A stretch of DNA of 58,447 nt from an uncultured Candidatus Saccharibacteria bacterium (GTDB lineage Bacteria > Patescibacteriota > Minisyncoccia > Phycocordibacterales > UBA5272): contig CAYUDN010000003.1 of assembly GCA_964443675.1 (NCBI GenBank), positions 1-58,447 on the forward strand, in the 5' to 3' direction. The position numbers and the translations under genes were made by a program. Below the pieces are notes generated by a model. That model was given only the letters and a program-made list of their open reading frames with translations. It made no database searches and was not told the origin of the DNA. Positions 1 to 58,447 of this stretch are shown in pieces (positions within the stretch are counted from its first letter, which is position 1; every line of letters begins with the position of its first letter).

Positions 1-124
1 CCGAAGCTGTTTCGCTTTCTTCGGGAATGGCTGACGCCAAAGTATCACTACCTGTCGGAGAGAGTGTTATTAAATCTCGTGTTACCATTACGTATACGAT
101 CAAGTAACGTATTGTGTAGGCATA

Positions 125-157
125 AAAACCGCGAACAGTATCTGTTCGCGGTTTTTG
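125..157 (+). terminator. rho-independent terminator of the gene ending left of the window
   Basis: Stem AACCGCGAACAG / CTGTTCGCGGTT with a 3-nt loop, followed by a T-run. Confidence 0.7.
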
Positions 158-226
158 CGTAATAGTAAGCAATAAAGTTGTATATTCAAGGTGTGAGGTA
201 CATGAGGTGCCGTAAAATTTTTCTTG

Positions 227-255
227 TTGACAAAAATTCTTCTTTTTGGTATCAT
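227..255 (+). promoter_or_regulatory. sigma70-like promoter upstream of secE
   Basis: TTGACA (227-232), 17-nt spacer, TATCAT (250-255). Confidence 0.5.
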
Positions 256-334
256 TAACCTATTAAACGCCCGCGGGGTGTTTTTTAGAATAAGGGCAGA
301 AAACCCTTGCGTATACTAAACTATTAGAGCAATT

Positions 335-517
335 ATGAAACTCACACAATATCTCAAAGAAACCAAAAGTGAACTCAAGGAAGTCGTTTTTCCTACTCGT
401 ACCCAGACCATTACTTTCACTATGCTTGTGATTGTCATCTCTGTAGTGGTAGCGGTATCTCTTAGTGGTGTTGACTTTGGACTTCGTTCACTTCTCGAGA
501 AGGTTATTACCCCGTAG
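335..517 (+). CDS. secE: preprotein translocase subunit SecE
   Basis: 60-aa ORF with a single C-terminal TM helix (ITFTMLVIVISVVVAVSL). It sits directly upstream of nusG-rplK, as in the conserved cluster. Confidence 0.8.
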   Translation: MKLTQYLKETKSELKEVVFPTRTQTITFTMLVIVISVVVAVSLSGVDFGLRSLLEKVITP

Positions 518-552
518 GCGAGTATTTAGTAACATTGTAATTATATTTCTTT

Positions 553-1098
553 ATGGCTAAACAAGAATTCACCGGAGAGCGTCATTGGTATGCAATCCAC
601 ACCTATAGTGGCTACGAAAATGCAGTGCTTCGTAATCTAAAGCAACGCATTGAGTCTCTTGGAATGCAGGATAAAATTTTTAACGTGGTTGTTCCTCTTG
701 AGAAAAAGATTAAAGTAAAAGGTACCAAGCGCGTTGAGGTAGAAGAAAAGATCTATCCTGGATATATTCTCGTTGAGATGATAGTAGACGACAATAGTTG
801 GTATGTGGTACGTAATACTCCTCGGGTAACAGGGTTCGTGGGTGCGGGAACTACTCCTGTTCCTCTTTCACAAAAAGAAATTGACTATCTCTTTAGTCGT
901 ATGAATACAGGTGAAGTGGAACATGATATTGAGATAGTAGAAGGGGAGCTTGTGGGTATTACCGATGGTCCTTTTAAAGATTTCGAAGGTAAGGTTTCAG
1001 AGGTTGACAAGGCTCGTGGCAAACTAAAGGTCTTGGTGAACATGTTTGGTCGAGAGACACCGGTAGAACTTGATTTTCTTCAAGTTAAAAAGGTGTAA
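553..1098 (+). CDS. nusG: transcription termination/antitermination factor NusG
   Basis: 181 aa with an NGN-type N-terminus (HWYAIHTYSGYEN) and a C-terminal KOW motif (GPFKDFEGKV...KLKVLV). Confidence 0.95.
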   Translation: MAKQEFTGERHWYAIHTYSGYENAVLRNLKQRIESLGMQDKIFNVVVPLEKKIKVKGTKRVEVEEKIYPGYILVEMIVDDNSWYVVRNTPRVTGFVGAGTTPVPLSQKEIDYLFSRMNTGEVEHDIEIVEGELVGITDGPFKDFEGKVSEVDKARGKLKVLVNMFGRETPVELDFLQVKKV

Positions 1099-1172
1099 AA
1101 AGGTCTCTATTGAAGAGAAAGAAGAAATGTGGTAGGATTATCGGACAACTTATTTAACGCAATATTCTCGTT

Positions 1173-1586
1173 ATGGCAGCTAAAAAAATTACAAAATACG
1201 TAAAAGTACAAATTGAAGCAGGGAAAGCAACCCCTGCACCTCCACTTGGTCCTGCGCTCGGTCAGGCAGGTGTGCAGATCGGTGATTTCGTGAACAAGTT
1301 CAACGCTGCAACCCAAGGAAAGCAGGGTCGTCTTTCAGTAAAAATCTACGTGTACGAAGATCGTACCTACGATTTTGTGATTAAGACTCCTACTGCAACC
1401 TCTCTTGTTATGAAGGGGGCTTCAGTTTCCAAAGGTAACTCAAAGGGTCGTGCTGGAACTATCACTAAGGATAAGATCCGTGAAATCGCAGAGCTTAAGC
1501 TTCCTGATCTTACTGCACACACCGTTGACCAAGCAATGAAGATTATCGAAGGAACTGCAAAATCAGCAGGTATCGCGGTGGTCTAA
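1173..1586 (+). CDS. rplK: 50S ribosomal protein L11
   Basis: 137 aa with the canonical L11 N-terminus (KVQIEAGKATPAPPLGPALGQAGV). Confidence 0.95.
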   Translation: MAAKKITKYVKVQIEAGKATPAPPLGPALGQAGVQIGDFVNKFNAATQGKQGRLSVKIYVYEDRTYDFVIKTPTATSLVMKGASVSKGNSKGRAGTITKDKIREIAELKLPDLTAHTVDQAMKIIEGTAKSAGIAVV

Positions 1587-1610
1587 TGTAGAGCACATTT
1601 TTTAAAAACA

Positions 1611-1637
1611 AAAAAACCGCTGCTTGCGGTTTTTTGT
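1611..1637 (+). terminator. rho-independent terminator after rplK
   Basis: AAACCGC-TGCTT-GCGGTTT hairpin followed by a T-run. Confidence 0.7.
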
Positions 1638-1696
1638 TTTGTCCGGTAGTATTGTTAATAGCCCAGAAATGGTGTTATATCATCAGGAGATATTAC

Positions 1697-2269
1697 ATGA
1701 GTATCAAAAGCGATAATTGGATCAGGCGTATGGCTACCAATCATGGCATGATCGAACCTTTTGAACCAGGTCAAGTTCGTTTTTCACAAGAAAATGGGGG
1801 AAAGATCATAAGTTACGGTACCTCTAGTTATGGGTATGATGTTCGTTGTGCTCGTGAATTTAAGGTATTTACTAACGTGTATTCTGCGGTTGTTGACCCG
1901 AAGAGTTTTGATGCAAAGAGTTTTGTGGACATCGAAAGTGATGTGTGTGTAATTCCGCCAAACAGCTTTGCTCTTGCTAGAACAGTTGAATATTTTCGCA
2001 TTCCAAGAAATGTTCTCACTGTCTGTCTTGGAAAGAGCACATATGCACGTTGCGGGATTATTGTTAACGTTACTCCCTTCGAGCCAGAATGGGAAGGGTA
2101 TGTGACTTTGGAGTTCTCAAATACGACACCTTTACCTGCAAAGATTTATGCGGGTGAAGGGTGTGCACAAGTGCTCTTTTTTGAATCCGATGAGATATGT
2201 GGGACAAGTTATAAAGATCGTGGTGGTAAATATCAAGGTCAAACAGGTGTCACATTACCAAAAGCTTAA
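1697..2269 (+). CDS. dcd: dCTP deaminase
   Basis: ORF 1634..2269, with the start moved to ATG 1697 behind CAGGAG. Dcd-like sequence ([11 protein letters not shown]...GMIEPF...SSYGYDVR...[10 protein letters not shown]...[10 protein letters not shown]). Confidence 0.85.
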
Positions 2270-2329
2270 GCTGTTTCTGTGAAGCGACTCCGCACCGGTG
2301 TCGCTTTTCTTTTGGTATACTACGAAGAT

Positions 2330-2749
2330 ATGAAGCTATAAGTTAAAAAACTTTATGAAGATGCCGTAACTCCTTTTCGTGCACACAAGGACGATGCGGG
2401 GGTTGATTTTTTTAGTTACGGAGTACACACGGTGCCGTTTCATGAGACGGTGATACTTCCAACAGGTGTTGCATGTGCAATAGAAGAAGGATGTGTTGGG
2501 CTTATTTGGGACAAGTCATCGGTTGGTGCAAAAGGAATCAAGACATTAGGTGGTGTGATTGATGCAGGGTATCGTGGGGAAATAAAAATAATTGTACACA
2601 ATCTCTCTAATGCTTCGATTACTTTTGAACATGGACAAAAAGTAGCACAAATGCTTATTCAAAAAGTCGAACTTCCTGAAGTGGAAGAGATGGCAGAACT
2701 CGAAAGCTCTCCACGAGGTGAAGGAGGGTTTGGAAGTACAGGGAAATGA
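2330..2749 (+). pseudogene. dut: dUTP diphosphatase with an in-frame TAA at codon 4 (ATG AAG CTA TAA GTT...)
   Basis: The ORF track starts at GTG 2432, but the frame upstream (2342..2431) encodes the conserved dUTPase N-terminus VKKLYEDAVTPFRAHKDDAGVDFFS. ATG 2330 is in frame and separated from it by TAA 2339-2341. C-terminal motifs GGVIDAGYRGE and RGEGGFGSTG are present. Confidence 0.7.
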
Positions 2750-2790
2750 AAAGTGCGCACCACAGGAGTGGTGCGCACTGAACTTTTTAA
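2750..2790. terminator. bidirectional terminator between convergent dut and thyA
   Basis: Perfect 12-bp stem AGTGCGCACCAC / GTGGTGCGCACT (2752-2779) with an AGGA loop, flanked by A- and T-runs. Confidence 0.75.
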
Positions 2791-3710
2791 AGCAAGCACG
2801 CTTCAATCTTGCCAAGATGGCGATAATTATCGAGCCTGAAGCTTTCCATGGTGAATCCATCAATATCGGTGACTGCAGGGTCAATCCATAAAGAGGGAGG
2901 CTCTGATGGTTTTCTTTGTAGCTGCTCTTCCACTTGTTGGAGGTGTCCTTTAGTCGCATCAATCTCTCCACTTGGAGTAATACTAGCGACGTAGATGTGG
3001 CAATCTTCAAGGGTAATGATGAGTTCACCAGGAATCATGTCCACACATTGTGCAACCATGTGAAGCAAGAGTGCATAGGATGCAATATTGAAAGGCACCC
3101 CCAGGAACATGTCACATGAACGTTGATCCATGGAAAGGTCGAGATATTTCTTCCCGTTACCACTTCGTACGAAGAACTGCATCTTCATATGACACGGAGG
3201 CAGGCACATATCGTTAAGCTCGCCTGGATTCCAGGCGATAACGATGTGGTACCTCGAGTACGGGTCTTCGCGCAGCTGGTTGATCACTTTTGCGATCTGA
3301 TCAACGGATGTTCCGTCATTCTTTTTCCAGTCACGCCACTGTGCTCCGTAGATACGACCACAGTCGCCAAGGGACAATGCTTTACCTTCTCGTGCAAAAC
3401 GCGCCTGATCGTTCGTCCAGATATTTTTTTCGTTATCTGGTTTGCCGATAAATCGATTGAGTGTGACTATGTTCAGACGATTTCCTGTTTCTTTGCCGGC
3501 ATCAAGGAACCAAAGTAGTTCGGCGGCAACTACACGGAAAGCGAGAAACTTCGTGGTAATCGCAGGGAATCCTTCTTGTAGGTTAAATCGCATCTGATGT
3601 GCAAAGATTGCTTTTGTGACACCATTTCTTGTGGAGCGCACGTCACCAGAAGAAAGTGTTCGACGAAGTGCGTCAAGGTACTGTTGTTCGTTACGGTTAA
3701 CGGTGTTCAT
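2787..3710 (-). CDS. thyA: thymidylate synthase (ThyA type)
   Basis: ORF 2787..3785, with the start moved to ATG 3710 behind AGGAG. ThyA motifs RTLSSGDVRSTRNG, AELLWFL, IYGAQWR, LPPCH, DMFLGVPFNIASYALL. Confidence 0.9.
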   Translation of the reverse strand: MNTVNRNEQQYLDALRRTLSSGDVRSTRNGVTKAIFAHQMRFNLQEGFPAITTKFLAFRVVAAELLWFLDAGKETGNRLNIVTLNRFIGKPDNEKNIWTNDQARFAREGKALSLGDCGRIYGAQWRDWKKNDGTSVDQIAKVINQLREDPYSRYHIVIAWNPGELNDMCLPPCHMKMQFFVRSGNGKKYLDLSMDQRSCDMFLGVPFNIASYALLLHMVAQCVDMIPGELIITLEDCHIYVASITPSGEIDATKGHLQQVEEQLQRKPSEPPSLWIDPAVTDIDGFTMESFRLDNYRHLGKIEACLL

Positions 3711-3865
3711 TTCATCTCCTAAGAGGTGAGGTTGATCTATAAGTAACTGTACTTGATATAGTTCTTTTGCACAATATTTACGCATCTCTTTTTTTGTTGG
3801 TTTGTGCGATGCTTATATTTTGTGTATCCTTACAACAGGTTAACAATATTTTCCGAGGAACATAT

Positions 3866-4522
3866 ATGTCAAAAGCACCTTTTATCGTGTTCGAAGGAAT
3901 TGATGGTTGTGGTAAAACCTCTGTTATCGCTGCTATTAAGAGAAGATATCCTTTTTTGTTTTGTACCAGAGAACCGGGTGGAACTTTTGTGGCGGAGCAG
4001 ATAAGAAGCCTTCTCCTTTCGCCAAAAGGAGCGTTGCTTTCACCACAAGAACAAATGACACTCTTTTTTGCCGCAAGACAAATACACCTCCATGAGGTAA
4101 TTGAATCGAAGCGGCAAGAAGGGGTTCCGGTCGTAAGCGATCGTTTCGATGGGAGTACTTTTGCCTTCCAGAAGTGTGTCGAAAGAGATGGATCAGGTAA
4201 CCATGAACTCATAGAATTTTTTATGAGTTTGCGAAACAATGTGGTTGCTGGCAAAGAACCATCGCTCTATATCTATCTTCAAGTAGACCCAGGAGTTGGT
4301 GCGCGCCGTCGCTCTACTGCTTCTGGTCAAGACGCTAACCATTTCGATAACGCGCAACTTGAAGAACAGGAAAGAAGAAGTGTTGCCTACGATGCATTCC
4401 TTGGAATGGTTCGTTTAAGCGGAGTATCTCGTGTTGAGGTGGTAGATGCGAATCAGCCTCTTGACCAAGTGATACAAGAATGTCTTTTTTTGATCGCAAA
4501 AGAACTTGGAACAGCTGCCTAG
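3866..4522 (+). CDS. tmk: thymidylate kinase
   Basis: Start at ATG 3866 (MSKAPFIVFEGIDGCGKTS P-loop), followed by REPGGT and DRF motifs. Confidence 0.9.
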   Translation: MSKAPFIVFEGIDGCGKTSVIAAIKRRYPFLFCTREPGGTFVAEQIRSLLLSPKGALLSPQEQMTLFFAARQIHLHEVIESKRQEGVPVVSDRFDGSTFAFQKCVERDGSGNHELIEFFMSLRNNVVAGKEPSLYIYLQVDPGVGARRRSTASGQDANHFDNAQLEEQERRSVAYDAFLGMVRLSGVSRVEVVDANQPLDQVIQECLFLIAKELGTAA

Positions 4523-4598
4523 GCAGCTTTTTTTGTTTGTGTTCTTGTATAGAATGCGGTACTATGTGCTCGGTTCTTGTTCTTATGAGAGGTTTATC

Positions 4599-5174
4599 AT
4601 GGACAGAAAAAATCTTGCAGTGATTGCTGCAATTTCTCAGGATGGTGTTTTTGCTCGAAACGGCACTCTTCCATGGGATTCAAAAAAAGATTTGCTTCAC
4701 TTCAGAGAGCTTACTCTTGGATGCTCTCTCGTTATGGGGAGGGGGACATGGGATTCTTTGCCGGACGCAAACAAACCTCTTCCGGGGAGAGAAAACATTG
4801 TTCTCTCAAGGTCCTTAGAAGGTCTTTCTTCTGATGTGAAAGTCGTCGCCACTCTTGGAGAAGCAATTGAGGTGGCAACTTGTCAAAAGATATTTTTTAT
4901 TGGTGGGCACGATGTTTGGTTCGAAGCTCTCCAGAAGTTCCCTGTTGATAATGTGTATCTGAGTACTATTGTTTCTTATGATAAAGAAACAGGGGCACAG
5001 GTTGTCTTATTTCCAGAACCTGGTGGGTCTATATACTTAGCACTTTTTCTCTCATCATTCGCTTCCATATTTCCTAAGTTTTCTCTTGTGTCAGAGAGGA
5101 TAGAAAGCGATGTGGATAGAAGAACCGGTTCACCTCTTTCGATTACTTTTTCACATTGGGGAAGGGTTGGGTAA
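4599..5174 (+). CDS. folA: dihydrofolate reductase
   Basis: Start at ATG 4599. DHFR-like sequence (LAVIAAISQDGVFARNGTLPW, LVMGRGTWDSLP, PLPGRENIVLSR). Confidence 0.8.
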   Translation: MDRKNLAVIAAISQDGVFARNGTLPWDSKKDLLHFRELTLGCSLVMGRGTWDSLPDANKPLPGRENIVLSRSLEGLSSDVKVVATLGEAIEVATCQKIFFIGGHDVWFEALQKFPVDNVYLSTIVSYDKETGAQVVLFPEPGGSIYLALFLSSFASIFPKFSLVSERIESDVDRRTGSPLSITFSHWGRVG

Positions 5175-5260
5175 ATGCTTGTAGTTGAGCCGATCATGCG
5201 TATGTGCATGATCGGCTTTCTGCTCTTACATTACGAGCAGAAATAGGGTAGTATAGAGAA

Positions 5261-6955
5261 ATGAATTCATACGATTATATTGTAAAGGTGCTCAATGATC
5301 ATTATGGTGCTTTTGTTACTTGTACGCTTTCACACAATGAAGAAAGTGTATTCGGTGACTATGCGACGAATGTTGCCTTTGCTCTTGCAAAGCATAGAGG
5401 TGTTTCATCAAAGGAGTGTGCTACTCAGATTGTGCAGGAACTAGGTGATGCTCTTTGTGAGTATGTAGAGAAGATAGAAGTTGCAGGTCCAGGGTTCGTT
5501 AATTTCTTCTTGAAGGATGACATACGAACAGAAGAGATAGAGGTATTCGCAAATGAAGTAATGTTTACTTCTCCCCAAGAAGGGAGGGTTATAGTTGAGT
5601 ACACCGATCCTAATCCTTTCAAACTTTTTCACATTGGACACTTGGTTCCTAATACAATTGGAGAAGCGATCGCTCGACTTCTCGAAGCAACAGGTAACAC
5701 AGTGACACGTATTTGCTATCAAGGAGATGTGGGGATACATGTAGCGAAGACGTTGTATGCGATGGTGCAAAATTTTGAACCTCTTCCCGAAGAATCCTCC
5801 TCGCTTCGCAAGAAGGTTGCTTACCTTGGTCGTGCCTATGCCTACGGTAACACTCTCTACGAAGAAGAAGTACATAAAGATGCTATTGTGGCGACCAACA
5901 AAGCAATCTTCGTTAGGAGTGATGAGCAATTAAACACCTTCTATGATCTTGGAAAAAAGTGGAGCCTGGAATACTTTGAAACAGTGTATAAAAAGTTGGG
6001 GACTTCATTTGATTACTACATTTTTGAAAGTGAAGTTGGGGAGAGTGGTAAAGCTATTGTTACGAAGCACTTAGGAACGGTCTTTGAGGAATCAGACGGT
6101 GCACTTGTGTATAAAGGAGAGAGGGTTGGGCTTCATACTCGTGTCTTCGTGAACAAAGAGGGTTTGCCAACATATGAAGCAAAAGAACTTGGTAACACCT
6201 ACAAAAAAGAAGCACTCGTTCCCCAATCTCTTGCGTCTTTTGTAGTAACCGCAAACGAGATTGATGAGTATTTTAAAGTAATCAAAGCAGTACTTCATGA
6301 AATCGACGCTCCTCTTGCAGATCGATTGGTGCACATCTCTCACGGCTTTCTTCGCCTCCCAGAAGGCAAAATGTCATCACGTACCGGTAACATTATTCCA
6401 GCAGAAGAGTTGATTGATATGGTGAAAGAAAAACTGCAAGATCGAGTCAGTAGTATGAAGGTTCAAGAAGAAGACAAAGCAACTCTTCTTAATGACGTTG
6501 CGGTAGGGGCGATCAAGTTCTCAATTCTTAAAAGTGCCCCAGGAAAAGATATGGTTTTTGATTTTGATAAGTCACTTTCTTTTGAAGGGGATTCCGGTCC
6601 TTATCTTCAGTATACTCATGCGAGACTTTGTGCACTTCTTGATAAAGCGGAAGGGTTAGGTATCACCGGTGTCGATGGATATGTGGTAGAGCACCCAGAG
6701 CGATCCCTTGAGGCGATACTTGCAAAGTATCCCTACATTATCACGAAGGCACACACAGAAGTAGGTCCTCACCATGTCGTGCAATATCTTCTTCAAATGA
6801 CGAGGCTTTTTAACAATCTGTACAGTCGTGTACAGATAGTTGATGAATCGCATCGTGATGAGAGTAAGTACTATGTGCTACTTGCTCTAGTAACTAGAAA
6901 TATTCTTGCCCACGGACTTCGTGTGCTTGGGATTGTGGCGCCGAAGAGAATGTAG
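5261..6955 (+). CDS. argS: arginine--tRNA ligase
   Basis: 564 aa with a class I HIGH region (FHIGHLVPN), the ArgRS-typical C-terminal anticodon-binding domain, and a final Met. Confidence 0.9.
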   Translation: MNSYDYIVKVLNDHYGAFVTCTLSHNEESVFGDYATNVAFALAKHRGVSSKECATQIVQELGDALCEYVEKIEVAGPGFVNFFLKDDIRTEEIEVFANEVMFTSPQEGRVIVEYTDPNPFKLFHIGHLVPNTIGEAIARLLEATGNTVTRICYQGDVGIHVAKTLYAMVQNFEPLPEESSSLRKKVAYLGRAYAYGNTLYEEEVHKDAIVATNKAIFVRSDEQLNTFYDLGKKWSLEYFETVYKKLGTSFDYYIFESEVGESGKAIVTKHLGTVFEESDGALVYKGERVGLHTRVFVNKEGLPTYEAKELGNTYKKEALVPQSLASFVVTANEIDEYFKVIKAVLHEIDAPLADRLVHISHGFLRLPEGKMSSRTGNIIPAEELIDMVKEKLQDRVSSMKVQEEDKATLLNDVAVGAIKFSILKSAPGKDMVFDFDKSLSFEGDSGPYLQYTHARLCALLDKAEGLGITGVDGYVVEHPERSLEAILAKYPYIITKAHTEVGPHHVVQYLLQMTRLFNNLYSRVQIVDESHRDESKYYVLLALVTRNILAHGLRVLGIVAPKRM

Positions 6956-7044
6956 CTTTGGCAGTTTTTTATAATGTGTCAACTCGTTTTTTGTTCTTAG
7001 AACAGGTATCCTGGAGGAGTACCTGTTCTTTACTTTAAGGAGAC

Positions 7045-7320
7045 ATGTCTATGGATTATTCAAGAATTGATTCCGACGACAAGGATCTTAGCGAAGCAAA
7101 AGTTCTTATTCTTGACCTTGTTCGTACAAGTCCTGTAACCGTGTGTGATGCAAGAAATTATTTGTGTAAAAGAACTTCTTTGGTGGTACGGTTACCAGAT
7201 GCACTTCGTGAACGAATTATGCATGAAGCAATCACTTCTTTGGTTAAGGAAGGGAAGCTTGCCGCAAGTGGAAGTTCTTTCATTAACCAAACAGTGCTTT
7301 CGTTCCCTGTTGTGGCATAA
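7045..7320 (+). CDS. hypothetical protein (91 aa)
   Basis: ORF with a good AAGGAG 6 nt upstream of the ATG. No recognisable family. Confidence 0.5.
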   Translation: MSMDYSRIDSDDKDLSEAKVLILDLVRTSPVTVCDARNYLCKRTSLVVRLPDALRERIMHEAITSLVKEGKLAASGSSFINQTVLSFPVVA

Positions 7321-7356
7321 GGTTGCATTCTTTTACTATTCTGGTACTATGAGTGT

Positions 7357-7540
7357 TATAGAAAGTGCGATGAAGGAACTAATCACTCCGGAGCATGGGA
7401 AGAACACTTGTCTCACGTAGGTGCAAGTAAGTAGAACCCATAATAACGAGGCACAAGCTTGTGCGAATCTAAGGTGGTACCACGACAAAGATCGTCCTTA
7501 GAAAATCAGCGATGATTTTCTTTAGGGCGATTTTTCTTTT
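7357..7540 (+). promoter_or_regulatory. T-box leader (Ile specifier) upstream of ileS
   Basis: T-box sequence AAGGTGGTACCACG (7471-7484). Stem I elements are present (GA/K-turn-like AGTGCGATGAAGG; distal GGTGCAAG). The candidate specifier is ATC followed by A (7382-7385). A terminator-like helix AGATCGTCCTTA...TTTAGGGCGATTT is followed by a T-run (7531-7540). Promoter: TTGCAT 7323-7328, 16 nt, TACTAT 7345-7350. Confidence 0.75.
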
Positions 7541-7597
7541 ATTACGTATCTACAATGACCGTCATTGTATCTTGCTTCACTACTATACTTATCTTCT

Positions 7598-10500
7598 ATG
7601 TCATCTTCTAATAATAATCAACCAAAAGATCTTTCTGTTAATGAGAAAGAATTAGCAACACTTCGTTTCTGGGAAGAGAATGCTGTTTTTGAAAAGTCTC
7701 TCAAGACTCCAGGAGGGGGTACACCAAAAGGAACATTTTCTTTTTATGATGGGCCTCCGTTTGCAACAGGGCTTCCTCATCACGGTTCTCTTATGGCGGG
7801 GACAGTAAAAGATCTCATTCCTCGGTATCACACCATGAAGGGAATGTTAGTGGATCGTAAGTGGGGATGGGATTGTCACGGGCTTCCGATTGAGAATTTG
7901 ATTGAAAAGAAGCTAGGTCTCAAGAGTAAAAAAGACATCGAAGAGTATGGTATCGACAAGTTCAACCATGACGCATATTGTAGTGTGCTTGAGTTCGAAA
8001 CAGAATGGAAGAAGATTATTCCTCGTCTTGGAAGATGGGTTGATATGAGTCACCCGTATAAGACAATGGATGCGACCTATACAGAAAGTATTTGGTGGGC
8101 ATGGAAGACGTTATACGAAAAAGGGTACGCATATGAAGGGAATAAAATGATGCATATTTGTCCTCGTTGTGAGACACCGCTTGCACAATCAGAAGTTGGT
8201 CTTGAGTATACTGATGTAACAGATCTCTCCGTGACTGCTGAATTTGAACTTGTTGACGAACCAGGAACGTACGTACTTGCATGGACAACGACTCCATGGA
8301 CACTTCCTGGCAATACTGCGCTTGCATTACATAAAGAGCACACCTATGTGAAAGTAAAAAGCACTTTTGAAGGAAAGGTGAATTATTTTATTCTTGCAAA
8401 GAGTAAGGTTGAGGAGTACTTTAAAGATAGTGAGTCGGTGGAAGTTATCGAAGAATTCAAAGGCGAGAAGCTTGTCGGATTAACGTATACACCACTTTTC
8501 CCATACTTCGTCACAAAAGAACTTGAACATAAGGAAAATATTTGGAAGATCTGGCATGCGGATTTTATTACCGAAGATGCAGGTACTGGCATTGCGCATG
8601 AAGCACCAGCATTTGGTGATGAAGATATGCAACTTGCAAAACTTCACAACATTCCAGTGATTAAGCATGTGAAGATGGATGGAACTTTTACTGATGAGGT
8701 TACTGATTTTGTAGGACTTAAGGTGAAGAAAGCGGGGGATACACAATCAACAGATGTGGAGATTATTAAGTGGCTTGCGCATAATGGGAAGCTTTTTGAG
8801 AAGCATAAGATTATTCACTCCTATCCACTTTGTTGGAGATGCAAAACACCGCTCCTTAACTATGCTACGTCATCATGGTTCGTAGATGTACCGAAGATGA
8901 AAGCAAAGTTACTCAAAGAAAACAGTCTGATTGGATGGACTCCGGAACATATTCGTGATGGAAGATTTGGTAAGTGGCTAGAAGGTGCTCGTGAGTGGGC
9001 GGTGTCTCGATCGAGATATTGGGGTGCACCACTTCCTGTTTGGAAAAATCACGATGGGTCGAAAGTGTTCGTGGTCGGGTCTCTTAAAGAACTTGCGAAG
9101 TACTCTGTTAAGAAACCAAAGAATACCTATTACGCAATGCGTCACGGTGAGTCAGTTTTTAATACCCTTGACCGACTTGATCGATCAGGGGATCCAACAA
9201 ATGGTCTAACTGAAAAAGGTATCGAACAAGCAAAACTGGCTGCACAGAAAGTGAAGGAATATGGCGTTGACCTTATTATCACTTCACCACTTCTTCGCAC
9301 ACAAGAAACAGCGACAGTCATTAGAAGTGTCACAGATATTCCTATTGTTGTTGACGAACGACTTGCAGAATTTAGCTTTGGGGACTACGAAGGAATGAAG
9401 GCAACAGAGTTTAGGGCTATTAAAAGTATTCATGAACATCTTGAGGAGCGAGTACCACATGGTGAATCTTTTAAAGATGTCGCGCATCGCTTCATGCAGA
9501 CAGTGCTTTCCTGTGAAGAAAAGTATGAAGGCAAAACGATTTTGTTCGTGACTCATGGTTCACTTTCGTATATGGGGGTGCATGAAGCAGAACTTGCAAC
9601 CGATGAAGAGATTATTGGTAAGAAACATAAAGAAGAAGGACTTAACATTTACAATGGCCAAGTACTTCACTTTACTCCTCTCCTTGTGCCACGCGATGAG
9701 ACAGGTGCAGTTAATCTCCATCGCCCTTTTATTGATGAGGTTGTTCTTTCTGTTGACGGGGAGGAGTATCATCGTATTGGTGATGTTTTTGATTGTTGGT
9801 TCGAGTCGGGGTCAATGCCGTTTGCGTCACTTCATGTACCATTTGAGAATAACGATCTTTTCAAGGAACGTTATCCTGCTGACTTTATTGCAGAAGGAAT
9901 GGATCAGACCCGCGGATGGTTCTATTCGCTTATCAACCTTGGTGTTGGACTTTTCGACGGCGCGCCATATAAGCATGTGATATGTACTGGTCTTATTAAT
10001 GCAGCTGATGGTAAGAAGTTAAGTAAAAGTCTTAATAATTACACTGATCCACTACTTCTTGTTGATCGTTACGGAGCCGATGCTTTCCGATATTACCTTA
10101 TGGCATCTCCTGTGGTGAAAGGGGAAGGTGTGAACTTTAGCGATAAAGATCTTGATGAAGTGTATAAAAAGAATATTATGCGACTTGATAATGTGGTCTC
10201 TCTTTATCGAATGGGTGAGGGTTCATATGCACCATCAAGTTCTTCTCCTTTACCACTTGATCGTTGGATGATAAGTCGCGTGCATGAACTTGTTGAAGAA
10301 ACAACAAGAGGGTATGACGCTTATAAGCTTGATGAAGCGACGAAGGGTATCGAAGGAGTGATTGATGATCTTTCGGTATGGTATACAAGAAGGTCTCGTG
10401 ATCGATTAAAAGGACTTACTGGAAAAGATGATGAAGCTTATGCATATGGAACACTTCGCTACGTATTACTTACTCTTGCGAAGGTGATGGCACCAGTGAT

Positions 10501-11059
10501 GCCGTTTATAGCAGAGCGTACATATCAAAGTGTAAAAGGGGAGAAGTTGTCAGTACATCTTGATGCATGGCCAGTAGCAGGGTTCGTGGATAGAGAGCTT
10601 ATACAAGATATGAAGGTAGTTCGAGAACTTGTGTCACTTGGTCTTATGAAGCGTACAGAACACAAGGTTACTGTGAAGCAGCCACTACAGTCAGTTACCT
10701 TTACCTGTCAAGTGAAGAAGGAGCTTGTGCCACTTATTCTTGATGAGCTTAATGTGAAAGAGGTTAAGTGTGATGTTGTCCAACAAGAAGAAGTGGTGCT
10801 TGATATGACAATTACCAAAGAGTTACAACAAGAAGGGGATATGCGTAAGCTTATCCGTGCAGTGCAAGAGTTACGTAAAGAAAAAGGGTTACAGCCAAGT
10901 GACATAATCACGCTTATGATTTCTTCACAAGAAGGTCTCGGTGATATGTCGACACTTCTTGTTGCTTGTAAAGTGGGTGGTGTAGTCGTTGACTCTTCTA
11001 CTGTTGGGACACAGGTAGAATTGTCTTCTTCTGTGGTTACGGTTGCAATAAAGAATTAG
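7598..11059 (+). CDS. ileS: isoleucine--tRNA ligase with an inserted histidine-phosphatase domain
   Basis: Start at ATG 7598. HIGH (PHHGSL), CP1 editing region, KMSKS (KLSKSL). About 200 extra residues with RHGES...THG lie between GSLKELAKYS and NLHRPFIDE. Confidence 0.9.
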   Translation: MSSSNNNQPKDLSVNEKELATLRFWEENAVFEKSLKTPGGGTPKGTFSFYDGPPFATGLPHHGSLMAGTVKDLIPRYHTMKGMLVDRKWGWDCHGLPIENLIEKKLGLKSKKDIEEYGIDKFNHDAYCSVLEFETEWKKIIPRLGRWVDMSHPYKTMDATYTESIWWAWKTLYEKGYAYEGNKMMHICPRCETPLAQSEVGLEYTDVTDLSVTAEFELVDEPGTYVLAWTTTPWTLPGNTALALHKEHTYVKVKSTFEGKVNYFILAKSKVEEYFKDSESVEVIEEFKGEKLVGLTYTPLFPYFVTKELEHKENIWKIWHADFITEDAGTGIAHEAPAFGDEDMQLAKLHNIPVIKHVKMDGTFTDEVTDFVGLKVKKAGDTQSTDVEIIKWLAHNGKLFEKHKIIHSYPLCWRCKTPLLNYATSSWFVDVPKMKAKLLKENSLIGWTPEHIRDGRFGKWLEGAREWAVSRSRYWGAPLPVWKNHDGSKVFVVGSLKELAKYSVKKPKNTYYAMRHGESVFNTLDRLDRSGDPTNGLTEKGIEQAKLAAQKVKEYGVDLIITSPLLRTQETATVIRSVTDIPIVVDERLAEFSFGDYEGMKATEFRAIKSIHEHLEERVPHGESFKDVAHRFMQTVLSCEEKYEGKTILFVTHGSLSYMGVHEAELATDEEIIGKKHKEEGLNIYNGQVLHFTPLLVPRDETGAVNLHRPFIDEVVLSVDGEEYHRIGDVFDCWFESGSMPFASLHVPFENNDLFKERYPADFIAEGMDQTRGWFYSLINLGVGLFDGAPYKHVICTGLINAADGKKLSKSLNNYTDPLLLVDRYGADAFRYYLMASPVVKGEGVNFSDKDLDEVYKKNIMRLDNVVSLYRMGEGSYAPSSSSPLPLDRWMISRVHELVEETTRGYDAYKLDEATKGIEGVIDDLSVWYTRRSRDRLKGLTGKDDEAYAYGTLRYVLLTLAKVMAPVMPFIAERTYQSVKGEKLSVHLDAWPVAGFVDRELIQDMKVVRELVSLGLMKRTEHKVTVKQPLQSVTFTCQVKKELVPLILDELNVKEVKCDVVQQEEVVLDMTITKELQQEGDMRKLIRAVQELRKEKGLQPSDIITLMISSQEGLGDMSTLLVACKVGGVVVDSSTVGTQVELSSSVVTVAIKN

Positions 11060-11192
11060 AACACAGATAAGAGACGGACAGACAATAGAAGAAGCAAAAA
11101 GAGTGGCGCCGTAAGGCTCCACTCTTTTTTCAGTATTTTTCTTGCATTATGTGCTACAACACGAGTATACTTTTCTCTAACGTTTAACCCTA

Positions 11193-11747
11193 ATGGCTAT
11201 CGAAAAATATGTAACTAGTGGCATTATTCTTGAATCTTATGATCAAGGAGAGCATGATAAGGTGTATAAGATATTTACTCGTGAATTCGGTCTTCTTCTT
11301 TGTCATGCAAAAAGTGTTCGCAAACTAGAAAGCAAGCTTCGTGCTCATCTTCTTCCGCGATCGATTAGTCTTGTAACGTTAGTGAAAGGGCGCGAGGTTT
11401 GGAGATTGGTGGGTGCAGAAAAAGAAACGGTAGAGATGGGGTATATTCACGAAGTTGTGGCACTTCTTAAACGTTTTGTTCGTGGAGAAGGAGAACACAA
11501 AGAGTTGTATGATCGATTGATGGAGTTCGTTACTACCGCTTCTTCGTTTGATGAAGCAAGTGCACGGTTGCTTCTTTATCTTATTATCTTAATTGATCTT
11601 GGGTATGCAGACAAGACGGTGATAGGGATTACCTCGAAAGAAATGTATACCACAAGTAGTATGCATGATATGTATACTTATCTCATGCTTACTAAAGATG
11701 TGGCACGTACACATGTGCAAAAGGTGTTGAAGGAGATACAGTTATAG
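11193..11747 (+). CDS. recO: DNA repair protein RecO (short form)
   Basis: 184 aa with a RecO-like N-terminal OB fold (GIILESYDQGEHDKVYKIFTREFGLL...KGREVWRLVGAE). Confidence 0.65.
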   Translation: MAIEKYVTSGIILESYDQGEHDKVYKIFTREFGLLLCHAKSVRKLESKLRAHLLPRSISLVTLVKGREVWRLVGAEKETVEMGYIHEVVALLKRFVRGEGEHKELYDRLMEFVTTASSFDEASARLLLYLIILIDLGYADKTVIGITSKEMYTTSSMHDMYTYLMLTKDVARTHVQKVLKEIQL

Positions 11748-11869
11748 GTGGACAGCTTTGCGAGAGGTATGAGGAATGAAGAAGAAAGGTGTGACGCCTT
11801 CGGTGTCGCACCTTTCTTCTCCTTCATACTTCTCTCCTCACTCCTCCTTTCATCTGCTATACTGTTTTT

Positions 11870-13747
11870 ATGAGTTTACCTGAAAAAGAAGAACATAGTG
11901 CACTTGATGCTATTGAGCATGAGTTGTATAACCCAAAGGCTGTTCGTGGCCAGGGGCAGCTTCATAAAGTGCATGCGAATAAACGTTTTGATCTTCCTAC
12001 AACATGGGGAGATGATTCTCCTGTGCTCATAAAAGCAGAAGAAAAAGAAGGTATTTCTTTTGGCGCAAAACTTCTTTTACTTTCAACATTTGTACTACTT
12101 GCCTCACTTTCTTTTACAGCATGGAGAGTGTTTTCTCTTCGTAATATTGTCTCACCAGAAAAGATAGAGATGTCTGCAGAAATTACACCATATATCGAGG
12201 GAGGGGAAACTAACCCTCTTGTAGTAACACTTCGTAACACCAACGCTTCTGCTTTAGAAGAAGGCGCTATTACCTTGTTCTACAAACAAGGTAATGGTTC
12301 TCAGGATGAGCAAGAAAAGATTCAAGAAAAAAGATCTCTTGGAACTATTAAGCAAAATGAATATAAACGGCAAGATTTTTCTGTTATCTTATATGGTAGT
12401 GAAGGTGAAGCAAGGGATCTTGTTGTAAAACTTGAATACAAGGTGCGTGGGTCTAATGCGCTTTTTACTAAAGTTGTTGCTGCACATGTCGTGCTTCGAA
12501 CTCCACCAATTTCTGTTGTGATTGAAGCCCCTAACAAAATTTCAGTAGGGCAAAATACCGATGTTATTTTTACGGTAAAAAATAATTCAGCAACAACATC
12601 GGCACCTTCTGTGCTTATGGCAACCATTCCATCAAGTTTTTCCCTTCAAAGATCTTCTCCAGAGTCGGTGCCACGAACAACTTCATGGAAGGTTGCTTCT
12701 CTTAAGTCTGGAGAGTCTACATCAGTAAAACTCACAGGGGTGTTTTCTGGAAAAGAGGAAGAAGTTGCAACATTTGGGGTAAAGGTTGGGTCAAGAGGAG
12801 AAAGTGAGGGTTCTGTCGGGATCGTCTATTCTTCGCAGTCATCAGATACCGTGCTTCACACTTCTCCTCTTACTGTTGAGGTTAAACTCTCTTTACAAAA
12901 TACTGATACACAGTCGCTGCACTACGGTGATATGAACACTGCTCTTGAGGTTACGTATAATAATAGTAGTAACCAGGTTCTCGAAGATGTTTCTATAACT
13001 TTATCACTTGCCGGGGAAGCTGTCGTATACACATCTATTGATCCAGGTTCTAGTGGGTACTATGATTCTGTCCAAAAAACAATAACTTGGAATAAGGCTT
13101 CGCATCCAGATCTTGCTGTTCTTGCTCCTGGTGCGAAAGGTGTGTTTCAGATAACTATGCCTGTTGTAAGTAAAAGTGACCATTCTCCTTCACTGCAGGC
13201 CTCTGTTAAAGGTGTTGCTTTAACAAAAGCAAGGGAAGAGGTGACTGCTAGCGCTTCAAAGACCTGGGGTGTTCGTGGATCTGCAACGTTGGTTGGTTTT
13301 ACTCAGTATAAAAACTCTCCTTTTGAAAACAGTGGACCAATTCCCCCTCAACCTAACAGAGAAACTACATACACAGTGCACCTGGTTATGACAGCAGATA
13401 ATGCGATTGCCTCCGGGAAAGCATCTTTTGTTCTTCCTGCGTATGTAACATGGAGAAACGTTGTCCGCGAAGGGTCATCGGTTACATACGAGGAAAGAAC
13501 AAGAACAGTAACATGGAATATTCCAAAAGTTCAAGAAGGTGTTAAAGTATTTACTGATATCGGCCTCTCTGTCAAACCTTCTCAAAGTCATGTTGGAACT
13601 TCTCCATCAATTACTTCAAAAATAGTTTTTGAAGCAGAAGAAGAAGTTTCTAAAGCTGTAGTAAAAAGTGTTCTTTCTGCTCTTACTACCTCTGTTAATA
13701 ATGAGTCTTGGGTAGAAAATCCAGCCCTTGTGGTTAGCGGTAGATAG
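11870..13747 (+). CDS. hypothetical membrane-anchored, beta-rich protein (625 aa)
   Basis: Long ORF with one N-terminal TM helix (LLLLSTFVLLASLSFTAW) and Ser/Thr/Val-rich repeats. TATACT lies 6 nt upstream of the ATG. Confidence 0.7.
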   Translation: MSLPEKEEHSALDAIEHELYNPKAVRGQGQLHKVHANKRFDLPTTWGDDSPVLIKAEEKEGISFGAKLLLLSTFVLLASLSFTAWRVFSLRNIVSPEKIEMSAEITPYIEGGETNPLVVTLRNTNASALEEGAITLFYKQGNGSQDEQEKIQEKRSLGTIKQNEYKRQDFSVILYGSEGEARDLVVKLEYKVRGSNALFTKVVAAHVVLRTPPISVVIEAPNKISVGQNTDVIFTVKNNSATTSAPSVLMATIPSSFSLQRSSPESVPRTTSWKVASLKSGESTSVKLTGVFSGKEEEVATFGVKVGSRGESEGSVGIVYSSQSSDTVLHTSPLTVEVKLSLQNTDTQSLHYGDMNTALEVTYNNSSNQVLEDVSITLSLAGEAVVYTSIDPGSSGYYDSVQKTITWNKASHPDLAVLAPGAKGVFQITMPVVSKSDHSPSLQASVKGVALTKAREEVTASASKTWGVRGSATLVGFTQYKNSPFENSGPIPPQPNRETTYTVHLVMTADNAIASGKASFVLPAYVTWRNVVREGSSVTYEERTRTVTWNIPKVQEGVKVFTDIGLSVKPSQSHVGTSPSITSKIVFEAEEEVSKAVVKSVLSALTTSVNNESWVENPALVVSGR

Positions 13748-13800
13748 ACGGTATCGCTTCATCTTCTTAGATATTTTCTAAAATATGATAGAATGCGAAC

Positions 13801-14847
13801 ATGAAGGAAACTACTACTATATCTATTGCTTCAGGTACAATTATTAAGGTTCTTGCATGGGTTGCAGTTGCTGCATTTCTTGTGTATGTTCGTGATTTTT
13901 TGGTTGCGCTTTTGGTTGCGGTTGTGCTTGCGTCAAGTATCGAGGTGCCAGTAAAAGCACTTGCAAAATGGAAGATTCCGCGCACTGCATCAGTCGCAGG
14001 AATTTTTCTCACTCTTATTGCACTTATTGTTGCTACAGTGTTTATTTTTATTCCTCCGCTTGCGGACGATATTGCCCTTTTTATCAAGACACTACCAAAG
14101 ATTCTTGAGTCTGTGCGAATCTTTGGTAAAGATATGGGGTTCAAGGATTTGTCGGTTGCGATCGCAGAACTTTCTCGTGATATTTCTAAAGGTCAAATCC
14201 TAACCATTATTAAGAACACTCTTTTTGGAGCTAGTGGTTTCTTTGCTACTACAACGGTGGTGTTATCTGGTGTTGTTAATCTCATTCTTACCTTTGTTCT
14301 TGCTTTCTATCTTGCGCTTGAAGAAAATGGAGTTCAGAAGTTTCTTCGTCTTGTGGTGCCAAAACATAAAGAAGAATACATTACTGATCTTTGGGCTAGG
14401 TCACAGCGTAAGATTGGGTTGTGGATGCAAGGACAACTTCTGCTTTCGCTTCTTGTTGCACTTCTTGTGTATGTTCCTTCACTTATCTTAAACCTTCCTT
14501 ATGCAGCACTCCTTGCGATACTTGCATTTGTTGGAGAGCTTATCCCAATGGTTGGTCTTACTCTTGCTATGGTTCCTGCATTCTTTATTGCGTGGACTCA
14601 CGGAGGTCTTTCTCTTCTTGGTGTTGTTGCGCTTATTTATTTTGTTATCAGTCAACTCGAGAGCCATGTGTTGTATCCAAAAGTGATGAACAAGATGGTA
14701 GGGGTTCCATCGGTTGTGGTTATTATTGCGATTGTGGTCGGTGCAAAGGTTGCGGGTATTTGGGGAGTGCTTCTTGCGGTACCCCTTGCTTCTATTCTTA
14801 TGGAACTTGCTGATGACCTTAATAAACGAAAATCACATGCAGAGTAA
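13801..14847 (+). CDS. AI-2E family transporter (PerM/UPF0118-like permease)
   Basis: 348 aa, multi-TM, typical AI-2E architecture with a conserved C-terminal region (GELIPMVG...ISQLESHVLYPKVM). Confidence 0.8.
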   Translation: MKETTTISIASGTIIKVLAWVAVAAFLVYVRDFLVALLVAVVLASSIEVPVKALAKWKIPRTASVAGIFLTLIALIVATVFIFIPPLADDIALFIKTLPKILESVRIFGKDMGFKDLSVAIAELSRDISKGQILTIIKNTLFGASGFFATTTVVLSGVVNLILTFVLAFYLALEENGVQKFLRLVVPKHKEEYITDLWARSQRKIGLWMQGQLLLSLLVALLVYVPSLILNLPYAALLAILAFVGELIPMVGLTLAMVPAFFIAWTHGGLSLLGVVALIYFVISQLESHVLYPKVMNKMVGVPSVVVIIAIVVGAKVAGIWGVLLAVPLASILMELADDLNKRKSHAE

Positions 14848-16282
14848 TAAAGCACTTCTTTCTACTGCAATTGCGTATGCAAATGCTGGCCCTCATATTG
14901 GTCATGCGTTTGAGTTTGTTATGACCGATACGATTGCGAGATTTTTACGTACACAAGGAGTGGATCTTTTCTTTGTAACCGGAATGGATGAACATGGTCA
15001 GAAGATTGAAGGAAAGGCTCGTGAAGCAGGTATTGCAACCCAAGCGTTCGTTGATGGTAATGCAACGCTTTTTAAGATGCTTGATGAGGAACTTTCCGTC
15101 GCGTATGATTTTTTTGTCCGAACGAGTGATAAAGAGAAACATCATATAGGCGCAATGTACCTTTGGAATAAATTGTTGGAAGCTGGAGCGCTTCAGAAAA
15201 AAGAATACAGCGCGCTGTATTGTGTTGGATGTGAGGAGTTTAAAACAGAAAAAGATTTAAACGAACAAGGTGAATGTCCTGCACATCTCAAAAAACCAGA
15301 AGAGGTCAAAGAAGAGAACTGGTTCTTTACACTTTCACAGTATACTGAAATGATTAAAGCAAAAATTCATTCCGGAGAGTTGGAGATAATTCCTGATACT
15401 CGTCGCAATGAAGTGCTTGCACTTCTTGATCGCGGACTTGAAGATGTGTCTTTCTCTAGACCAAAAGAAAAAGTTTCATGGGGTATCCCTGTTCCCAACG
15501 ATCCATCACAAGTGATGTATGTGTGGTGTGATGCACTTTCTAATTATATTACTGCGCTCGGGTATGGGACACCTTCTTTCGCAAGTGACTATGCGCTTCA
15601 TATGACACACGTGGTAGGGAAGGATATTGTACGTTTCCATGCAGCGATTTGGCCTGGTATGCTTTTGGCTTCCGGGCTTCCATTACCAAAGAGAATTTTG
15701 GTACACGGATTTATTACCTCCGGTGGACAGAAGATGAGTAAATCACTTGGTAATGTGATTAGTCCGTATGACATACTTGACCTCTTTACTCCTGTATGTG
15801 ATGAGTATGCAGGTGAAGCACTGCGCTTCGTACTACTTCATGAGATCCCTTCCTTTGACGATGGTGATATTACTGTAGAGTCGCTAAAGTCAGTGTATAC
15901 TGCGCATCTTGTAAACGGTATCGGTAATCTTACTAACCGTGTGATCAAGATGGCACAGAATGCCGATGTTACTCTCTCTGAAGAAGAGAAGGTCTCTACT
16001 AAACTTAGCTTTTTACTTAATCAATTTGATGTCAAAAAGGCACTCGAGTATGTAGTGGCTAGGTCCATAGCGCTTGATAAAAGGATTCAAGATGAGGCAC
16101 CATTTAAAGTGATCAAAGTGGACGAAGAGAAAGGGAAGGTAATGATTCATCAGCTACTTCTTGAACTTCTTCAGATTGCTACAGATTTATCAATTTTTAT
16201 GCCGAAGACTTCAGCAAAAATTATTGAGTGTATTAGAGACAATAAAATGCCAGAAAAGCCTCTTTTTGGAAGACTTGTGTAG
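14837..16282 (+). CDS. metG: methionine--tRNA ligase
   Basis: Start at ATG 14837, overlapping the upstream stop by 11 nt. HIGH (AGPHIGHAFE), KMSKS (KMSKSLGN). Confidence 0.9.
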   Translation: MQSNKALLSTAIAYANAGPHIGHAFEFVMTDTIARFLRTQGVDLFFVTGMDEHGQKIEGKAREAGIATQAFVDGNATLFKMLDEELSVAYDFFVRTSDKEKHHIGAMYLWNKLLEAGALQKKEYSALYCVGCEEFKTEKDLNEQGECPAHLKKPEEVKEENWFFTLSQYTEMIKAKIHSGELEIIPDTRRNEVLALLDRGLEDVSFSRPKEKVSWGIPVPNDPSQVMYVWCDALSNYITALGYGTPSFASDYALHMTHVVGKDIVRFHAAIWPGMLLASGLPLPKRILVHGFITSGGQKMSKSLGNVISPYDILDLFTPVCDEYAGEALRFVLLHEIPSFDDGDITVESLKSVYTAHLVNGIGNLTNRVIKMAQNADVTLSEEEKVSTKLSFLLNQFDVKKALEYVVARSIALDKRIQDEAPFKVIKVDEEKGKVMIHQLLLELLQIATDLSIFMPKTSAKIIECIRDNKMPEKPLFGRLV

Positions 16283-16332
16283 CACTTTGTTTTGTTGTAG
16301 TGTTTAGTAAGGCATGTTTTAGGAGTAATGCT

Positions 16333-16851
16333 ATGATTATAGGTGATGAGAATGATGTAGCAAGGTGGCGACGTATTGCTCGTCACAATGATAGGGAGAT
16401 CTTTGGGTTCTTTGGAGAATATCTTTTCCTCTCGAACTTTTATCTTGTAGAGACATCATATGACCGGCGAGTCTATCCTTCTGCTGAGAATGCCTATCAG
16501 GCAGCAAAATTTCTTGATAAGGATAGGGGATATTTTTCGACATGCAGTCCTTCAGAGGCAAAAGTAAGAGCTCGTGAACTTAAACAAACGATCGGTTACT
16601 GTTCTTTTTTCCTTCACGATAAAAGAAAAGTTATGGCTCAAGTAGTACAGAGTAAGTTCCGGCACAACAAAGAGCTTTCTCGGTTACTTCTTGCAACAGA
16701 GGGTTGTCTTCTTGTGAAAGCTAACTGGTGGGGTGATACCTACTGGGGTGTTCACGTTGATGAACAGGGGAATGAAATAGGGGAAAACATTCTGGGAAGA
16801 ATTTTGATGGGCGCTAGAGCGCATTGTCGCTTTGGAACCTGGACTTCTTGA
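16333..16851 (+). CDS. NADAR family protein (YbiA/DUF1768-like)
   Basis: Start at ATG 16333 behind TAGGAG. Motifs FLSNFY, SAENAYQAAKF, WGDTYWGV. Confidence 0.75.
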   Translation: MIIGDENDVARWRRIARHNDREIFGFFGEYLFLSNFYLVETSYDRRVYPSAENAYQAAKFLDKDRGYFSTCSPSEAKVRARELKQTIGYCSFFLHDKRKVMAQVVQSKFRHNKELSRLLLATEGCLLVKANWWGDTYWGVHVDEQGNEIGENILGRILMGARAHCRFGTWTS

Positions 16852-16912
16852 TGGAGGCGCTTCGGTAGAAGCGCCTTTTGTTTTTCTTCTATTGTGCGTT
16901 ATTATTATCTAC

Positions 16913-17758
16913 ATGACATACGCTTTTTTTGATGCTCATGCACATATGCATGATCGTGCCTATCGTGAGGATGTAGAAGCTGAGCTTGCCAAGATGAAGG
17001 CGTACGGTGTTGGAGCAATTACTGTTGGTACCGATCTTGCATTAAGCAAAGAAGCAGTTGCTCTTGCAGAGAAGCATGATCATCTCTATGCAACCATCGG
17101 ACTTCATCCAGCAGATAACGTGCTTGAGACTTTTGATGAAAAAGCATTCGAAGCGCTTCTTGCGAGTAAGAAAGTTGTGGCGATTGGTGAGTGCGGGCTC
17201 GACTATTACTACATTGATACATTTTTTGAAAAAGACAAAGAAGGGAAAGGGATTTCTCATAATAAAGATAGAGAAGCGGATCGACAGCAGGAAATTTTTG
17301 AACAGCAGGTTCATTTTGCATGTTCCCATAACTTACCGCTCATGCTTCACGGCCGTCCGAGCAAAGGAAGCATGGATGCGTATGAGGACATGCTGTATAT
17401 TTTGGAGAATCTCAAAAAAGAGTATGGTACAAAGTTGCGAGGCAATGCGCATTTTTTCGTAGGGACGATTGATATTGCGAAGCGCTTCATCGATATTGGC
17501 TTTACGGTGAGCTTCTCTGGAGTGATTACCTTTTCTCGAGATTACGATGACGTGGTGAGATATGTTCCTAAGACAATGCTTCTCGCAGAAACAGACAGTC
17601 CATATGCAACCCCATCTCCTTTTAGAGGGGAACGCAACACTCCGATGTATGTACAAGAGGTAGTAGCTAAGCTTGCGGTGATTCGTAATGAGCCTTTTGA
17701 GGAAGTAAGAACACAGGTCCTTGAAAATGTTAAGAGGGTATTTGATTTGACACTTTAA
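16913..17758 (+). CDS. tatD: TatD family hydrolase
   Basis: Start at ATG 16913 (FFDAHAHMH), followed by IGECGLDYYY, MLHGR and ETDSPY motifs. Confidence 0.85.
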   Translation: MTYAFFDAHAHMHDRAYREDVEAELAKMKAYGVGAITVGTDLALSKEAVALAEKHDHLYATIGLHPADNVLETFDEKAFEALLASKKVVAIGECGLDYYYIDTFFEKDKEGKGISHNKDREADRQQEIFEQQVHFACSHNLPLMLHGRPSKGSMDAYEDMLYILENLKKEYGTKLRGNAHFFVGTIDIAKRFIDIGFTVSFSGVITFSRDYDDVVRYVPKTMLLAETDSPYATPSPFRGERNTPMYVQEVVAKLAVIRNEPFEEVRTQVLENVKRVFDLTL

Positions 17759-17813
17759 GCAGAAACATTGTATTCTTGTGGTAGATGTTCAACTTCCTTA
17801 AAGGGGTGACAAA

Positions 17814-18134
17814 ATGGCACGAAGAACAGCTGTTGCCACAGTCCACCTGTATGGGAAGATTGTGGAACTAAAGACCGATAAGTCTCTTGTTAAGATCGGC
17901 ATTCGCGATGCTTGCATCTTTGCAAGAGAAAAGGATAAAGGCATCGCTTTTATTCCTATTGGCAAGCGTCGCCTTGTCGTGGTCCGTAACCACGAAATCC
18001 TTGCGGTGTATATAAGACCGCGCATCAAACTTTTCCTCGCTCTTGGTAGAGGAGAAGATATCACTGATGAATTCCTTGTATCTCTGCGACCGAAGTATTT
18101 TTATCGTCCGGATATGCAAAGAAAAGAATCATAA
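17814..18134 (+). CDS. hypothetical protein (106 aa)
   Basis: ORF with AAGGGG upstream and a terminator hairpin GACTTGC...GCAAGTC plus T-run downstream. Two antisense ORFs overlap it, so the coding strand is not certain. Confidence 0.45.
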   Translation: MARRTAVATVHLYGKIVELKTDKSLVKIGIRDACIFAREKDKGIAFIPIGKRRLVVVRNHEILAVYIRPRIKLFLALGRGEDITDEFLVSLRPKYFYRPDMQRKES

Positions 18135-18226
18135 GAAAGAGACTTGCTAGAGGAAACTCTGGCAAGTCCTTTGCTTTTTTTTTGTAGAAAAGGTATGCTT
18201 CTTTTAGACTTTTATAAGGAGTGACC

Positions 18227-18490
18227 ATGAGTCACACAACTCATATTGCAGAAGTGGCAAAGATAGAAGTAAACCAAGAAGGATGCCCATTGGTAGCGGT
18301 AACGGGAAGCAGAAGAATTCTTGTAGAAGGAGTTATCGGTTCTGAAAAGCTGCAAATAGGCCGACTCGCTTGTTTTGTTGGTTCGGAGCTTGGTTGCGGT
18401 CATTTGCAGGCAGTGAGGGTAAGCACATTACGAAAAGGAGACCTTTGGCAGATCTATACCATGCTCAACACTGTGTCGTGTCACGCGTGA
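18227..18490 (+). CDS. hypothetical protein (87 aa)
   Basis: ATG 18227 lies 7 nt after TAAGGAG. No recognisable family. Confidence 0.5.
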   Translation: MSHTTHIAEVAKIEVNQEGCPLVAVTGSRRILVEGVIGSEKLQIGRLACFVGSELGCGHLQAVRVSTLRKGDLWQIYTMLNTVSCHA

Positions 18491-18826
18491 GAAGGTGTCT
18501 AAGTCCGGATTTTCCGGACTTTTTCTTATCTCTAAAAACCTCCGGCTTTAGCCGGAGTGTACGTTTGATGGCGAAGCCGTACACTGACGTGGACACGACA
18601 GTGTCACGTCAGTACAAGAATTAAACAACGGGTGCGAAGTAATCACATAATAATATATTGGAATACATAATGTTATTCTTTAGCATTCCTGTCATGCACA
18701 ATAGAGTTGTATTAACTAACATCAATACGCCCGCGACTAGCGGGCAAACCCAAAGCCACCGGACACATGTCCGGTGGTCGATTACTTTGTTGTCTTTTCT
18801 TTGTTTTTGTGGTAGAGTAGGGACCT

Positions 18827-19315
18827 ATGACTAATGAAAATGAAACCATGGTAGATAGCCGTGTATACGAAATTTCTTTCATCTTTGATAACAAACTAGA
18901 TGAAGAAACGGCGCTTGCAAAAAGTAACGCAATCAAGCAATCTATCGCTACTCTAGGAGGTAGCTTCATTTCAGAGGAAGCTCCGTATATGCGAGAGCTT
19001 GCTTACGAAATGACTCGCGTTGTTAATAATCAGAATGTTCGTTTTAATGTTGGCTACTTCGGATGGATTAAGTTCGAACTTGATGCTGATAAGCTTAAAG
19101 ATCTCGAAAAGGGTATTAAGCTTGATGAAGAAGTGGTACGTCATATGGTGGTAAAGACAGTTCGTGAGAATACTGTGTACACTAAGCGTGCACCTGTTAT
19201 TAAAGCAGAAACTCTTGTTGAGAGTGATAGTACTGAAGGTGTGGTAGATATTGATACAACTTCTGATCCAGATGTTGTTCCAACCGAAGTTACCGCTAGT
19301 GAAGAAGTAAAATAA
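18827..19315 (+). CDS. rpsF: 30S ribosomal protein S6 (with acidic C-terminal extension)
   Basis: S6-like N-terminus (RVYEISFIFD) and position in the rpsF-ssb-rpsR cluster. Confidence 0.85.
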   Translation: MTNENETMVDSRVYEISFIFDNKLDEETALAKSNAIKQSIATLGGSFISEEAPYMRELAYEMTRVVNNQNVRFNVGYFGWIKFELDADKLKDLEKGIKLDEEVVRHMVVKTVRENTVYTKRAPVIKAETLVESDSTEGVVDIDTTSDPDVVPTEVTASEEVK

Positions 19316-19381
19316 AGATTATACTTAGGGGTATCTAGTAGGGGTGTATAATTATTAAACTAGTTACTGATAATTAATCTT

Positions 19382-19843
19382 ATGTATTTAAACAAAGCAT
19401 TTCTTTACGGCAATCTTACTCGCGATCCAGAACAAAGGACGCTTCCTAACGGAACTCCCGTCACCAACTTCTCGCTCGCAACTAATCGTATCTATAAAGA
19501 TGCAAATGGTTCTCGACAGGAACAGGTAGAGTATCACAACGTTGTGGTATTTGGACGCCAAGCAGAAACTAGTGCTCAGTACCTTAAAAAAGGACAAGGT
19601 GTGATGATTGAAGGTCGTATCACTACTCGTTCATGGGATGATAAAACAACTGGAGAAAAGAAGTACCGTACCGAAATTATTGCTGACGCAGTACAGTTTG
19701 GTCCTAAGTCAGGAGTCTCTGCTCCACAAGAAGGGTTTGCTGGTAACCCAGCTCCGGTTACACCAAAGAATGATCAGGTGCCACCACTTGATACTATTGA
19801 TTACGGAGATGCTGATGTAAATCTCGAAGATATTCCGTTTTAA
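19382..19843 (+). CDS. ssb: single-stranded DNA-binding protein
   Basis: OB fold (NKAFLYGNLTRDPEQRTLPNG...HNVVVFGRQAE) and an acidic tail ending DIPF. Confidence 0.95.
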   Translation: MYLNKAFLYGNLTRDPEQRTLPNGTPVTNFSLATNRIYKDANGSRQEQVEYHNVVVFGRQAETSAQYLKKGQGVMIEGRITTRSWDDKTTGEKKYRTEIIADAVQFGPKSGVSAPQEGFAGNPAPVTPKNDQVPPLDTIDYGDADVNLEDIPF

Positions 19844-20011
19844 ACAGACAAAATTTTTTCATCTACTTTGTCGCTACGAGATTTTTCTCAGTCGCCGTAC
19901 TCGTATGTACGTCTTCTTTGAAAAATCTCTATGCTCCTCGTATCTAAAACAATTTTCTCAGTTTTAAACTAGTGAATAAATGAAAATTATTAAAGATTAA
20001 CGCCTATTATT

Positions 20012-20215
20012 ATGAAAAAACAAGATCACTTTAACCAAAACAATATTAAGTTTATCGATTACAAGGATACAGAAATTCTTGTAAAGTTCCTCAACCCACA
20101 TGCACGTATTCTTAACCGCCGTAAGACTGGTCTTACCGCTAAGAATCAGCGCGCTCTTGCTAACGCAATTAAAAGAGCTCGTTATATGGGGCTTCTTCCA
20201 TACGTTGCACACTAA
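20012..20215 (+). CDS. rpsR: 30S ribosomal protein S18
   Basis: 67 aa with the S18 signature ([13 protein letters not shown]...[25 protein letters not shown]). Confidence 0.95.
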
Positions 20216-20220
20216 CTAGA

Positions 20221-20294
20221 CGCAGACTGCGCGGACAGAGATGCAGGCCAAGAAGCTTGGCTTTGAGATACTGAGCACGGTAGTGCGAATGTAC
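20221..20294 (+). repeat. decayed copy (E1) of the CGCAGAC-repeat element
   Basis: CGCAGACTGCGCGGAC...AAGAAGCTTGGCTTTGAGATACTGAGCACGGTAGTGCGAATGTAC. Near-identical core to 51289-51372 and, inverted, to 45414-45490. Confidence 0.7.
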
Positions 20295-20467
20295 CAATGC
20301 AGAAAAGTACAAAAAATGACCACTACAAAGTGATCATTTTTTGTTTGTATAGTTCTGTTTTTTATACTTTGTCTATAAAACAAATTTCTGCTAGTATGAT
20401 AGGTGTTAAGATGGTTATTGCAACTAGTAACCATTAACTATTAACCATTAATTGTCCACTATTCATT

Positions 20468-21079
20468 ATGCATCCAAAAAAAGAAAGAACATTTGTAATC
20501 CTTAAGCCAGACGCAGTTCAGCGAGGACTTGTTGGCGAAATTACTAAGCGTTTTGAACGTATCGGCCTTAAGCTTGTTGCGATGAAAATGCATATGGTAG
20601 ATGAAGAAATTCTCTGGAAGCATTACAACAAAGATGATGCATGGTACACAAAGAAAGGTGAGAGAATTGTAGAAAACAAAAAGTCCCTTGGTCTTCCTGT
20701 TGATAAAGAAGCTATTGAGTACGGTAAGGATATTATTCGTGCTATGGCTCACTACATGTGTGCAGGGCCAGTGGTTTCGATGGTGATTGAGGGGAACAAT
20801 GCGCAAGCAGTAGTGAAGCGTCTTGTTGGTGGTACTGAACCAGCAACTGCAGATACAGGTACTATTCGTGGCGACTATGCGATCGATTCATACCTTCTTT
20901 GTGATACTGATGGTTCCCGTGGTATGCGTAACCTTATTCACTGCACTGATCCAGCGGACGGGGAAGGGGCATATCAACGAGAGGTTGATCTTTGGTTCAC
21001 CAAGGAAGAGATTATGAGCTATCGTCTTGTTACTGAGGCAATGCTTTATGATGTTAACCTTGATGGGATTGCAGAATAG
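20468..21079 (+). CDS. ndk: nucleoside diphosphate kinase (long form with internal insertion)
   Basis: ERTFVILKPDAVQRGL, and NLIHCTD containing the active-site His. 203 aa versus the usual ~140-150. Confidence 0.85.
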   Translation: MHPKKERTFVILKPDAVQRGLVGEITKRFERIGLKLVAMKMHMVDEEILWKHYNKDDAWYTKKGERIVENKKSLGLPVDKEAIEYGKDIIRAMAHYMCAGPVVSMVIEGNNAQAVVKRLVGGTEPATADTGTIRGDYAIDSYLLCDTDGSRGMRNLIHCTDPADGEGAYQREVDLWFTKEEIMSYRLVTEAMLYDVNLDGIAE

Positions 21080-21171
21080 GTAAGTATTATGAAGGAGAGA
21101 AACCGCGAACCAGAGTAAAGAGGTGCGCGGTTTTTCTTTTTGACATTTTTTTTGTTAGGTCTATACTAAAA

Positions 21172-21325
21172 GTAGGGTGTTCGGGTATTTTTCTGGATGT
21201 ACATCTTTAGGGTTATGAGATATTGCGCTTGAGCTGTGGCTCTCCCGTTTCTCTACCCACCTGACACAATGATCAGGAAGATGTCCCCACACCCTACGAA
21301 AGAATCCGCCGAAAGGCGGTTTTTT
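21172..21325 (+). ncRNA. candidate structured small RNA of unknown class, with own promoter and terminator
   Basis: TTGACA 21140-21145, 16 nt, TATACT 21162-21167. The 5' GTAGGGTGT (21172-21180) pairs with ACACCCTAC (21289-21297). Internal hairpins GAGC-TGTG-GCTC and CCTGA-N8-TCAGG. Terminator CCGCC-GAAA-GGCGG plus T6 (21306-21325). Confidence 0.45.
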
Positions 21326-21364
21326 CGTTGTAATTGCGTTCTTTTTTCATGGTATACTTTTGAT

Positions 21365-21724
21365 ATGAAGTTATTGATAAGCTCATCATTATACCTTTTG
21401 TTTATTTTTTCTCTTTCGACATTTGTGTTTAATCCAACGAATCTCTACTATGAGCTTCCGTGGTTAGATATTCCTATGCATATACTTGGTGGTTTTGGTG
21501 TTGGCTCTCTGGTTGTCTCTTTTGCTTCATACCGAAAACAATCCTTTTCTCTTGTTGCAACTTTGCTTGTATATCTTCTTGTTGCATGTGTTTGGGAGTT
21601 GTATGAATATACACACGATCTCCTTCTTGCAAGTAAGTGGTTAGGAGATGCGGTGGATACTTTTTCTGATGTAGTAAATGGTGCAATTGGTGCAACTATT
21701 GCCTATTATATTCTTAAAAAATAG
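21365..21724 (+). CDS. small integral membrane protein (119 aa)
   Basis: Start moved to ATG 21365, 6 nt after TGGTATACT. Three to four TM helices. Confidence 0.6.
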   Translation: MKLLISSSLYLLFIFSLSTFVFNPTNLYYELPWLDIPMHILGGFGVGSLVVSFASYRKQSFSLVATLLVYLLVACVWELYEYTHDLLLASKWLGDAVDTFSDVVNGAIGATIAYYILKK

Positions 21725-21773
21725 CATCGTCATATATACTAAGAAGTATTAACGAATAATTAGCAATTTACGC

Positions 21774-23147
21774 ATGTCTACTTTTACTGTTACGTTTGCA
21801 GGAGGTGCTCAAATGCCAACAGGTTCTAACTTTCTTGTTGAATTTGGTGATAAAAAACTCCTCGTTGATTGTGGGCTTGTGCAAGGGGAGAAGTATTCTA
21901 TTCCAATCAACCATGAACCTTTTAGTTACGATCCAAAAAGTATTGATTATCTTGTGGTGACACATGCTCATCTTGATCATGTGGGCCGTATTCCAAAACT
22001 TGTTAAAGAGGGCTTTAGGGGTGCGATTATAAGTACAGCGCCAACACGTGACATGGCAGAGCTTGTTATGCTCGACTCGTTTAAGATTCTTTATAAGGAA
22101 GCGATACAATCAGGAACAACGCCTTTGTATGAAGAAAAAGATGTGCTCGAAAGTATGCGATATTGGAATACTGTTATTCCGTATGAAGAAAAGTATGTGA
22201 TTTCTACAAATCAAGGAGATGCTACTATTACTCTTCATGACGCTGGTCACATTTTGGGAAGTTCTATTGTCGAGATTGCGTATAAAGGGAAGAAAATTGC
22301 ATTTACTGGAGATCTTGGCAATACCCCGTCACCACTTATGAAAGACACCACGCTTCTTAAGGATGTTGATTATTTGGTGATGGAAAGTGTGTACGGTGAT
22401 CGTAATCATACCGATAAAGATCGTCGTGTTGAAATTTTTAAGGAAGCAGTTATTTCTACTGTGAAGAAACAGGGAACTGTGCTTATTCCCGCATTTTCAA
22501 TTGAACGTACACAAGAGCTTCTCATGGCATTTAATGAGCTTGTAGAAAGTAAACAAATACCAGAAATACCCGTGTACCTCAATTCTCCTTTAGGGATTAA
22601 TATTACCAAGGTGTATAAAAAGTACGAGCACTGGTTCAATGAAAATGCTGAAGAGATTATTACAAGCGGGGATGATATTTTTGCTTTCAAGGGCTTGTTG
22701 CAAACTGCTTCTCCTGAAGAAAGTAAGATGATTAATCATGATACTAGGCCAAAGGTAATTATTGCAGGCAGTGGTATGAGTAATGGGGGTAGGATACTTC
22801 ACCATGAAGCCCAGTATCTTCCAGATCCAAACAGTACAATTATTATTGTTGGTTTCCAGGCGGTGAATACCATAGGTCGTCATATTGTTGAAGGTGAAAA
22901 GCAGGTAATGATACACGGAGCTTCGGTTCCTGTGCGTGCACGAGTGGTCAACATTCACGGTTTTTCTGCACACAAAGATTCAGATCATTTGATTGAATTT
23001 GTTGGTTCGACACAAGATTCTTTAAAGAAAGTTTTTGTGGTGTTGGGTGAACCAAAGAGTACTTATTTTCTTGGACAAAGACTTCATGAAATGTATGGTG
23101 TACCTGTCACTGTTCCTGAACGAGGGGATAAGGTAGAATTGGAGTAG
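21774..23147 (+). CDS. MBL-fold beta-CASP family ribonuclease/hydrolase
   Basis: 457 aa with HxHxDH (VVTHAHLDHVGRIP), a beta-CASP-like middle region and a C-terminal His motif (FSAHKDSDHL). Confidence 0.8.
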   Translation: MSTFTVTFAGGAQMPTGSNFLVEFGDKKLLVDCGLVQGEKYSIPINHEPFSYDPKSIDYLVVTHAHLDHVGRIPKLVKEGFRGAIISTAPTRDMAELVMLDSFKILYKEAIQSGTTPLYEEKDVLESMRYWNTVIPYEEKYVISTNQGDATITLHDAGHILGSSIVEIAYKGKKIAFTGDLGNTPSPLMKDTTLLKDVDYLVMESVYGDRNHTDKDRRVEIFKEAVISTVKKQGTVLIPAFSIERTQELLMAFNELVESKQIPEIPVYLNSPLGINITKVYKKYEHWFNENAEEIITSGDDIFAFKGLLQTASPEESKMINHDTRPKVIIAGSGMSNGGRILHHEAQYLPDPNSTIIIVGFQAVNTIGRHIVEGEKQVMIHGASVPVRARVVNIHGFSAHKDSDHLIEFVGSTQDSLKKVFVVLGEPKSTYFLGQRLHEMYGVPVTVPERGDKVELE

Positions 23148-23294
23148 AGTAGAGAGAATAGAGAGACAGACAAGAGAAGATACTAAGCGGCGCCGTAGGC
23201 GCCGCTTCTGATTTTTCTACGAAAAGTTCTTATACCTAGTCTGTCCATCTTTTCCCTAGCATCTCCTCACGAATCTCTATATACTAGCTGATAT

Positions 23295-23870
23295 ATGAGT
23301 AAAGAACGTATTACTATTAGTGTCTCTGGTGCCGCAGAAATTGCCCATTGTGGCCCCTCTGTGATTCCGATTGCCAAAGAGCTTGGGAGAGAGATAGCAC
23401 GTCAAGGTGCGCAGATTATTACCGGGGCAACGAGTGGCTTCCCTATGTATGCCGCAGAAGGGGCGAAGGAAGCAGGCGGTTTTTCTTTTGGGCTTTCTCC
23501 TGCAGCAAGCAGAAAGGAGCATCTTGAAGTGTATCGACTTCCACTTAAAGCGATGGACACCGTCGTATACACAGGGTTTGGTTTTCCCGGGAGAGATCTG
23601 ATGCTTGTGAGATCTTCTGATGCAATTGTTATTGGTTGTGGACGTATTGGTACGATTCACGAGTTCACTGTTGCATGGGAAGCAAATATGCCACTTGGAA
23701 TTCTTGAAGGAGAGTGGGCAACTGATGAAGTGATTAGAGATATCATCAAGAATAGCAATCGTACTAATCCTAATGTAGTCTTTGAAAAAGATCCAAAGAA
23801 GCTCGTAGAAAAAATGATAGACCTAGTAGAAAAGCAACGAGATACCGGAGAAAGGGAGATGAGGTTATAA
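23295..23870 (+). CDS. TIGR00725/LOG-like Rossmann-fold nucleotide-binding protein
   Basis: ISVSGAAE...ITGATSGFPMYAAEGAKEAGG...IVIGCGRIGTIHEF pattern, typical of the SLOG/LOG superfamily. Confidence 0.7.
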   Translation: MSKERITISVSGAAEIAHCGPSVIPIAKELGREIARQGAQIITGATSGFPMYAAEGAKEAGGFSFGLSPAASRKEHLEVYRLPLKAMDTVVYTGFGFPGRDLMLVRSSDAIVIGCGRIGTIHEFTVAWEANMPLGILEGEWATDEVIRDIIKNSNRTNPNVVFEKDPKKLVEKMIDLVEKQRDTGEREMRL

Positions 23871-24003
23871 CAGATAACAGATACGCTTTGCTATAGATGA
23901 CAGAGTACAGAAATAAAGAAATAGAAAGAGCGGCGCCTACGGCGCCGCTCTTCTTTGTTATCTGTTAACAAAGTGGTCTGTTATCTGTCTATCTGTGTTC
24001 TAT
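23868..24003. repeat. ACAGA-rich palindromic intergenic element around a GC hairpin
   Basis: Left arm TAACAGATAACAGA...ACAGAGTACAGA, core AGAGCGGCGCC-TAC-GGCGCCGCTCT, right arm GTTATCTGTT...GTCTGTTATCTGTCTATCTGT. Confidence 0.8.
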
Positions 24004-24351
24004 TTATCCATTCACTTGTGTAACAATACGAGAGAAGGTCTCTGGGTTGTTAGCTGCAAGATCAGCAAGCATTTTGCGGTTGATGATAATGTTCTTCTTG
24101 GTGAGTTTATCAATGAAGACACTGTAGGTAACACCGAGCGCTCGAAGTCCTGCGTTAAGACGTACAGTGAAGAGACGACGCATATCGGTCTTCTTGTCTT
24201 TACGGTGTGCAAAAGCGTGTGCTCCTGCATGACGAAGTGCTACTTTTGCTTCAATTTCTTTTTTGCTGCGTCCGAAGCGATATCCTTTTGCTCTCTTGAG
24301 AACATTACGGCGATGCTTCATTGCGATGATGCTTCTTTTTACTCGTGACAT
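24004..24351 (-). CDS. rplT: 50S ribosomal protein L20
   Basis: MSRVKRSIIAMKHRRNVLKRAKGYRFGRSK, a canonical L20 N-terminus. Confidence 0.95.
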   Translation of the reverse strand: MSRVKRSIIAMKHRRNVLKRAKGYRFGRSKKEIEAKVALRHAGAHAFAHRKDKKTDMRRLFTVRLNAGLRALGVTYSVFIDKLTKKNIIINRKMLADLAANNPETFSRIVTQVNG

Positions 24352-24390
24352 AGTAGTTGATTACTTAAAATTATCTTGGTATTGCAAGGA

Positions 24391-24579
24391 TTATAGAAGT
24401 CCTGGAAGGAAACGAGATTTTTCTTTTCCTGTCATCACGAACTCTTGTCCGCGCTTGCCGGCCAATTGCTTGCGACGAGGAGCTTTGGCGTTGAAATGGT
24501 TAAGACCAGGCTTTCTAGCTATGATCTTGCCATTTTTCGTGACCTTGAGTCGCTTGAGAAATGATTTGTTTGTCTTCAT
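24391..24579 (-). CDS. rpmI: 50S ribosomal protein L35
   Basis: 62 aa, basic (MKTNKSFLKRLKVTKNGKIIARKPG), located between infC and rplT. Confidence 0.9.
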   Translation of the reverse strand: MKTNKSFLKRLKVTKNGKIIARKPGLNHFNAKAPRRKQLAGKRGQEFVMTGKEKSRFLPGLL

Positions 24580-24772
24580 ACAATTTTCAGAGAATTATTC
24601 TCTCCTTGCGGATAGTTGGGCTATTATAACATAGAAAAAAGCAAATAGCAACGAGGGAAATATAAGAAGTAAGAGGTGAAAAAGAAACAAGAATTAAGAA
24701 GAAAATACAGAAGGGGTGGCCACTTTGCGGTCACCCCCTTATTTTCCTCTACCCTGTATTGTCTATTTTCTG

Positions 24773-25285
24773 CTATCTGCTTTTTTCAATTACCACCATC
24801 ATAGATTTCGGTATCTTTTTGAGCGGTTCTGCAATTTTGTATTCAGCAGGGATAACTGCCATAATTCTGTCCATTCTTTCACGCAAAAACTTCTCATCCA
24901 TATATTTGGTTCTACCTTTTAGCTGAAGTTCGATTTTGACACGGTGACCTTCTTTGATCCATTCAGCAGCTTGTTTTGCCTTAATCATAATATCGTTCTC
25001 ACCTATTGCAACACTAATCTGGATAGTTTTGGTTTCGGTTATGTGTGCCTTTGCTTTAACCTCTTTTAATTTTTTGGAAAGCTCATAAATATACTTACCG
25101 TAGTCAGCGATACGTGCAACAGGAGGGTCTGCTTGAGGGGAGACTTCTATGAGGTCAAGGTTTGATTTTTTTGCTTCAAGAAGAGCCTCTTCTTTTGTGA
25201 GGATACCTAAGTTATCTCCTTTTGGTCCAATGACACGGAGTTTAGGTGAGCGGATGTTGTTGTTGATGTTTACTTTTTCTGCCAA
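24773..25285 (-). CDS. infC: translation initiation factor IF-3
   Basis: 170 aa (NNNIRSPKLRVIG...LDLIEVSPQADPPVARIADYGKYIYE). The ORF opens with TTG. Confidence 0.9.
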   Translation of the reverse strand: MAEKVNINNNIRSPKLRVIGPKGDNLGILTKEEALLEAKKSNLDLIEVSPQADPPVARIADYGKYIYELSKKLKEVKAKAHITETKTIQISVAIGENDIMIKAKQAAEWIKEGHRVKIELQLKGRTKYMDEKFLRERMDRIMAVIPAEYKIAEPLKKIPKSMMVVIEKSR

Positions 25286-25412
25286 GGTTTTTTTGTTGTT
25301 CTATAGTACCACAAGAAGCGATTTTATGCTAGATGTCGAGTAGTAGGGTGTAGTTGGAAGGTTACTTGGTGTTATGGTAGAGTGGTAAAAGACTTTACAA
25401 GGAGATCCTGCC

Positions 25413-25625
25413 ATGAGGAAGCCTTTTGATTCTGCGGAGGCGATTACAAAGAGGTGGAATAGAAATGTTTTCAAAAGGGTGTGGTTTGATGAAAGAAGGA
25501 AGTTGACCAGATTTGTAACAGAGATTTCTTTTTTGTTCTGGAAGACGTGGTTTTTTTGGATCAAACAAATAGTATCTCATCCCCCAGCAATCACTTCGTT
25601 TGAAGTAAGAAGGTTGTTGCAATGA
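25413..25625 (+). CDS. hypothetical small basic protein (70 aa)
   Basis: ATG 25413 lies 8 nt after AAGGAG (25399-25404) and directly precedes the next small ORF. No family recognised. Confidence 0.35.
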   Translation: MRKPFDSAEAITKRWNRNVFKRVWFDERRKLTRFVTEISFLFWKTWFFWIKQIVSHPPAITSFEVRRLLQ

Positions 25626-25631
25626 AGTGTT

Positions 25632-25889
25632 GTGGTGGGTATTATAGAAATTACTTTTGACGCAAGAGGGTCTAACAGTCGTCATTGTCATCTTGTGATT
25701 CTTTCTGAAGATAATGACTGTCATCCACATCTTATGAAAACCCTTCGAATGGAAGGTTTTAGTAACAAAGATTGTAAAGATATCTTTAAGGAAGTAAGAG
25801 ATTGGGCAGAGATCGGTCATTCTCCTTACAAGGGGTTTGTGTTTAGTCTTTCAAGTAACAACGAAGTTGTTGTTACTCCGGTCATCTGA
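25632..25889 (+). CDS. hypothetical protein (85 aa)
   Basis: GTG-start ORF followed by the hairpin CCGGTCATC-TGAG-GATGGCCGG plus a T-run. Confidence 0.4.
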   Translation: MVGIIEITFDARGSNSRHCHLVILSEDNDCHPHLMKTLRMEGFSNKDCKDIFKEVRDWAEIGHSPYKGFVFSLSSNNEVVVTPVI

Positions 25890-26015
25890 GGATGGCCGGT
25901 TTTTTATAACCAGAGTCTCTTGGTAGTAGTCCAAGATTTCAAATGACAGGTGTATCCTTTTATGGTAGAGTTTCAAGCAGGTGTTTCTCTTCAATAAACC
26001 TTATCAAGTAAGGGG

Positions 26016-26267
26016 ATGGTGATGGAAAGCTCTTTGTTGACTCATGGAGATCTGCTTGTGTTCCAAAGAGGTGATCTTGTGGAACTCATTGCAGATGAAC
26101 AGGATATTGAGCTTCTGCCAAAAGGAACAAGAGTAAATCTTTGTAGTCAAAATGGCAATGCTTTGTGGTATGGTACAGCAATAGTCAAAAAGGTTAATCG
26201 AATTGTGCTTGTTTATGCAAGTAACATGAGGCTGATTAAAGGTGTGAGGTTAATTGATAACAAGTGA
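26016..26267 (+). CDS. hypothetical protein (83 aa)
   Basis: ORF followed by the terminator GTCAGC-CAAAGA-GCTGAC plus a T-run. Confidence 0.45.
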   Translation: MVMESSLLTHGDLLVFQRGDLVELIADEQDIELLPKGTRVNLCSQNGNALWYGTAIVKKVNRIVLVYASNMRLIKGVRLIDNK

Positions 26268-26483
26268 GCGCTTCAATTTCATTTTCCTCGAAAACGTCAG
26301 CCAAAGAGCTGACTTTTTCTTTTATGGAGAAGAATGGATACTCGGTCACAAATCTGCCTCACTTTGTTCGAAGCAGATTCGCGACCCCTATTCTCATCCC
26401 ACGCACATGACGCAGGTCATGTGCTTCTAACTCTCCACTGTATACAAAAGTTCCGAGAAAGAATCTCGGAACTTTTGTATATG

Positions 26484-26569
26484 CGGAAACGGAGGGATTC
26501 GAACCCTCGAAGGCTTTCACCTTACCGCGTTTCGAGTGCGGCGCACTAGACCAACTATGCGACGTTTCC
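26484..26569 (-). tRNA. tRNA-Ser (anticodon CGA), class II with long variable arm
   Basis: Hand-folded cloverleaf: acceptor GGAAACG/CGTTTCC, anticodon loop CU-CGA-AA, variable arm AAGG-TGAAAG-CCTT, T arm GAGGG-TTCGAAT-CCCTC. CCA is not encoded. Confidence 0.8.
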
Positions 26570-27352
26570 AAGTTTTAATTGTAAGATGTTATGATACTTT
26601 GTCAAATGTTTCATATTGTGTGTTCCAATTAATTTCATAAAAGAGATTACCCCTGTATGTGTTCTGATAAGGATCTTATTCTTACTTGTCGAAGTGGAAT
26701 GAATAGCGAGTAGTAGAAGTGAATTTTTAACTTCTTTAAGAAAATCGTCGGAAGCGGAGCTTATAGATATGCAAGGATAGTGATAAGTTTTTTGTTTTAC
26801 AATTTTTTTCTCAAGATATATTGATCCATCAGTATCAAAAAGGCCACGAAGAAAGGCTGATAGAAGTTTTTTCTTCGCTAGGATCCAAAATGGTATTACT
26901 AACCCCTTTTTAAGCTTATTGCCAACAGGTATCCCAAGTTTCGAGAGGTGTTCAGTTATCATTCGTGACGAGATAACAATATCTATTGCTTTTGCTGTGC
27001 GACGTAGCCTCTTTCTGGTTTGTATTTTTAACTTTTTCTCAAGTAGTTCTGTTACAAAATGAGCGTACACCTCATCCTTTTCACTGTTAAGAGTGATAGA
27101 AGATTGGTAATAAGATAAATGTCCATCACCGAAGAAGATACCAACAATTTCTGCTAATTCTTCATCTTTTTTAGGGAAAGGGGTAATAGTTAAAGTTTTA
27201 AAATTTGAACTTTTTTGGATTTTTTGCGTAAGTAAAGAATTTCTCCCTCCCTTTGCTCTTCCTTCTTTTGTTCCAGGGTTTCCATATAACTCTATTCGAC
27301 GCTTTCCACCAATCTTTGCAGCTATTATTTTTTTGGTATGTGTCACCAGCAT
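26555..27352 (-). CDS. free-standing LAGLIDADG family endonuclease (two-motif, single-chain)
   Basis: Two LAGLIDADG motifs (IVGIFFGDGHL and LRGLFDTDGSIY). The 3' end overlaps the tRNA-Ser 5' end by 15 nt. Confidence 0.75.
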   Translation of the reverse strand: MLVTHTKKIIAAKIGGKRRIELYGNPGTKEGRAKGGRNSLLTQKIQKSSNFKTLTITPFPKKDEELAEIVGIFFGDGHLSYYQSSITLNSEKDEVYAHFVTELLEKKLKIQTRKRLRRTAKAIDIVISSRMITEHLSKLGIPVGNKLKKGLVIPFWILAKKKLLSAFLRGLFDTDGSIYLEKKIVKQKTYHYPCISISSASDDFLKEVKNSLLLLAIHSTSTSKNKILIRTHTGVISFMKLIGTHNMKHLTKYHNILQLKLGNVA

Positions 27353-27681
27353 ACTGTTAAGTGTAACATTATATAAACACTTTTGTGTCTGTTAAGAATT
27401 TGATATTCAGCCACTTCTCTTTCACTTCTCCTTAAAACATTTTGTCAACAAAATGTTCAGGCGACCATTCGTCTTGGTTATTACGAATGGTTTAGCCAAA
27501 TATAAGTCCTCGCGCTGCTTTAGGACTAGTTGTTATCTTACTTCACTTTTTTGTATACAGCAAATCACAAAAGAGGAACGATACGTATAAAGGCTACTTA
27601 CTTTGCAGTACATTTTGTGTAAGTCGTCTAGACTATTTTTGTTGGTATAAAAATGTTTTACTCGTACATAGATCGGTCGCC

Positions 27682-28740
27682 GTGACTGAAGAGGAAATCA
27701 TGAATACTTCCAAAGCTCTTTCTCTTAAAGGCATGGCGGCACCAGTTCCATCTGACGTGTTCCGTGTCTGTATTTCTCCACAAGTGATTATAACGCTTTC
27801 GCAACAGCGGAGCGCTATGAATGGTGAGGCAGTTGAACAACTTGCTTCATCTATCAAAAAGAACGGTCAAATGTACCCAGGAGTTGTGTATGCTTTTGAG
27901 AAAGGTGATGCAGAAAAGTACCTCGCTAGCATTAATACATTGTGGGGATCAAAGCACTCACTTCTTGATATGCATCCGGTTCTTTTCAAAGAAAAGCATA
28001 AGAAACCTTTTTACCTTTTTGTGGTTGCTGGACACCGAAGGTTGCGTGCGTGCAAACTTGCGCAGGTTGAGTACCTGTGTGAGATTGTCTTCGGTGGAAC
28101 TTTTCAGAAGGCAATTATGGTGCAGTTGGAAGAAAACTTCCACGAAGCTGTTCCGCTTAGTGATCTTATCCGTAGCACGCACGCGTACTGGGTAATGATG
28201 AAGACAGAGAATCCTTCGCTTACCCTTAAAGCTTTTTCTGAAAAGGTGCATCGTCGTCCTGAATGGGTTCGTGATGCGCTGCGCTTTGCAGAGCTCCCAC
28301 TTTCGATACAATCTCTTCTTGTGTACAAGGGAGACAAGGCTCCGAAAGGGGTGCCGTATCATGTGCTTCTTGAATTTGCGAAGTTGTATGAATATGCACT
28401 GAAGAAGGATGTTCACATCAAGGAAGAGATGCTTCTTGGGTACATCTTTCATGCAGTTGCTAGTAGAAGCACTTTGAAAGAAGTGAGAAGTTTCTGTGAG
28501 TCATTGCGCACAGAACTCGATGGGCAGGATAATTTCTTTACACTAGAAGAAGAAAAAAGTATGTATGAGGGGGTACGTCGCAATCTTGCTGTGTTGCGTA
28601 GAGAAGCAACACTTCAGCTTGAGCAAGCAAGACGGTATCTTGCGGATAATGTTGGACTTGCTCACACTATCATCACAAGATCAGGAAGACGGCGTGCTAC
28701 GCAAGTCATCGACCTTAGTCAAGAAGTTCTTGCTCTTTGA
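27682..28740 (+). CDS. ParB/Srx-like N-terminal domain protein
   Basis: 352 aa with the ParB-N signature FVVAGHRRLRACKL. The C-terminal two thirds are unassigned. The start is uncertain (GTG 27682 or ATG 27700). Confidence 0.65.
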   Translation: MTEEEIMNTSKALSLKGMAAPVPSDVFRVCISPQVIITLSQQRSAMNGEAVEQLASSIKKNGQMYPGVVYAFEKGDAEKYLASINTLWGSKHSLLDMHPVLFKEKHKKPFYLFVVAGHRRLRACKLAQVEYLCEIVFGGTFQKAIMVQLEENFHEAVPLSDLIRSTHAYWVMMKTENPSLTLKAFSEKVHRRPEWVRDALRFAELPLSIQSLLVYKGDKAPKGVPYHVLLEFAKLYEYALKKDVHIKEEMLLGYIFHAVASRSTLKEVRSFCESLRTELDGQDNFFTLEEEKSMYEGVRRNLAVLRREATLQLEQARRYLADNVGLAHTIITRSGRRRATQVIDLSQEVLAL

Positions 28741-28871
28741 TGATGTTGTAATGTTTGCTGTACTGCGGTGCTGTTGCACCGCAGTTTCTTTTTGTGTGAC
28801 ACTTGCAACCCAAAAGAAGAAACGGTAGGATGCAGAGAGATTGTTCTCAGTAGAGATGAAAGGACTTTGCT

Positions 28872-29264
28872 ATGATTTCATTAGTACTTCGTGCTGGCGA
28901 CAAGGTGCACAGGAAGGGGAATGATTCTAGTATCTACATCATAAGAGAAGTAAGCGAAGAACAACATGGGCTTTTTTGGGAAGAAGAAGGAGAGCTTGTC
29001 TCTTTCGGTGAAGTGATACTTGTTTCTCTTTTACCACGACATGTTGCTTTCTATTTGTTGGTTAGCTTACAAAAAATACACCAAAGAATCACTGAAATTA
29101 AGGAGCAGGGAGAAGAAGGAAAAAAGAACTTCAAGAGTTTGCTGCTTGAACACCTTACACATGACTTTTTGATTGGGTTATGTGTCATCTTTCCTGCGTC
29201 TGGGTATGCGTGGCGATCACGAGATGAATATGTGCAGGAAGTATGTGATTTTCTGTGGGAATAA
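28872..29264 (+). CDS. hypothetical protein (130 aa)
   Basis: ORF followed by the terminator GTGCCCCG...CGGGGCAC plus a T-run. Confidence 0.45.
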   Translation: MISLVLRAGDKVHRKGNDSSIYIIREVSEEQHGLFWEEEGELVSFGEVILVSLLPRHVAFYLLVSLQKIHQRITEIKEQGEEGKKNFKSLLLEHLTHDFLIGLCVIFPASGYAWRSRDEYVQEVCDFLWE

Positions 29265-29369
29265 TGAAAAAAGAAGGGTGCCCCGGAGACTATCGGGGCA
29301 CTTTTGTTTTTTGGAAAGGTAAAGGGTGGAGGACGGTAAAAAAAGTAAGTAAATAAAGGCGAAAGTTGC

Positions 29370-29398
29370 TTGACAAACTAGCGTAAATATGATATATT
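29370..29398 (+). promoter_or_regulatory. near-consensus sigma70 promoter
   Basis: TTGACA (29370-29375), 17 nt, TATATT (29393-29398). The -10 lies inside the palindrome TGATATAT-TGT-ATATATCA. Confidence 0.6.
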
Positions 29399-29470
29399 GT
29401 ATATATCATAAACCCGAGCTAACTTTTGGCTTTAAGGGCAATGAAGAAGCTCATTTCAAGGAGATAACAG

Positions 29471-29911
29471 ATGCGTGCTGCAAATTTCAAGCAGTTCAAG
29501 AAGGGGCTGCAACGACACATCGTCGATTTCTCGATTGAAGCTGACAGAGATGTTGATGACGACGAGTTCGAGCCCCCAATCTATCGCCATTCGGCGGCAG
29601 AAATTCTGGTCTGGATCCTCAACAAGACGGGAGTAACTCTGCGCAAGAGCCAACTCGTCGAAGCGTGGAGGTCGATCGTCAGCAAGTGCTGGAACTTGGT
29701 CGACTTCACGGCGTTCACCGAACAGAACCGCAAGATGATCCTCGGTGACATCGGCTACTACGCAGCAAAGTCGGACCGCAAGAAAAATGCGGACGTCCCG
29801 GTGCAAGACAGCAACTGGAACCACTCTGAAGTGGTGGTGACATCTGGTGCTCATGGGGACACCGTTCGTGTGTCTCGTGCCACTCGCATTCGCCGAGTTG
29901 CTACGGCTTGA
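29471..29911 (+). CDS. GC-rich orphan protein (146 aa)
   Basis: AAGGAG 7 nt upstream of the ATG, and the terminator CCCCGCC...GGCGGGG plus a T-run at 29926-29965. Two sampled 60-nt lines gave 53% and 58% G+C. Confidence 0.6.
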   Translation: MRAANFKQFKKGLQRHIVDFSIEADRDVDDDEFEPPIYRHSAAEILVWILNKTGVTLRKSQLVEAWRSIVSKCWNLVDFTAFTEQNRKMILGDIGYYAAKSDRKKNADVPVQDSNWNHSEVVVTSGAHGDTVRVSRATRIRRVATA

Positions 29912-30258
29912 AGGAAGCAACACAACCCCGCCAACGGGATCCCGTTTCGGCGGGGTCTTTTTTTGCTTATTTCGTAACTATATCTACTCTAGTTGTTAGA
30001 CTGGTGGAGAGATTCGGCGATTGTTAAGGTGTTTTATTTTATCACTTCGTGATTCATACAACACTCGTGAACTTAGCCTAAAGAAAAAGCGTCAAAATCT
30101 TATAAAGAAAAGTCAGGAAGAAAGCTTTTCTTTATAAGATTTCGTAGACCGCTTTTTCGTTCGAATCTCCACGTATGACACGCAGGTGTCATACTCCAAG
30201 TACTCACTGATAACACAATATCCCATTAGGAGTACCTAAAGGGATATTGTGTTATCAG

Positions 30259-30647
30259 TGGAGGTGGGGAGATTCGAACTCCCGTGTAACAAGGTATGAA
30301 GTATGCATCTACTGTGCGTAGTTTGCTTGGTTGATGTTCGCATGAAGTCTTATGAGCAAACAAAATAACTTCATGCTAAGCATTATTCTTTCGAATGGTG
30401 TGCTATGCAACACATCATTCTACATCTTCTGTTATATTGCCCAGTATCTTCCCGGAGATACGAAAGAAGTGGACACCAGATTGGCGTAGATTACGCGAAT
30501 GCTGGAACTAGCCCTGCCATATAAGGTGAAGGGATAGCCTTGCCAGTTGACTTTGCAACATGGTTTCTCAAACGTTAACGAGTGCTTGAGAACTCTCGGC
30601 ATAGCACATAGTTCATGATCTTATTATCGATGCCAAAGTACACCCCC
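30259..30647 (-). ncRNA. ssrA: tmRNA (SsrA)
   Basis: 5' GGGGGTGTACTTTGGCATCGA pairs with 3' ...GGGAGTTCGAATCTCCCCACCTCCA (tRNA-Ala-like acceptor with G3-U). The candidate tag ORF GCA AAG...GCG TAA (30556 down to 30491) gives AKSTGKAIPSPYMAGLVPAFA. smpB lies immediately upstream. Confidence 0.9.
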
Positions 30648-30649
30648 CT

Positions 30650-30754
30650 AGTTAAGACGACAGACAGACAGACGACAGAGTACAGAAGGACACAGAATTC
30701 GGTTGCAAAGCAACTGAATCGTCTGTTATCTGTAAGCCTGCGGTCTGTGCTCTG
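30650..30754. repeat. ACAGA-rich palindromic element between smpB and ssrA
   Basis: Left arm GACAGACAGACAGACGACAGAGTACAGA, central hairpin TTCGGTTGC-AAA-GCAACTGAA, right arm GTCTGTTATCTGT...CTCTGTTATCT. Confidence 0.7.
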
Positions 30755-31186
30755 TTATCTATCTCGCATTTCTCTTCTTGAAATATCTTTTTTGATATCT
30801 TCTCGTCTATCGTGTACTTGCTTTTTTCTACAAAGAGCAACTTCACACTTCACGAGAGTATTTTTAAGATATAACGAATGAGGGACTGCTGTCAAGGTCT
30901 TTGCTTGTTCTTCTTTGTAGAGGTCAATAATCTCTGCTTTGGTAAGAAGAAGTCGTCGCGTACGATAGGGGTCGTACCCTTTGGGGGTATTGGCTGGCTG
31001 GTATGGTGGAATATATATACCTACTACAAAAGCTTCTCCTCCGCGAACAATTACTTTGGCACCCTCAAGAGACCCAAGCTTATTGCGGAGTGCTTTTACT
31101 TCAAAACCAAAAAGCTCGATTCCGGCTTCTTTTGTATCGTCAATAACGTGTGTGAGGTGTAGTTTTTTGTTTTCTATAAGACGCAT
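30755..31186 (-). CDS. smpB: SsrA-binding protein SmpB
   Basis: 143 aa (GIELFGFEVKALR...YDPYRTRRLLLTKAEI). Confidence 0.95.
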   Translation of the reverse strand: MRLIENKKLHLTHVIDDTKEAGIELFGFEVKALRNKLGSLEGAKVIVRGGEAFVVGIYIPPYQPANTPKGYDPYRTRRLLLTKAEIIDLYKEEQAKTLTAVPHSLYLKNTLVKCEVALCRKKQVHDRREDIKKDISRREMRDR

Positions 31187-31242
31187 AGTGTACTCGTTGG
31201 TGACTATATCTATCTCTAGTGTATCATGATAGAATGGTCTTT

Positions 31243-33180
31243 ATGAAAAAGATGAAATTACCAACTATTACGAAAACAAAGCGTGGGAAAAGTGATAATC
31301 CGCTCACCTCCTCTTCTCCAAAAGGAGATAAAACAAAATTACCGGCAAGTTTCTCTCAACAGCTTCTTGGTGCTTTCATTATTCTTATGTGTCTTACGTG
31401 GGGATATTCTCTTTTTACAGAGCGTGCAACAAGTACAGAAGTTCCTTTGTCAGAGTTTGCTGCGCTTGTTACTAATCGCACAATCACCTCTATTGTAGTA
31501 AAAGGTGATGTGCTTACTGGTACTAAGACTGACGCAAGCAAAGTTGAAAGTAAAAAAGAACAAGGTGCCTCAGTGCTTACCACTCTTACTGTGTATGGTG
31601 TGAGTTCAAGCACTCTTGCGAGCACAACGATTACCATCGAAAGTGAGAAAGGTCTTGCCTTCTGGGGATCTATTGTTCCAATCCTTCTTCCTGTAGTATT
31701 CTTGGCGCTTATGATTTGGTGGCTTGGCCGAGGGATTAAAGGTGCAAACATGCAAGCACTTTCATTTGGACAGTCGCGAGCGAAGATTATCTATCCAGAT
31801 GACGCAAAAGAAAAAGTTACTTTTAAGGATGTCGCTGGTGCTAAAGAAGCGAAGGCAGAGCTTGAAGAAATTGTAGAGTTCTTAAGAGCTCCGAAGAAGT
31901 TTACCGACATTGGTGCAGAAATACCAAAAGGTGTGCTTCTCATGGGAGCACCAGGAACAGGGAAGACAATGCTTGCTCGTGCTGTTGCAGGGGAGGCAGG
32001 TGTACCATTCTTTCATCTTTCTGGTTCAGAGTTCGAAGAGATGTTCGTGGGAGTTGGAGCTTCTCGTGTTCGTGATCTCTTCGACATGGCTAAGCAAGCA
32101 GCTCCTGCGATTATTTTTATTGACGAAATTGATGCAGTGGGACGCACTCGTGCTACTTCTATTTCTGGGCAAGGCGAAGGAAGAGAACAGACGCTCAATC
32201 AGATTTTGGTTGAAATGGATGGATTCGAGCCAACTATGAACTTGATTGTTATGGCTGCAACTAATAGACCTGATGTGCTTGATAAGGCTCTGCTTCGACC
32301 AGGACGATTCGATCGTCGTGTAACACTTGATCTTCCTGACCGAGCAGATCGTGAAGCGATACTTGCGGTACATGTGAAGAACAAGCCACTTGCAGAAGAT
32401 GTGAATCTTACTGTGGTTGCAGAACGTACTCCTGGATTTTCTGGTGCTGATCTTTATTCGCTGATGAACGAAAGTGCAATCTTAGCAGCTCGTGAAGGAC
32501 GCAAAACCGTAGGACAGTATGACCTCATTCGTTCTATTGAGAAGGTGATGCTTGGGCCAGAGCGTAAGAGTCATGTGCTTTCTACAAAAGAGAAAAAGTT
32601 GACTGCATACCATGAAGCAGGGCACGCACTTGTTGCATCATGTCTTCCGGATGCGGACCCAGTACACAAGATTTCCATTATTGCACGAGGTCATGCAGGA
32701 GGATATACACTCAAGCTTCCTCTTGATGAAAGGCGTCTTATGAGCAGGTCGGCATTCTTAGATGATATCGCTATGTCACTTGGTGGGTATGTTGCAGAAA
32801 AAGAAATCTTTGGTGATATTACCACAGGACCATCAAATGATTTGGAGGTTGCAACTGCTATGGCACGTCAGATGGTGACGAGATATGGTATGAGCACTCT
32901 TGGGCCGGTGGCATTCGTTGCTGATAGCGAAGGATCAAGATTTTTTGTTGGTAAAGAACATAGTGAGCTGTATGCACAAAAGATTGATGATGAGGTGAAG
33001 CGTATTATGGACGATGCATGGAATAGGGCACGACTTATTATTACTGATAAGCGTCATGTGCTTGCTGCGATTGCGGAAGAACTAATGCGTGTTGAAAATA
33101 TTGAACGCGAAGATTTCGAAAAAATACTTGTTCTTCACGGTATTGCACCAAAGAAAAAAGAGGAAGGGGTTGTGGGGTAG
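31243..33180 (+). CDS. ftsH: ATP-dependent zinc metalloprotease FtsH
   Basis: Walker A GAPGTGKT, Walker [12 protein letters not shown] region, zinc site HEAGHA. The start is set at ATG 31243, 7 nt after TAGAAT (the ORF opens at GTG 31219). Confidence 0.95.
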
Positions 33181-33223
33181 ATATGAGATAACAGACCGCT
33201 TCGCTACAGATAACAGAAAAGAG

Positions 33224-33264
33224 AATAAAGAAGCGGGGCGCCTACGGCGCCCCGCTTCTTTATT
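33224..33264. terminator. bidirectional terminator (perfect 19-bp stem)
   Basis: AATAAAGAAGCGGGGCGCC-TAC-GGCGCCCCGCTTCTTTATT. Confidence 0.8.
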
Positions 33265-33296
33265 CATACAATGACTATTATTGTATTGCAAACAAA

Positions 33297-33439
33297 GTTC
33301 GTCTACCGGGACCAGGAACTTGAGGACCAGTCGTGTATACTGAATCGTATTTTAGGTTCGTTCAGTCTTTGTATTCAAAGTGCGCCCACCTGGACCAGGA
33401 ACCTGTGGACCAGTCGTGTATACTAAGACGTATTTTTAG
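33297..33439 (-). repeat. two tandem tRNA 3'-half-like repeats (H3a 33297-33356, H3b 33380-33439)
   Basis: The two copies are about 48/57 identical to each other. Both are homologous to the 3' half of the adjacent tRNA-Ile (GGACCAG-CGTGTATA...). The tandem period is ~83 bp (33297, 33380, 33463). Confidence 0.8.
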
Positions 33440-33463
33440 TTCATTCGCAGATTATGCTCAAGG

Positions 33464-33536
33464 TGCATCCACCAGGACTCGAACCTGGGACCAGACGTGT
33501 ATAAGACGTCCGCTCTACCAACTGAGCTATGGATGC
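33464..33536 (-). tRNA. tRNA-Ile (anticodon UAU)
   Basis: Hand-folded 73-nt cloverleaf with all four stems fully Watson-Crick: GCATCCA/TGGATGC, GCTC/GAGC, GACGT/ACGTC, CCAGG/CCTGG. Anticodon loop CT-TAT-AC, discriminator A. Confidence 0.85.
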
Positions 33537-33566
33537 ACCTTTTTCATAATCTACTCATTTCTAAAA

Positions 33567-33817
33567 ATAAGACGACGGCTCTACCAACCGAAGCTTAGGC
33601 GCACTTTATTTATAAATCCATTCGTTGTCAAAAATACTAATCGTAGCAAATGTTCATTCGTTTCAAAATGATACAAGAGTACTTGTCTCATTTTTCCCTC
33701 ATTCCATTTGATAAGACGACGGCTCTACCAACCGAAGCTTAGGCGCACTTAATCCATTTTTTCTTCTTTTGTTTTGATAAGACGTTCCTTTTGCTAACTA
33801 AGCCAGTTTTGCACACC
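33567..33817 (-). repeat. three tRNA 5'-half-like repeats (H5a 33567-33604, H5b 33711-33748, H5c 33777-33817)
   Basis: H5a and H5b are identical (GTGCGCCTAAGCTTCGGTTGGTAGAGCCGTCGTCTTAT on the minus strand). H5c is degenerate. All three stop at ...CGTCTTAT, the anticodon position. Confidence 0.8.
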
Positions 33818-33913
33818 AGGTGCAAAACTGTAGTCTACTATACCAAAAAAAGAGCTAAGTATAAAGTTCTTTGCTTGGTAACCTTTTTGTTTGCTATGCT
33901 GAGAAGATATAGT

Positions 33914-34873
33914 ATGAAAACAGTTGCTATTCTTTATGGGGGTCCGTCAAGTGAGTATGAAGTTTCGGTGCGTTCTGGGGTGGATGTGATTGAATATATT
34001 GATCGAGAGTGTTATCGGGTGCTACCGGCACACATCACGAAGACCTGTGTCTACGAAATTGAAGGAAAAGAATACCAAGAAGATGATGCGCTTACTTTTC
34101 TTTCTCAACATGCTGATCTGGTATTTCCAGTGCTTCACGGTAAGTATGGGGAAGGGGGAATATTGCAAGCCAAGCTCGAACATCGCAGTGTTCCTTTTGT
34201 TGGTTCATCAAGCGAAGTATCTGCGTGTGCAATGGATAAACATAAAGCAAGTGAAGTATTTGTGCTTGGTGGTCTTACTGTGCCACAAGAAAAAGTGATC
34301 ACGAAGGAGGAGTATACTCATTCTTTACGGTATCCAATTATTTGTAAACCGATAGACGAGGGGTCGAGTGTTGGTCTTTCGATTATTGCGTCCGAGAGAG
34401 AATTTTTGGATGCACAAGAGAGTCTTTTTGCTTCGTATGACACACTTCTTGCGCAAGAGTATATTGCTGGACGAGAGTTCACTTGTGCGGTGATTCAAAA
34501 GGGAAGTGAAGTAGTTCCTCTTCTTGCAAGTGAAGTGATTCTAACAAATAGTACACTTCTTGATTATGACGCTAAATACACAAAAGGTGGTTGTCAAAAA
34601 GTAACCCCTGCAGAAGTTGATGAGGTGCTTATGCAAAGAATACAAGACACTGCGATCAGATGTTATAAGCTTCTTGGTTGTAGGTCTCTTTCACGAACGG
34701 ATATGATTCTTGCTCACGATACATTGTATGTATTAGAAACAAATACCATACCAGGAATGACAAAGACATCCTTCCTTCCGGCACAAGCACAAGCTTCCGG
34801 TATCTCGATGAAAGAACTTATTACCTTTTTGATAGAGTCGGTACCTGTTGGGAAAGTAAACAGTAAAAAGTAA
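33914..34873 (+). CDS. ddl: D-alanine--D-alanine ligase
   Basis: Start at ATG 33914 (KTVAILYGGPSSEYEVSVRSG), followed by an ATP-grasp core and C-terminal LETNTIPGMT. Confidence 0.9.
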   Translation: MKTVAILYGGPSSEYEVSVRSGVDVIEYIDRECYRVLPAHITKTCVYEIEGKEYQEDDALTFLSQHADLVFPVLHGKYGEGGILQAKLEHRSVPFVGSSSEVSACAMDKHKASEVFVLGGLTVPQEKVITKEEYTHSLRYPIICKPIDEGSSVGLSIIASEREFLDAQESLFASYDTLLAQEYIAGREFTCAVIQKGSEVVPLLASEVILTNSTLLDYDAKYTKGGCQKVTPAEVDEVLMQRIQDTAIRCYKLLGCRSLSRTDMILAHDTLYVLETNTIPGMTKTSFLPAQAQASGISMKELITFLIESVPVGKVNSKK

Positions 34874-34887
34874 AAAGGGAAAGACAA

Positions 34888-34926
34888 AATACGAGGGGCG
34901 GCCGCTTCGCGGCCGCCCCTCGTATT
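34888..34926. terminator. bidirectional GC-rich terminator between ddl and recG
   Basis: AATACGAGGGGCGGCCGC...GCGGCCGCCCCTCGTATT (18-bp arms). Confidence 0.8.
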
Positions 34927-34966
34927 CCTGTCTGTTATCTGTACTCTGTTATCCGTTGTCTTGTAC

Positions 34967-37606
34967 TTACTCCATATGCACCTGTTCTTTTTTCTTAATT
35001 GTTTCGAGAAGGGTGGGGTGATTCTCTAATCGCTCATCTTCTTTGATAAGTGCATGTGCTTCTTGTTGTGCAACTTCGACTAATTTTGGATTTTTGATTG
35101 CCTCCATTGCAAGGTCACTTATTCCCCACTGCTTGCCTTCTGTTAATGTGCCGATGCCACGTGTGAGCATATCTTGTTCTGCGAGCTCAAAACCATTTTT
35201 TGCTTTGACTAATCCCTTCAAGCGAGTGAAGGTTGTTTCACCAAAGCTTTCTGTGAAGAGATAACAGTAGGATTGGTGTGAAGATCTTCCGACACGGCCA
35301 CGCAACTGGTGGAGTTGCGCAAGACCAAATCTATCCGCATGTTCAATAATAATAACAGTAGCATTAGGAACATTCACACCGACTTCAACCACAGAGGTAG
35401 CAACTAATATGTCTGACTTTTTATCCAAAAAATCTTGCATTACTTCTTCCTTCTCTTCTTTTTTCATTTTGCTGTGAAGAATGTCGACAACGAATTCAGG
35501 GAAGACTTCTTCACTTAGACGCTTCGCTTCTTCTTTGACACTTTTTAGGATTCGCTTCTGTCTCTCCTCTTCATCTTGTTCATCAATGCGAGGGCAGATG
35601 ACATATACCTGTCTTCCTGCTTGCAGTTCTTGGCGTATTGCTTCGTACATTTCGTGACGTTTCGAAGCCTTCACAACCTCCGTGATAATTTTTTTGCGTT
35701 CTTTCGGTACTTCGTCAATTACCGTAAGATCAAGATCACCAAAAATAGTAAGTGCAAGAGTTCGAGGGATAGGGGTGGCAGTCATCGACAACAAGTGAGG
35801 TAACTTGTTCGCAGACCTCGCAGACTGAGGCAGACCTCGCAGACCTATCCGTGCGGTTTCGTACACGACACGTTTTATTTCTATGTCACTACCACCAAAG
35901 TTAACAAGAAAACCAACGGAGTAATCACTTCCTTGTAAATACGTAAGAAGTTGTCTCTCTTCTATGTTTCCAAGAAACTTAATTGACTTGAATTCAATAA
36001 TAACTTTTTCGTCAATGATAAAATCAGGTTGGTAGACACCAACTTTTTTATTGTGGTATACGACAGGTAGTTGTCTCTCCCTTGTGTAAGGAATAGAACG
36101 CTTTTGTAACTCAATTTCAAATGCATTCTGGTACACAAGTTCTTTATGCCCGAGTCCTAGTTGTTTCTTTAGATCAAAACAAATTCCTCGAAGTGTGTAC
36201 GATAATTCTTTATACAAAAACTCATCTGTGTTGTCTGCGTGGTCTGCATTAAGTCTGCGTGGTCTGCGAGAGAGCTCTGCTCTCTGTTTGACGCCGAAGC
36301 GGTGTTGTTCGTCGATGATAATGAGTGCGAGATCTTTGAATGCGACAGACTTCTGGATGAGTGCGTGTGTTCCGATCACGATGGAGATACGACCATCAGT
36401 CAGCCATTTGATGAGCTGCGCGCGTGAGATCGAAGTAGGCTCATCACTTGTTTTGCTCGGGTACTTCTTGCAACCACTTCCTGTTAAGAGACCGATCTCG
36501 ATACCGGTACCCTTGAAGTATTCGATGAAGCTTTCGAAGTGTTGCTTGGCAAGAATTTCTGTTGGTGCCATGTAGGCAACCTGAAGTGGTGTGCCGTGCT
36601 CTTCTTCGCTATTAGAAATAGTTGCATATGCTACCACCGCAGCAACGAACGTCTTGCCACTTCCTACATCACCCTCAAGAAGCCTTCCCATCGGCTTATG
36701 TGCTTTCATGTCATCAAGAATAGTTGCGATCGCATTCTTCTGGGCATTCGTTGGGGTAAAAGGGAAGCGCTTCATGAAGTCATTTAATGACTTTTTGGTG
36801 ATAGTAACTTCGTGTGCAACAGTATGACTGAGCTCTGCGCGCTCTTTCTCTTGTTGTAGTTTGAGATAAAAAATTTCTTCGAAGGCGAAGCGTTTGCGCG
36901 CCGCGATAGTGAGCGCTTCGTTCTTAGGGAAGTGAAGATAAAGAAGCGCGTCTTTGAGGTACGGAAGATGAAGTCGCTTAAGAGTTGCTTCTGGTATTGG
37001 ATCAATGATGTGATCGAGGACTCCTTTTGCAACAGCTTTTTTGATAAGCGTGTAGAGATACAGCGAAGAGACACCTTTGGTCTCGGGGTAGATCGGAGTG
37101 AGGAATGAAGTATCGTTCGAAGCTCCTTTTTCTTCTTTCTGTTCTTGTGATGTTTCGACGTGAGCAAGAAGTGTCTCTTGTGCAGCGGGGATCTCACCCG
37201 TTACTTTTTCGATGCTTGGATTAGAAAGAAGGAAACCTTTGCTGTCTTCTTGTACCACTCCCATGACTTTTACTTTGGTGCCTTCTTGATACATTTTGCC
37301 AATGTAGGCTTGGTTGAACCATATCGCCCGAATGAAGCCGGTGTTGTCTACGATACGTGCCTCGGTAAGTGGTATGTGTCCGCGGAAACTTCTTCGTACT
37401 ACTACTTTTTCCATCACACCATAAATGGTGACAGACTGACCTTTGGTGAGTGACCCGGTGCCTGCGATTTCACGAAGGTCCGCATAGCGAAAAGGGAAGT
37501 GAAAGAGAAGATCTTCTATGGTGGTAATAGAAAGACGATGAAGACCAGCTGCGTGATCTTTGTCTATTTTTGCAAGAGTAGTAATGTTCTCATGAAGAGG
37601 GGACAT
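34967..37606 (-). CDS. recG: ATP-dependent DNA helicase RecG carrying an in-frame 153-codon insertion
   Basis: 879 aa: N-terminal wedge/OB region, motif I GDVGSGKT, motif II DEQH, motif III MTATPIPRT, motif VI QLRGRVGRS. Confidence 0.9.
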   Translation of the reverse strand: MSPLHENITTLAKIDKDHAAGLHRLSITTIEDLLFHFPFRYADLREIAGTGSLTKGQSVTIYGVMEKVVVRRSFRGHIPLTEARIVDNTGFIRAIWFNQAYIGKMYQEGTKVKVMGVVQEDSKGFLLSNPSIEKVTGEIPAAQETLLAHVETSQEQKEEKGASNDTSFLTPIYPETKGVSSLYLYTLIKKAVAKGVLDHIIDPIPEATLKRLHLPYLKDALLYLHFPKNEALTIAARKRFAFEEIFYLKLQQEKERAELSHTVAHEVTITKKSLNDFMKRFPFTPTNAQKNAIATILDDMKAHKPMGRLLEGDVGSGKTFVAAVVAYATISNSEEEHGTPLQVAYMAPTEILAKQHFESFIEYFKGTGIEIGLLTGSGCKKYPSKTSDEPTSISRAQLIKWLTDGRISIVIGTHALIQKSVAFKDLALIIIDEQHRFGVKQRAELSRRPRRLNADHADNTDEFLYKELSYTLRGICFDLKKQLGLGHKELVYQNAFEIELQKRSIPYTRERQLPVVYHNKKVGVYQPDFIIDEKVIIEFKSIKFLGNIEERQLLTYLQGSDYSVGFLVNFGGSDIEIKRVVYETARIGLRGLPQSARSANKLPHLLSMTATPIPRTLALTIFGDLDLTVIDEVPKERKKIITEVVKASKRHEMYEAIRQELQAGRQVYVICPRIDEQDEEERQKRILKSVKEEAKRLSEEVFPEFVVDILHSKMKKEEKEEVMQDFLDKKSDILVATSVVEVGVNVPNATVIIIEHADRFGLAQLHQLRGRVGRSSHQSYCYLFTESFGETTFTRLKGLVKAKNGFELAEQDMLTRGIGTLTEGKQWGISDLAMEAIKNPKLVEVAQQEAHALIKEDERLENHPTLLETIKKKEQVHME
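35810..36268 (-). mobile_element. TIR-bounded GxxExxY (PD-(D/E)XK) module inserted in-frame in recG
   Basis: 36-bp inverted repeats at 35810-35845 and 36233-36268 (31/36 identical with one gap), each made of four CGCAGAC heptads. The interior encodes GHKELVY...DFIIDEKVIIEFK...LLTYL...GFLVNFG. 459 bp = 153 codons with no stop. Confidence 0.75.
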
Positions 37607-37614
37607 GAAAAGTA

Positions 37615-37950
37615 TTAGCGTGCATTTCTTTTACTGAATCTGTCGAAACCATTTCCAGGTTCATTGTAAGGAGATTTAGGTTTTTGTTGTGTTCGACGCA
37701 CTAGTTCTTCCTGTATCGCATCAAGCTCTTTTTCAATTTCTTCCAGTCGGTTAGTTTTTTTCTGTAACCAAAATTCAGAAGAAGCTCTTTCTTCTGGGGT
37801 GTTTGCAGAGTCTGTTTCTTTTCGTAGTTTAACCAGTAAAGGTCGAATATCTTTAAGTTCTTCCAATAGAGTATTTCTTCTACTGGTTATTTCTTCCTGA
37901 CTCATGTTTTCAAAAGTAGTTGTATTGATTTTTGGTTGTTCCATTGGCAT
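37615..37950 (-). CDS. hypothetical charged, probably helical protein (111 aa)
   Basis: ORF with TATACT 8 nt upstream of the ATG. Composition looks coiled-coil-like. Confidence 0.5.
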   Translation of the reverse strand: MPMEQPKINTTTFENMSQEEITSRRNTLLEELKDIRPLLVKLRKETDSANTPEERASSEFWLQKKTNRLEEIEKELDAIQEELVRRTQQKPKSPYNEPGNGFDRFSKRNAR

Positions 37951-38015
37951 ATGAGGAAAGTATACCTTTTTCTAAAAAATATGCATATGCTATGCAAATG
38001 AAAGACCGCCCCGGT

Positions 38016-38591
38016 CTATTGTGGGCGGTCAGAGGGGACGGCAATAAGTCTTGCTTGGTGAGGGGTGTGTGCAACTCTTTCACGCTGCTCTCTCGTAAAG
38101 GCAATTGTCTTGTCGAGAACATCAAGTATTGTGTTGATTTCCTTGCGCTGGGATCTTGTTAAGGTTTTTTCGTGATCAAGAAGAAGATCGGTAACTCGTG
38201 CACGTCTTTCGTAGAGTACAACAATTTCTTCTAGAAGCAAATTATACACCTCGGTTTTCTCGCCATCGATTGCTTCCCAGGTGGTACGGTGTGTATCCAC
38301 AGACTGTACCCCGGTCGCAAGGGAGAGATTTGTCTCTTGATAGTTACTCTGTACTCTTCCTGTGATTGCCAAAGAAAGTGCAAATGTTCTTTCTTGGTGA
38401 GCAAACAACTGCTCGATAAGCTTGTTCAGTTGATTGGCAGCGTCGAGCTCTCCCTTTTTTATGTGTCTGTCACGCTGTTCTTGAAGTTGCTGTCGTATGG
38501 TTTGCAGTGTTTTTTCACCAAAGAGATCGATAGCTTCCTTTGCTTTTTGTAGTACCGTCCAGAAGGTAAAGTCTGGTGTTGGCGCTATCAT
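38016..38591 (-). CDS. hypothetical probably helical protein (191 aa)
   Basis: ORF with AGGAG 7 nt upstream of the ATG. Confidence 0.55.
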   Translation of the reverse strand: MIAPTPDFTFWTVLQKAKEAIDLFGEKTLQTIRQQLQEQRDRHIKKGELDAANQLNKLIEQLFAHQERTFALSLAITGRVQSNYQETNLSLATGVQSVDTHRTTWEAIDGEKTEVYNLLLEEIVVLYERRARVTDLLLDHEKTLTRSQRKEINTILDVLDKTIAFTREQRERVAHTPHQARLIAVPSDRPQ

Positions 38592-38716
38592 TGTGAGCTC
38601 CTAAAGGTCAACTACTTTTGATACTACGCTTTGGCGATGTGTGTGTCAATAAAAGGAAAAGCCACTCGGTGTATAAGCAGGTGGCTTTGTTGTTGATCGT
38701 CGTCGTGTTGCAGATA

Positions 38717-39025
38717 TCACAGGAATCCTATTTTCGACGGAGGTTTCTCAGAAGAGAATGGACTTTTCTTTTGCGAAAGAGCTGCTCTTCTTGCTGCTAT
38801 CTGTGTTGTTAGTCTGTGAAGATCAAGGACTAGTGCGAAAAGTTCTCGTTTTTCTTCACATGCGGACATCTGGCTGTTTAGCAAGAGGTCGGTAACCTCC
38901 TTTTGTAGTTTTTGGATGGATGTTTCGGATCGAGTGAGGATATTTGCTAGAGTTCTTTTGATACGAGTAACGTCGCGAGCAAGTTTTTTTCTCTTTATGG
39001 CGTCGGTGTTTGTGTTCTGTTTCAT
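38717..39025 (-). CDS. hypothetical basic, probably helical protein (103 aa)
   Basis: Start moved to ATG 39025 behind GGAGAAAGG. Confidence 0.5.
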   Translation of the reverse strand: MKQNTNTDAIKRKKLARDVTRIKRTLANILTRSETSIQKLQKEVTDLLLNSQMSACEEKRELFALVLDLHRLTTQIAARRAALSQKKSPFSSEKPPSKIGFL

Positions 39026-39133
39026 TACCTTTCTCCTTAGTGGTGAAGTGCTTCTGCTTGTGATACTACCGTTAATGAAGAATGTCGTCAACAAACGAGT
39101 TGAGATACTAGATGAAGTGTAGGGGTGAGGTTT

Positions 39134-39505
39134 TTATCTAAACTGTGGTCGTGAGTGATAGATGATGAGCGCAAGGGTAACTAGGATGAGCACAAAGAGA
39201 AGCATGTTGGTGCCTGCGTAGGCACCGACAGAGAAGTTGATATACAGTGACGCAGAAAGAATGAGAAGCACTACGATGAGAGGGAGTATTGGTCGTGGCC
39301 ACACAAGAATAAGGATGCCAAGGAAGATGAAGAAAGAGTGCCACAAGGTGAAGGTGACAGTTTCTGAAAGTTGCATTGATTGGTTGATGCACTCAAAGAG
39401 CGCCATGCGAGCCTTCTTTACCCCAAGCGAAAGTGCTTGCGCATGAGGATAGATGAAGTAAAGCGCAACTGCAAGTCTAAGAAGATAGGGCCAAATGTTA
39501 AACAT
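39134..39505 (-). CDS. small integral membrane protein (124 aa)
   Basis: Start moved to ATG 39505, 6 nt after TGGTATACT. Four predicted TM helices. Confidence 0.6.
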   Translation of the reverse strand: MFNIWPYLLRLAVALYFIYPHAQALSLGVKKARMALFECINQSMQLSETVTFTLWHSFFIFLGILILVWPRPILPLIVVLLILSASLYINFSVGAYAGTNMLLFVLILVTLALIIYHSRPQFR

Positions 39506-39520
39506 AAAAAAAGTATACCA

Positions 39521-39632
39521 TAGAGATAGATAACAGATAACAGAGCGTGGGCGGCAGAACACAGACAACAGATAGACAGACAACAGACAAATACAGGGGG
39601 CGGCCGCGAAGCGGCCGCCCCCTGTAGTATCA
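39521..39632. repeat. ACAGA-rich element (one-armed) plus GC hairpin
   Basis: GATAACAGATAACAGA...ACAGACAACAGATAGACAGACAACAGACAAATACAG followed by GGGGGCGGCCGC-GAAG-CGGCCGCCCCC. Confidence 0.7.
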
Positions 39633-39684
39633 GGTATCTATTCACTCTACTGTGATTACCATTTCGAAGCAGGGTTTCTTTGAG

Positions 39685-39732
39685 TATATTTTCTGCTTCA
39701 GTCCGCGTTAGTTCAGCATTTGTCCGCGTCTA
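39685..39732 (+). repeat. CGCGGAC-type repeat element (E4), direct repeat of 45414-45443
   Basis: TATATTTTCTGCTTCAGTCCGCGTTAGTTCA matches 45414-45443 at 27/31 positions. It contains two GTCCGCG heptads. Confidence 0.65.
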
Positions 39733-42700
39733 CTATTGTTCGTTACTATTTGCAATACGTACACGTGCAGTTGCTCGTTTTCCATTACCGCAATCAACAG
39801 TGAAGTCTGTAGTGTAAGAGATCTGAAGTGTTTTCTTGCCAATAGCTTTTGCACCTGATCCTGTTTGACCTGTTGCGATATATTTTACTGCGTTTGCGAT
39901 TGGTCTTCCGTCATCGGTGTACCCAGAGGCAAGTATTGTTTTTATTCTATTAATCGCAGTTGTTTGATCTTCTTTTGCTTCGTGTTGAGTGTCACGACCT
40001 CCATTAGTACCTGCAGAGGTTGGAGTGGTGCATACTCCGTTAGTACACACTGCTGCAGCAGAGATGGTGCAGAATGGTGCAGTAATCGAAGGGTTGGCAA
40101 TACTCCAAGAGATTGTTGACTTACCTCCTGAGGTAATTGTTTTTGGATATGCTTCGACTGAGACAGTTGCTCCATCTGGTGGAGGGGAATGGTAGGACTT
40201 AGTTACTGAGTCGCTCACGGAACCATGGATACAGTATACTTTGTAGTTTCCTGTTACTGCTACTGGAATACTAGTTACTCCTGAATAGGTACTTGTTGCA
40301 ACATATGCAGTGCCATCTTTGTAGACACTGTACTTAAGAGAATTGGAACAGGTGAGTGTAATTGCTTCAGGAGAGGTATAGTAGTAGTCACCAGAGACTA
40401 CCGCAGACACTACTTGAGGATTCGCACAGACACTATTGGTTGTATCGTACGTGTATCCAGAAGGGCAGACACATGAGGCCGCACTTCCTGATCCCGCTGG
40501 AGCGGTGGTGCCGTTCGGACAAGCAACAGGAGGTTTCGATGTTCCTCCGGGAGGAGTGTTACCACCATCACAGTAGGTGTTCGCAAGACAAAGAGTTGGG
40601 GGGTCAAAACCAGTACAATAATTTCCTAGAGGGCAAGGGGTACAAACTCCACCATTGTCATAGTTTCCTTCTGTACAAACACCAGACCCTCCAGATACAT
40701 TTACAGTAGACCAGACACTACAGTTATTAGTTTCATCAGATTCTGTGATCACACCACTGTTGCCGCTATTTAGTTTGTCCCCACAAACACGTATTGATTG
40801 CACTGCAGAACCAGTGAACGTATGTGTGAATGAGATACTAAGACTTTGTCCCGCATTCATTGCTTGATGGTTGTTTACCAAAGCGTAGTCAGTTACTGTT
40901 CCGGAACCGCTATCTCCTGTTGCTACTTGATAGAAGACAGGGAAGGAGGCTCCTGTTCCTGCTGTTCCTTGATTAGTGAGGGTTGTTGTGAGATTGGTGG
41001 ATTGGTTAACTGAGGTGGTAATAGGAAGTGTAGCAGAGCCTTGCTTGAGAACCGGAGAAGCAATAAGATCAGGGGATGCTGCACTTACAGTTACCGTGGT
41101 CCATGTTGGACTGCAATTGTTCCCTTCATTACTTCCTTCGTCAATAGACCCTGTGTCGCTTGAATTTGCTTTATCTGCACATGCTCGCATGTAATAAGTA
41201 CCAGGGGAAGAGAATGTGTAGGACTTGGATGCTTGCGCACTTGCTGAAGCACCAAGCGTGCTTACTGTAACTGAAGGAATATCGGTAACTGTTCCTCCGC
41301 CATTTGGTAATGTTGAGTATTGGAAGAATGTATCGAACGATGCTCCAGTACTTACAAGACCGCCATTTGAGATGGTTGCAGCGAAGGTGGTTGCGTTTCC
41401 TGTGATTGCAGAAGAAGGTGATACTGCTCCTGCACTAAGGTCAGGGTAGAGGCCTGTAGTGTAGACGGTTAGATCTGCGCCAGAAGATTGAGTTTGGTTG
41501 CTGTTGTTTCTACACTCTCCACGATAAAGGTAAGCTCCTGAAGCTCCTGGAATAGTTACGGTATAATTTTTTTGTCCTAAAGATCCGTACCCTGTTCCAA
41601 AGTATGACCAATTATGTAAGGTGGCTCCATTGTTATCGAGGAGTCGACACCATACTTCGATCATGCTGTCTGTGGTTATAGAATACCCGATAGTAATAGT
41701 TGACCCAGGGGTAATGTTTGTTCTGTCTGTTGCGCTTACATAAATACCTTGATCTTGCACACATACACCACCACTCATGCTATATCCTGACGTACAGGTA
41801 CAACTTCCAACACCAACTGATCCAGCAGGCGCGCTTGAATTAGCAGGACATGAGTAGCAAGATCCTCCGCTATAGTATGTATGAATAGGACAGAAGTCAC
41901 AGGTTGGATAATTAGTTGCACCATTGCTACAGGTCCCACTGTTATCTTGGGTACATGATTGAGAAGTAACGCCGTAGGTGCCATTGGAACAGATAAATGT
42001 TGCAGACCCTGTATAACCACTTTGAGTGTTGGTGACGGAGTTAGATGCGCCATTAGTGGTTGCAGCAATAGTCCCAAGACATGAAGTTCCCCAGTTGATA
42101 AGTTGTGAAGGACAGTTGTTTCCACTTGTGACACAAGTAGGCACCGTACCACCGTTATTACAGGTACAACTGTTATAAGGAGAGAGAACACTTGCAAGAC
42201 ATCCACCACATCCTGTTGCGCCACAAGAAGCACATGAGGATCCGTCCCAGTATTGAGTGCTTCCACAAAGTTGTGCTACCTGACATGATGCGGAATCACA
42301 CGACCAACGGAAGTAACCGCCAGAGTCTGATGTGTCTGAGTAAGCGCCAGAAGAACATCGCTCGCTTGCATTTGTTGGTTGGCTTGATACCGGAGAGCCA
42401 TTGTGTGCGGTACCACAACTACCACTACTTGGTGCGATACATTGTCCTACACTTGTTGAGCCGGAAGGGGAGGTGTAGTTAGTTGGACAGTCGTACTTTT
42501 TGTAATCACCAGGGCAGTAGCTATTAGCGGGGCAGGTGCTACAACTATAGGTTCCTGGGTCGTATTGTCCAGCAGGACAGGTGAAAGAAAAACAAGTACT
42601 TCCCGGGTTGACGGTGTAGGTGTCAGTAGTTGCGTTACAGGTAAACGATGCATATCCATCTTGTCCTGCACTATAGGTAGTATCGTTACGAAGTGATGCT

Positions 42701-43839
42701 GTGGATTGTGTGTCGTTGGTGACACCAGAAAGTGACATACATCTATCAAGATTAGCACCTGTTCCCCAAAGAACTAGTTTTGAAGAACATGTTGAAGTAG
42801 GTGGTCTTGTTGCAGAACATGATGCCGTGTTAGAGGTTCCTCCTCCTGCACAAGTCCAAGTATAATTACTTGCACTTGTGGTGACACTACTTGGTGTTCC
42901 TATGGTACAAAGATTAGATGAAGGTGCTGATGCAAAACTTTGACCATTAGATGTTCCACATGATGCTTGGCGGTATGCCTGACATGAGAGGGATCCACTG
43001 TTACAGGTCCAATCATAAGTGCTTGCGTTGGTAGTGACACTGCTTGCCGATCCGCTGGAACATAGTCCCGAAACTGGCGCAGAAGAAGTAACGGTCTGGT
43101 CTGATGATCCACAAGTGATTGATGGTGCTACCGCGACACAAGATGAGCCATTCCATGTAGTAGTTGTTCCGTCACACACAGTTACTTGTGCGGATGTGGA
43201 AGTGCTTCCACTTGCATTGGTGCAAGTGGTGGTAAATGTCCAATCTCCGGTGCTTGTTTGTGCCGAAAGAGAGTCGTTCATTAAAGAAGAAACAACAGTT
43301 CCTCCAGGATTTTGTGTTGTCGAACAACTTGTTGCACCGGAAGATGAAATCGTGTAGGTGAAAGTGTCACCATTGTTCCCACCACGAGGGGTTGCAGATA
43401 GAGATGCGGTTGGGGTGCTTCCTCCGCCACTAGCGACACAGGCAGTACCATTCCAGGTTGGTGTTGCGCCAGAGCAGTCATTAATAGTAAGTGTTGCTGT
43501 ATCGAAGTGAGTTGAATCTGCTGCACATTTAAATGTATACGATTGAGGAAAAGACTGTGCAGAGTTTCCGTAAACAGGAGAACTGATGCTGCCAGAAACG
43601 TCATTTGTGCTCGCCCATTGAGTTGCAAGAGTGTCACCTGAAGCGCTGTTATCAGGGTACTGTGTACCGCTATATGAAGGAGTACAAAATAGTGCTCCTG
43701 CTACATTCCATGTGAGTGTTGCGGTCTCACCACGTGTCCTGGTCACAGGGTTACCAGCGTACGTATGTGGAATATTAGTAACCGTTACTAAGAAAAACGA
43801 AATAAAAATAAGAGCTTGTAAAGAAAAATATCGTATCAT
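39733..43839 (-). CDS. giant secreted Cys-rich surface protein (1368 aa)
   Basis: Signal peptide (FISFFLVTVTNIPHTYA). Repeated W-N-G-[ST]-x-C-V and CG...LC...W[TS]C modules. CxxCPxxxYC ephrin-receptor-like/GCC2-GCC3-type repeats. Two CARDB-like segments (PDL...NxG...DExNExNNC). Confidence 0.8.
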   Translation of the reverse strand: MIRYFSLQALIFISFFLVTVTNIPHTYAGNPVTRTRGETATLTWNVAGALFCTPSYSGTQYPDNSASGDTLATQWASTNDVSGSISSPVYGNSAQSFPQSYTFKCAADSTHFDTATLTINDCSGATPTWNGTACVASGGGSTPTASLSATPRGGNNGDTFTYTISSSGATSCSTTQNPGGTVVSSLMNDSLSAQTSTGDWTFTTTCTNASGSTSTSAQVTVCDGTTTTWNGSSCVAVAPSITCGSSDQTVTSSAPVSGLCSSGSASSVTTNASTYDWTCNSGSLSCQAYRQASCGTSNGQSFASAPSSNLCTIGTPSSVTTSASNYTWTCAGGGTSNTASCSATRPPTSTCSSKLVLWGTGANLDRCMSLSGVTNDTQSTASLRNDTTYSAGQDGYASFTCNATTDTYTVNPGSTCFSFTCPAGQYDPGTYSCSTCPANSYCPGDYKKYDCPTNYTSPSGSTSVGQCIAPSSGSCGTAHNGSPVSSQPTNASERCSSGAYSDTSDSGGYFRWSCDSASCQVAQLCGSTQYWDGSSCASCGATGCGGCLASVLSPYNSCTCNNGGTVPTCVTSGNNCPSQLINWGTSCLGTIAATTNGASNSVTNTQSGYTGSATFICSNGTYGVTSQSCTQDNSGTCSNGATNYPTCDFCPIHTYYSGGSCYSCPANSSAPAGSVGVGSCTCTSGYSMSGGVCVQDQGIYVSATDRTNITPGSTITIGYSITTDSMIEVWCRLLDNNGATLHNWSYFGTGYGSLGQKNYTVTIPGASGAYLYRGECRNNSNQTQSSGADLTVYTTGLYPDLSAGAVSPSSAITGNATTFAATISNGGLVSTGASFDTFFQYSTLPNGGGTVTDIPSVTVSTLGASASAQASKSYTFSSPGTYYMRACADKANSSDTGSIDEGSNEGNNCSPTWTTVTVSAASPDLIASPVLKQGSATLPITTSVNQSTNLTTTLTNQGTAGTGASFPVFYQVATGDSGSGTVTDYALVNNHQAMNAGQSLSISFTHTFTGSAVQSIRVCGDKLNSGNSGVITESDETNNCSVWSTVNVSGGSGVCTEGNYDNGGVCTPCPLGNYCTGFDPPTLCLANTYCDGGNTPPGGTSKPPVACPNGTTAPAGSGSAASCVCPSGYTYDTTNSVCANPQVVSAVVSGDYYYTSPEAITLTCSNSLKYSVYKDGTAYVATSTYSGVTSIPVAVTGNYKVYCIHGSVSDSVTKSYHSPPPDGATVSVEAYPKTITSGGKSTISWSIANPSITAPFCTISAAAVCTNGVCTTPTSAGTNGGRDTQHEAKEDQTTAINRIKTILASGYTDDGRPIANAVKYIATGQTGSGAKAIGKKTLQISYTTDFTVDCGNGKRATARVRIANSNEQ

Positions 43840-43971
43840 ATTTTTAAGTATAGTCTAGTTATGCAAAAGAAAAAGGGCTTCATCAACAGGGTATGTTGAT
43901 GAAGCCAAAAAAGTATCCGACGCACTAGCATGCCACGAGAATCTCTCTTGGGTTCTTAATGGTTGACTAGA

Positions 43972-45039
43972 TCAGTTGGAGAATACACCGAATGCCTTGA
44001 CAAGGCCGATTGAGAGTGGCAAAATCGTGTCTGTTCCATCACTCTTCCGCTTGAAATGCTGTGTCCCCCAATCCGTGGTACTATTCCAGACCCATCCGGC
44101 GCCAATCTCAGCGAATCTGCTCCACCCGGCGACGGGTGGGACGTCCGTCGGTGCAAAAACCCAAGTCGTATCCGAGAGTACCGGGTAAGCACCCTCGGAA
44201 TCGTCGTACTCGGTAATCTGGTTCGTGACCGGACTCCAGACGAGGTTTTGCCTTGCTCCGCTTACACGATCCTGACACGAGAGCTTGATGGCCCCGGTTG
44301 CAAGCTTGACCCGGTTGAAGCCACAGTTGAAGAGAGGCCATTCGCCTGTCTGGAACTTTGTCATGTTGACTGCCTTTTCGGCAGTGAATGTCACTGTTCC
44401 TGTGGTTGCGCCAGAAGTGAGCACAAGCTTCATCGGGTACCAACCGTAGAGGTCGGTGTTGGCAAGGATCACATCTTGGTAGTGCAACACTGCGTACGGG
44501 GTGATGTACGAGGTGAGTTGGCCGACGTAGGTGGGGGTGGTCCCGAAGGGACCACCCATCACATAGACACCACCGTCTGTGGTGCCGCCAGTTCCATCAG
44601 CAACGCCAAGGTACACACCGGTGTCCGGGTAGTACCGATAGCGATACTGCTGGAATGTGAGCGTGTCCGTGTGCTTCGGGAAGTACATCGCATAGGATGC
44701 TTCCCCAAAGTTGAGGAGTTGCTCGATGGCGTCAGCGGGGGAGGCGGCCCCGTAAGGGGACGCCGGACCGGTGGACGTCTGTGTCGCTGCGAGCGCGAAC
44801 TTCTTCGCGTCTGCGGTCGCCTGCGGAGCAGTCAACGCGATCGGGGCGATCGCGAAGTTCTGCACAGTCACAGGACCCGTTGCGGCCGTGCCAGTCGTGT
44901 CGGTGTTGCCACCGAGAGACTGGACGGTCTGTTGGGTGACGTCACCGCCGCCACCGCAAGCGGTGAGCACGAGGGCTGCCGCAAGGATGAGAGCGGGAGG
45001 AAGAGCGCGAGCGAAGCGAGCGCGGTTGATCGTGGTCAT
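43972..45039 (-). CDS. GC-rich lipoprotein (356 aa), probable horizontal acquisition
   Basis: Start moved to ATG 45039, 8 nt after AAGGAGG. Lipobox signal MTTINRARFARALPPALILAAALVLTAC. Two sampled 60-nt lines gave 63% and 65% G+C, against 28% in a sampled line of the neighbouring gene. Confidence 0.75.
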   Translation of the reverse strand: MTTINRARFARALPPALILAAALVLTACGGGGDVTQQTVQSLGGNTDTTGTAATGPVTVQNFAIAPIALTAPQATADAKKFALAATQTSTGPASPYGAASPADAIEQLLNFGEASYAMYFPKHTDTLTFQQYRYRYYPDTGVYLGVADGTGGTTDGGVYVMGGPFGTTPTYVGQLTSYITPYAVLHYQDVILANTDLYGWYPMKLVLTSGATTGTVTFTAEKAVNMTKFQTGEWPLFNCGFNRVKLATGAIKLSCQDRVSGARQNLVWSPVTNQITEYDDSEGAYPVLSDTTWVFAPTDVPPVAGWSRFAEIGAGWVWNSTTDWGTQHFKRKSDGTDTILPLSIGLVKAFGVFSN

Positions 45040-45174
45040 GGTAGTGACCTCCTTTGAATGGTTGAATGTTGAAAGAGCTTGGTGCGGAGTATGTTTTGTG
45101 GACATTTTCCGCGATTTTTTTGTCCGTATCCAGTGTACCATAGTGGTGACAGGGGACAACAGACGGCTTATACT

Positions 45175-45203
45175 ATTATACAGGAAATTTGTTGACTTGT
45201 CAA
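45175..45203 (-). promoter_or_regulatory. perfect consensus sigma70 promoter for the lipoprotein gene
   Basis: On the minus strand: TTGACA (45203-45198), exactly 17 nt, TATAAT (45180-45175). The -35 lies inside the palindrome GTTGAC-TT-GTCAAC. Confidence 0.7.
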
Positions 45204-45217
45204 CTCTCCTTCTGGTT

Positions 45218-45310
45218 GCGGACAAAACGCGGACAGACGCGGAAGTGACGCGGAAAAATACAGGCGAAAGGCGGAAAAGACGCGGACGAAACGCAGACAA
45301 AACGCGGAAA
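45218..45310. repeat. phased tandem array of about nine CGCGGA(C/A) units
   Basis: Units start at about 45217, 45228, 45238, 45249, 45270, 45281, 45292 and 45303, with one degenerate unit near 45260. The mean period is about 10.75 bp. Confidence 0.8.
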
Positions 45311-45413
45311 ACATACAGAAGGACAGCTGAGAATGATTTGAATATTCTTTTGTGGTTAGTTCTTAGGTTCATTGTTTTTTGTTTGGGCGGTCGCGAAGCG
45401 ACTGCTCCCTGGA

Positions 45414-45490
45414 TATATTTTCTGCGTAGTCTGCGTTAGTACATTCGCACTGCTGTGCTCAGTATCTCGAAGCCAAGCTTCTTGATCTGT
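45414..45490 (-). repeat. decayed copy (E3, inverted) of the CGCAGAC-repeat element
   Basis: Its reverse complement reads CAAGAAGCTTGGCTTCGAGATACTGAGCACAGCAGTGCGAATGTAC-TAA-CGCAGACTACGCAGAAAATATA. Confidence 0.7.
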
Positions 45491-45550
45491 GTTTTGTTGT
45501 CTAATCTGCGATAGTATTGACAGCATTCAAGCAAGATGTATACTGTAATC

Positions 45551-45602
45551 ATCACCACGAAAGAGACCCTTATGAAGTTCCGTCTTCATTGGGGGCTTTT
45601 TT
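45551..45602 (+). ncRNA. candidate small RNA A, convergent with NYN gene 1
   Basis: TTGACA 45517-45522, 16 nt, TATACT 45539-45544. A hairpin (ATGAAG/CTTCAT plus a CCC/GGG extension) is followed by T6, which abuts the stop codon of the NYN gene. Confidence 0.4.
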
Positions 45603-46092
45603 ATTGTAGGTTATTTTTCTGATCGTTGATATAAAATATTTTTGCTGCTGTCCTCTTTAGTAAGATGGAGCATTTCTTTTCTCTTGCTGGGGAGATGACA
45701 CCAAGTAGTCTTTTTTCTGAAGCAACGAAAGCAACAAGTGGAGCATAATCACCGTCACTCGAAACAAGTAGCATCTTATCGTATGTGTGAGTGTAGAAAT
45801 CTTGTGTAGCCTTAAGAACAAGGTCAGCATCGCAATTGCCTTTTGGTTTGCCGTTGTTATCGTATACCACTTCTTTAAAAATCAAAACATAACCACACTC
45901 TTGTAGATGGCTATACAGCTTGCCATACTTAGGGACATTTCCTATAAAAAGGTATGCAGTAGTGATGTTGAACTTTTCTGTAAGCCAGACCCTTAGTTTC
46001 TTGTAGTCAAGCTCCCAACTAAGACTGTTCATTCCTTGGTGCAAGTTGGCACCATCTATGTATGCATAGTTGTTTTCTTTACGCGATTTCAT
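45601..46092 (-). CDS. NYN domain (LabA/DUF88-like) predicted RNase, paralog 1
   Basis: Start set at ATG 46092 (MKSRKENNYAYIDGANL...LLVSSDGDYAPLV). Confidence 0.75.
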   Translation of the reverse strand: MKSRKENNYAYIDGANLHQGMNSLSWELDYKKLRVWLTEKFNITTAYLFIGNVPKYGKLYSHLQECGYVLIFKEVVYDNNGKPKGNCDADLVLKATQDFYTHTYDKMLLVSSDGDYAPLVAFVASEKRLLGVISPAREKKCSILLKRTAAKIFYINDQKNNLQ

Positions 46093-46224
46093 AACAACAA
46101 GTGTATCATGAAGGGAGTAGAGCACAGATGACAGATAACAGACCGCTTCGCTTACAGATGACAGATCGCTACGCTGACAGAATACAGACGACAGACCGCT
46201 CCTCTGTATTTATCTGTACTCTGT
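46069..46224 (-). repeat. 156-bp cassette, copy 1 (155/156 identical to 46822-46977)
   Basis: Covers the first 8 codons of the NYN gene, the upstream 5' region, and an ACAGA-rich element. Confidence 0.9.
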
Positions 46225-46271
46225 TGTCTATCCGCGATTGACATTTTTTTTTATCTCTTTATACTGTGTAC

Positions 46272-46329
46272 ATATCCACACGAAAAGGGGTCCAAAAGGT
46301 GAAGGTGCCTAAGGCACCCTTTTCTTTTT
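46272..46329 (+). ncRNA. candidate small RNA B, convergent with and overlapping the 3' end of NYN gene 2
   Basis: TTGACA 46238-46243, 16 nt, TATACT 46260-46265. Hairpin GGTGCC-TAA-GGCACC plus a T-run. The 5' part (ATCCACACGAAAAGGGG) resembles RNA A (ATCACCACGAAAGAGA). Confidence 0.4.
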
Positions 46330-46845
46330 GTCATTTTTCATTGCTATTTTTTCTTGTACTGCACTATCATCAAGATAGGCGAAATATTTGTTGGAGAGTT
46401 CGTTATAAAGAGAAGATTTAAATTTTTTATTAGGGAACAATATTTTCCGGAATCTTTCTTTCTTCACTAAGTAGTCAACAACCTTTTTATAGTCACCGTC
46501 TCCAGAAACAAGAAGAACTTTGTTGAAATTTTCGCTGTTATCAATTATGTTCTTCATTATTTCAAAGACGATATCAGTATCCACGTTCCCTTTCTTCTGT
46601 GATTGTAGTGCAGTGTTATGCTCTTTAAACAAGACTATAAAACCAGCTTTTTGTAGTTTTGTGTAAAGATTTTGTTGGTCTTCGTCGATATATCCAAAAA
46701 AGTAGTACGCTTCTACGACGTGATATTTGTCTCGCAGGTAAGTTCGAAGTCGATAATGATCTGTTTTCCAATTATTGATAGTAGTACCAAGGTGTAGGTT
46801 TTGTCCATCGATGAAGGCGAGGTTGTTTTCTTTACGCGATTTCAT
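46309..46845 (-). CDS. NYN domain (LabA/DUF88-like) predicted RNase, paralog 2
   Basis: Start set at ATG 46845 (MKSRKENNLAFIDGQNL...LLVSGDGDYKKVV). Confidence 0.75.
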   Translation of the reverse strand: MKSRKENNLAFIDGQNLHLGTTINNWKTDHYRLRTYLRDKYHVVEAYYFFGYIDEDQQNLYTKLQKAGFIVLFKEHNTALQSQKKGNVDTDIVFEIMKNIIDNSENFNKVLLVSGDGDYKKVVDYLVKKERFRKILFPNKKFKSSLYNELSNKYFAYLDDSAVQEKIAMKNDKKKRVP

Positions 46846-46977
46846 AACAACAAGTGTATCATGAAGGGAGCAGAGCACAGATGACAGATAACAGACCGCT
46901 TCGCTTACAGATGACAGATCGCTACGCTGACAGAATACAGACGACAGACCGCTCCTCTGTATTTATCTGTACTCTGT
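46822..46977 (-). repeat. 156-bp cassette, copy 2
   Basis: Differs from 46069-46224 by a single T/C. Confidence 0.9.
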
Positions 46978-47090
46978 CAGCAAAGCGGGTCTGTACTCTG
47001 TTGTCTATCTGTATTCTTTCAGCGAAGCGATCTGTACTCTGTTGTCTGTCTATCTGTACTCTGTAGTCTTTCAGCACAGCGGGCTGTGTA
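46879..47090. repeat. large ACAGA/TCTGT palindromic element in a divergent promoter region
   Basis: The left half is rich in ACAGA units. The right half carries four exact TCTGTACTCTGT 12-mers (46966, 46990, 47031, 47053). Confidence 0.8.
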
Positions 47091-47133
47091 CTACTTCCTT
47101 GGTACTGCTCGTACTCGAGGTATACTAGATAGT

Positions 47134-48843
47134 ATGAAAAAAGTAGCATATATTTTGTTCCCTTTACTCACGTGTACAACGCTATCACTTGCTTCTGCTC
47201 TTGATGCGGTGCAACCAGCTCCAACTTCACCGGTATCTGTTACCAAGGTATCTGTTGTTGCTGATGTTAACTTGGTGAATCTTATTTTTTCGGAAAAAGA
47301 TAACACGTATTCAGGATCCTTCGCACTTCAAGCAAAGATGGGTAAGCAGAACAATATCGCCTATGGTGTGGTGGTAATGGGAAGTAAAGGCCAAGTGCTT
47401 TCTTTTGAAAAGCTTGGCACTGTTCCTTCCCTCCAGCAAGGTGAGCTTCTCACTAAGTCATTCACGTATAGACTTCCTCCGCTCAAAGAAAGTAAAGTCG
47501 ACGTACTTCTTGTTGCAGAAAATGAAGAAGGTCTTCGTCTTAGTACTCGCATTCTTGCAAAAGATCGCTCTGTTACTGCCGCTTCACCAACTATTACGTG
47601 TGCAGTAAACAAAGAAGAGGTTGCATCGTGTACTTTTAAAGAATCAGCGACGATATCTATTGGCCAGTACACAGCACTCTTTGGTCCAACGATTGGTATG
47701 CCTTCCTCTGTGATAGTGAAAAAAGGAGAGACCAAAACATTCCCACTTGTCGACAAACCAGGCAGGTATATTTTTGTAGCTACTAACGTAGCAACTAAAG
47801 AAATGGTTGTAGTGCCAACAGCAATTGCAGGTTCTTATGGACAAATCAAAAATGCTACCGTGGTAAGCAAGGGTCCAGGTAAGATTGCTCTTATAGCATA
47901 TGTTCGTGTAAGCCCTTTTAAGGGTTCTAAGATTGCCTACTCACTAAAAGCACATGATGGAAGTCTTTGTGGTGAAGCAGTGCGTCCAATCACAGATCTT
48001 GCACTTGAAGAAGAATTCAACACCTCTTGCAAGGAGGGAGTAGTAACGCTTTCACTCTTTGGACAAGATGGTACGTTGCTAGACCAGAAGACAGAAGACT
48101 TCTCTACTATTGTACTTGCGCCGAAAGGAACACAGTCTGCTATGACGCCAGCAAGGCTTGCAGTTGGAATTCTCATTATTCTTGTGCTTATTAGTATTGC
48201 CTTTATGATGTTCAAAAAATATTCTGCAAAATCAGTAGTAGTATCAGCACTCTTTTTGATGATGGTGGTGAGTGGAGTGGGGAGGGGGTATGCGGCGTCG
48301 TATTTCGTCAGAGTCTGGGGCCCTCCTTTGTCAATGGCGGAAATTGCGTTTATGTGTAACGTAAGTGTTACCTCAGACAAGGCTACTTACTCTCCCGGAG
48401 AGTCTATGATCGTCACAGGAACTGTCTCTCTTTCAAGGGATGCTGGAGCAGACAGCGGGGATACTGGGTATTGTTATCTTTCTTACTTTAGCTCTTTCGA
48501 TGTAACTTCTGGTGCTTCTTATAATTTTGCACAAACAAGTGGTGCTTTTTTGGACACCATCACTGTTCTTGAAAACACAGGACAGGCAACGCTCAGCGCT
48601 CCTGTTGGTATAGGTAGTCATTATCTCGGGACGCGTACAATTGTTGAGGCATGGCGCGGGGGTTCAAGATGGACAACCGATAGCCAGACAGGGAATGTAA
48701 CTTTCGATGTTGTCGACGCAACGCCAACAGTCAATCTTAACTTCGGACAACTTCTCAACAAAGCAAAGAGTTTTGCAGGTGCATATTCTAAGAAGCTTGA
48801 CGGATCATTGATACCGGTTGCACATGCGGCAGGAGGTAGATAA
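47134..48843 (+). CDS. hypothetical secreted/membrane protein (569 aa)
   Basis: Start at ATG 47134, 7 nt after TATACT. Signal peptide (ILFPLLTCTTLSLASA) and two central TM helices. Confidence 0.65.
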   Translation: MKKVAYILFPLLTCTTLSLASALDAVQPAPTSPVSVTKVSVVADVNLVNLIFSEKDNTYSGSFALQAKMGKQNNIAYGVVVMGSKGQVLSFEKLGTVPSLQQGELLTKSFTYRLPPLKESKVDVLLVAENEEGLRLSTRILAKDRSVTAASPTITCAVNKEEVASCTFKESATISIGQYTALFGPTIGMPSSVIVKKGETKTFPLVDKPGRYIFVATNVATKEMVVVPTAIAGSYGQIKNATVVSKGPGKIALIAYVRVSPFKGSKIAYSLKAHDGSLCGEAVRPITDLALEEEFNTSCKEGVVTLSLFGQDGTLLDQKTEDFSTIVLAPKGTQSAMTPARLAVGILIILVLISIAFMMFKKYSAKSVVVSALFLMMVVSGVGRGYAASYFVRVWGPPLSMAEIAFMCNVSVTSDKATYSPGESMIVTGTVSLSRDAGADSGDTGYCYLSYFSSFDVTSGASYNFAQTSGAFLDTITVLENTGQATLSAPVGIGSHYLGTRTIVEAWRGGSRWTTDSQTGNVTFDVVDATPTVNLNFGQLLNKAKSFAGAYSKKLDGSLIPVAHAAGGR

Positions 48844-49000
48844 CAGATCGCTCCGCTTACAGACAACAGAGTACAGACATACAGATAAAGACAAGGGACG
48901 GCCGCGAAGCGGCCGCCCCTCTGCATTTGTCTGTATTCTGTAAGCGTAGCGATCTGTACTCTGTTATCTGTCAGCGAAGCGGTCTCTTGTCTACAATAAT
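48840..49000. repeat. ACAGA-rich palindromic element around a GC hairpin
   Basis: Left arm ACAGATCGCTCCGCTTACAGACAACAGAGTACAGA, core GGGACGGCCGC-GAAG-CGGCCGCCCC, right arm TCTGTAAGCGTAGCGATCTGTACTCTGTTATCTGT. Confidence 0.85.
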
Positions 49001-49038
49001 AGCGGTCTATTCGTAAATATGGTAGAATCCCGGGTATT

Positions 49039-50355
49039 ATGAAGGAGAAAATAAAAGCATTTTGGGTAATTGTAATTGTGGCACTTCTTTCTGGCTGGCT
49101 CTGGAAGGGAGATGTATTACTTAATGGTAATTTTAAAAAAGATTTTGTACTTGGTCTTGATCTCGCAGGAGGCGCAGCACTTACGTATACTGTAGATACG
49201 AAAGCTCTTCCTGAAGGAACCAATGTTGAGGAAAGTGTGGAAGCACTTCGTGATGTGATCGAGCGTCGTGTGAACCTTTTTGGTGTTCGAGAACCAACAG
49301 TGACTACATCTTACAGTCGTCTCGCTAATGAATGGCGACTTGTCGTGGAACTTCCTGGTGTTGCAGATATCGATCAAGCAGCAAAGCTTATCGGCGAAAC
49401 CCCTGTGCTTGAGTTCAAGACACAGAAAAAAGACGCAAAGGATCTTACTGCATCTTCAACACTTGCTGACATGATTGGTAATTACGAAAGCACACCATTA
49501 ACAGGAACGTATCTTAAGAAGTCTTCTCTCGTGTTCGACAAAACAAGCAATCGTCCGATGGTAGAACTTACTTTTGATGATACTGGTGCACAACTTTTTG
49601 CAAAGATAACTAAAGAAAATGTTGGTAAGCAGGTTGCTATCTTCTTAGATGGTGTGCCAATTTCTTCACCAACTGTTAACGAAGAAATTACTCTTGGTAA
49701 GGCAGTGATTTCTGGATCATTTTCTGTACAAGAAGCAAAGACACTCGTAGGAAGACTTAACTCAGGTGCACTTCCTGTACCAATTACTCTTGCAGGGAAG
49801 ACCCTTGTTGAGCCATCACTTGGAGCAAAAGCGGTTGGTGCTGGTACTAAGTCAGCAGTGCTTGGATTTGCACTCATTGTACTCTTTATGATCTATTGGT
49901 ATAGACTTCCTGGTGTCATGGCATCTCTTGCACTTGTTTCGTATCTTGCGATTATGCTCACTCTCTTCAAACTCATTCCTGTTACTCTTACCGCGTCTGG
50001 TATCGCGGGGCTCATTATCTCACTTGGTCTTGCGGTGGATGCTAACGTGCTTACCTTCGAACGTATGAAAGAAGAACTTCACCGTAGTAAAGGTATCAAA
50101 GATGCAGTCGAGACAGGGTTCGTGCGTGCGTGGACTTCTATTCGTGACTCACACATTGCAGCGATTATTGTTTCGATTATTCTCTTCTGGTTCGGATCTT
50201 CTATTGTCAAAGGATTTGCGTTCACTTTCTTTTTGGGGGCAGTGGTATCACTTTTCTCTGCACAGATTGTGACACGAGTATTCTTGCGTGCCATCGTTAT
50301 GAAAGCTCCAGGGAAAGTTGGTCGATTCCTTTTCGGTAGTGGCTTTTCAAATTAG
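49039..50355 (+). CDS. secD: protein translocase subunit SecD
   Basis: 438 aa: N-terminal TM, periplasmic domain (LGLDLAGG), C-terminal 5-TM bundle. Confidence 0.9.
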   Translation: MKEKIKAFWVIVIVALLSGWLWKGDVLLNGNFKKDFVLGLDLAGGAALTYTVDTKALPEGTNVEESVEALRDVIERRVNLFGVREPTVTTSYSRLANEWRLVVELPGVADIDQAAKLIGETPVLEFKTQKKDAKDLTASSTLADMIGNYESTPLTGTYLKKSSLVFDKTSNRPMVELTFDDTGAQLFAKITKENVGKQVAIFLDGVPISSPTVNEEITLGKAVISGSFSVQEAKTLVGRLNSGALPVPITLAGKTLVEPSLGAKAVGAGTKSAVLGFALIVLFMIYWYRLPGVMASLALVSYLAIMLTLFKLIPVTLTASGIAGLIISLGLAVDANVLTFERMKEELHRSKGIKDAVETGFVRAWTSIRDSHIAAIIVSIILFWFGSSIVKGFAFTFFLGAVVSLFSAQIVTRVFLRAIVMKAPGKVGRFLFGSGFSN

Positions 50356-50366
50356 TATTTGAATGT

Positions 50367-50401
50367 ACTAATTACTAATTACTAATTACCAATTACCAAT
50401 T
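50367..50401. repeat. heptamer microsatellite (ACTAATT x3, ACCAATT x2)
   Basis: Five tandem 7-mers between secD and secF. A related TTACTAATTACTAATTAC lies at 57038-57056. Confidence 0.8.
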
Positions 50402-50410
50402 ACTACTACT

Positions 50411-51283
50411 ATGTTTATCGTCAAATACAAAACCATTTTTATAGGCATCGCTGTCTTTATGGTACTTTTCTCAGGACTTCTTGTTCACTACTACGGGATC
50501 AAAAAAGGCATTGATTTTACCGGAGGAACAGTAATCGAAATTACTTATCAAGGAAAGGGTGAAATGCCTGCACCAGAAGTATTCCATGCCAAAGGTGTTA
50601 AGATGTTTCAGACAGGAAGTGTGACCTACAAGTTCATTTCTCAAAAGTCATACGAAGAGACAAGTAAGTCACTTGTTGAACTCATTAATAAGACCAGTAA
50701 CCCTTACATAGAAACACAGGTAAGCACTGTGGGGCCAACAATGGGTAAGGAAATGACCAAGAAGGCAATGATTGCGATCACACTTGTTGCTCTTGCGATT
50801 CTTTCTTTTATTGCTTTTGCATTCCGTGAAGTATCGTATCCTGTTGCGTCATGGAAGTATGGTCTTGTTGCAATGATCACTATCGTGCATGATATTATTG
50901 TGCCAACAGGGGTGTATGCATTCCTCTCCGCTAAGTATGGCGCTGAGATCGATACTCTCTTTGTGGTTGCACTCCTTACGGTGATGGCGGTGACTATTTC
51001 TGACAAGATTGTGGTATTCGATAGAATCCGTGAGAATTTAAAATCTGGATCTGCAAAGCGTGATTTTGATCAGGTGGTCGGAGAGAGTCTTGTGCAGACA
51101 TTTACTCGTTCAGTGAATACCTCAGTTACAGTGATCCTCTCGCTTCTTGCGCTCTACTTTATGGGGCCAACTTCTACTAAGTTTTTCTCACTTACGCTTA
51201 TCGCGGGAATGGTTGTTGGAACCTATTCATCAATCTTCGTAGCATCTCCAATGCTTACGTATTTTGTGAAGAAGGGGAAGTAG
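50411..51283 (+). CDS. secF: protein translocase subunit SecF
   Basis: 290 aa with SecF topology, adjacent to secD. Confidence 0.9.
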   Translation: MFIVKYKTIFIGIAVFMVLFSGLLVHYYGIKKGIDFTGGTVIEITYQGKGEMPAPEVFHAKGVKMFQTGSVTYKFISQKSYEETSKSLVELINKTSNPYIETQVSTVGPTMGKEMTKKAMIAITLVALAILSFIAFAFREVSYPVASWKYGLVAMITIVHDIIVPTGVYAFLSAKYGAEIDTLFVVALLTVMAVTISDKIVVFDRIRENLKSGSAKRDFDQVVGESLVQTFTRSVNTSVTVILSLLALYFMGPTSTKFFSLTLIAGMVVGTYSSIFVASPMLTYFVKKGK

Positions 51284-51288
51284 CCAAA

Positions 51289-51372
51289 CGCAGACTACGC
51301 AGACTGATGCAGACCACGCAGATCGAGAAGCTTGGCTTCGAGATACTGAGTACAGCAGTGCGAATGTGCTAA
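51289..51372 (+). repeat. solo end (E2) of the CGCAGAC-repeat element with a truncated GxxExxY 5' remnant
   Basis: CGCAGACTACGCAGACTGATGCAGACCACGCAGAT is about 32/36 identical to the recG insertion repeat. The following 48 nt translate to EKLGFEILSTAVRMC*, compared with DEFLYKELSYTLRGIC in the recG insert. Confidence 0.7.
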
Positions 51373-51483
51373 CAACAGAAAAACAGAATACAAGATACAA
51401 AAGAGTGGCCGCGAAGCGGCCACTCTTTTGTATCTTTATTGTGAAAAACTGTACTATTCTATAATCTGTGTTATAATAAGTTA

Positions 51484-51831
51484 ATGGGAGAAATAGTAAA
51501 GTTTCCAAGTTCTGTAAATAAAAATGAAGAGAAAAAGAGAAATGGTGAAGAAGGGGAGAGGTCTCAAGTTTTACAATTTGAAAATAAATCTTTTCAGACA
51601 GGAGGAGCGAGGGCTTTTTTATCACGATCACATCCGTTTGTTGCTGAGGGTAATGAGATTATTGTTGAGATACAAGGAAAAAAGTATATAGGTATTGTAA
51701 CTTCAATTGTAAGCAGGGATAGCAGTAATAATGTCACTAAGGTCTCTTATAGTATTCCATTTTTACACGGAGATGATCCATTTAAGTTCGGAAGTGCAGA
51801 TTTTATATATACAATCGAAACACATGACTAA
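51484..51831 (+). CDS. hypothetical protein (115 aa)
   Basis: ORF whose end overlaps the argH start by 8 nt. Confidence 0.45.
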   Translation: MGEIVKFPSSVNKNEEKKRNGEEGERSQVLQFENKSFQTGGARAFLSRSHPFVAEGNEIIVEIQGKKYIGIVTSIVSRDSSNNVTKVSYSIPFLHGDDPFKFGSADFIYTIETHD

Positions 51832-53116
51832 AATTTGGCAGAAAACAAAAACAAAAAGCAATAAGGTTGTCGAAATGTATAATACTGGAGATGATTACAA
51901 GATCGACATGGAGATTTTTCCTTTTGATATTGTTGCTTCTATTGCTCATGCTGAAATGCTTGGTTCAATTGGTGTACTTACTAAGGGAGAAGTTGTAAGT
52001 ATCGTGGAAGAACTTAGTCGTATACGTAAAAGTTTCAATGAAGGAAAAATCAAAATTCGTGTAGAAGATGAGGATTGTCATACGGTTATAGAAAATCTAC
52101 TTATAAAAAAGTTAGGGGATGTGGGAAAGAAAATTCATACAGGTAGAAGCAGGAATGATCAAGTTTTAACTGCTGTAAGGTTGTTTACACTTCATACACT
52201 GAATGTTATTTCTTCTCTCAATAAAGAGTTAGCGGGATTATTTATTGAGTTCGCAGAAAAACATAAGAATTCACCACTTCCAGGATACACACATACACAA
52301 CAAGCGATGCTTTCTAGTTTTGGACACTGGAGCCTTTCTTTTGTTGAGGGTCTTGTTAACGATCAAGAGCTTTTAAAAAATGCTATAGAATTAAATAGTC
52401 AGAATCCACTTGGGACCGCTGCTGGGTTTGGTGTTTCTTTTCCACTCGATAGAGACTATACAAGAAAAAGAATGGGGTTTAATAAAAATATAGTAAACAG
52501 TTTGTTTGCTCAGGCTAGTAGGGGAAAGTTTGAGTCTATGACACTCGAAGCGTTGTCGCAGATAATGCTTACCTTGTCACGATTTGCTACTGATATGCTT
52601 TTTTTTACAGCAAGAGAAACTTCATTTATAAAAGTTCAAGAGAGTTTAACAACAGGATCAAGTATTATGCCTCAAAAAAAGAATCTTGATTCAATGGAAT
52701 TAATGCGAGGGAATGCTTCCGTTGTATTTTCTCATCAACTTGCTATAAAAAATATTCCCAAAGGTGTTATCTCTGGGTATAATAGGGATCTTCAGCTTAT
52801 TAAAAAACCACTTATAGAAAGTTTGCATATCATTGAAGACTCGTTACGTGTTGCGTGTGAGTTTGTTAAAGGGGCAGAAGTTAATGAAGATAATGTGAGA
52901 AAGGCTATTAAAGCTGATATTTTTGCAGCAGATATGGCAAATGAAATGGTTGAAAACGAAGGTCTCTCTTTTAGGGATGCATATGTTAGAGTTGGTCAAT
53001 CACTTAATCAAGTAAAAGATTTTGATGTAGAGAAAAATATTGCATCAAAGAAGTCTCTCGGATCACCCGGTAATCTTGCGATTGCATACTACAAGAAAAT
53101 AATTAAAAAAATGTAG
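51824..53116 (+). CDS. argH: argininosuccinate lyase (fumarate-lyase superfamily)
   Basis: Start at ATG 51824. Motifs SIAHAEML, TGRSRNDQV and GSSIMPQKKN. Confidence 0.75.
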   Translation: MTKIWQKTKTKSNKVVEMYNTGDDYKIDMEIFPFDIVASIAHAEMLGSIGVLTKGEVVSIVEELSRIRKSFNEGKIKIRVEDEDCHTVIENLLIKKLGDVGKKIHTGRSRNDQVLTAVRLFTLHTLNVISSLNKELAGLFIEFAEKHKNSPLPGYTHTQQAMLSSFGHWSLSFVEGLVNDQELLKNAIELNSQNPLGTAAGFGVSFPLDRDYTRKRMGFNKNIVNSLFAQASRGKFESMTLEALSQIMLTLSRFATDMLFFTARETSFIKVQESLTTGSSIMPQKKNLDSMELMRGNASVVFSHQLAIKNIPKGVISGYNRDLQLIKKPLIESLHIIEDSLRVACEFVKGAEVNEDNVRKAIKADIFAADMANEMVENEGLSFRDAYVRVGQSLNQVKDFDVEKNIASKKSLGSPGNLAIAYYKKIIKKM

Positions 53117-53224
53117 AGTTGGTGTTGGGGCACAAGAAAGAGTGGCCGCTTCGCGGCCACTCTTTGTAGGTCTGTATCATTGTTCTATCTGCATGCAAAT
53201 GCTGTGGTATACTCTCCTAAAGAC

Positions 53225-54109
53225 ATGGAAAAAGTTGTAAAGAATGAAACAACAACAAAAAAGAATCTCGACCACTACTTACCACAAACAGAAGAGGAAT
53301 GGCTTTCTACTGGACACTTTAAAGTCGAAGATGTCATGGTTGGTAATAATACCATACGAAGTGCTTTTTCAAATGGTGGTGACAGCTCTCGTCTTGTGAC
53401 TATGGTTGGAGGTATTCCTCGTGACAAAGAAAGGAGAAAAAAGTTGCCGCTTATCAACAAACTTTACGGACATATTGCGCTTAAGCTTTTAAAGGTTAAA
53501 GAATCAAGTGTCATGTATAATCAGCCGGCAACAGGTAAGTCAGATGGTTCTTGGGAAGAAGAAACATTAGCAACACGGGCACGTGTTGTCACAGAAATAA
53601 CTGATTACTTCGCAAACAAGATACACACAAAGGATATTGCTCTTATTGGTACCAGTGCCGGCGCGTACATGACGGTCAGGTCTCTGCGTATGTTAAAAGA
53701 AAAAGGATATACTCCTTCTAGGGTTACTTTAATTTCTCCAGCATTTTACCCTGACCATGTTGAGAATGTTCCTTATGGAGAAAAGTTTAAAGAAATAATC
53801 TCGTCATCGTGGGATTTGGAGTTGTCCCCACTATTTAGTGACTTGAGGGCGTATGTTTTGGAAGGGGGAAGTGTGCTCATAAGTTTTTTTGAGAATGATG
53901 ATCCTCCAATTCCTCTTCGTATGCAGGAGTTTTGTAAAAAATTTGCAAACGAACTTTCAGAAAAAGGAGGAAAGATAGAGGTAATTACTATCCCTGGTGT
54001 GGCACATAACTTTAGGAAGATAGGGGTAGAGGAAACAAAAAATGTAATTGATAATAAGAGTGTGAGAGACACCGCTTCTACTATCTTTTCTTTTCTTTCA
54101 AAAGAGTAA
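53225..54109 (+). CDS. alpha/beta hydrolase
   Basis: Nucleophile elbow GTSAG and a C-terminal His (GVAHNF). Confidence 0.65.
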   Translation: MEKVVKNETTTKKNLDHYLPQTEEEWLSTGHFKVEDVMVGNNTIRSAFSNGGDSSRLVTMVGGIPRDKERRKKLPLINKLYGHIALKLLKVKESSVMYNQPATGKSDGSWEEETLATRARVVTEITDYFANKIHTKDIALIGTSAGAYMTVRSLRMLKEKGYTPSRVTLISPAFYPDHVENVPYGEKFKEIISSSWDLELSPLFSDLRAYVLEGGSVLISFFENDDPPIPLRMQEFCKKFANELSEKGGKIEVITIPGVAHNFRKIGVEETKNVIDNKSVRDTASTIFSFLSKE

Positions 54110-54903
54110 TGCAAGTAGAAAATTACACGGTATCCACTTCATACGGAAATCTTGCTGGTGATATGTATCACGCAGCGAAGAAGGAAAATTCCTCGGATGT
54201 TATTTTTATTCACGGCGGAGGTCTACGTGGACGTCTCGGTTGGAAAAAAGTAAGGGAGGAATTTGCTATGAAAGGAATTTCGTCATACGCTTTTGACTTT
54301 GTTGGTCATGGAGAAACAGGTGGTGACATTACTACAACCAACCTTGCAGGGAGAGTAGATCAGCTTGTTCAGATCGTAAAGCAGATATCACCTGATCGCG
54401 GAGTGACTCTTGTTGCATCAAGTATGGGTGGTTATATAGCTTTAGCTTCTCTTGCTCGTATTAAAGTCACTACGCTTATTTTAGTGGCACCCGCTGTATA
54501 CGCTAAAGAAGCTTTTCTTGTTCCATTTGGTCCATTATTTTCTTCGATATTACGGAAACAAAATAGTTGGATGACTACAGATGCATGGGAGTATATTGCT
54601 TCTTTCACAGGAAACCTTCTGATTATACAAGCAGAAAAGGACCAGATTATACCTGAAGGTGTGGTGGAAGGAATATATACTCACGCAACAAGTGCATACA
54701 GAAGAGGAATTGTTCTTTGTAAAGAAGCGACACACCCTTTAACTGATTGGTTAGGAGTACATCAAAAAGATCTTACTGCTGTTGTTTCGGCTAGCATACC
54801 TTTAATTCTAGAAAGAAGTTTTAGTGATATACTTCCTAAAGATCCATCATCCTTAAGAGGAGACAAAACATCATGGAACGACCGAACAAACAAGCAACCG
54901 TAG
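54109..54903 (+). CDS. alpha/beta hydrolase
   Basis: HGGG oxyanion-type motif (IFIHGGG) and nucleophile elbow ASSMGG. Confidence 0.7.
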   Translation: MQVENYTVSTSYGNLAGDMYHAAKKENSSDVIFIHGGGLRGRLGWKKVREEFAMKGISSYAFDFVGHGETGGDITTTNLAGRVDQLVQIVKQISPDRGVTLVASSMGGYIALASLARIKVTTLILVAPAVYAKEAFLVPFGPLFSSILRKQNSWMTTDAWEYIASFTGNLLIIQAEKDQIIPEGVVEGIYTHATSAYRRGIVLCKEATHPLTDWLGVHQKDLTAVVSASIPLILERSFSDILPKDPSSLRGDKTSWNDRTNKQP

Positions 54904-55403
54904 CACTTCTTGTTGATCAAGAAGGGAAAGTGTGTCTTGCAAGGAAAAAGCAAGCTATTCACACTGAAGGTGAGGCGATTTCATATAGCCTTGGTATGTA
55001 TAACGGATATGGTGGCAAGAGAGAAGACTACGATGTCTCAATTGAAGCAACTGCAATCCGAGAAGTAAAAGATGAGTGCGGTGTGACAATAGACGAAACT
55101 TCGCTTACACGTGCTCTTCGTGTCTATTTCTATCTTACCAAAGATGATGAAGTGATACCCTTTCTTGATGTGTTCTTTTTTGTGGTAAGAGAGTGGTCTG
55201 GTGATCCAACAGAAACCAAAGAAATGGGTCCACCAGAATTTTTCACCCACGATAGGATTCCTTATGACGAAATGATGCCTGCTGATCGTGTGCTTTTTGC
55301 AAATCTACTAGCGGGCGAGCATGGTACCTATCAGATTATCTTACGGGGCAAAAGTATTCCACCAGAGATCGTCAAATTAACTGATGAGGTCACTACTGTG
55401 TAA
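54873..55403 (+). CDS. NUDIX hydrolase
   Basis: Nudix box GGKREDYDVSIEATAIREVKDECGV. Confidence 0.8.
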   Translation: MERPNKQATVALLVDQEGKVCLARKKQAIHTEGEAISYSLGMYNGYGGKREDYDVSIEATAIREVKDECGVTIDETSLTRALRVYFYLTKDDEVIPFLDVFFFVVREWSGDPTETKEMGPPEFFTHDRIPYDEMMPADRVLFANLLAGEHGTYQIILRGKSIPPEIVKLTDEVTTV

Positions 55404-55499
55404 GTAAATTGTTTTTTGGTTGGTGTGCAAATTCCCTTCGGAAATTTGTACACTTTCTTTTTTATGGTCTTAGAGATGTTGACGTGATATACTTTTGTA

Positions 55500-56063
55500 A
55501 TGGAACAGTTACCATCATACGCAACTTCGCTAACTCACTATTTATCACTTGCTACGGGTCTTGGGCTTCTTTTTGTTATTGTTTTTGTAGTTCGTGCAAC
55601 ATATCTTATTGTTTTTAAGAAGCGTTGTCCAATCGCACCGTTTGTAACCGATCATGTTTTTTTGATTGGTTCAGCACTTTCTTTTGCGGGTATTTCTCTA
55701 TCACTTTTTTATTCTGAAGTACTCAAGTATGCACCATGTGATCTTTGTTGGTATCAGAGAATATTTTTGTACCCACAAGTATTTATGTTCTTGTATGCGT
55801 GGTACAAAAAAGATTACGCAGTGCTACGGTACAGCACGGTTCTCTCTATTGTTGGTGCTAGTATTGCTCTCTATCATCACATGCTTCAGATTGGGTACGA
55901 TCTTATGAAGCCTTGCTCAGATGCTCCATTTGCAGTTGATTGTGCTAAGCCGTCATTTGTTGAATTCGGATTCATTACTTTTCCTATGATGTCTTTTGTG
56001 CTTTTTAGTATTTTGGTTATTGTATCGTTTATTGCAACGGTACTTGCAAAACAGTCAAAGTAG
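55500..56063 (+). CDS. disulfide bond formation protein (DsbB/BdbC family)
   Basis: Four TM helices, a CDLC redox pair (YAPCDLCWYQRI) and a second Cys pair in the later loop. Confidence 0.75.
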   Translation: MEQLPSYATSLTHYLSLATGLGLLFVIVFVVRATYLIVFKKRCPIAPFVTDHVFLIGSALSFAGISLSLFYSEVLKYAPCDLCWYQRIFLYPQVFMFLYAWYKKDYAVLRYSTVLSIVGASIALYHHMLQIGYDLMKPCSDAPFAVDCAKPSFVEFGFITFPMMSFVLFSILVIVSFIATVLAKQSK

Positions 56064-56097
56064 CATTGAGTGGCGCGAGTTAAAAAGCGTTAGTCTA

Positions 56098-56143
56098 CAA
56101 AGACTACCGCTTTTGCTTTATTACACCTTACACGTACACTAAC
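56098..56143 (+). repeat. left copy of a ~46-bp imperfect direct repeat
   Basis: CAAAGACTACCGCTTTTGCTTTATTACACCTTACACGTACACTAAC matches 56991-57037 at about 37/46 positions. Confidence 0.7.
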
Positions 56144-56248
56144 CATGCTACCTGAGTTACCACTCTTTTATGTTTCGTTGACTTTCCTATATTTTAATGA
56201 TTGAATAGAATTCTCGTTGTTCGTTTTTCTTCCGCGAAGGAGATTGAG

Positions 56249-56875
56249 ATGAAACCAGAAGCATCTTTACACCTTACTGGACAGTTGCCTGTAACAGCAC
56301 CGGAGACCGGTCACGAAGATCATCTTCTACACGCCTATGACTTGTTGGCTATTCAAGCAATTCGGTGTGCTTCTAGTGTTGAGGAGTTGAAGCAGATAAA
56401 CTGTCAGTATTCTTTTGATCACAGAAAAGTCTTTGATTTGTTCACAAGCAAACTTCTTGAAGTTGTTGGTGGAGATAGAGAACTTCTTGCCTTGTGTTGG
56501 GTTGACAGAGATGACGCGCTTCCTTCTTCAGCCCATAAGGCTTGCTTAAAAGCTCTTATTCAGAGCTCAGAAAATCTTTTCCTCGTATATCTCGCATCTT
56601 TTGGTGCCCGTAACCCTATTGACTCTTCTTGTACGGTTGTTGAGGAGATGGTCAAAAGGTGTCAACAAAGTGAAGATCCTTTAGGGTTCTTGTTTAGGTT
56701 AGATCGTCTTTTCTGTAAGAATGATTCCTCTTTGGAAGAGGATCTTTCTTTTGCTACAGACCCACACCCCGATATCGATACCTTTGGGGTTCGGCACCTT
56801 TGCCGATGCAGAGCAAGGAAAATGATCTTTGATGCAGTTACTAGCATTGCACCAAACACAGGCACTACTTCTTAA
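56249..56875 (+). CDS. hypothetical protein (208 aa)
   Basis: ATG 56249 lies 6 nt after AAGGAG. Terminator GCACAGC...GCTGTGC plus a T-run downstream. Confidence 0.55.
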   Translation: MKPEASLHLTGQLPVTAPETGHEDHLLHAYDLLAIQAIRCASSVEELKQINCQYSFDHRKVFDLFTSKLLEVVGGDRELLALCWVDRDDALPSSAHKACLKALIQSSENLFLVYLASFGARNPIDSSCTVVEEMVKRCQQSEDPLGFLFRLDRLFCKNDSSLEEDLSFATDPHPDIDTFGVRHLCRCRARKMIFDAVTSIAPNTGTTS

Positions 56876-56990
56876 CGAAGATTCAATTGCACAGCGCTAC
56901 TCTTACAGTTGCTGTGCTTTTTGTTTTCTGTACTTGTTATAAAATTTGTTTTAACCAATCTTTAAAGTCCAAAACATATTTTCAAACCTT

Positions 56991-57037
56991 CAAACGACTA
57001 CCGCTTTTGTTTTACTACACCTCGTACGTATACTTAC
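56991..57037 (+). repeat. right copy of the ~46-bp imperfect direct repeat
   Basis: CAAACGACTACCGCTTTTGTTTTACTACACCTCGTACGTATACTTAC. Confidence 0.7.
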
Positions 57038-57052
57038 TTTACTAATTACTAA

Positions 57053-57751
57053 TTACACCCCCTTCACCCCTTTCTGGGTACACCACTCAATACATGTATC
57101 AAGTACTTCATCAATAGTCATATCACTCGTATCGATAAAGAAAGCATCGTCTGCTAGTTTGAGTGCTCCTATTGCATGACCTTTGTCTGTTTCGTCTCGC
57201 TTGCGCAACTCTTCACAAAGCATTTCGAATGTTTTGCCTGAGTTGCGTCTTTCTTCATCTTTGAGTCGTCTCTTAGCGCGTGCTTCCACAGAAGCATCGA
57301 GATAGATTTTTGCTTGTGCGTCCGGGAAGACTTCTGTTCCCATATCTCTCCCTTCTGCAACAAGTCCCGGAGTTCTTATCCTACCGCGTTGGAATACACG
57401 TATCGCATAGCGTAGCGGTGGATAGAAGCTAATGAGTGCGGCATTGTTGCCTGCTTCTTGTGAAGCAAGGATTGGCCAGATGTCGGTTTCTTTATAAATT
57501 ACTTGCTTCCCCACGAAAGAGACATGCTCGCTTTCATTTACAATAAGAGAGACAACTTTATCCAAGTTGTCTCCCGTATGATCATTGATATCGATATTGT
57601 GTGCAATCGCGAGATGTGCAGAGAGGCGATAGAGTGCACCAGAGTTCAGATAGTGGTAGCCAAGCTTTTTTGCAAGAAGACTTGCGACCGTGCCTTTACC
57701 AGAGGAAGAGGTCCCATCAATTGCGACAATTGGAATGGGGTTACTGCTCAT
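57053..57751 (-). CDS. cmk: cytidylate kinase
   Basis: P-loop VAIDGTSSSGKGT and the Cmk-typical NSGALYR. Confidence 0.9.
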   Translation of the reverse strand: MSSNPIPIVAIDGTSSSGKGTVASLLAKKLGYHYLNSGALYRLSAHLAIAHNIDINDHTGDNLDKVVSLIVNESEHVSFVGKQVIYKETDIWPILASQEAGNNAALISFYPPLRYAIRVFQRGRIRTPGLVAEGRDMGTEVFPDAQAKIYLDASVEARAKRRLKDEERRNSGKTFEMLCEELRKRDETDKGHAIGALKLADDAFFIDTSDMTIDEVLDTCIEWCTQKGVKGV

Positions 57752-57938
57752 ATACCTCTCATTCTAACAAAATTATATTCAAAATGCATGTGGATATAGC
57801 GAAGCAAAAAAGAATTTGGTGAATATGTGTCCTCAAACAAAGAAAGTAAAATACCCTTTATTTATAGTACTTTTTCGGCTCCTGTTGAAAGCTTTTTCTG
57901 TTTTATGGAATCTCGTACAAGATTCGACAAGAAATTCC

Positions 57939-57967
57939 TTGACTTTGCATATTCTTTCGTATAGAAT
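57939..57967 (+). promoter_or_regulatory. candidate rRNA operon promoter
   Basis: TTGACT (57939-57944), 17 nt, TAGAAT (57962-57967), about 200 nt upstream of the 16S 5' end. Confidence 0.5.
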
Positions 57968-58171
57968 AGGGGCTACTTCTTACTTTATGCAAAGTAAGTA
58001 GTTATCGTAGTCATTTGAAAAAATAATACGAAGCTACTTTTGAAAAATATACATCAGTTTATTTTTCAAAAGGTGACGCTTCAAATTACATTACACAATA
58101 AAGTGCTTGTCCGTTACTTTTTTTCGGAAAAGTAATTAGGACGTTTTTGTTTTTCTTTTGTCACACTCTAT

Positions 58172-58447
58172 ATAAATAGAGTTTGATCCTAGCTCAGGAT
58201 GAACGCTGGCGGTGTGGATAAGGCATGCAAGTTGAACGGAACTAATCACATGGAAGTACTAAGCAAGTTAAAGTAGCAATACGGCAATAAGCGAAGTATG
58301 GAAGCGTGACAGTTTAGTAGCAAACGAGGTAGTAATATTTAGGAACGCACCCCGAAGTCGTGAATAGCCTTTCGAAAGGAAGAGTAATACACGATGGTAC
58401 CGCAAGGTTAAAGATTTATCGCTTCGGGAGCGGCTTAAACAGTATCA
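58172..58447 (+). rRNA. rrs: 16S ribosomal RNA, 5' part (runs off the window)
   Basis: AGAGTTTGATCCTAGCTCAGGATGAACGCTGGCGGTGTGGATAAGGCATGCAAGTTGAACGG. The helix-6/V1 region looks longer than in E. coli, and the GGCGGACGGGTGAGTAA region is divergent (GTAGCAAACGAGGTAGTAAT). Confidence 0.9.

Follow-up and report, generated by a model that had tools for sequence, protein, structure and literature searches.

The locus considered here lies in a stretch of DNA of 58,447 nucleotides (the window) and encodes an isoleucyl-tRNA synthetase (IleRS) that is interrupted by some 200 residues resembling a histidine phosphatase. Is this segment a genuine part of the synthetase, is it likely to be an active enzyme, and what could it do there? 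Aminoacyl-tRNA synthetases (aaRS) are among the most conserved enzymes, and extra catalytic domains on them are regarded mainly as a eukaryotic theme. We suggest that the gene encodes a bifunctional housekeeping type-2 IleRS with a PhoE-like phosphatase nested in connective peptide CP2, the phosphatase activity itself being selected. We place the probability of this reading at about 80%.

The host synthetase and the insertion site

The ileS gene is a single unbroken ORF on the plus strand (7565-11059, 1164 aa from a TTG start), and the GC content is even over the region (0.41-0.46). The database copy of the protein, P0001, is 100% identical and 1153 aa long, which points to the ATG at 7598, and not the mechanical TTG at 7565, as the likely start. 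The features referred to below, all on the plus strand, are the following.

7598-11059 (+): ileS coding sequence, type-2 IleRS with nested phosphatase (TIGR00392, 825 bits; identical to P0001)
7778-7789 (+): HIGH signature as H-H-G-S, aa 72-75, with Ser in place of the fourth His
8282-8608 (+): CP1 editing-domain motifs WTTTPWTLPGN (8282-8314) and GTGIAHEAP (8582-8608), invariant blocks in the alignment
9005-9109 (+): N-terminal junction, SRSRYWGAPLPVW (9005-9043), then the short helix VGSLKELAKYS (9074-9106) leading into the insert
9110-9712 (+): inserted segment, aa 516-716, PhoE-like histidine phosphatase with linkers, placed by alignment break, PF00300 and domain model
9140-9163 (+): first part of the phosphate pocket, R526-H527-G528 (9140-9148) and N533 (9161-9163), aligned to PhoE R9/H10
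9290-9310 (+): LLRTQET
9296-9298 (+): R578, second phosphate-binding Arg, SPLLR motif, invariant and aligned to PhoE R59
9368-9370 (+): E602, predicted general acid/base, equivalent to PhoE E83
9371-9463 (+): cap or substrate-specificity region, about aa 603-633, where conservation within the insert is lowest
9455-9469 (+): PHGES
9548-9562 (+): VTHGS
9554-9556 (+): H664, second catalytic His, THG motif, invariant and aligned to PhoE H151
9686-9739 (+): C-terminal junction, VPRDETGAV (9686-9712), then NLHRPFIDE (9713-9739) where the IleRS resumes
9797-10030 (+): second half of the catalytic core (HUP/Rossmann), with the three motifs that follow
9797-9814 (+): WFESGS
9878-9922 (+): ADFIAEGMDQTRGWF
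10016-10030 (+): KLSKS, the KMSKS loop, with K, S, K and S invariant in 120/120 relatives
10259-10945 (+): anticodon-binding domain PF08264 (aa 899-1043) and type-2 C-terminal PF19302/DUF5915 (aa 1045-1127)

The TIGR00392 ileS score of the whole protein exceeds the cutoff of 621.4, and both this match and that of Pfam tRNA-synt_1 are divided into two stretches flanking the insert. In profile searches against the PDB, IleRS2 and eukaryotic IleRS matched at E ~1e-200 and IleRS1 at 1e-81 or weaker, and Foldseek ranked IleRS2 first. Residues 215-421 match the isolated IleRS editing-domain structures 1wk8 and 1ue0, the adenylate-pocket motif EGxDQxRGWF is present as AEGMDQTRGWF, and the presence of PF19302 marks a type-2 C-terminus. 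The TIGR00392 score, together with the editing motifs, the KMSKS loop, the anticodon-binding domain and the C-terminus, identifies the host as a bona fide type-2 (eukaryote-like) IleRS.

An earlier note on this DNA had stated that the host keeps HIGH, KMSKS and the WFESGS region. This is right for KLSKS and WFESGS; HIGH is altered to HHGS (PHHGS, 7775-7789), where the first His and the Gly are retained and the fourth His is replaced, a change that the note did not flag. Of 120 close relatives, 83 have H at the fourth position, 19 have T and 18 have S. Some insert-bearing relatives have a GXHH variant of HIGH, a form described in hyper-mupirocin-resistant IleRS2 (PMC10485003). The host appears to keep all elements needed for aminoacylation and editing, HHGS being the sole deviation noted, and we assume that it is active.

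We looked for a free-standing His_Phos gene and a second ileS within the 58-kb window and found no second IleRS there. The gene order thyA-folA-argS-ileS-recO...metG is conserved among relatives. These two observations suggest that the protein is the cell's housekeeping IleRS, a point included in the probability given above for the reading as a whole.

The earlier note placed an insertion of about 200 residues between GSLKELAKYS (aa 505-514 of the ORF) and NLHRPFIDE, and alignment to human cytoplasmic IleRS shows both its coordinates and its size to be accurate. The alignment breaks at query 515/chain 493 and resumes at query 717/chain 498, and the insertion is therefore a clean one. The net gain is about 196-200 aa; the spacing from the PLPVW anchor to LHRP is 224 aa, as against 27-33 aa in insert-free IleRS2. 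The same N-terminal junction is found in hosts of 32-47% identity, and the VPRDETGAV linker is invariant within the clade of the window IleRS. Many of these hosts carry a CxxC pair before the insert and another after it, forming a zinc knuckle; the window IleRS has lost these Cys pairs. The insert is positioned about 30 residues ahead of the second half of the Rossmann/HUP core, at what is a zinc-knuckle element of CP2 in many relatives. We interpret the site as a surface element of CP2 that lies outside the core strands. The description of a domain within a domain, as given in the earlier note, thus holds for the nesting, and its placement inside the catalytic core does not.

The nested phosphatase domain

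With the whole protein, PF00300 matches aa 523-668 at E=1.9e-34 and 119 bits (gathering cutoff 21.7). The membership in PF00300 that the earlier note had proposed is borne out by nucleotides 9104-9712 alone (E=6.7e-36; 119-124 bits over both searches). The domain model of the insert has a pLDDT of 89.7 and a pTM of 0.87; the full-length AF2 model has a mean pLDDT of 74 and is poor in the synthetase core. The insert model superposes on PhoE (1h2e/1ebb) with TM 0.74-0.77 and on GpgP, PSP1 and Rv3214 with about 0.75. The motifs quoted in the earlier note (RHG at 9140-9148, PHGES, VTHGS, WFESGS and KLSKS) are all where it had placed them, and its Arg/His/Glu catalytic set aligns with that of PhoE and does not vary in any of the 120 relatives. 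The nucleophile is predicted to be H527. With its full Arg/His/Arg/Glu/His set, the insert is a complete branch-1 histidine phosphatase.

More specific identities were tried and rejected. For the cofactor-dependent mutases (dPGM), TIGR01258 gave 41 bits against a cutoff of 81.7, and the dPGM equivalogs (NF0107xx) were all far under their cutoffs, e.g. NF038349 with 84-87 bits against 225. The dPGM structures align only to the N-terminal half, profile positions about 20-120. Also below cutoff were CobC (TIGR03162, 81-85 bits against 162.9), SixA (TIGR00249, 33 against 74.5) and PspA (NF045917, 69-73 against 350). An automatic JGI label, "SixA", on one relative is unsupported because the SixA score is under the cutoff. 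The term "PGAM-like RHG domain" used earlier is thus correct as to histidine phosphatase and incorrect as to phosphoglycerate mutase. These scores characterise the nested domain as phosphatase-type (PhoE-like), not as a true phosphoglycerate mutase.

By analogy with PhoE, we infer that the nested domain would hydrolyse a phosphomonoester via a phospho-His527 intermediate. The phosphate would be bound by R526, R578, H664 and N533, with E602 as the acid/base.

Distribution and conservation of the fusion

PF00300 lies at the same site as in the window IleRS (slot A) in 120/120 best relatives. More distant hosts, of only 32-47% identity, have the insert at the identical site too, and at least 116 GTDB species-representative genomes encode the junction-spanning segment. 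On these grounds the fusion is ancient and not an artefact; it occurs in hundreds of relatives across much of Patescibacteria/CPR. We regard the alternative that an assembly or binning chimera, or a frameshift artefact, has joined a phosphatase gene to ileS as practically negligible. Nothing was found in its favour. The ORF is continuous and of even GC, and the same architecture recurs in 120/120 closest clusters, which come from independent sources, in at least 116 species-representative genomes and on contigs of up to 1.6 Mb, with conserved synteny. The earlier note had raised the same possibility, and hundreds of independent assemblies with this architecture exclude it.

The catalytic set R/H/R/E/H is invariant in the 120 closest relatives. 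Across embedded copies at all slots (see below), R and H of RHG are kept in 85/85 and the full set in 84/85, the remaining copy having E->D at the E602 position. The N533 and GES positions are likewise retained (120/120 relatives and 84/85 embedded copies). Mean identity across the 120 relatives is 44% for the insert and 60-77% for the host, and per-column identity in the cap region is mostly 0-30%. Such a cap normally shapes specificity; as it varies more than any other part here, it reveals no conserved pocket for a small molecule. For the insert pN is 0.11-0.31 and pS 0.62-0.76, similar to host segments; synonymous sites are saturated, and we use this comparison qualitatively, as pN << pS. 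Through very deep divergence the catalytic set has stayed constant and the remainder of the insert has drifted, which argues that catalysis is under selection and that the nested domain is apparently active.

Appended non-catalytic domains are common in aaRS evolution. The insert could by that precedent be a pseudo-enzyme that has lost catalysis and serves for structure or for binding of tRNA or protein, as in eukaryotic aaRS, and the highly variable cap would suit such a role. Pseudo-enzymes normally lose their catalytic residues, however, and here these are kept in 120/120 relatives and 84/85 copies. We consider the pseudo-enzyme very improbable, also in view of one relative with a replacement phosphatase. 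This protein, P0354 (58% identical to P0150, a second relative, over the N-terminal part), has no His_Phos domain and carries in slot M two HAD phosphatase domains in tandem, in which the DxDG(T/V) motif is intact. Such a replacement is hard to fit with a purely structural role and argues that activity rather than fold is selected.

Slots were set by anchor mapping. In brief, the IleRS relatives in Patescibacteria carry 1-4 His_Phos copies in three loop slots, A, M and B. Slot M is the loop between WFESGS and ADFIAEGMDQTRGWF, and slot B lies about 55 aa past KLSKS (about nt 10184-10234); both are empty in the window IleRS. Where there are several copies, they share only 29-40% identity with one another and are about as distant from free domains. 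This excludes recent duplication as their source, leaving either ancient duplication or independent capture.

Other relatives have nested P-loop kinase (AAA_33/AAA_18), Nudix, GNAT, serine-hydrolase, DUF559 and IS200 Y1 transposase domains. The AAA_18/AAA_33 matches are weak (28-49 bits), the NUDIX domain is nested in relative L078, and GNAT occupies slot M, often alongside the phosphatase. P-loop kinase, NUDIX and GNAT give the co-nested domains a nucleotide/RNA theme. Outside ileS, the RecG protein encoded in the window has a nested PD-(D/E)XK nuclease.

About 90% of the relatives sampled, from two deep lineages, have the phosphatase. It is absent from 13/118 full-length relatives of P0150, so IleRS works without it; in a coarse picture, a neighbour-joining tree of host N-terminal halves without support values, some of the 13 branch among carriers. 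An exhaustive search of 1.84 billion proteins covered the best 150 representatives, a part of which was checked for multidomain architecture (Pfam/IleRS motifs). All multidomain relatives so checked are IleRS or fragments, and the other relatives among the 150 are free 1- or 2-domain phosphatases. An insert-only word-index search returned 14 free phosphatases at 30-37% identity and no fused relatives; it is uninformative on distribution, and the exhaustive representative search was used instead. The ArgRS and MetRS encoded in the same 58-kb window carry no insert. Together with the checked multidomain relatives, this indicates that the fusion is specific to IleRS. The nearest free-standing relative, P0121, has TfoX_C, ATPase and GntR/aminotransferase neighbours and no translation link.

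The same observations bear on whether the domain is a neutral or selfish passenger, or a moonlighting metabolic phosphatase on an IleRS scaffold, unrelated to aminoacylation; in one variant its only benefit would be to be expressed along with an essential gene. The genomes of CPR are streamlined and prone to fusions. The slots are geometrically different, they take unrelated domains including the mobile-element types DUF559 and IS200 Y1 transposase, and carriers occasionally lose the phosphatase. With the nested nuclease of RecG, acceptance of selfish-element domains suggests that the IleRS slots, and the carrier genomes, may simply be permissive to insertions. A passenger would nevertheless not be expected to partner with IleRS in every checked multidomain relative and leave the neighbouring ArgRS and MetRS free. 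Nor would it be expected to persist in about 90% of sampled relatives, in three slots and up to four copies, or to be replaced by another phosphatase fold, as in P0354, instead of being plainly lost. Slot recurrence and partnering with IleRS would thus go beyond what we expect of a neutral passenger, yet they are compatible with an unrelated metabolic substrate. We judge this alternative unlikely, while giving it real weight.

Possible substrates and comparison with known systems

Returning to the bifunctional synthetase, selection would maintain phosphatase activity on the IleRS. Slots A, M and B are different loops of differing geometry, which speaks against a phosphatase held in a set position relative to the synthetic or editing site. 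Probably the link is not precise channelling but tethering or co-localisation, with the phosphatase on the same molecule, in the same stoichiometry and close to bound tRNA and nucleotides.

The most likely substrate, at somewhat less than even odds, would be a nucleotide-type phosphomonoester near the synthetase, i.e. AMP or other NMPs and by-products of adenylate chemistry. An unrelated metabolic phosphoester is a lesser possibility, a phosphorylated tRNA/RNA end healed before charging is about as likely or slightly less so, and a protein or phospho-His target seems doubtful. The roles put forward in the earlier note, on a nucleotide, on a tRNA end or in regulation, would likewise be candidates only.

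The tRNA end deserves closer attention, as the nested domain could be a built-in end-healing or anti-toxin module that, in some relatives jointly with the nested P-loop kinase, removes a 3'-P, 2',3'-cyclic-P or other phosphate block from damaged or toxin-modified tRNAIle and so allows its charging. In relatives a kinase (AAA_33/AAA_18/Zeta_toxin-like) is combined with His_Phos or HAD on one and the same IleRS, L078 has its nested NUDIX domain, and tethering to a tRNA-binding enzyme would give the specificity that the variable cap lacks. Against this, the kinase matches of 28-49 bits fit nucleotide kinases equally well and kinases are found in a minority of relatives only. We also know of no member of the histidine-phosphatase superfamily that acts on RNA ends. 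On balance we find end-healing improbable.

More broadly, we tentatively speculate that the Patescibacteria IleRS is a modular platform whose nested domains act on the synthetase's own ligands. Its modules would be the phosphatase in up to three slots, the HAD phosphatase, the P-loop kinase and the Nudix, GNAT and serine-hydrolase domains. Their task would be to remove or recycle nucleotides derived from adenylates (AMP, PPi-related or Ap4A-type by-products, or toxic aminoacyl-adenylate mimics) or to heal phosphorylated tRNAIle ends. If so, one polypeptide would couple aminoacylation in cis with another chemistry, a widening of function for which most descriptions to date concern eukaryotic aaRS.

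In the searched portions of the literature, specialist IleRS papers included, we found no published account of a phosphatase-bearing IleRS, nor did we find a curated annotation model for it comparable to NF040702. The insert splits IleRS profile matches, and public-record names of relatives are generic or misleading ("class I tRNA ligase family protein", "hypothetical protein", "GNAT family N-acetyltransferase", "SixA"). Here an essential aaRS of bacteria bears a nested phosphatase, apparently an active one, throughout a superphylum whose members are ultra-small and mostly uncultivated. Selection shows clearly in catalytic residues that do not vary, in recurrence at three slots with up to four copies, and in the takeover of a slot by a phosphatase of unrelated fold. 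This provides a testable lead that tRNA charging may be linked to phosphate-ester chemistry (product clearance, nucleotide salvage or tRNA repair) in organisms of little-known physiology. The slot loops are IleRS positions that tolerate insertions of 200-400 residues and may be of use in protein engineering.

The window IleRS has the same domain order as Priestia megaterium IleRS2 (8C8U/8C8V), Thermus thermophilus IleRS (1ILE) and the yeast and human cytoplasmic enzymes. As in type-2 IleRS, a HUP core is split by CP1, the editing domain and CP2 and followed by the KMSKS loop and anticodon-binding domain, with a DUF5915-type C-terminus and no IleRS1 zinc domain. It differs from the described type-2 enzymes in its HHGS motif; the solved or described enzymes also have about 27-33 aa from the PLPVW strand to DLHRP, without the roughly 200 extra residues. 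A curated precedent for an IleRS with an extra enzyme domain is NCBIfam NF040702 (ileS_w_GNAT); the window IleRS scores 297 bits against its cutoff of 1999 and has no GNAT domain.

T4 Pnkp pairs a kinase with a HAD phosphatase. T4 and bacterial Pnkp, with a P-loop kinase and a phosphatase on one RNA-handling polypeptide, offer a functional analogy only, the HAD phosphatase having no homology to the His_Phos domain. A similar combination is seen in relatives with AAA_33/AAA_18 kinases nested with His_Phos, and with HAD phosphatases in one; unlike in Pnkp, no ligase partner was seen, and the window IleRS has no kinase.

In sequence (profile E=1.6e-24 across the full core) as in structure, the insert is matched best by PhoE/YhfR, a broad-specificity phosphatase of Geobacillus stearothermophilus (1EBB/1H2E), and it has identical equivalents of R9/H10/R59/E83/H151. 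Like PhoE, the insert is compact (about 200 aa) and lacks dPGM-specific insertions; it also resembles other relatives of the PhoE group, CobC, GpgP (Rv2419c), Rv3214 and Hydrogenobacter PSP1. These enzymes are free-standing and 25-29% identical to the nested domain, whereas the latter lacks the usual Trp in its RHGE(A/S)xxN motif, has a cap that is variable and specific to the clade, and is joined to the IleRS by conserved linkers, KN-Y-Y before RHG and PRDETG after the last strand. A PhoE/CobC-like domain is joined to a nucleic-acid enzyme in the RNase H/CobC-type acid phosphatase (M. tuberculosis Rv2228c, NF005567), the third-best NCBIfam match of the insert (82-86 bits, far under the cutoff of 326). 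That fusion is end-to-end and with a different partner, whereas the phosphatase in the window is nested within its synthetase.

The nested domain and its host

The synthetase is encoded by a single, uninterrupted ORF, which gives 1164 aa when counted from a TTG. Database protein P0001, identical in sequence, has 1153 aa, and the ATG at 7598 is therefore probably the true ileS start. The features considered here are as follows.

Features of the window
7045-7320 (+), putative gene between argS and ileS, a 91-aa ORF with no Pfam match
7565-11059 (+), ORF of the type-2 isoleucyl-tRNA synthetase (IleRS)
9110-9712 (+), nested histidine phosphatase domain, aa 516-716
30256-30647 (-), tmRNA gene (95.9 bits)
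33462-33536 (-), tRNA-Ile gene, anticodon UAU (ARAGORN; Rfam tRNA 71.7 bits), which would decode AUA directly, without lysidine modification
34967-37603 (-), RecG-like helicase with RecG wedge, DEAD and Helicase_C domains
58171-58447 (+), bacterial 16S rRNA gene, first ~243 positions, cut by the window end

In the whole protein, the tRNA-synt_1 match of Pfam is broken into two stretches, and PF00300 (His_Phos_1) falls between them (aa 523-668; 119 bits, cutoff 21.7; E=1.9e-34). The protein reaches 825 bits with the NCBIfam ileS model TIGR00392, whose cutoff is 621. An earlier note had described a PGAM-like histidine phosphatase inserted within IleRS. The insertion stands as written there, all the quoted motifs are found at their positions, e.g. 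RHG at 9140-9148 and THG at 9551-9559, and the PF00300 search it proposed is significant for the excised segment 9104-9712 by itself (E=6.7e-36). The alignment to human cytoplasmic IleRS ends at query residue 515 (chain 493) and restarts at 717 (chain 498); thus the insertion is clean, and no host residues are lost. The spacing from the PLPVW anchor to LHRP is 224 residues, versus 27-33 in insert-free IleRS2. The GC content is level throughout the ileS/insert region.

The family profile of the insert aligns best to the broad-specificity phosphatase PhoE/YhfR (1EBB/1H2E, E=1.6e-24), across the whole catalytic core, followed by the Hydrogenobacter phosphoserine phosphatase, CobC, GpgP and others. 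True cofactor-dependent phosphoglycerate mutases (dPGMs) align over the N-terminal half of the profile only. The NCBIfam equivalog models for dPGM, CobC, SixA and PspA were rejected as identities, all scoring far under their curated cutoffs. On these grounds the nested domain is predicted to be a generic PhoE-like member of the phosphatase type, not a mutase; of the "PGAM-like" label, the superfamily and the phosphatase assignment hold and the mutase does not. A confident AlphaFold model of the domain alone (pLDDT 89.7, pTM 0.87) superimposes on PhoE with TM 0.74-0.77 and on GpgP, PSP1 and Rv3214 with ~0.75, and a full-length model predicts the phosphatase better than any other region (pLDDT 88-95). 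Residues R526, H527, R578, E602 and H664 align to PhoE R9, H10, R59, E83 and H151.

The host looks like a housekeeping IleRS. Conservation extends to the editing motifs, to WFESG, EGxDQxRGWF and KLSKS, to the anticodon-binding domain and to the type-2 C-terminus, and in both sequence and fold the enzyme comes closest to IleRS2 and eukaryotic IleRS. A reservation is its HIGH signature, which reads H-H-G-S. The gene lies in a housekeeping run (thyA, tmk, folA, argS, ileS, recO, surface protein, AI-2E transporter, metG, tatD), and a 530-kb contig that encodes a relative with 63% identity keeps this synteny. We found neither a second IleRS nor a free His_Phos gene in the 58-kb window, and the ArgRS and MetRS encoded near ileS carry no insert.

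Distribution, insertion site and selection

In a collection of 5.8 billion proteins, the 120 best clusters (61-84% identical; NCBI, JGI, ENA and Logan assemblies) all list PF00300 together with IleRS domains, and anchor mapping places the phosphatase at the same site in every one. A scan with junction peptides, using one genome per GTDB species, showed that at least 116 genomes encode the junction-spanning segment. This recurrence rules out an assembly chimera, which the earlier note had named as the artefact that would undo its claim. Patescibacteria/CPR lineages strongly dominate the labels of the 80 loci retrieved (Paceibacterota, Nomurabacteria, Parcubacteria, Sungbacteria, Peribacteria and many generic 'Saccharibacteria'). 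Two short contigs (L058 and L059, ~1.3-1.4 kb) are labelled Elusimicrobia and Caldimicrobium and may be mis-binned. The phosphatase precedes WFESG in every full-length locus.

Hosts 32-47% identical to the window's IleRS carry the phosphatase at the identical point, after a short GSLxEL helix and before (D/N)LHRPxID. In many of them this is between two CxxC pairs, i.e. the zinc-knuckle element of the connective peptide, whose cysteines are lost in the window's clade. Linkers are kept within the clade, KN-[TI]-Y-[YF] ahead of RHG and VPRDETG-x-[VI]-NLHRP past the last strand. PMC10485003 gives the HUP core of P. megaterium IleRS2 as residues 40-168 and 513-632; by these limits the insertion point corresponds to about Pm residue 478, in CP2, about 30-35 residues ahead of the second half of the catalytic core.

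No region is less conserved among the 120 close relatives than the insert, whose mean identity to the window is 44%, versus 77%, 70% and 60% for the host segments. All 120 nonetheless have the catalytic R, H, R, E and H, and N533 and the GES positions are almost as constant. Of 85 embedded copies, taken from very divergent hosts and from every insertion site, 84 retain these five residues, and the lone exception is a conservative E->D. The cap region (~aa 603-633) is the most variable part of the insert in the close relatives; in this superfamily the cap shapes substrate specificity. A codon comparison with three relatives gave an insert pN of 0.11-0.31 against a pS of 0.62-0.76, and similar values for the host segments; since synonymous sites are saturated, we conclude only qualitatively that the insert appears to be under purifying selection. 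Taken at the sequence level, the gene is shown to encode one predicted bifunctional polypeptide, with an intact IleRS2, an intact PhoE-like catalytic centre and selection maintaining both.

Other slots and other nested domains

Further hosts, those of 32-47% identity among them, came from an exhaustive search with phmmer of 1.84 billion representatives clustered at 50% identity. Among the nearest 150, every multidomain relative that was examined, by a Pfam scan or for IleRS motifs, is an IleRS or IleRS fragment, and the rest are free one- or two-domain phosphatases. This search, together with a homolog search seeded with the database protein P0150, revealed phosphatases at other positions as well.

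Loops of IleRS that hold nested domains
Slot A: the window's site, before (D/N)LHRPxID
Slot M: loop between WFESG and the ADFIAEG strand
Slot B: ~55 residues past KMSKS, ahead of the anticodon-binding domain

The 118 full-length P0150 relatives, with source names Gracilibacteria, Peregrinibacteria or Peribacteria, divide into B only (45), A only (40), M+B (10), M only (5), A+B (3), A+M+B (2) and none (13). Tandem A+A forms and one four-copy protein are also present among the representatives. The latter, P0135 (1161 aa, ENA), has an N-terminal IleRS half followed by four consecutive His_Phos_1 domains, of which the three full-length copies compared are 38-41% identical to each other; its contig is ~3.9 kb, and the gene probably extends past the contig end. 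Copies inside one protein share just 29-40% identity and are thus not recent repeats. A coarse NJ tree of host N-terminal halves, without support values, suggests that slot usage is clade-specific and that some insert-free sequences, nested among carriers, have lost the domain; others, one named Verrucomicrobia, branch outside the carriers.

P0150 has a His_Phos in slot M and another after KMSKS. P0354 (1504 aa, JGI metagenome) is 58% identical to it over the first ~560 residues and has no His_Phos; two tandem HAD phosphatase domains fill slot M (DFDGV at 570, DNDGV at 772). This non-homologous replacement is the strongest hint that IleRS retains the predicted phosphatase activity as such.

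Further domains occupy the same slots in various relatives, and a slot in the CP1/editing region too, usually beside His_Phos.

Further nested domains
GNAT
Ser_hydrolase / alpha-beta hydrolase
NUDIX
P-loop kinases (AAA_33, AAA_18, Zeta_toxin-like)
DUF559 (Vsr-like endonuclease fold)
IS200-type Y1 transposase domain

Relatives of up to 1790 aa nest P-loop kinases, GNAT, DUF559 or the Y1 transposase with His_Phos (proteins with such extra modules are P0355, P0371, P0376, P0377, P0379; P0225; P0306, P0319, P0320, P0370). The DUF559 and Y1 cases suggest that mobile-element-derived insertions use the same loops. A complete 'Candidatus Peribacteria' chromosome (OZ246415.1; locus L078:4066-8718 (+)) encodes an IleRS of ~1540 aa, to be translated with genetic code 25 (UGA = Gly), with three nested enzyme domains.

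Nested domains of the L078 IleRS
aa 221-326, NUDIX, CP1/editing region
aa 635-803, His_Phos_1, slot A
aa 902-999, Ser_hydrolase, just past LHRPYID

Predicted role and comparison with described enzymes

We suggest that the nested domain would cleave a phosphomonoester via phospho-His527, E602 acting as acid/base. Tethering, not channelling, probably links it to IleRS, since three loops of different geometry serve it equally well and slot M, by Rossmann-fold topology, points away from the active site. PhoE-type enzymes cleave a broad range of phosphomonoesters, co-nested modules (adenylate-kinase-like or PNK-like P-loop kinases, Nudix, HAD_2) are nucleotide enzymes, and the conserved neighbourhood has many genes of nucleotide metabolism (thyA, tmk, folA; at locus L082 also dCMP deaminase, HIT and a YfbR-like HD protein). 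For these reasons we favour, at about 35-40%, nucleotide-type esters from adenylate chemistry or a nucleotide-salvage context as substrate. The pairing of kinase and phosphatase recalls Pnkp, and by this analogy the domain could serve in tRNA end-healing, which we consider unlikely. An unrelated metabolic substrate is somewhat unlikely, and a protein or phospho-His target very unlikely.

Several observations argue against tight coupling to IleRS: the slots are promiscuous and admit mobile-element-type domains, and carriers occasionally lose the domain. In addition, the RecG-like helicase of the window has a PD-(D/E)XK nuclease (PDDEXK_3, aa 466-579, E=3e-31) nested between its two lobes, a second domain-in-domain insertion in a housekeeping protein; these genomes may thus be prone to such nesting in general.

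The proteins are public under varying machine labels ('isoleucyl-tRNA synthetase', 'class I tRNA ligase family protein', 'hypothetical protein', 'GNAT family N-acetyltransferase'), and one reads 'isoleucyl-tRNA synthetase/phosphohistidine phosphatase SixA/...'. NCBIfam has a model for GNAT-bearing IleRS, NF040702, and none for phosphatase-bearing IleRS. Full-text literature searches found no description of a histidine-phosphatase domain in IleRS or in any other aaRS. The main texts of Brkic et al. 2023 (PMC10485003) and of a 2026 preprint (10.64898/2026.02.03.703510), which annotates domain architectures for ~96,000 GTDB IleRS sequences, discuss CP1/CP2, the ARD2 'INS' insertion and the GXHH motif; a term search of these main texts gave no mention of phosphatase. 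Both parts are well-known families, and their combination is undescribed as far as our literature search went. Its breadth, selection signature, recurrence in several slots and displacement by HAD make it more interesting than a sporadic fusion.

The HIGH signature of the window's IleRS (7778-7789, aa 72-75) is H-H-G-S, with the fourth His replaced. Of the 120 close relatives, 83 have H at this position and 37 have S or T (18 S, 19 T), and in the loci table the S/T variants pair with KLSKS/KISKS, not KMSKS. H-H-G-S differs from the GXHH variant, reported in PMC10485003 to cause mupirocin hyper-resistance in IleRS2. Phosphatase-bearing IleRS of L057, L063, L068, L069 and L072 (Sungbacteria and Parcubacteria labels) have 'P-G-I-H-H', which is the GXHH variant of these hyper-resistant enzymes.

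Follow-up and report, generated by a model that had tools for sequence, protein, structure and literature searches.

The window analysed here, a stretch of 58,447 nt, comes from the genome of a member of the Patescibacteria (CPR). In the intergenic region between ftsH and ddl it carries an array on the minus strand that consists of three 5′ half-like segments, one intact tRNA-Ile(UAU) gene and two 3′ half-like segments. The array is a single unit that runs from a promoter-like site (TTTATA-17-TATAGT with TG; 33837–33865), upstream of the outermost 5′ half, to a terminator-like 20-bp GC-rich hairpin followed by a T-rich run (33223–33265). The promoter-like site matches the TTTTTGGTATAGT motif, which lies ~13 nt 5′ of the uninterrupted tRNA-Ile(UAU) genes of relatives (motifs of this type were seen at the naive loci L016, L021, L053, L060 and L068), and at nested loci the promoter still stands ahead of the outermost 5′ half. 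Since Logan assemblies reproduce both flanks (the ddl side in L001 and L002, the ftsH side in L255), the array is not an assembly artefact. On the opposite strand, the terminator-like hairpin at 33223–33265 also follows ftsH.

Read along the minus strand, the array opens with H5c (33777–33817), the outermost and most decayed 5′ half, which agrees with the tRNA 5′ half at 25 of 41 positions, ends in CGTCTTAT and overlaps a perfect 11-bp hairpin (33804–33830). A 30-nt CAAA-type trailer, T_c (33747–33776), related to the trailers of L105 and L260, follows and abuts H5b (33711–33746), which is dead, represents the 5′ half of a tRNA-Ile of type B (GCGCCTA...) and ends at the anticodon TAT. Next to it lies a 77-nt tRNA-less hairpin insert (33710–33634; CAAATGG...CATTTG-CTACGATTAG-TAT), which was missing from an earlier note on this DNA. 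Then come T_B (33603–33633), the 31-nt trailer arm of the B-layer cassette, which in strain L003 stands directly before an intact tRNA B, and H5a (33567–33602), the 5′ half of a split tRNA B. The 30-nt trailer arm of the innermost cassette, T_A (33537–33566), forms together with the preceding anticodon TAT the 5′ strand of a stalk and leads into the intact tRNA-Ile(UAU) of type A (33464–33536; acceptor GCATCCA/TGGATGC), which ARAGORN called as tRNA-Ile(TAT), which scored 71.7 bits against the Rfam tRNA model and which is presumably functional. The 3′ strand of the stalk is the 41-nt leader arm L_A (33423–33463), ending in a conserved unpaired tail, CGTCTTAG. Beyond it, H3b (33381–33422), the 3′ half of the split tRNA B, begins with a repeated TAT and carries a variant T arm as well as the strands that match H5a (anticodon-stem ACGAC, acceptor TGGGCGC). 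The last elements are L_B (33340–33380), the 41-nt leader arm of the B-layer cassette and decayed partner of T_B, and H3a (33298–33339), the outermost 3′ half, with a variant T arm and the acceptor strand TAGACGA, which may be compared with that of the L096 tRNA (GCGTCTA/TAGACGC).

Most of the geometry drawn in the earlier note was reproduced, all its segments being found in the order and at the coordinates it gave, on the minus strand. The identity of H5a and H5b holds over 38 of 38 positions as drawn there and over 36 of 36 in the true tRNA register. The 5′ halves do end at CGTCTTAT, of which four co-oriented copies (three halves and the tRNA) lie within 284 nt, and the whole window holds 6 copies against 1.08 expected. 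H3a and H3b agree at 49 of 60 positions over the coordinates of the note, and the ~83-bp series said to include the tRNA 3′ half was recovered as 83-nt units, 76% identical, with spacings of 83 and 81 nt in register; GTATACACGACTGGTCC is present in exactly two copies against 0.05 expected (≤3 mismatches). The 9-nt pairing between trailer and leader, TATTTTTAG with CTAAAAATA, is real. Two descriptions needed amendment. The acceptor strands of types A and B differ as claimed, but the register had been drawn 2 nt too far out: in the true register, the acceptor of split tRNA B reads GCGCCTA/TGGGCGC and includes one G-U pair, and the extra GT/AC is part of the flanking stalk. Likewise, the T arms of the 3′ halves, described as degenerate, are indeed non-canonical, but they do not reflect random decay, the same variant (..TGGTCC N5-6 TTCCTGGTCCAGG) being found in other genomes.

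Comparison with relatives, which the earlier note had suggested, revealed the state of the locus before the innermost insertion. In strain L003, whose Ddl is 92% identical to that of the window and whose upstream 317 nt are 99% identical, an intact tRNA B occupies exactly the position of H5a. Relative to L003, the window has 147 additional nt after ...CGTCTTAT, with the complete tRNA A placed between a trailer of 30 nt and a leader of 41 nt that is followed by a repeated TAT, and this insert contains no ORF. By this comparison H5a and H3b are the former intact tRNA B, split after the anticodon TAT, as had been proposed when the two were taken for halves of one second tRNA-Ile. In L118 (and L219), the order is 5′ half, 30-nt trailer, identical full tRNA, 41-nt leader and 3′ half, and the L118 halves are identical to the inner tRNA at 36 of 36 and 40 of 40 positions, so that L118, judged by its sequence, is a fresh insertion event. 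The source of L118 is the 775-kb contig JBAZJW010000001.1, and that of L086, described below, the 79.8-kb contig CAZEDG010000002.1.

The nested layout recurs in many Patescibacteria. We counted it in at least 18 related loci, which have the synteny tmRNA-smpB-ftsH-tRNA-Ile-recG in common and whose FtsH proteins are 73–86% identical to that of the window. The window shares both its layout and its junctions (CGTCTTAT/TTTT... and ...AAAATACGTCTTAG/TATACACGAC, the slash marking the junction) with L025, L032, L064, L075/L094, L079, L083, L086 and L101, and further with L103, L105, L122, L125, L138, L256 and L260, while other clades have related but distinct versions (L035, L115, L039). When the right-junction pattern TACGNNTTAGTATACAC was sought in metagenomes, 3 of 120 among the matches listed were real (L125, L138, L219), the rest being mostly chance. 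The FtsH 90% cluster had no member besides the window's own protein, and no exact match was obtained for FtsH when it was started from either of two upstream start codons. In L086, the arms T_mid/L_mid enclose the B halves and T_in/L_in enclose tRNA A, each arm being complementary to its own partner. L086 is the closest genome to the window by FtsH (85%) and already has A in B, but the much closer strain L003 does not, which points to horizontal exchange of alleles; such exchange, as read from these sequences, makes the order of events less distinct. The same anticodon position is used by at least three junction families, which imply several independent insertions. The distribution could largely be due to vertical descent and allelic exchange after a few ancient events.

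By pairing, the trailer and leader arms prolong the acceptor stem as a long stalk that has a tandem GA/GA internal loop. Covariation was evident, with 12 of 26 pairs changed on both sides; 85.8% of the stalk cells were paired, compared with 31–49% when the partner was slid, and none of 500 shuffles reached the stalk score. G-U and A-C mismatches, counted as a means of telling selection on RNA from selection on single-stranded DNA, were about equally frequent in the stalk (10 and 8) and favoured neither. For the transcript of the whole array, folding predicted nested helices (z = −4.4). The hairpin-only insert has the architecture of the cassette stalk but no tRNA at its tip. It was matched by covariance model R1 at 33637–33713 (31 bits, E = 3.8e-4), lay outside the training set and was the only significant match in the window; homologues are present in L003, L101 and L256, and outer copies also carry hairpin inserts in their D and T loops. 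Away from tRNA-Ile loci, no matches to R1 were found in the 58-kb window (filters off) or in 646 kb of related loci (default filters), and BLAST with other insert families returned no dispersed copies. L035 has TA-flanked terminal inverted repeats on its hairpin (CAAAAGG...CCTTTTG) as well as on its tRNA cassette (TGGTTTGAG...CTTAAACCCA). The window type has TAT or TA on both sides, with the right inverted repeat 8 nt inside the end, and the TAT belongs to the target anyway; a simple TA/TAT duplication model does not explain the conserved 8-nt tail that separates the stalk from the repeated TAT. By eye, no motif in the stalk or in the D-loop inserts fitted a hammerhead core, a box C/D or k-turn, a loop E or a bulge-helix-bulge.

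By Pfam, the ~55 ORFs of the 58-kb window include no integrase, transposase or recombinase, integrase genes being what the earlier note had proposed to look for, and no genes lie between the halves in ~18 related nested loci. The cassette was not found on viral contigs, which yielded only two plain tRNA-Ile(TAT) genes (L243, L251) with neither stalk nor halves. Rfam, at gathering score for the window and 18 loci and at E ≤ 10 for the array, returned only tRNA and tmRNA and no intron or ribozyme family. Several specific models were rejected. The promoter TTGACA-17-TAAAGT of some trailers cannot make the tRNA, because its −10 element abuts tRNA position +1. Target-primed reverse transcription as a simple model meets the microhomology CGTCTTA with the left flank and not with the right one, and a tyrosine-recombinase crossover in a CGTCTTA core would put the extra GTA at the wrong junction. 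A bacterial group I intron has a catalytic core, recognisable by covariance models, of ~200 nt or longer, whereas the non-tRNA part of the insert is ~74 nt and matched no such family.

Given these observations, we consider it likely that the array consists of dead tRNA-Ile(UAU) genes that became nested as non-coding replacement cassettes inserted one after another, site-specifically, into the resident gene. On sequence comparison, we regard as established that the halves were once intact genes, that there is an insert with exact boundaries, that the nesting comes with matched arms and recurs, and that no recombinase is nearby. A resident tRNA-Ile(UAU) gene would have stood directly behind its promoter, between ftsH and ddl, and would have been split in the DNA at the anticodon TAT by a ~147-bp non-coding cassette in which a trailer arm of ~30 nt and a leader arm of ~41 nt enclose a complete tRNA-Ile(UAU), with TAT (or TA) repeated at both junctions. 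Having no promoter of its own, the cassette would be transcribed from the resident one, and its tRNA would take over the decoding of AUA. Correct folding of the new tRNA amid competing half copies is presumably secured by the stalk, and the old split gene would decay. Because the new tRNA is itself a fresh target, the process could be repeated. In the window, cassette B would have entered an older gene (H5c...H3a), cassette A would then have entered tRNA B (H5a...H3b), and a tRNA-less hairpin of the cassette-stalk family would have inserted into the dead copy H5b. The outermost pieces, on this sequence-based ordering, are the oldest.

As to how the cassette inserts, we would rank homology-guided capture after DNA uptake first. 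The dead halves flanking a donor cassette would provide homology arms, 30-40 nt long, for any intact tRNA-Ile(UAU) gene, and this would account for the strict choice of site, the odd but frozen junction and the lesions in common. A trans-acting TA-specific transposase would come second and an unrecognised site-specific recombinase third. Active transposition is unproven, since no enzyme or mobile intermediate and no copy outside tRNA-Ile loci were found. A bolder version of the replacement cassette, which we regard as rather doubtful, would make it an enzyme-free selfish gene of tRNA and stalk alone, in which the old halves serve as arms and, once DNA has been taken up, host RecA inserts the cassette at the anticodon loop of any intact tRNA-Ile(UAU) gene. 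If so, each insertion would regenerate new arms and leave the host depending on the incoming tRNA, the A and B acceptor types alternating from layer to layer would be the record of an essential, single-copy patescibacterial tRNA having been replaced horizontally time after time, and in the conserved stalk one would have a new RNA element for tRNA processing or insulation.

Other histories have to be weighed against the replacement cassette. Integrase-bearing islands or prophages might have entered the anticodon loop repeatedly and left classical att scars when their bodies were later deleted. As far as PMC9897764 and PMC3293823 describe them, tRNA genes, and anticodon loops notably, are classic integration sites, with displaced partial copies as a known signature. 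Here, too, the partial copies are direct repeats co-oriented with the tRNA, 5′ ones upstream and 3′ ones downstream, and plain 3′ fragments downstream of the tRNA at other CPR loci (L114, L033) look scar-like. At ~18 loci, however, only trailer, complete tRNA and leader (~147 bp) lie between the halves, both arms abut the tRNA ends and pair with covariation, and the insert, 147 bp with no ORF, is not of kb scale with a recombinase; the 58 kb hold no integrase and the viral contigs no cassette. Moreover, tRNA A differs from the B halves in both acceptor and both anticodon-stem strands, and the insert supplies a complete tRNA; as both acceptor strands differ together from the outer halves, the inner tRNA A is no hybrid of host and element. 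We hold att scars to be improbable. Among the readings of the earlier note, that of nested remnants of elements aimed at the anticodon loop nonetheless comes nearest to the comparative data: the halves mark insertions at the anticodon TAT, nested so that the oldest lie outermost, but the insert is not an integrase-bearing island later lost. It is only slightly less improbable that one ancient insertion was followed by local rearrangement alone, unequal crossing-over and gene conversion between the tRNA and its flanking halves multiplying the units of 5′ half plus trailer and of leader plus 3′ half. The identity of H5a and H5b, the same variant T arm in H3a and H3b and the regular unit spacings (66, 83 and 81 nt) would fit such a history, and exchange between direct repeats is expected and probably contributes. 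Yet the acceptor types differ by layer (A, B and the TAGACGA type), the arms differ as well (23 of 32 positions alike between T_A and T_B, 26 of 41 between L_A and L_B) with each trailer fitting its own leader, the window differs from L003 by insertion of a different tRNA (A) and not by duplication of B, and a single insertion does not account for at least three junction families at one anticodon position. A decayed tandem duplication as the origin, also raised before, is not supported either, every layer having its own matched trailer and leader and its own acceptor type.

A function at the RNA level, whether as an intron-containing or split pre-tRNA of the Nanoarchaeum kind or through half transcripts acting as decoys or regulators, appears very unlikely to us. 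The helix of trailer and leader includes the anticodon, as does the anticodon-intron pairing of spliced pre-tRNAs, the stalk covaries, the outer halves of L118 are perfect, inserts in D and T loops recall multi-intron archaeal tRNAs, and the recurrent variant T arm suggests some constraint. Against this, the outer copies have lost U8, A14 and the canonical T arm, H5a joined to H3b fails ARAGORN at default settings, and no additional Rfam tRNA, ribozyme or intron match appeared at E ≤ 10, for which reasons we also set aside the split or processed functional tRNA of the earlier note. The junction forms a 2 × 13-nt asymmetric loop and, by eye, no bulge-helix-bulge. An intact copy is always present, the outermost layers have decayed past recognition (H5c), none of the loci examined has the insert in its sole tRNA-Ile(UAU) copy, and a tRNA inside the "intron" would make the outer tRNA redundant.

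Among known systems, bacterial MITEs (Correia and RUP type; IS630/mariner-like) show TA target duplication and many dispersed copies. The insert described here resembles them as a small non-coding hairpin with inverted-repeat ends and TA on both sides, most cleanly in L035. Unlike MITEs, it was found only at the tRNA-Ile(UAU) anticodon position in the 58-kb window and the related loci searched, it has a tRNA as cargo, and the right end of the window type has 8 extra nt beyond the inverted repeat. Prophages, ICEs and islands that use tRNA genes as integration sites leave partial copies of them behind (Reiter 1989 and Williams 2002, both cited in PMC9897764). In both cases a tRNA gene is the target (here its anticodon loop), sequence brought by the insert preserves tRNA function, displaced partial copies stay behind as direct repeats, and repeated events give rise to arrays; our insert differs in being ~147 bp with no ORF or integrase, in bringing a whole tRNA rather than the displaced part, and in that the new gene ends up nested between a 5′ half and a 3′ half, both of which remain. 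In Caldiarchaeum subterraneum, tRNA-Thr(GGU) is disrupted by a 1.8-kb recombinase-encoding element, and the population heterogeneity at that locus was interpreted as mobile-element integration (PMC3293823). That case parallels ours in the heterogeneity at one tRNA locus and in an old 5′ fragment adjoining the replacement tRNA gene, but the element is archaeal, 1.8 kb long, recombinase-encoding and multi-copy, whereas the cassette is non-coding, was found at this locus only and forms several nested layers. PMC10714607 mentions the split tRNA genes of Nanoarchaeum equitans and the tri-split tRNAs of Caldivirga. The Nanoarchaeum halves likewise have a complementary trailer and leader, which would draw them together, but they are the sole gene, lie at separate loci with their own promoters and are cut at a bulge-helix-bulge and ligated, while here an intact tRNA lies between degenerate halves in one transcription unit of a bacterium. 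Mobile archaeal tRNA introns of Thermoproteales (Fujishima 2010, via PMC10714607), as far as that source describes them, are also short structured inserts in D, anticodon and T loops that move between tRNA genes; they are spliced at a bulge-helix-bulge and their exons are functional, unlike the interrupted copies here, which are degenerate and in which the motif is absent by eye.

Both H5a and H5b lack U8 and have the changes C13>T and A14>C, and the lesions of H5b are also present in L086 and L101. Across different genomes, the dead 5′ halves have TA-AGCTTYRK-TTGG in common and the 3′ halves the T-arm variant TTCCTGGTCCAGG. Going by these alignments, lesions common to dead halves of different genomes are unexplained by simple neutral decay, and their recurrence may point to selection, to co-transfer or to gene conversion. 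As a secondary process, dead copies probably do undergo gene conversion or unequal exchange with one another.

If the replacement-cassette reading is true, a large group of uncultured bacteria has repeatedly had its essential tRNA for AUA decoding replaced by a ~150-bp non-coding cassette that both destroys and substitutes for the resident gene, which would make it the bacterial counterpart of the disrupted archaeal tRNA genes and, to our knowledge, the smallest "addictive" insertion targeting a tRNA gene. Our searches of open-access papers turned up neither such a cassette nor any case of one tRNA gene nested inside another. The layers would offer a readable stratigraphy of past events, and annotation pipelines should expect tRNA half pseudogenes near tRNA-Ile(UAU) in Patescibacteria. 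Assemblies tend to break at such arrays, and L001, L002, L003 and L255 each end inside one.

The window carries housekeeping genes from a Patescibacteria (CPR) bacterium, among them nusG, rplK, thyA, several aminoacyl-tRNA synthetases, ssb, infC, smpB, tmRNA, ftsH, ddl, recG and secDF, and the beginning of a 16S gene. The array lies on the minus strand in the 733-nt gap between ftsH (end 33180) and ddl (start 33914), with a promoter-like TTTATA-17-TATAGT site (33865-33837, minus) on one side and a terminator-like 20-bp hairpin (33265-33223, minus) on the other. All elements listed in the earlier note were found, namely the intact tRNA-Ile(TAT) (tRNA A, 33536-33464, minus), the 5' half-like pieces H5a, H5b and H5c and the 3' half-like pieces H3a and H3b; a 77-nt hairpin-only insert (33710-33634) had been missed. 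H5a and H5b are identical in sequence, both without U8 and with the changes C13>T and A14>C, and H5c is a 5' half that has decayed much further. Each of them ends in CGTCTTAT, a motif sixfold enriched in the window and clustered at the array. H3b and H3a agree at 49/60 positions, both lying in units of 83 nt whose register is that of the tRNA's 3' half. The acceptor stems had to be corrected to GCATCCA/TGGATGC for tRNA A and GCGCCTA/TGGGCGC for the halves (type B). Both flanks were reproduced by independent Logan assemblies, which break within the repeats, and the array is real and non-random. A perfect 11-bp hairpin (CAGTTTTGCAC/GTGCAAAACTG; 33804-33830, minus) comes just after the point where transcription is predicted to start, and part of it lies in the decayed acceptor region of H5c.

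A Logan contig of the close strain L003 shares H5c, H5b, the hairpin and the trailer arm T_B with the window (Ddl 92% identical; upstream 317 nt 99% identical). In place of H5a, this strain carries a canonical and uninterrupted tRNA B, GCGCCTA TA GCTC AGTTGGTA GAGC C GTCGT CTTATAC ACGAC TGGTC CCTGG TTCGAGT CCAGG... Since tRNA B is intact there, H5a and H3b in the window are the two parts of a tRNA B gene, as the earlier note had argued from covariation. The gene is interrupted directly after the anticodon TAT by 147 nt. The insert begins with the trailer T_A (30 nt), continues with the whole of tRNA A (73 nt) and the leader L_A (41 nt), whose last nucleotides are CGTCTTAG, and closes with a second TAT. 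The split-tRNA reading of the same pieces was not borne out: ARAGORN at default thresholds called no tRNA from joined H5a and H3b, and no further tRNA was matched in Rfam with the cut-off relaxed to E<=10. A Nanoarchaeum-type split tRNA is not supported for the halves. The view of the halves as dead remains of resident genes that were split, and the definition of the inserted unit, are both better supported than the account of serial cassette insertion as a whole, which we consider rather likely. The ddl genes of the window (33914-34873) and L003 (377-1336) form a mosaic of 81% to 99% DNA identity per 120-nt window, and the array upstream, adjoining ddl, is 99% identical; this points to homologous exchange being frequent in the population.

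A scan for TATACACGWCTGGTCC with one genome per species returned at least 119 loci, and most among the matches listed are Patescibacteria, where tRNA-Ile(UAU) is common. One clade has the common synteny tmRNA-smpB-ftsH-tRNA-Ile-recG, with FtsH 73-86% identical to that of the window, and its tRNA-Ile locus occurs in three states. Naive loci have a TGnTATAGT promoter ~13 nt upstream of the tRNA (L016, L021, L022, L031, L053, L060, L063, L068), others carry the tRNA on a stalk of paired arms without recognisable halves (L034, L038, L074, L085, L106), and the rest show nested halves (the window, L003, L025, L032, L064, L075/L094, L079, L083, L086, L101, L103, L105, L118 = L219, L122, L125, L138, L256, L260). 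The cleanest is L118, in which a perfect 5' half, trailer, identical full tRNA, leader and perfect 3' half follow in that order. Junctions are constant across the nested loci (left ...CGTCTTAT|TTTT..., right ...AAAATACGTCTTAG|TATACACGAC...), and in other clades (L035, L115, L039) the junctions at this anticodon position belong to different families. In L035, a hairpin and a tRNA cassette each have terminal inverted repeats bordered by TA.

Nesting in layers is seen in L086, where a truncated outer 5' half, T_mid, a B 5' half, T_in and tRNA A are followed by L_in, the B 3' half, L_mid and the outer 3' half, T_mid pairing with L_mid and T_in with L_in. Acceptor type and arms differ between layers, which argues for successive insertions and not for amplification of one unit. 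Since the promoter is always found upstream of the outermost 5' half, the original resident is the layer furthest out.

Trailer and leader share a common fold. At its base is a 9-bp stem that opens with the anticodon TAT and closes with ATA; this is followed by a 2 x 3 internal loop, two base pairs, a tandem GA/GA loop and then another stem, and the acceptor stem is lengthened by 5-6 bp. The basal stem, TATTTTTAG/CTAAAAATA, is the trailer/leader complementarity noticed earlier. Among ten cassettes, both sides changed in 12/26 pairs, a covariation reached by 0/500 shuffles, and 85.8% of stalk cells are paired, compared with 31-49% with slid partners. For the full transcript, folding prediction gives the nested helices (z = -4.4). 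Elsewhere in the window, the covariance model of the stalk matched the hairpin-only element only, and in 646 kb of related loci it matched only tRNA-Ile arrays, several outside the training set; no dispersed copies were found in this DNA, either with the model or with BLAST of the other insert families.

The loci show insertion at the DNA level, between the promoter and terminator of the resident and at the anticodon, with TAT/TA on either side, of a tRNA with its two arms and nothing else. An RNA-level reading of the array, to which we give a low probability, is kept alive by four features: one variant T arm (TGGTCC N5-6 TTCCTGGTCCAGG) common to the outer 3' halves of many genomes, the same D-arm lesions in the dead B-type 5' halves of the window, L086 and L101, the 8-nt tail CGTCTTAG, unpaired yet nearly invariant, and other small structured inserts in dead copies, in the D loop (L025, L035, L069, L096, L115, L125, L138, L256) and the T loop (L019, L021, L060, L069, L096, L122, L138, L256). 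Stalk mismatches are about as often G-U as A-C (10 vs 8), so the selected hairpin may be RNA or single-stranded DNA alike.

How the DNA insertion came about is the least supported component of the account. We rank homology-guided capture first of three candidates: dead halves flanking a donor cassette have a core of 29-32 nt that is identical in any intact tRNA-Ile(UAU) gene, and DNA uptake followed by recombination would insert the cassette precisely at the anticodon and generate new arms. Such capture would explain why the site specificity is strict and why the odd junction is frozen, and likewise the lesions common to different genomes and the mosaic relationships, seen in ddl and in the tRNA A cassette inside tRNA B, which occurs in L086 and L256 and is absent in the much closer L003. 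A primary insertion process of some kind, beyond allele exchange, exists, as the several independent families of junctions show. Among the candidates, a TA-specific transposase acting in trans ranks second and some site-specific recombinase third; no integrase, transposase or recombinase was found in the 58 kb, and no cassette on viral contigs.

The nearest known kind is integrative elements that target tRNA genes and leave partial copies (PMC9897764), with a related archaeal example in Caldiarchaeum (PMC3293823). The nested scars proposed earlier are supported in modified form. In contrast to such elements, the present unit has no recombinase, is not kb-scale and makes no hybrid tRNA. It resembles MITEs in size and inverted repeats but differs in copy number and target range, and it gave no match to known families of introns or ribozymes. 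We found no description of this cassette or of such a nested tRNA arrangement in open-access papers.

The D-loop inserts of dead outer tRNA-Ile copies (L125 8474-8522; L096 3771-3818; L035 492-599; L115 5708-5816) include one family with the motif CGAAGATGTC...CAGCAGG and another of ~108 nt bordered by a TA duplication (GG[TA]...[TA]GAGC); no further copies turned up in the rest of the fetched DNA. T-loop inserts (L138 1515-1550; L122 455-489; L019 4487-4585) comprise a 36-nt family (TTCGTATTTATGGCCAAGCCATGAATTTGCTAATTC) and one of ~100-130 nt. Many loci otherwise classed as naive have a heavily invaded dead copy directly downstream of the functional tRNA.

Elsewhere in the window, a LAGLIDADG_3 homing-endonuclease-like ORF (265 aa; 26555-27352, minus) has its last 15 nt within the 5' end of tRNA-Ser(CGA) (26483-26569, minus), which has no half-tRNA repeats around it. 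This tRNA is followed by its 18-bp hairpin (26441-26481) and a GGGATGAGAATAGGGGTCGCGAA-containing stretch (26300-26440, minus) that has no Rfam match and by eye is like the ~130-nt inserts (GACGAGAARGCC...CGAGGGGCGG) in dead tRNA-Ile copies at other Patescibacteria loci. In the RecG helicase (34967-37606, minus) the two helicase lobes are separated by an inserted PD-(D/E)XK nuclease domain (PDDEXK_3, aa 467-580); among fetched relatives, full-length alignment (aa 4-879) was obtained with L101 (76% identity), L125 and L086, and for most others the alignment stopped at aa ~448 or began only at aa ~580. In an IleRS-like class I aminoacyl-tRNA synthetase with DUF5915 (7565-11059, plus), a histidine-phosphatase domain (His_Phos_1, aa 523-668) is inserted in the catalytic domain. 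Two neighbouring NYN-domain (predicted RNase) genes (45601-46878, minus) adjoin a locally GC-rich stretch (44-46 kb, GC 0.51).

What the first reader, a model, noticed from the sequence alone, without database searches (positions are those of the whole stretch)
35810..36268. In-frame 459-bp insertion in recG: a GxxExxY PD-(D/E)XK nuclease module bounded by 36-bp inverted repeats of CGCAGAC heptads
recG reads as one 879-aa ORF. Between helicase motif II (IIIDEQHRFG) and motif III (MTATPIPRT), where RecG proteins normally have only a short loop, there are 153 extra codons. The DNA boundaries are inverted repeats. The coding strand from 36268 down to 36233 reads CGCAGACC ACGCAGAC TTAAT GCAGACC ACGCAGAC. 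The plus strand at 35810-35845 reads CGCAGACC TCGCAGAC TGAG GCAGACC TCGCAGAC C. These match at 31/36 positions with one gap. The interior (ELSYTLRGICFDLKKQLGLGHKELVYQNAFEIEL...DFIIDEKVIIEFKS...LLTYL...GFLVNFG) matches the normally free-standing ~125-aa GxxExxY family. The element is exactly 153 codons with no stop, so the repeats are translated as linkers (RRPRRLNADHAD and GLRGLPQSARSA). No intein junction residues are present. This looks either like a TIR-bounded selfish element that landed in-frame in a repair helicase, or like a domesticated nuclease-helicase fusion. I do not know of a description of GxxExxY modules as TIR-bounded in-frame insertions.
Basis: partly seen in the sequence, partly recalled or inferred. 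Interest (0 to 1): 0.8.

Follow-up and report, generated by a model that had tools for sequence, protein, structure and literature searches.

The report
In-frame selfish nuclease cassette in recG
The extra 459 bases inside this bacterium's recG repair-helicase gene are a copy of a mobile nuclease-encoding cassette that is translated as part of the host protein, and the same kind of cassette sits in-frame in many other housekeeping genes of related bacteria; I found no description of this kind of element.

Summary
recG (34967-37606, minus strand) is one 879-aa ORF. Between helicase motifs II and III it carries a full GxxExxY / PDDEXK_3 nuclease domain (E about 1e-31). Inverted arrays of the heptad CGCAGAC bound the domain.

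The insert is not an old lineage-specific domain.
- Among Paceibacteria/Nomurabacteria RecG orthologs, 23 filled alleles are scattered across the host tree.
- Some have empty sisters only 3-6% diverged.
- Sister hosts carry different insert subtypes.
- Insert and host distances are nearly uncorrelated.

Three close filled/empty pairs show locally diverged exon codons next to the insert. One allele keeps only a heptad scar.

The same cassette occurs far beyond recG. It has sense heptads C[GA]CNGAN at 10-11 nt spacing upstream and their reverse complement downstream. It sits in-frame in LepA-type GTPases, GatB, DHFR, RtcB, LeuRS, transketolase and glycosyltransferases, and free-standing between genes. 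The nuclease core is under purifying selection and both junctions stay open.

Best reading: a selfish, non-splicing, in-frame nuclease cassette that spreads by homing-like recombination. How it moves, and what the arrays do, are inferred, not shown. I found no prior description.

The parts
34967..37606 (-). recG ORF (879 aa), the host gene of the cassette
   Evidence: ORF list; Pfam RecG_wedge, DEAD, Helicase_C and RecG_dom3_C, and NCBIfam RecG equivalogs; orthologs at 60-77% identity.
36302..36313 (-). Helicase motif II (DEQH, residues 432-435), upstream host flank
   Evidence: Coordinates; invariant in the RecG alignment.
35810..36268 (-).
   Evidence: Absent from close orthologs such as P0022 and P0023 (74% identity).
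36224..36268 (-). 5' arm: four CGCAGAC/GCAGAC units plus a degenerate fifth (GCAGACAACACAGA), translated as RRPRRLNADHADNT
   Evidence: AlphaFold confidence is below 50 for residues 449-462.
35864..36211 (-). GxxExxY / PD-(D/E)XK nuclease core (RecG residues 466-581). Motifs: GHKELVY at 36131-36151, PDF at 36020-36028, EFK at 35987-35995, VNFG at 35894-35905
   Evidence: HMM matches; motif coordinates; confident alpha/beta fold; motifs invariant across 12 RecG inserts; dN/dS 0.09-0.38.
35810..35845 (-). 3' arm: four GTCTGC(G) units on the coding strand (the reverse complement of the 5' units), translated as GLRGLPQSARSA
   Evidence: In the RNA fold it pairs with the 5' arm as a 31-bp interrupted stem, z = -6.4. 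AlphaFold confidence is below 50 for residues 584-599.
35771..35782 (-). Helicase motif III (TATP, residues 609-612), downstream host flank
51289..51372 (+). Solo copy of the same heptad array (32 of 36 positions identical to the recG 5' arm) followed by a 47-nt conserved core, in the 3' UTR of secF. That it belongs to the cassette family is inferred.
20221..20294 (+). Second heptad array plus 47-nt core, directly after the rpsR stop codon
45420..45510 (-). Third copy of the 47-nt core (45436-45482) with heptads on both sides; close to an 11-nt-period array at 45218-45308

Best explanation
The 459-bp segment is a copy of a selfish mobile cassette. The cassette is a GxxExxY-type PD-(D/E)XK nuclease ORF with no start or stop codon of its own. 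Inverted arrays of a short phased repeat flank it (here CGCAGAC; in the family generally C[GA]CNGAN every 10-11 nt). It sits in the loop between helicase motifs II and III of recG. It is read through by the ribosome and stays in the mature protein as an independently folded domain on two disordered linkers, so RecG presumably keeps working. Cassettes of this family have entered and left this same recG site many times in Paceibacteria/Nomurabacteria. The most likely route is homing-like. The nuclease, made as part of RecG, breaks or nicks an insert-free allele, for example incoming or sister DNA. Repair then copies the cassette from a filled allele together with a few tens of bases of flanking exon. 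The cassette later decays by internal deletion, leaving heptad scars, and the site can be invaded again.

Shown here: family membership, the arms, read-through frames, purifying selection, patchy and incongruent distribution, scars, and the locally diverged exon codons.

Inferred: nuclease activity and its target, the homing step, and the role of the arrays. For the arrays I favour binding sites and/or an arm-to-arm stem in single-stranded DNA that brings the two host flanks together. I hold that only weakly.
For: (1) Family membership: PF13366 E 1.6e-31 and TIGR04256 E 6.4e-33. The motifs GxxExxY, PDF and ExK are invariant in RecG inserts.
(2) Presence and absence: 23 of 119 RecG relatives are filled at the same site. 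In one-genome-per-species data, 5 of 31 close recG loci are filled.
(3) Patchiness: filled alleles are scattered over the host NJ tree. Their empty nearest neighbours lie at distance 0.03-0.06 (P0017/P0049, P0020/P0059, P0014/P0055, P0010/P0063, P0011/P0065). Sister hosts carry different insert subtypes (P0005/P0012, host distance 0.08). Host and insert distances correlate at Spearman 0.15. In some pairs the insert is much more similar than the host (insert dN 0.27 against host dN 0.66), and in others the reverse.
(4) Three close filled/empty pairs have flanks 90-95% identical. The native loop codons are replaced, and the adjacent exon codons (for example PHLLS) carry clustered synonymous differences. 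No target-site duplication is seen.
(5) Decay: P0045/L059 keeps one CGCAGACC unit and three TCCGCG units without the nuclease.
(6) The phenomenon is general. The best matches to the insert among 1.8 billion protein representatives are mostly embedded in DHFR, LepA/EF-type GTPases, GatB, RtcB, LeuRS, transketolase, AsnB, RibF, GT2, GT4 and Wzy_C.
(7) A tblastn-based scan, which does not depend on gene calling, gave 80 loci. Thirty-eight are embedded with open frames of more than 70 aa on both sides, 35 are free-standing and 7 are partial or terminal fusions.
(8) Arms: 3.2 sense units per 100 nt upstream and 2.7 antisense units downstream, against a background of about 0.2. Spacing peaks at 10-11 nt. 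The two arms of one element share the same heptad variant (0.39 against 0.087 in permutations, maximum 0.187). The arrays also lie in non-coding flanks of free-standing copies.
(9) Selection: dN/dS of the nuclease core is 0.09-0.38 and no copy has a stop codon.
(10) Structure: the core is folded with confidence and the linkers have pLDDT below 50.
Against: There is no experimental or expression evidence, so translation through the insert is inferred only from conserved frames. The trees are neighbour-joining without support values. The co-conversion signal rests on three lineages, and the region next to the insert is somewhat more variable even between empty alleles. Classical homing does not predict inverted arrays at the element ends, nor dispersed solo arrays in the same genome; those features look more transposon-like or REP/RAYT-like. 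No near-identical inserts were found in different hosts (the closest insert pairs differ by about 20%), so no recent donor was caught. The fold search gives only generic PD-(D/E)XK neighbours, so substrate specificity is unknown.
Confidence: 0.6

Rival explanations
1. A transposon-like element. The nuclease binds the phased subterminal heptad arrays at both ends, excises or copies the cassette, and inserts it at many sites. Only in-frame insertions in tolerant surface loops, or insertions between genes, survive. The recG site is a permissive loop rather than a recognised target.
For: The inverted arrays with one-helical-turn spacing resemble transposase-binding subterminal repeats. There are many unrelated host genes and intergenic copies. 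Nuclease-less arrays of the same heptad lie elsewhere in this window, one of them identical to the recG arm at 32 of 36 positions. Cargo-less palindromic arrays are also present. In the domain tree, inserts from different host genes are partly intermixed.
Against: A roughly 120-aa PD-(D/E)XK hydrolase has no known strand-transfer chemistry, and no DDE, HUH, serine or tyrosine recombinase domain is present. No target-site duplication appears in three filled/empty pairs. The native loop codons are replaced rather than split, and adjacent exon codons differ. Divergent insert lineages use the same recG site in RecG proteins as distant as those of P0269 and P0284. Of the copies lying inside genes, almost all are open on both sides. 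Selection could produce that pattern, but it would need many failed insertions, and none were seen.
Confidence: 0.2
2. A domesticated nuclease-helicase fusion. The nuclease domain gives RecG a host-beneficial activity, such as cutting branched DNA, is inherited vertically, and is often lost.
For: The nuclease core is under purifying selection and the frame is kept. A helicase plus a PD-(D/E)XK nuclease is a common functional pairing (AddAB and AdnAB appear among the fold neighbours). There are weak sequence hints to the junction-resolving T7 endonuclease I.
Against: The same cassette with the same arms sits in LepA, GatB, DHFR, RtcB, LeuRS, glycosyltransferases and between genes. Insert and host trees are uncoupled, and sister hosts carry different subtypes. 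Most close relatives manage without it: 26 of 31 species-level loci are empty. The arms are conserved as DNA in different reading frames and in non-coding DNA.
Confidence: 0.08
3. An RNA-level intervening sequence. The two arms pair in the transcript, and the insert is cut out and the halves rejoined, or bypassed, so that mature RecG lacks the domain.
For: The arms form a 31-bp interrupted stem closing the 390-nt loop in both the MFE and centroid folds, z = -6.4. Intervening sequences bounded by stems are known in bacterial rRNA (my own knowledge). Rtc-type ligases exist in these lineages; one RtcB is itself a host of a cassette.
Against: Removal at the RNA level would not require the downstream junction to stay in frame and free of stops. 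Yet all 7 recG cassettes read first (543-582 nt, all multiples of three) and all 38 embedded loci from the gene-call-independent scan are open on both sides. No Rfam intron or ribozyme family matches. No rRNA context was found in 40 free-standing loci. No bacterial mRNA cut-and-rejoin pathway for such stems is known (my own knowledge).
Confidence: 0.05

Closest known systems
Inteins with homing endonuclease domains
   Same: Both are selfish, in-frame and stop-free insertions at conserved sites of housekeeping and repair proteins, between catalytic motifs. Both encode a nuclease. Both show patchy presence and absence at one fixed site and phylogenies uncoupled from the host.
   Different: There is no Hint/protein-splicing domain and there are no splice-junction residues (sequence). 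The insert apparently stays in the mature protein on flexible linkers. The nuclease is PD-(D/E)XK rather than LAGLIDADG or HNH. Inverted heptad arrays flank the ORF, which inteins lack.
Free-standing or intron-encoded homing endonuclease genes, including PD-(D/E)XK types such as I-Ssp6803I and the Vsr-like I-Bth0305I
   Same: Both show site-specific allele polymorphism, flanking co-conversion-like tracts and a cycle of invasion, decay and loss. I-Bth0305I appears as a weak fold neighbour (rank 41).
   Different: There is no intron ribozyme and no separate gene; the ORF is fused to the host protein at both ends. Cleavage of the empty allele is untested. The terminal inverted arrays are not a feature of homing endonuclease genes.
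Rickettsia palindromic elements (RPEs) and other in-frame MITEs
   Same: These are palindromic, inverted-repeat-bounded elements that insert in-frame into unrelated protein-coding genes and are retained in the protein (PMC10969869). The heptad-only scar in P0045 resembles such an element.
   Different: RPEs are about 150 bp and encode no enzyme. This cassette carries a conserved nuclease under purifying selection and re-uses the same site in orthologs.
REP sequences and their RAYT genes (REPtrons)
   Same: A nuclease gene is flanked by inverted copies of a short repeat that is also dispersed in intergenic regions and 3' UTRs of the same genome.
   Different: RAYTs are HUH/Y1 transposase-like proteins encoded by free-standing genes. 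Here the enzyme is a PD-(D/E)XK nuclease embedded in a host protein. Any link between the dispersed arrays and the nuclease is untested.
Free-standing GxxExxY proteins (TIGR04256 / PF13366 PDDEXK_3)
   Same: The domain is the same, with full-length HMM matches and intact motifs. Free-standing copies have the same inverted phased arrays.
   Different: The family is catalogued as small (~125 aa) proteins of unknown function ('Unknown' in PMC3424549). The embedded, read-through form and the arrays are not described there.

Membership tests
GxxExxY / PDDEXK_3 nuclease family (TIGR04256, PF13366) | Full-length HMM match above the curated cut-off | tested here: met
   PF13366: 109.5 bits against a cut-off of 22, profile positions 2-117 of 117. 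TIGR04256: 113.6 bits against a cut-off of 35, positions 2-116 of 116.
GxxExxY / PDDEXK_3 nuclease family (TIGR04256, PF13366) | GxxExxY motif and PD-(D/E)XK catalytic residues (E, D, ExK) | tested here: met
   GHKELVY, PDF and EFK are present, invariant in 12 RecG inserts, and matched by motif patterns in 33 of 38 embedded copies. Catalytic activity was not tested.
GxxExxY / PDDEXK_3 nuclease family (TIGR04256, PF13366) | Small free-standing protein of about 125 aa | tested here: not met
   Here the domain is internal to an 879-aa RecG and has no start or stop codon of its own.
RecG helicase | Wedge domain, SF2 helicase motifs and RecG C-terminal domain; equivalog HMM | tested here: met
   Pfam domains. 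NF008168 scores 705.8 bits against a cut-off of 718, just below because the match is split by the insert. Identity to insert-free RecG orthologs is 60-78%.
Intein | Hint domain and splice-junction residues (N-terminal Cys/Ser; C-terminal His-Asn followed by Cys/Ser/Thr) | tested here: not met
   No Hint or intein Pfam hit at E <= 0.01. The junctions read ..LS|RRPRR.. and ..RSAN|KLPH...
Group I / group II intron | Ribozyme secondary structure; an ORF not required to be in frame with the downstream exon | tested here: not met
   No Rfam family reaches gathering score in recG. Both junctions are in frame in every embedded copy examined.
Homing endonuclease gene (functional class) | Presence/absence polymorphism at one fixed site, with element phylogeny uncoupled from the host | tested here: met
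   The trees have no support values.
Homing endonuclease gene (functional class) | Co-conversion of flanking exon sequence | tested here: inconclusive
   Three close filled/empty pairs show clustered differences within roughly 20-100 nt of the insert. There are few control pairs, and the region is somewhat variable anyway.
Homing endonuclease gene (functional class) | The nuclease cleaves the insert-free allele at or near the insertion site | not testable with these tools
   Needs biochemistry.
IS element / DNA transposon | Terminal inverted repeats | tested here: met
   The arms match at 31 of 36 positions. Inverted heptad arrays occur at both ends in 47 of 78 elements, counting those with at least two units at each end.
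IS element / DNA transposon | A transposase (DDE, HUH, serine or tyrosine recombinase) | tested here: not met
   The only element-encoded domain is PDDEXK_3.
IS element / DNA transposon | Target-site duplication | tested here: not met
   None was seen at the junctions of L004/L008, L140/L141 or L142/L143. The native loop codons are replaced rather than duplicated.
MITE / Rickettsia palindromic element | Short non-autonomous element without an enzyme gene | tested here: not met
   The cassette encodes a conserved nuclease. Only its decay products (P0045/L059) fit this description.
REP/RAYT (REPtron) | A gene flanked by inverted copies of a repeat that is also dispersed in the genome | tested here: inconclusive
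   Three further CGCAGAC arrays and several NACAGAY arrays lie in this 58-kb window. The rest of the genome is not available.
REP/RAYT (REPtron) | HUH/Y1 transposase-like protein | tested here: not met
   The protein is a PD-(D/E)XK nuclease.
rRNA intervening sequence (IVS) | Located within an rRNA gene helix | tested here: not met
   The cassette lies in a protein-coding gene. None of 40 free-standing loci has an rRNA match.

The most novel reading that the evidence does not exclude
GxxExxY cassettes are a previously unrecognised class of mobile element. They are nuclease-encoding 'domain parasites' that enter conserved housekeeping genes in-frame and rely neither on RNA splicing nor on protein splicing. 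Instead they remain in the mature protein on disordered linkers encoded by their own terminal repeat arrays. The phased, concertedly evolving inverted heptad arrays are the element's cis-acting sites. They would work as nuclease-binding sites and/or as a stem that juxtaposes the host flanks during recombination. They would also seed nuclease-less palindromic arrays across the genome, in a REP/RAYT-like relationship.
Probability: 0.5. Interest if true: 0.9.

Novelty: categorically new. Interest (0 to 1): 0.85.

Why it matters
If this holds, it adds a third way for selfish nuclease genes to live inside essential genes. Introns are removed from the RNA and inteins from the protein; this element would simply be tolerated as an extra domain.

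- It would give a function and a life style to a large family (8,976 representatives at E <= 0.001) listed as 'Unknown' in the 2012 PD-(D/E)XK survey.
- It would explain oversized and mis-named housekeeping proteins in CPR/Patescibacteria annotations. RecG fusions, for example, are named 'GxxExxY protein' by two sources.
- It offers natural examples of permissive domain-insertion sites with built-in linkers.
- It may provide a new set of sequence- or structure-specific nucleases.
- The phased heptad arrays and their dispersed nuclease-less copies make the idea directly testable.

Tried and rejected
- **Intein:** no Hint domain or junction residues.
- **Self-splicing intron or known RNA family:** nothing at Rfam gathering score in recG.
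- **rRNA-IVS-like context for free-standing copies:** 0 of 40 loci.
- **Old vertically inherited domain:** rejected by the scattered distribution, by different subtypes in sister hosts, and by a Spearman correlation of 0.15 between host and insert distances.
- **Heptads as a codon-level linker repeat:** the dominant period is 10-11 nt, not a multiple of three. The same DNA repeat is read in different frames (RRPRR, ADHAD, TQT; GLRGL, SASV). The arrays also lie in non-coding flanks.
- **Target-site duplication:** none found.
- **A close solved structure that would indicate substrate:** only generic PD-(D/E)XK neighbours (Cas4 SSO0001, lambda exonuclease, AddB/AdnB, MGME1) at E >= 2e-3 and TM <= 0.46. 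By sequence, only T7 endonuclease I at E 0.6.
- **Other GxxExxY copies in the window:** none by tblastn.
- **Word-index protein search with the insert alone:** it returned only free-standing proteins and missed the fusions. The exhaustive search found them.
- **Literature:** searches for GxxExxY, PDDEXK_3/PF13366, and in-frame nuclease insertions in CPR/Patescibacteria found no description.
- **Surface exposure of the loop:** I could not measure it because model coordinates are not exposed. Only confidence and secondary structure were available.
Full report
**1.

The minus strand carries one 879-aa ORF at 34967..37606. Pfam finds the RecG wedge, DEAD, Helicase_C and RecG_dom3_C domains. The NCBIfam RecG equivalog NF008168 scores 706 bits against a cut-off of 718, in two pieces that stop at residue 448 and resume near residue 595.

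The 153 codons at 35810-36268 match PF13366 PDDEXK_3 (E 1.6e-31) and TIGR04256 GxxExxY (E 6.4e-33) over the full length of both profiles. The GHKELVY, PDF and EFK motifs are intact.

The two ends are inverted repeats made of four GCAGAC-type units each. They match at 31 positions with one gap. The pattern GCAGACCNCGCAGAC occurs 8 times in the window against 0.14 expected by chance.

The net gain is therefore about 146 residues, and the native loop has been replaced.

**2. Organism and orthologs**

The closest RecG proteins come from Candidatus Nomurabacteria / Paceibacterota metagenome-assembled genomes, which belong to the CPR/Patescibacteria. Of the 119 relatives that could be aligned, 23 carry a PDDEXK_3 insert at exactly this position. 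The rest do not, including P0022 and P0023 at 74% identity. In the collection with one genome per species, 5 of 31 close recG loci are filled.

**3. The insert is not vertically inherited**

I removed the insert and built a neighbour-joining tree of the hosts. The filled alleles are scattered across it.
- Several have empty nearest neighbours at distance 0.03-0.06: P0017/P0049, P0020/P0059 and P0066, P0014/P0055, P0010/P0063, P0011/P0065.
- Sister hosts carry different insert subtypes: P0005 against P0012 at host distance 0.08, and likewise P0006/P0021 and P0007/P0013.
- Host and insert distances correlate at Spearman 0.15.
- At the codon level, some pairs have inserts far more alike than their hosts (insert dN 0.27 against host dN 0.66). 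Other pairs show the opposite (insert 0.33 against host 0.06).

These trees have no support values. The pattern is nevertheless too widespread to depend on single branches.

**4. The arms are conserved as DNA, not as peptide**

All seven recG cassettes whose DNA I read first are in frame. These are the window, L001, L003, L004, L005, L006 and L030. The DEQHRFG-to-MTATP stretch is 543-582 nt in each, always a multiple of three. All have CGCAGA(C/A)- or GCGGAA-type units upstream and their reverse complement downstream.

The linker peptides differ because the same DNA repeat is read in different frames: RRPRR, ADHAD or TQT upstream, and GLRGL..SARSA or SASV.PR.SAS downstream.

I then measured the generalised unit C[GA]CNGAN in 78 elements recovered from metagenomes.

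| Region (100 nt) | Orientation | Units per embedded element |
|---|---|---|
| 5' of the domain | sense | 3.2 |
| 3' of the domain | antisense | 2.7 |
| 5' or 3' of the domain | the opposite orientation | about 0.3 |
| Random windows in the same loci | either | about 0.2 |

Spacing peaks sharply at 10-11 nt, with a second peak at 20-22 nt. That is one helical turn and not a multiple of three.

The variable positions differ from element to element, giving variants such as CGCAGAC, CGCGGAA, CGCGGAT, CGCTGAT and CACTGAT. The two arms of one element, however, share the same variant. The within-element match is 0.39, against a permutation mean of 0.087 and a maximum of 0.187.

In free-standing copies part of the arrays lies in non-coding DNA.

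In the window the arms can pair as a 31-bp interrupted stem closing the 390-nt loop, with z = -6.4.

**5. The phenomenon reaches far beyond recG**

An exhaustive search of 1.8 billion protein representatives with the 153-aa segment found 8,976 relatives at E <= 0.001. The best-scoring ones are mostly embedded inside larger proteins. Pfam identifies these hosts:
- DHFR, LepA and other EF-type GTPases (between the switch I region and DTPGH), GatB, RtcB and LeuRS;
- transketolase, asparagine synthase and riboflavin kinase;
- GT2 and GT4 glycosyltransferases, Wzy_C ligases and pilin-like proteins.

Their linkers show the same translated-repeat signatures, such as TQTDAD, RINAD, SASSQRESA and SVLSPLKSA.

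A tblastn-based metagenome scan, which does not depend on gene calling, returned 80 loci.

| Class | Loci |
|---|---|
| Embedded, open frame of more than 70 aa on both sides | 38 (22 RecG, 10 LepA-like, 6 other) |
| Free-standing | 35 |
| Partial or terminal fusions | 7 |

Free-standing copies are wedged between unrelated operon genes. None of 40 lies in an rRNA gene.

In a domain tree, embedded copies form a large group apart from most free-standing ones. Inserts of one host gene mostly cluster, but RecG inserts fall into at least five groups.

**6. Selection**

The nuclease core has dN/dS of 0.09 (L004-L006) to 0.38. No copy has an internal stop. Motif patterns for the catalytic residues match in 33 of 38 embedded copies. 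The domain is therefore maintained by selection, and so is read-through at both junctions.

**7. Gain and loss at the DNA level**

Three close filled/empty pairs have flanks 90-95% identical: L004/L008, L140/L141 and L142/L143. In each pair:
- the native loop codons are replaced;
- the exon codons next to the cassette, for example those for PHLLS, carry clustered synonymous differences;
- there is no target-site duplication.

The few empty/empty control pairs at similar divergence show a smaller dip in identity. This is what co-conversion from a diverged donor allele would give, but three lineages are a small sample.

One 'empty' allele (P0045/L059) keeps one CGCAGACC unit and three TCCGCG units with no nuclease. 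It is a decay product. P0022/L002 keeps CAGACGCAGAC at the site.

**8. Structure**

The isolated segment folds with confidence as a two-helix plus beta-sheet PD-(D/E)XK core (residues 20-135, mostly pLDDT above 90). Both linkers are disordered.

In the full RecG model the core (residues 466-581) is confident. Residues 449-462 and 584-599 have pLDDT below 50, and they lie between the motif II strand and the motif III strand.

Fold neighbours are generic: Cas4, lambda exonuclease, AddB/AdnB and MGME1, all at E >= 2e-3. By sequence the only solved relative is T7 endonuclease I at E 0.6. A Phage_endo_I hit at E 9e-5 appears for one family member. These are hints and nothing more.

**9. How it most likely works**

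I conclude that this is a selfish cassette that is read through and tolerated as an extra domain, and that it has invaded and left the same recG loop repeatedly. A recombination-dependent, homing-like spread fits several results:
- the fixed site;
- the replaced loop;
- the diverged adjacent codons;
- the lack of a target duplication;
- the lack of any recombinase.

The arrays do not belong to classical homing. Three of their properties point to a cis-acting role at the nucleic-acid level: one-turn phasing, strict orientation, and concerted evolution between the arms. Two candidate roles are binding sites for the nuclease, and an arm-to-arm stem in single-stranded DNA that brings the host flanks together during strand exchange. 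I cannot choose between them.

Three rivals remain.
- A transposon-like mechanism (confidence 0.2). The arrays and the dispersed nuclease-less copies support it. The chemistry and the junctions argue against it.
- A domesticated fusion (0.08). This fits poorly with the same cassette sitting in a dozen unrelated proteins.
- Removal at the RNA level (0.05). This fits poorly with strict maintenance of the downstream frame.

**10. Comparison with known systems**

The cassette behaves like an intein or a homing endonuclease gene in its choice of site and in its population pattern. It lacks the defining splicing apparatus of inteins and introns.

It resembles Rickettsia palindromic elements in being palindromic, in-frame and retained in proteins (PMC10969869). 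Unlike them it encodes an enzyme.

It resembles REP/RAYT in that a nuclease gene is flanked by inverted copies of a dispersed repeat. The enzyme class differs and the link is untested.

The GxxExxY family itself is known only as small proteins of unknown function (PMC3424549). I found no paper that describes embedded copies, their arrays or their mobility. Absence from this library is not proof. Some databases already label such RecG fusions 'GxxExxY protein'.

**11. Verdict**

The case opens onto a widespread and apparently undescribed kind of mobile element. Nuclease activity, its target, the mobility mechanism and the role of the arrays all remain inferred.

Noticed in passing
window 51289-51372 (+), 20221-20294 (+), 45420-45510 (-): Three copies of a CGCAGAC-type heptad array joined to a conserved 47-nt core (AGAAGCTTGGCTTCGAGATACTGAGCACAGCAGTGCGAATGTACTAA). 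Each lies in a 3' UTR just after a stop codon (secF, rpsR) and before a terminator hairpin. The secF copy matches the recG 5' arm at 32 of 36 positions. It could be a nuclease-less relative of the cassette or a separate small element.
   Followed up: partly
window 45218-45308: An array of 8.5 copies of an 11-nt unit (GCGGACAAAAC), the GCGGA variant of the heptad. It lies between the GC-rich gene at 43972-45372 and the 47-nt-core copy, in inverted orientation to the heptads at 45420-45435.
   Followed up: partly
window 46124-46235 and 46877-47075: Two near-identical intergenic blocks in which a run of NACAGAY units is followed by its reverse complement. These are cargo-less hairpins (DNA fold z = -5.3 for 46875-47015). 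Each lies upstream of one of two paralogous genes (45601-46125 and 46309-46878, minus strand) whose N-termini are almost identical.
   Followed up: partly
window 39530-39620 and 48840-48915: ACAGAC/ACAGAT unit arrays, each immediately followed by the same GC-rich terminator hairpin (GGCGGCCGCGAAGCGGCCGCC). Heptad arrays seem to be a general feature of this genome's 3' UTRs.
   Followed up: no
window 43900-45100: A GC-rich island (53-62% against 42% for the window). It holds a gene for a putative lipoprotein (MTTINRARFARALPPALILAAALVLTACGG...) and long ORFs on both strands. It is probably foreign DNA, and heptad arrays border it on one side.
   Followed up: no
L001 2654-3004; L140-L143 1-304; L058 1908-2273: A small 23S_rRNA_IVP / bAvd-type four-helix-bundle gene sits directly upstream of recG, overlapping its start, in several related lineages both filled and empty. 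Another lies near a free-standing GxxExxY gene. The window instead has a 111-aa coiled-coil ORF (37615-37950) at that position.
   Followed up: no
L059 (P0045), motif II-III loop; L022; L002: Some 'empty' recG alleles retain heptad scars. L059 has one CGCAGACC and three TCCGCG units. L022 has CAGTCAGAATCTGC. L002 has ACAGACGCAGAC. These suggest imprecise loss of earlier cassettes.
   Followed up: partly
L126 1501-1866 and L133 1501-1878; also P0334-P0349: Some cassettes lack a stop codon and read directly into a downstream gene for a secreted or membrane protein. They form N-terminal fusions rather than internal insertions.
   Followed up: no
window 33305-33503 with tRNA-Ile(TAT) at 33462-33536: An 83-nt tandem repeat (2.4 copies, 77% matches) overlaps the tRNA-Ile gene. 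It may be a partial tRNA duplication, such as those left by integrating elements.
   Followed up: no
window 30256-30647 (-), 30655-30679, 58171-58447 (+): There is a tmRNA gene with an adjacent (AGAC)n run. A 16S rRNA gene starts at the right end of the window. No insertion is visible in the 277 nt of the 16S gene that are present.
   Followed up: no
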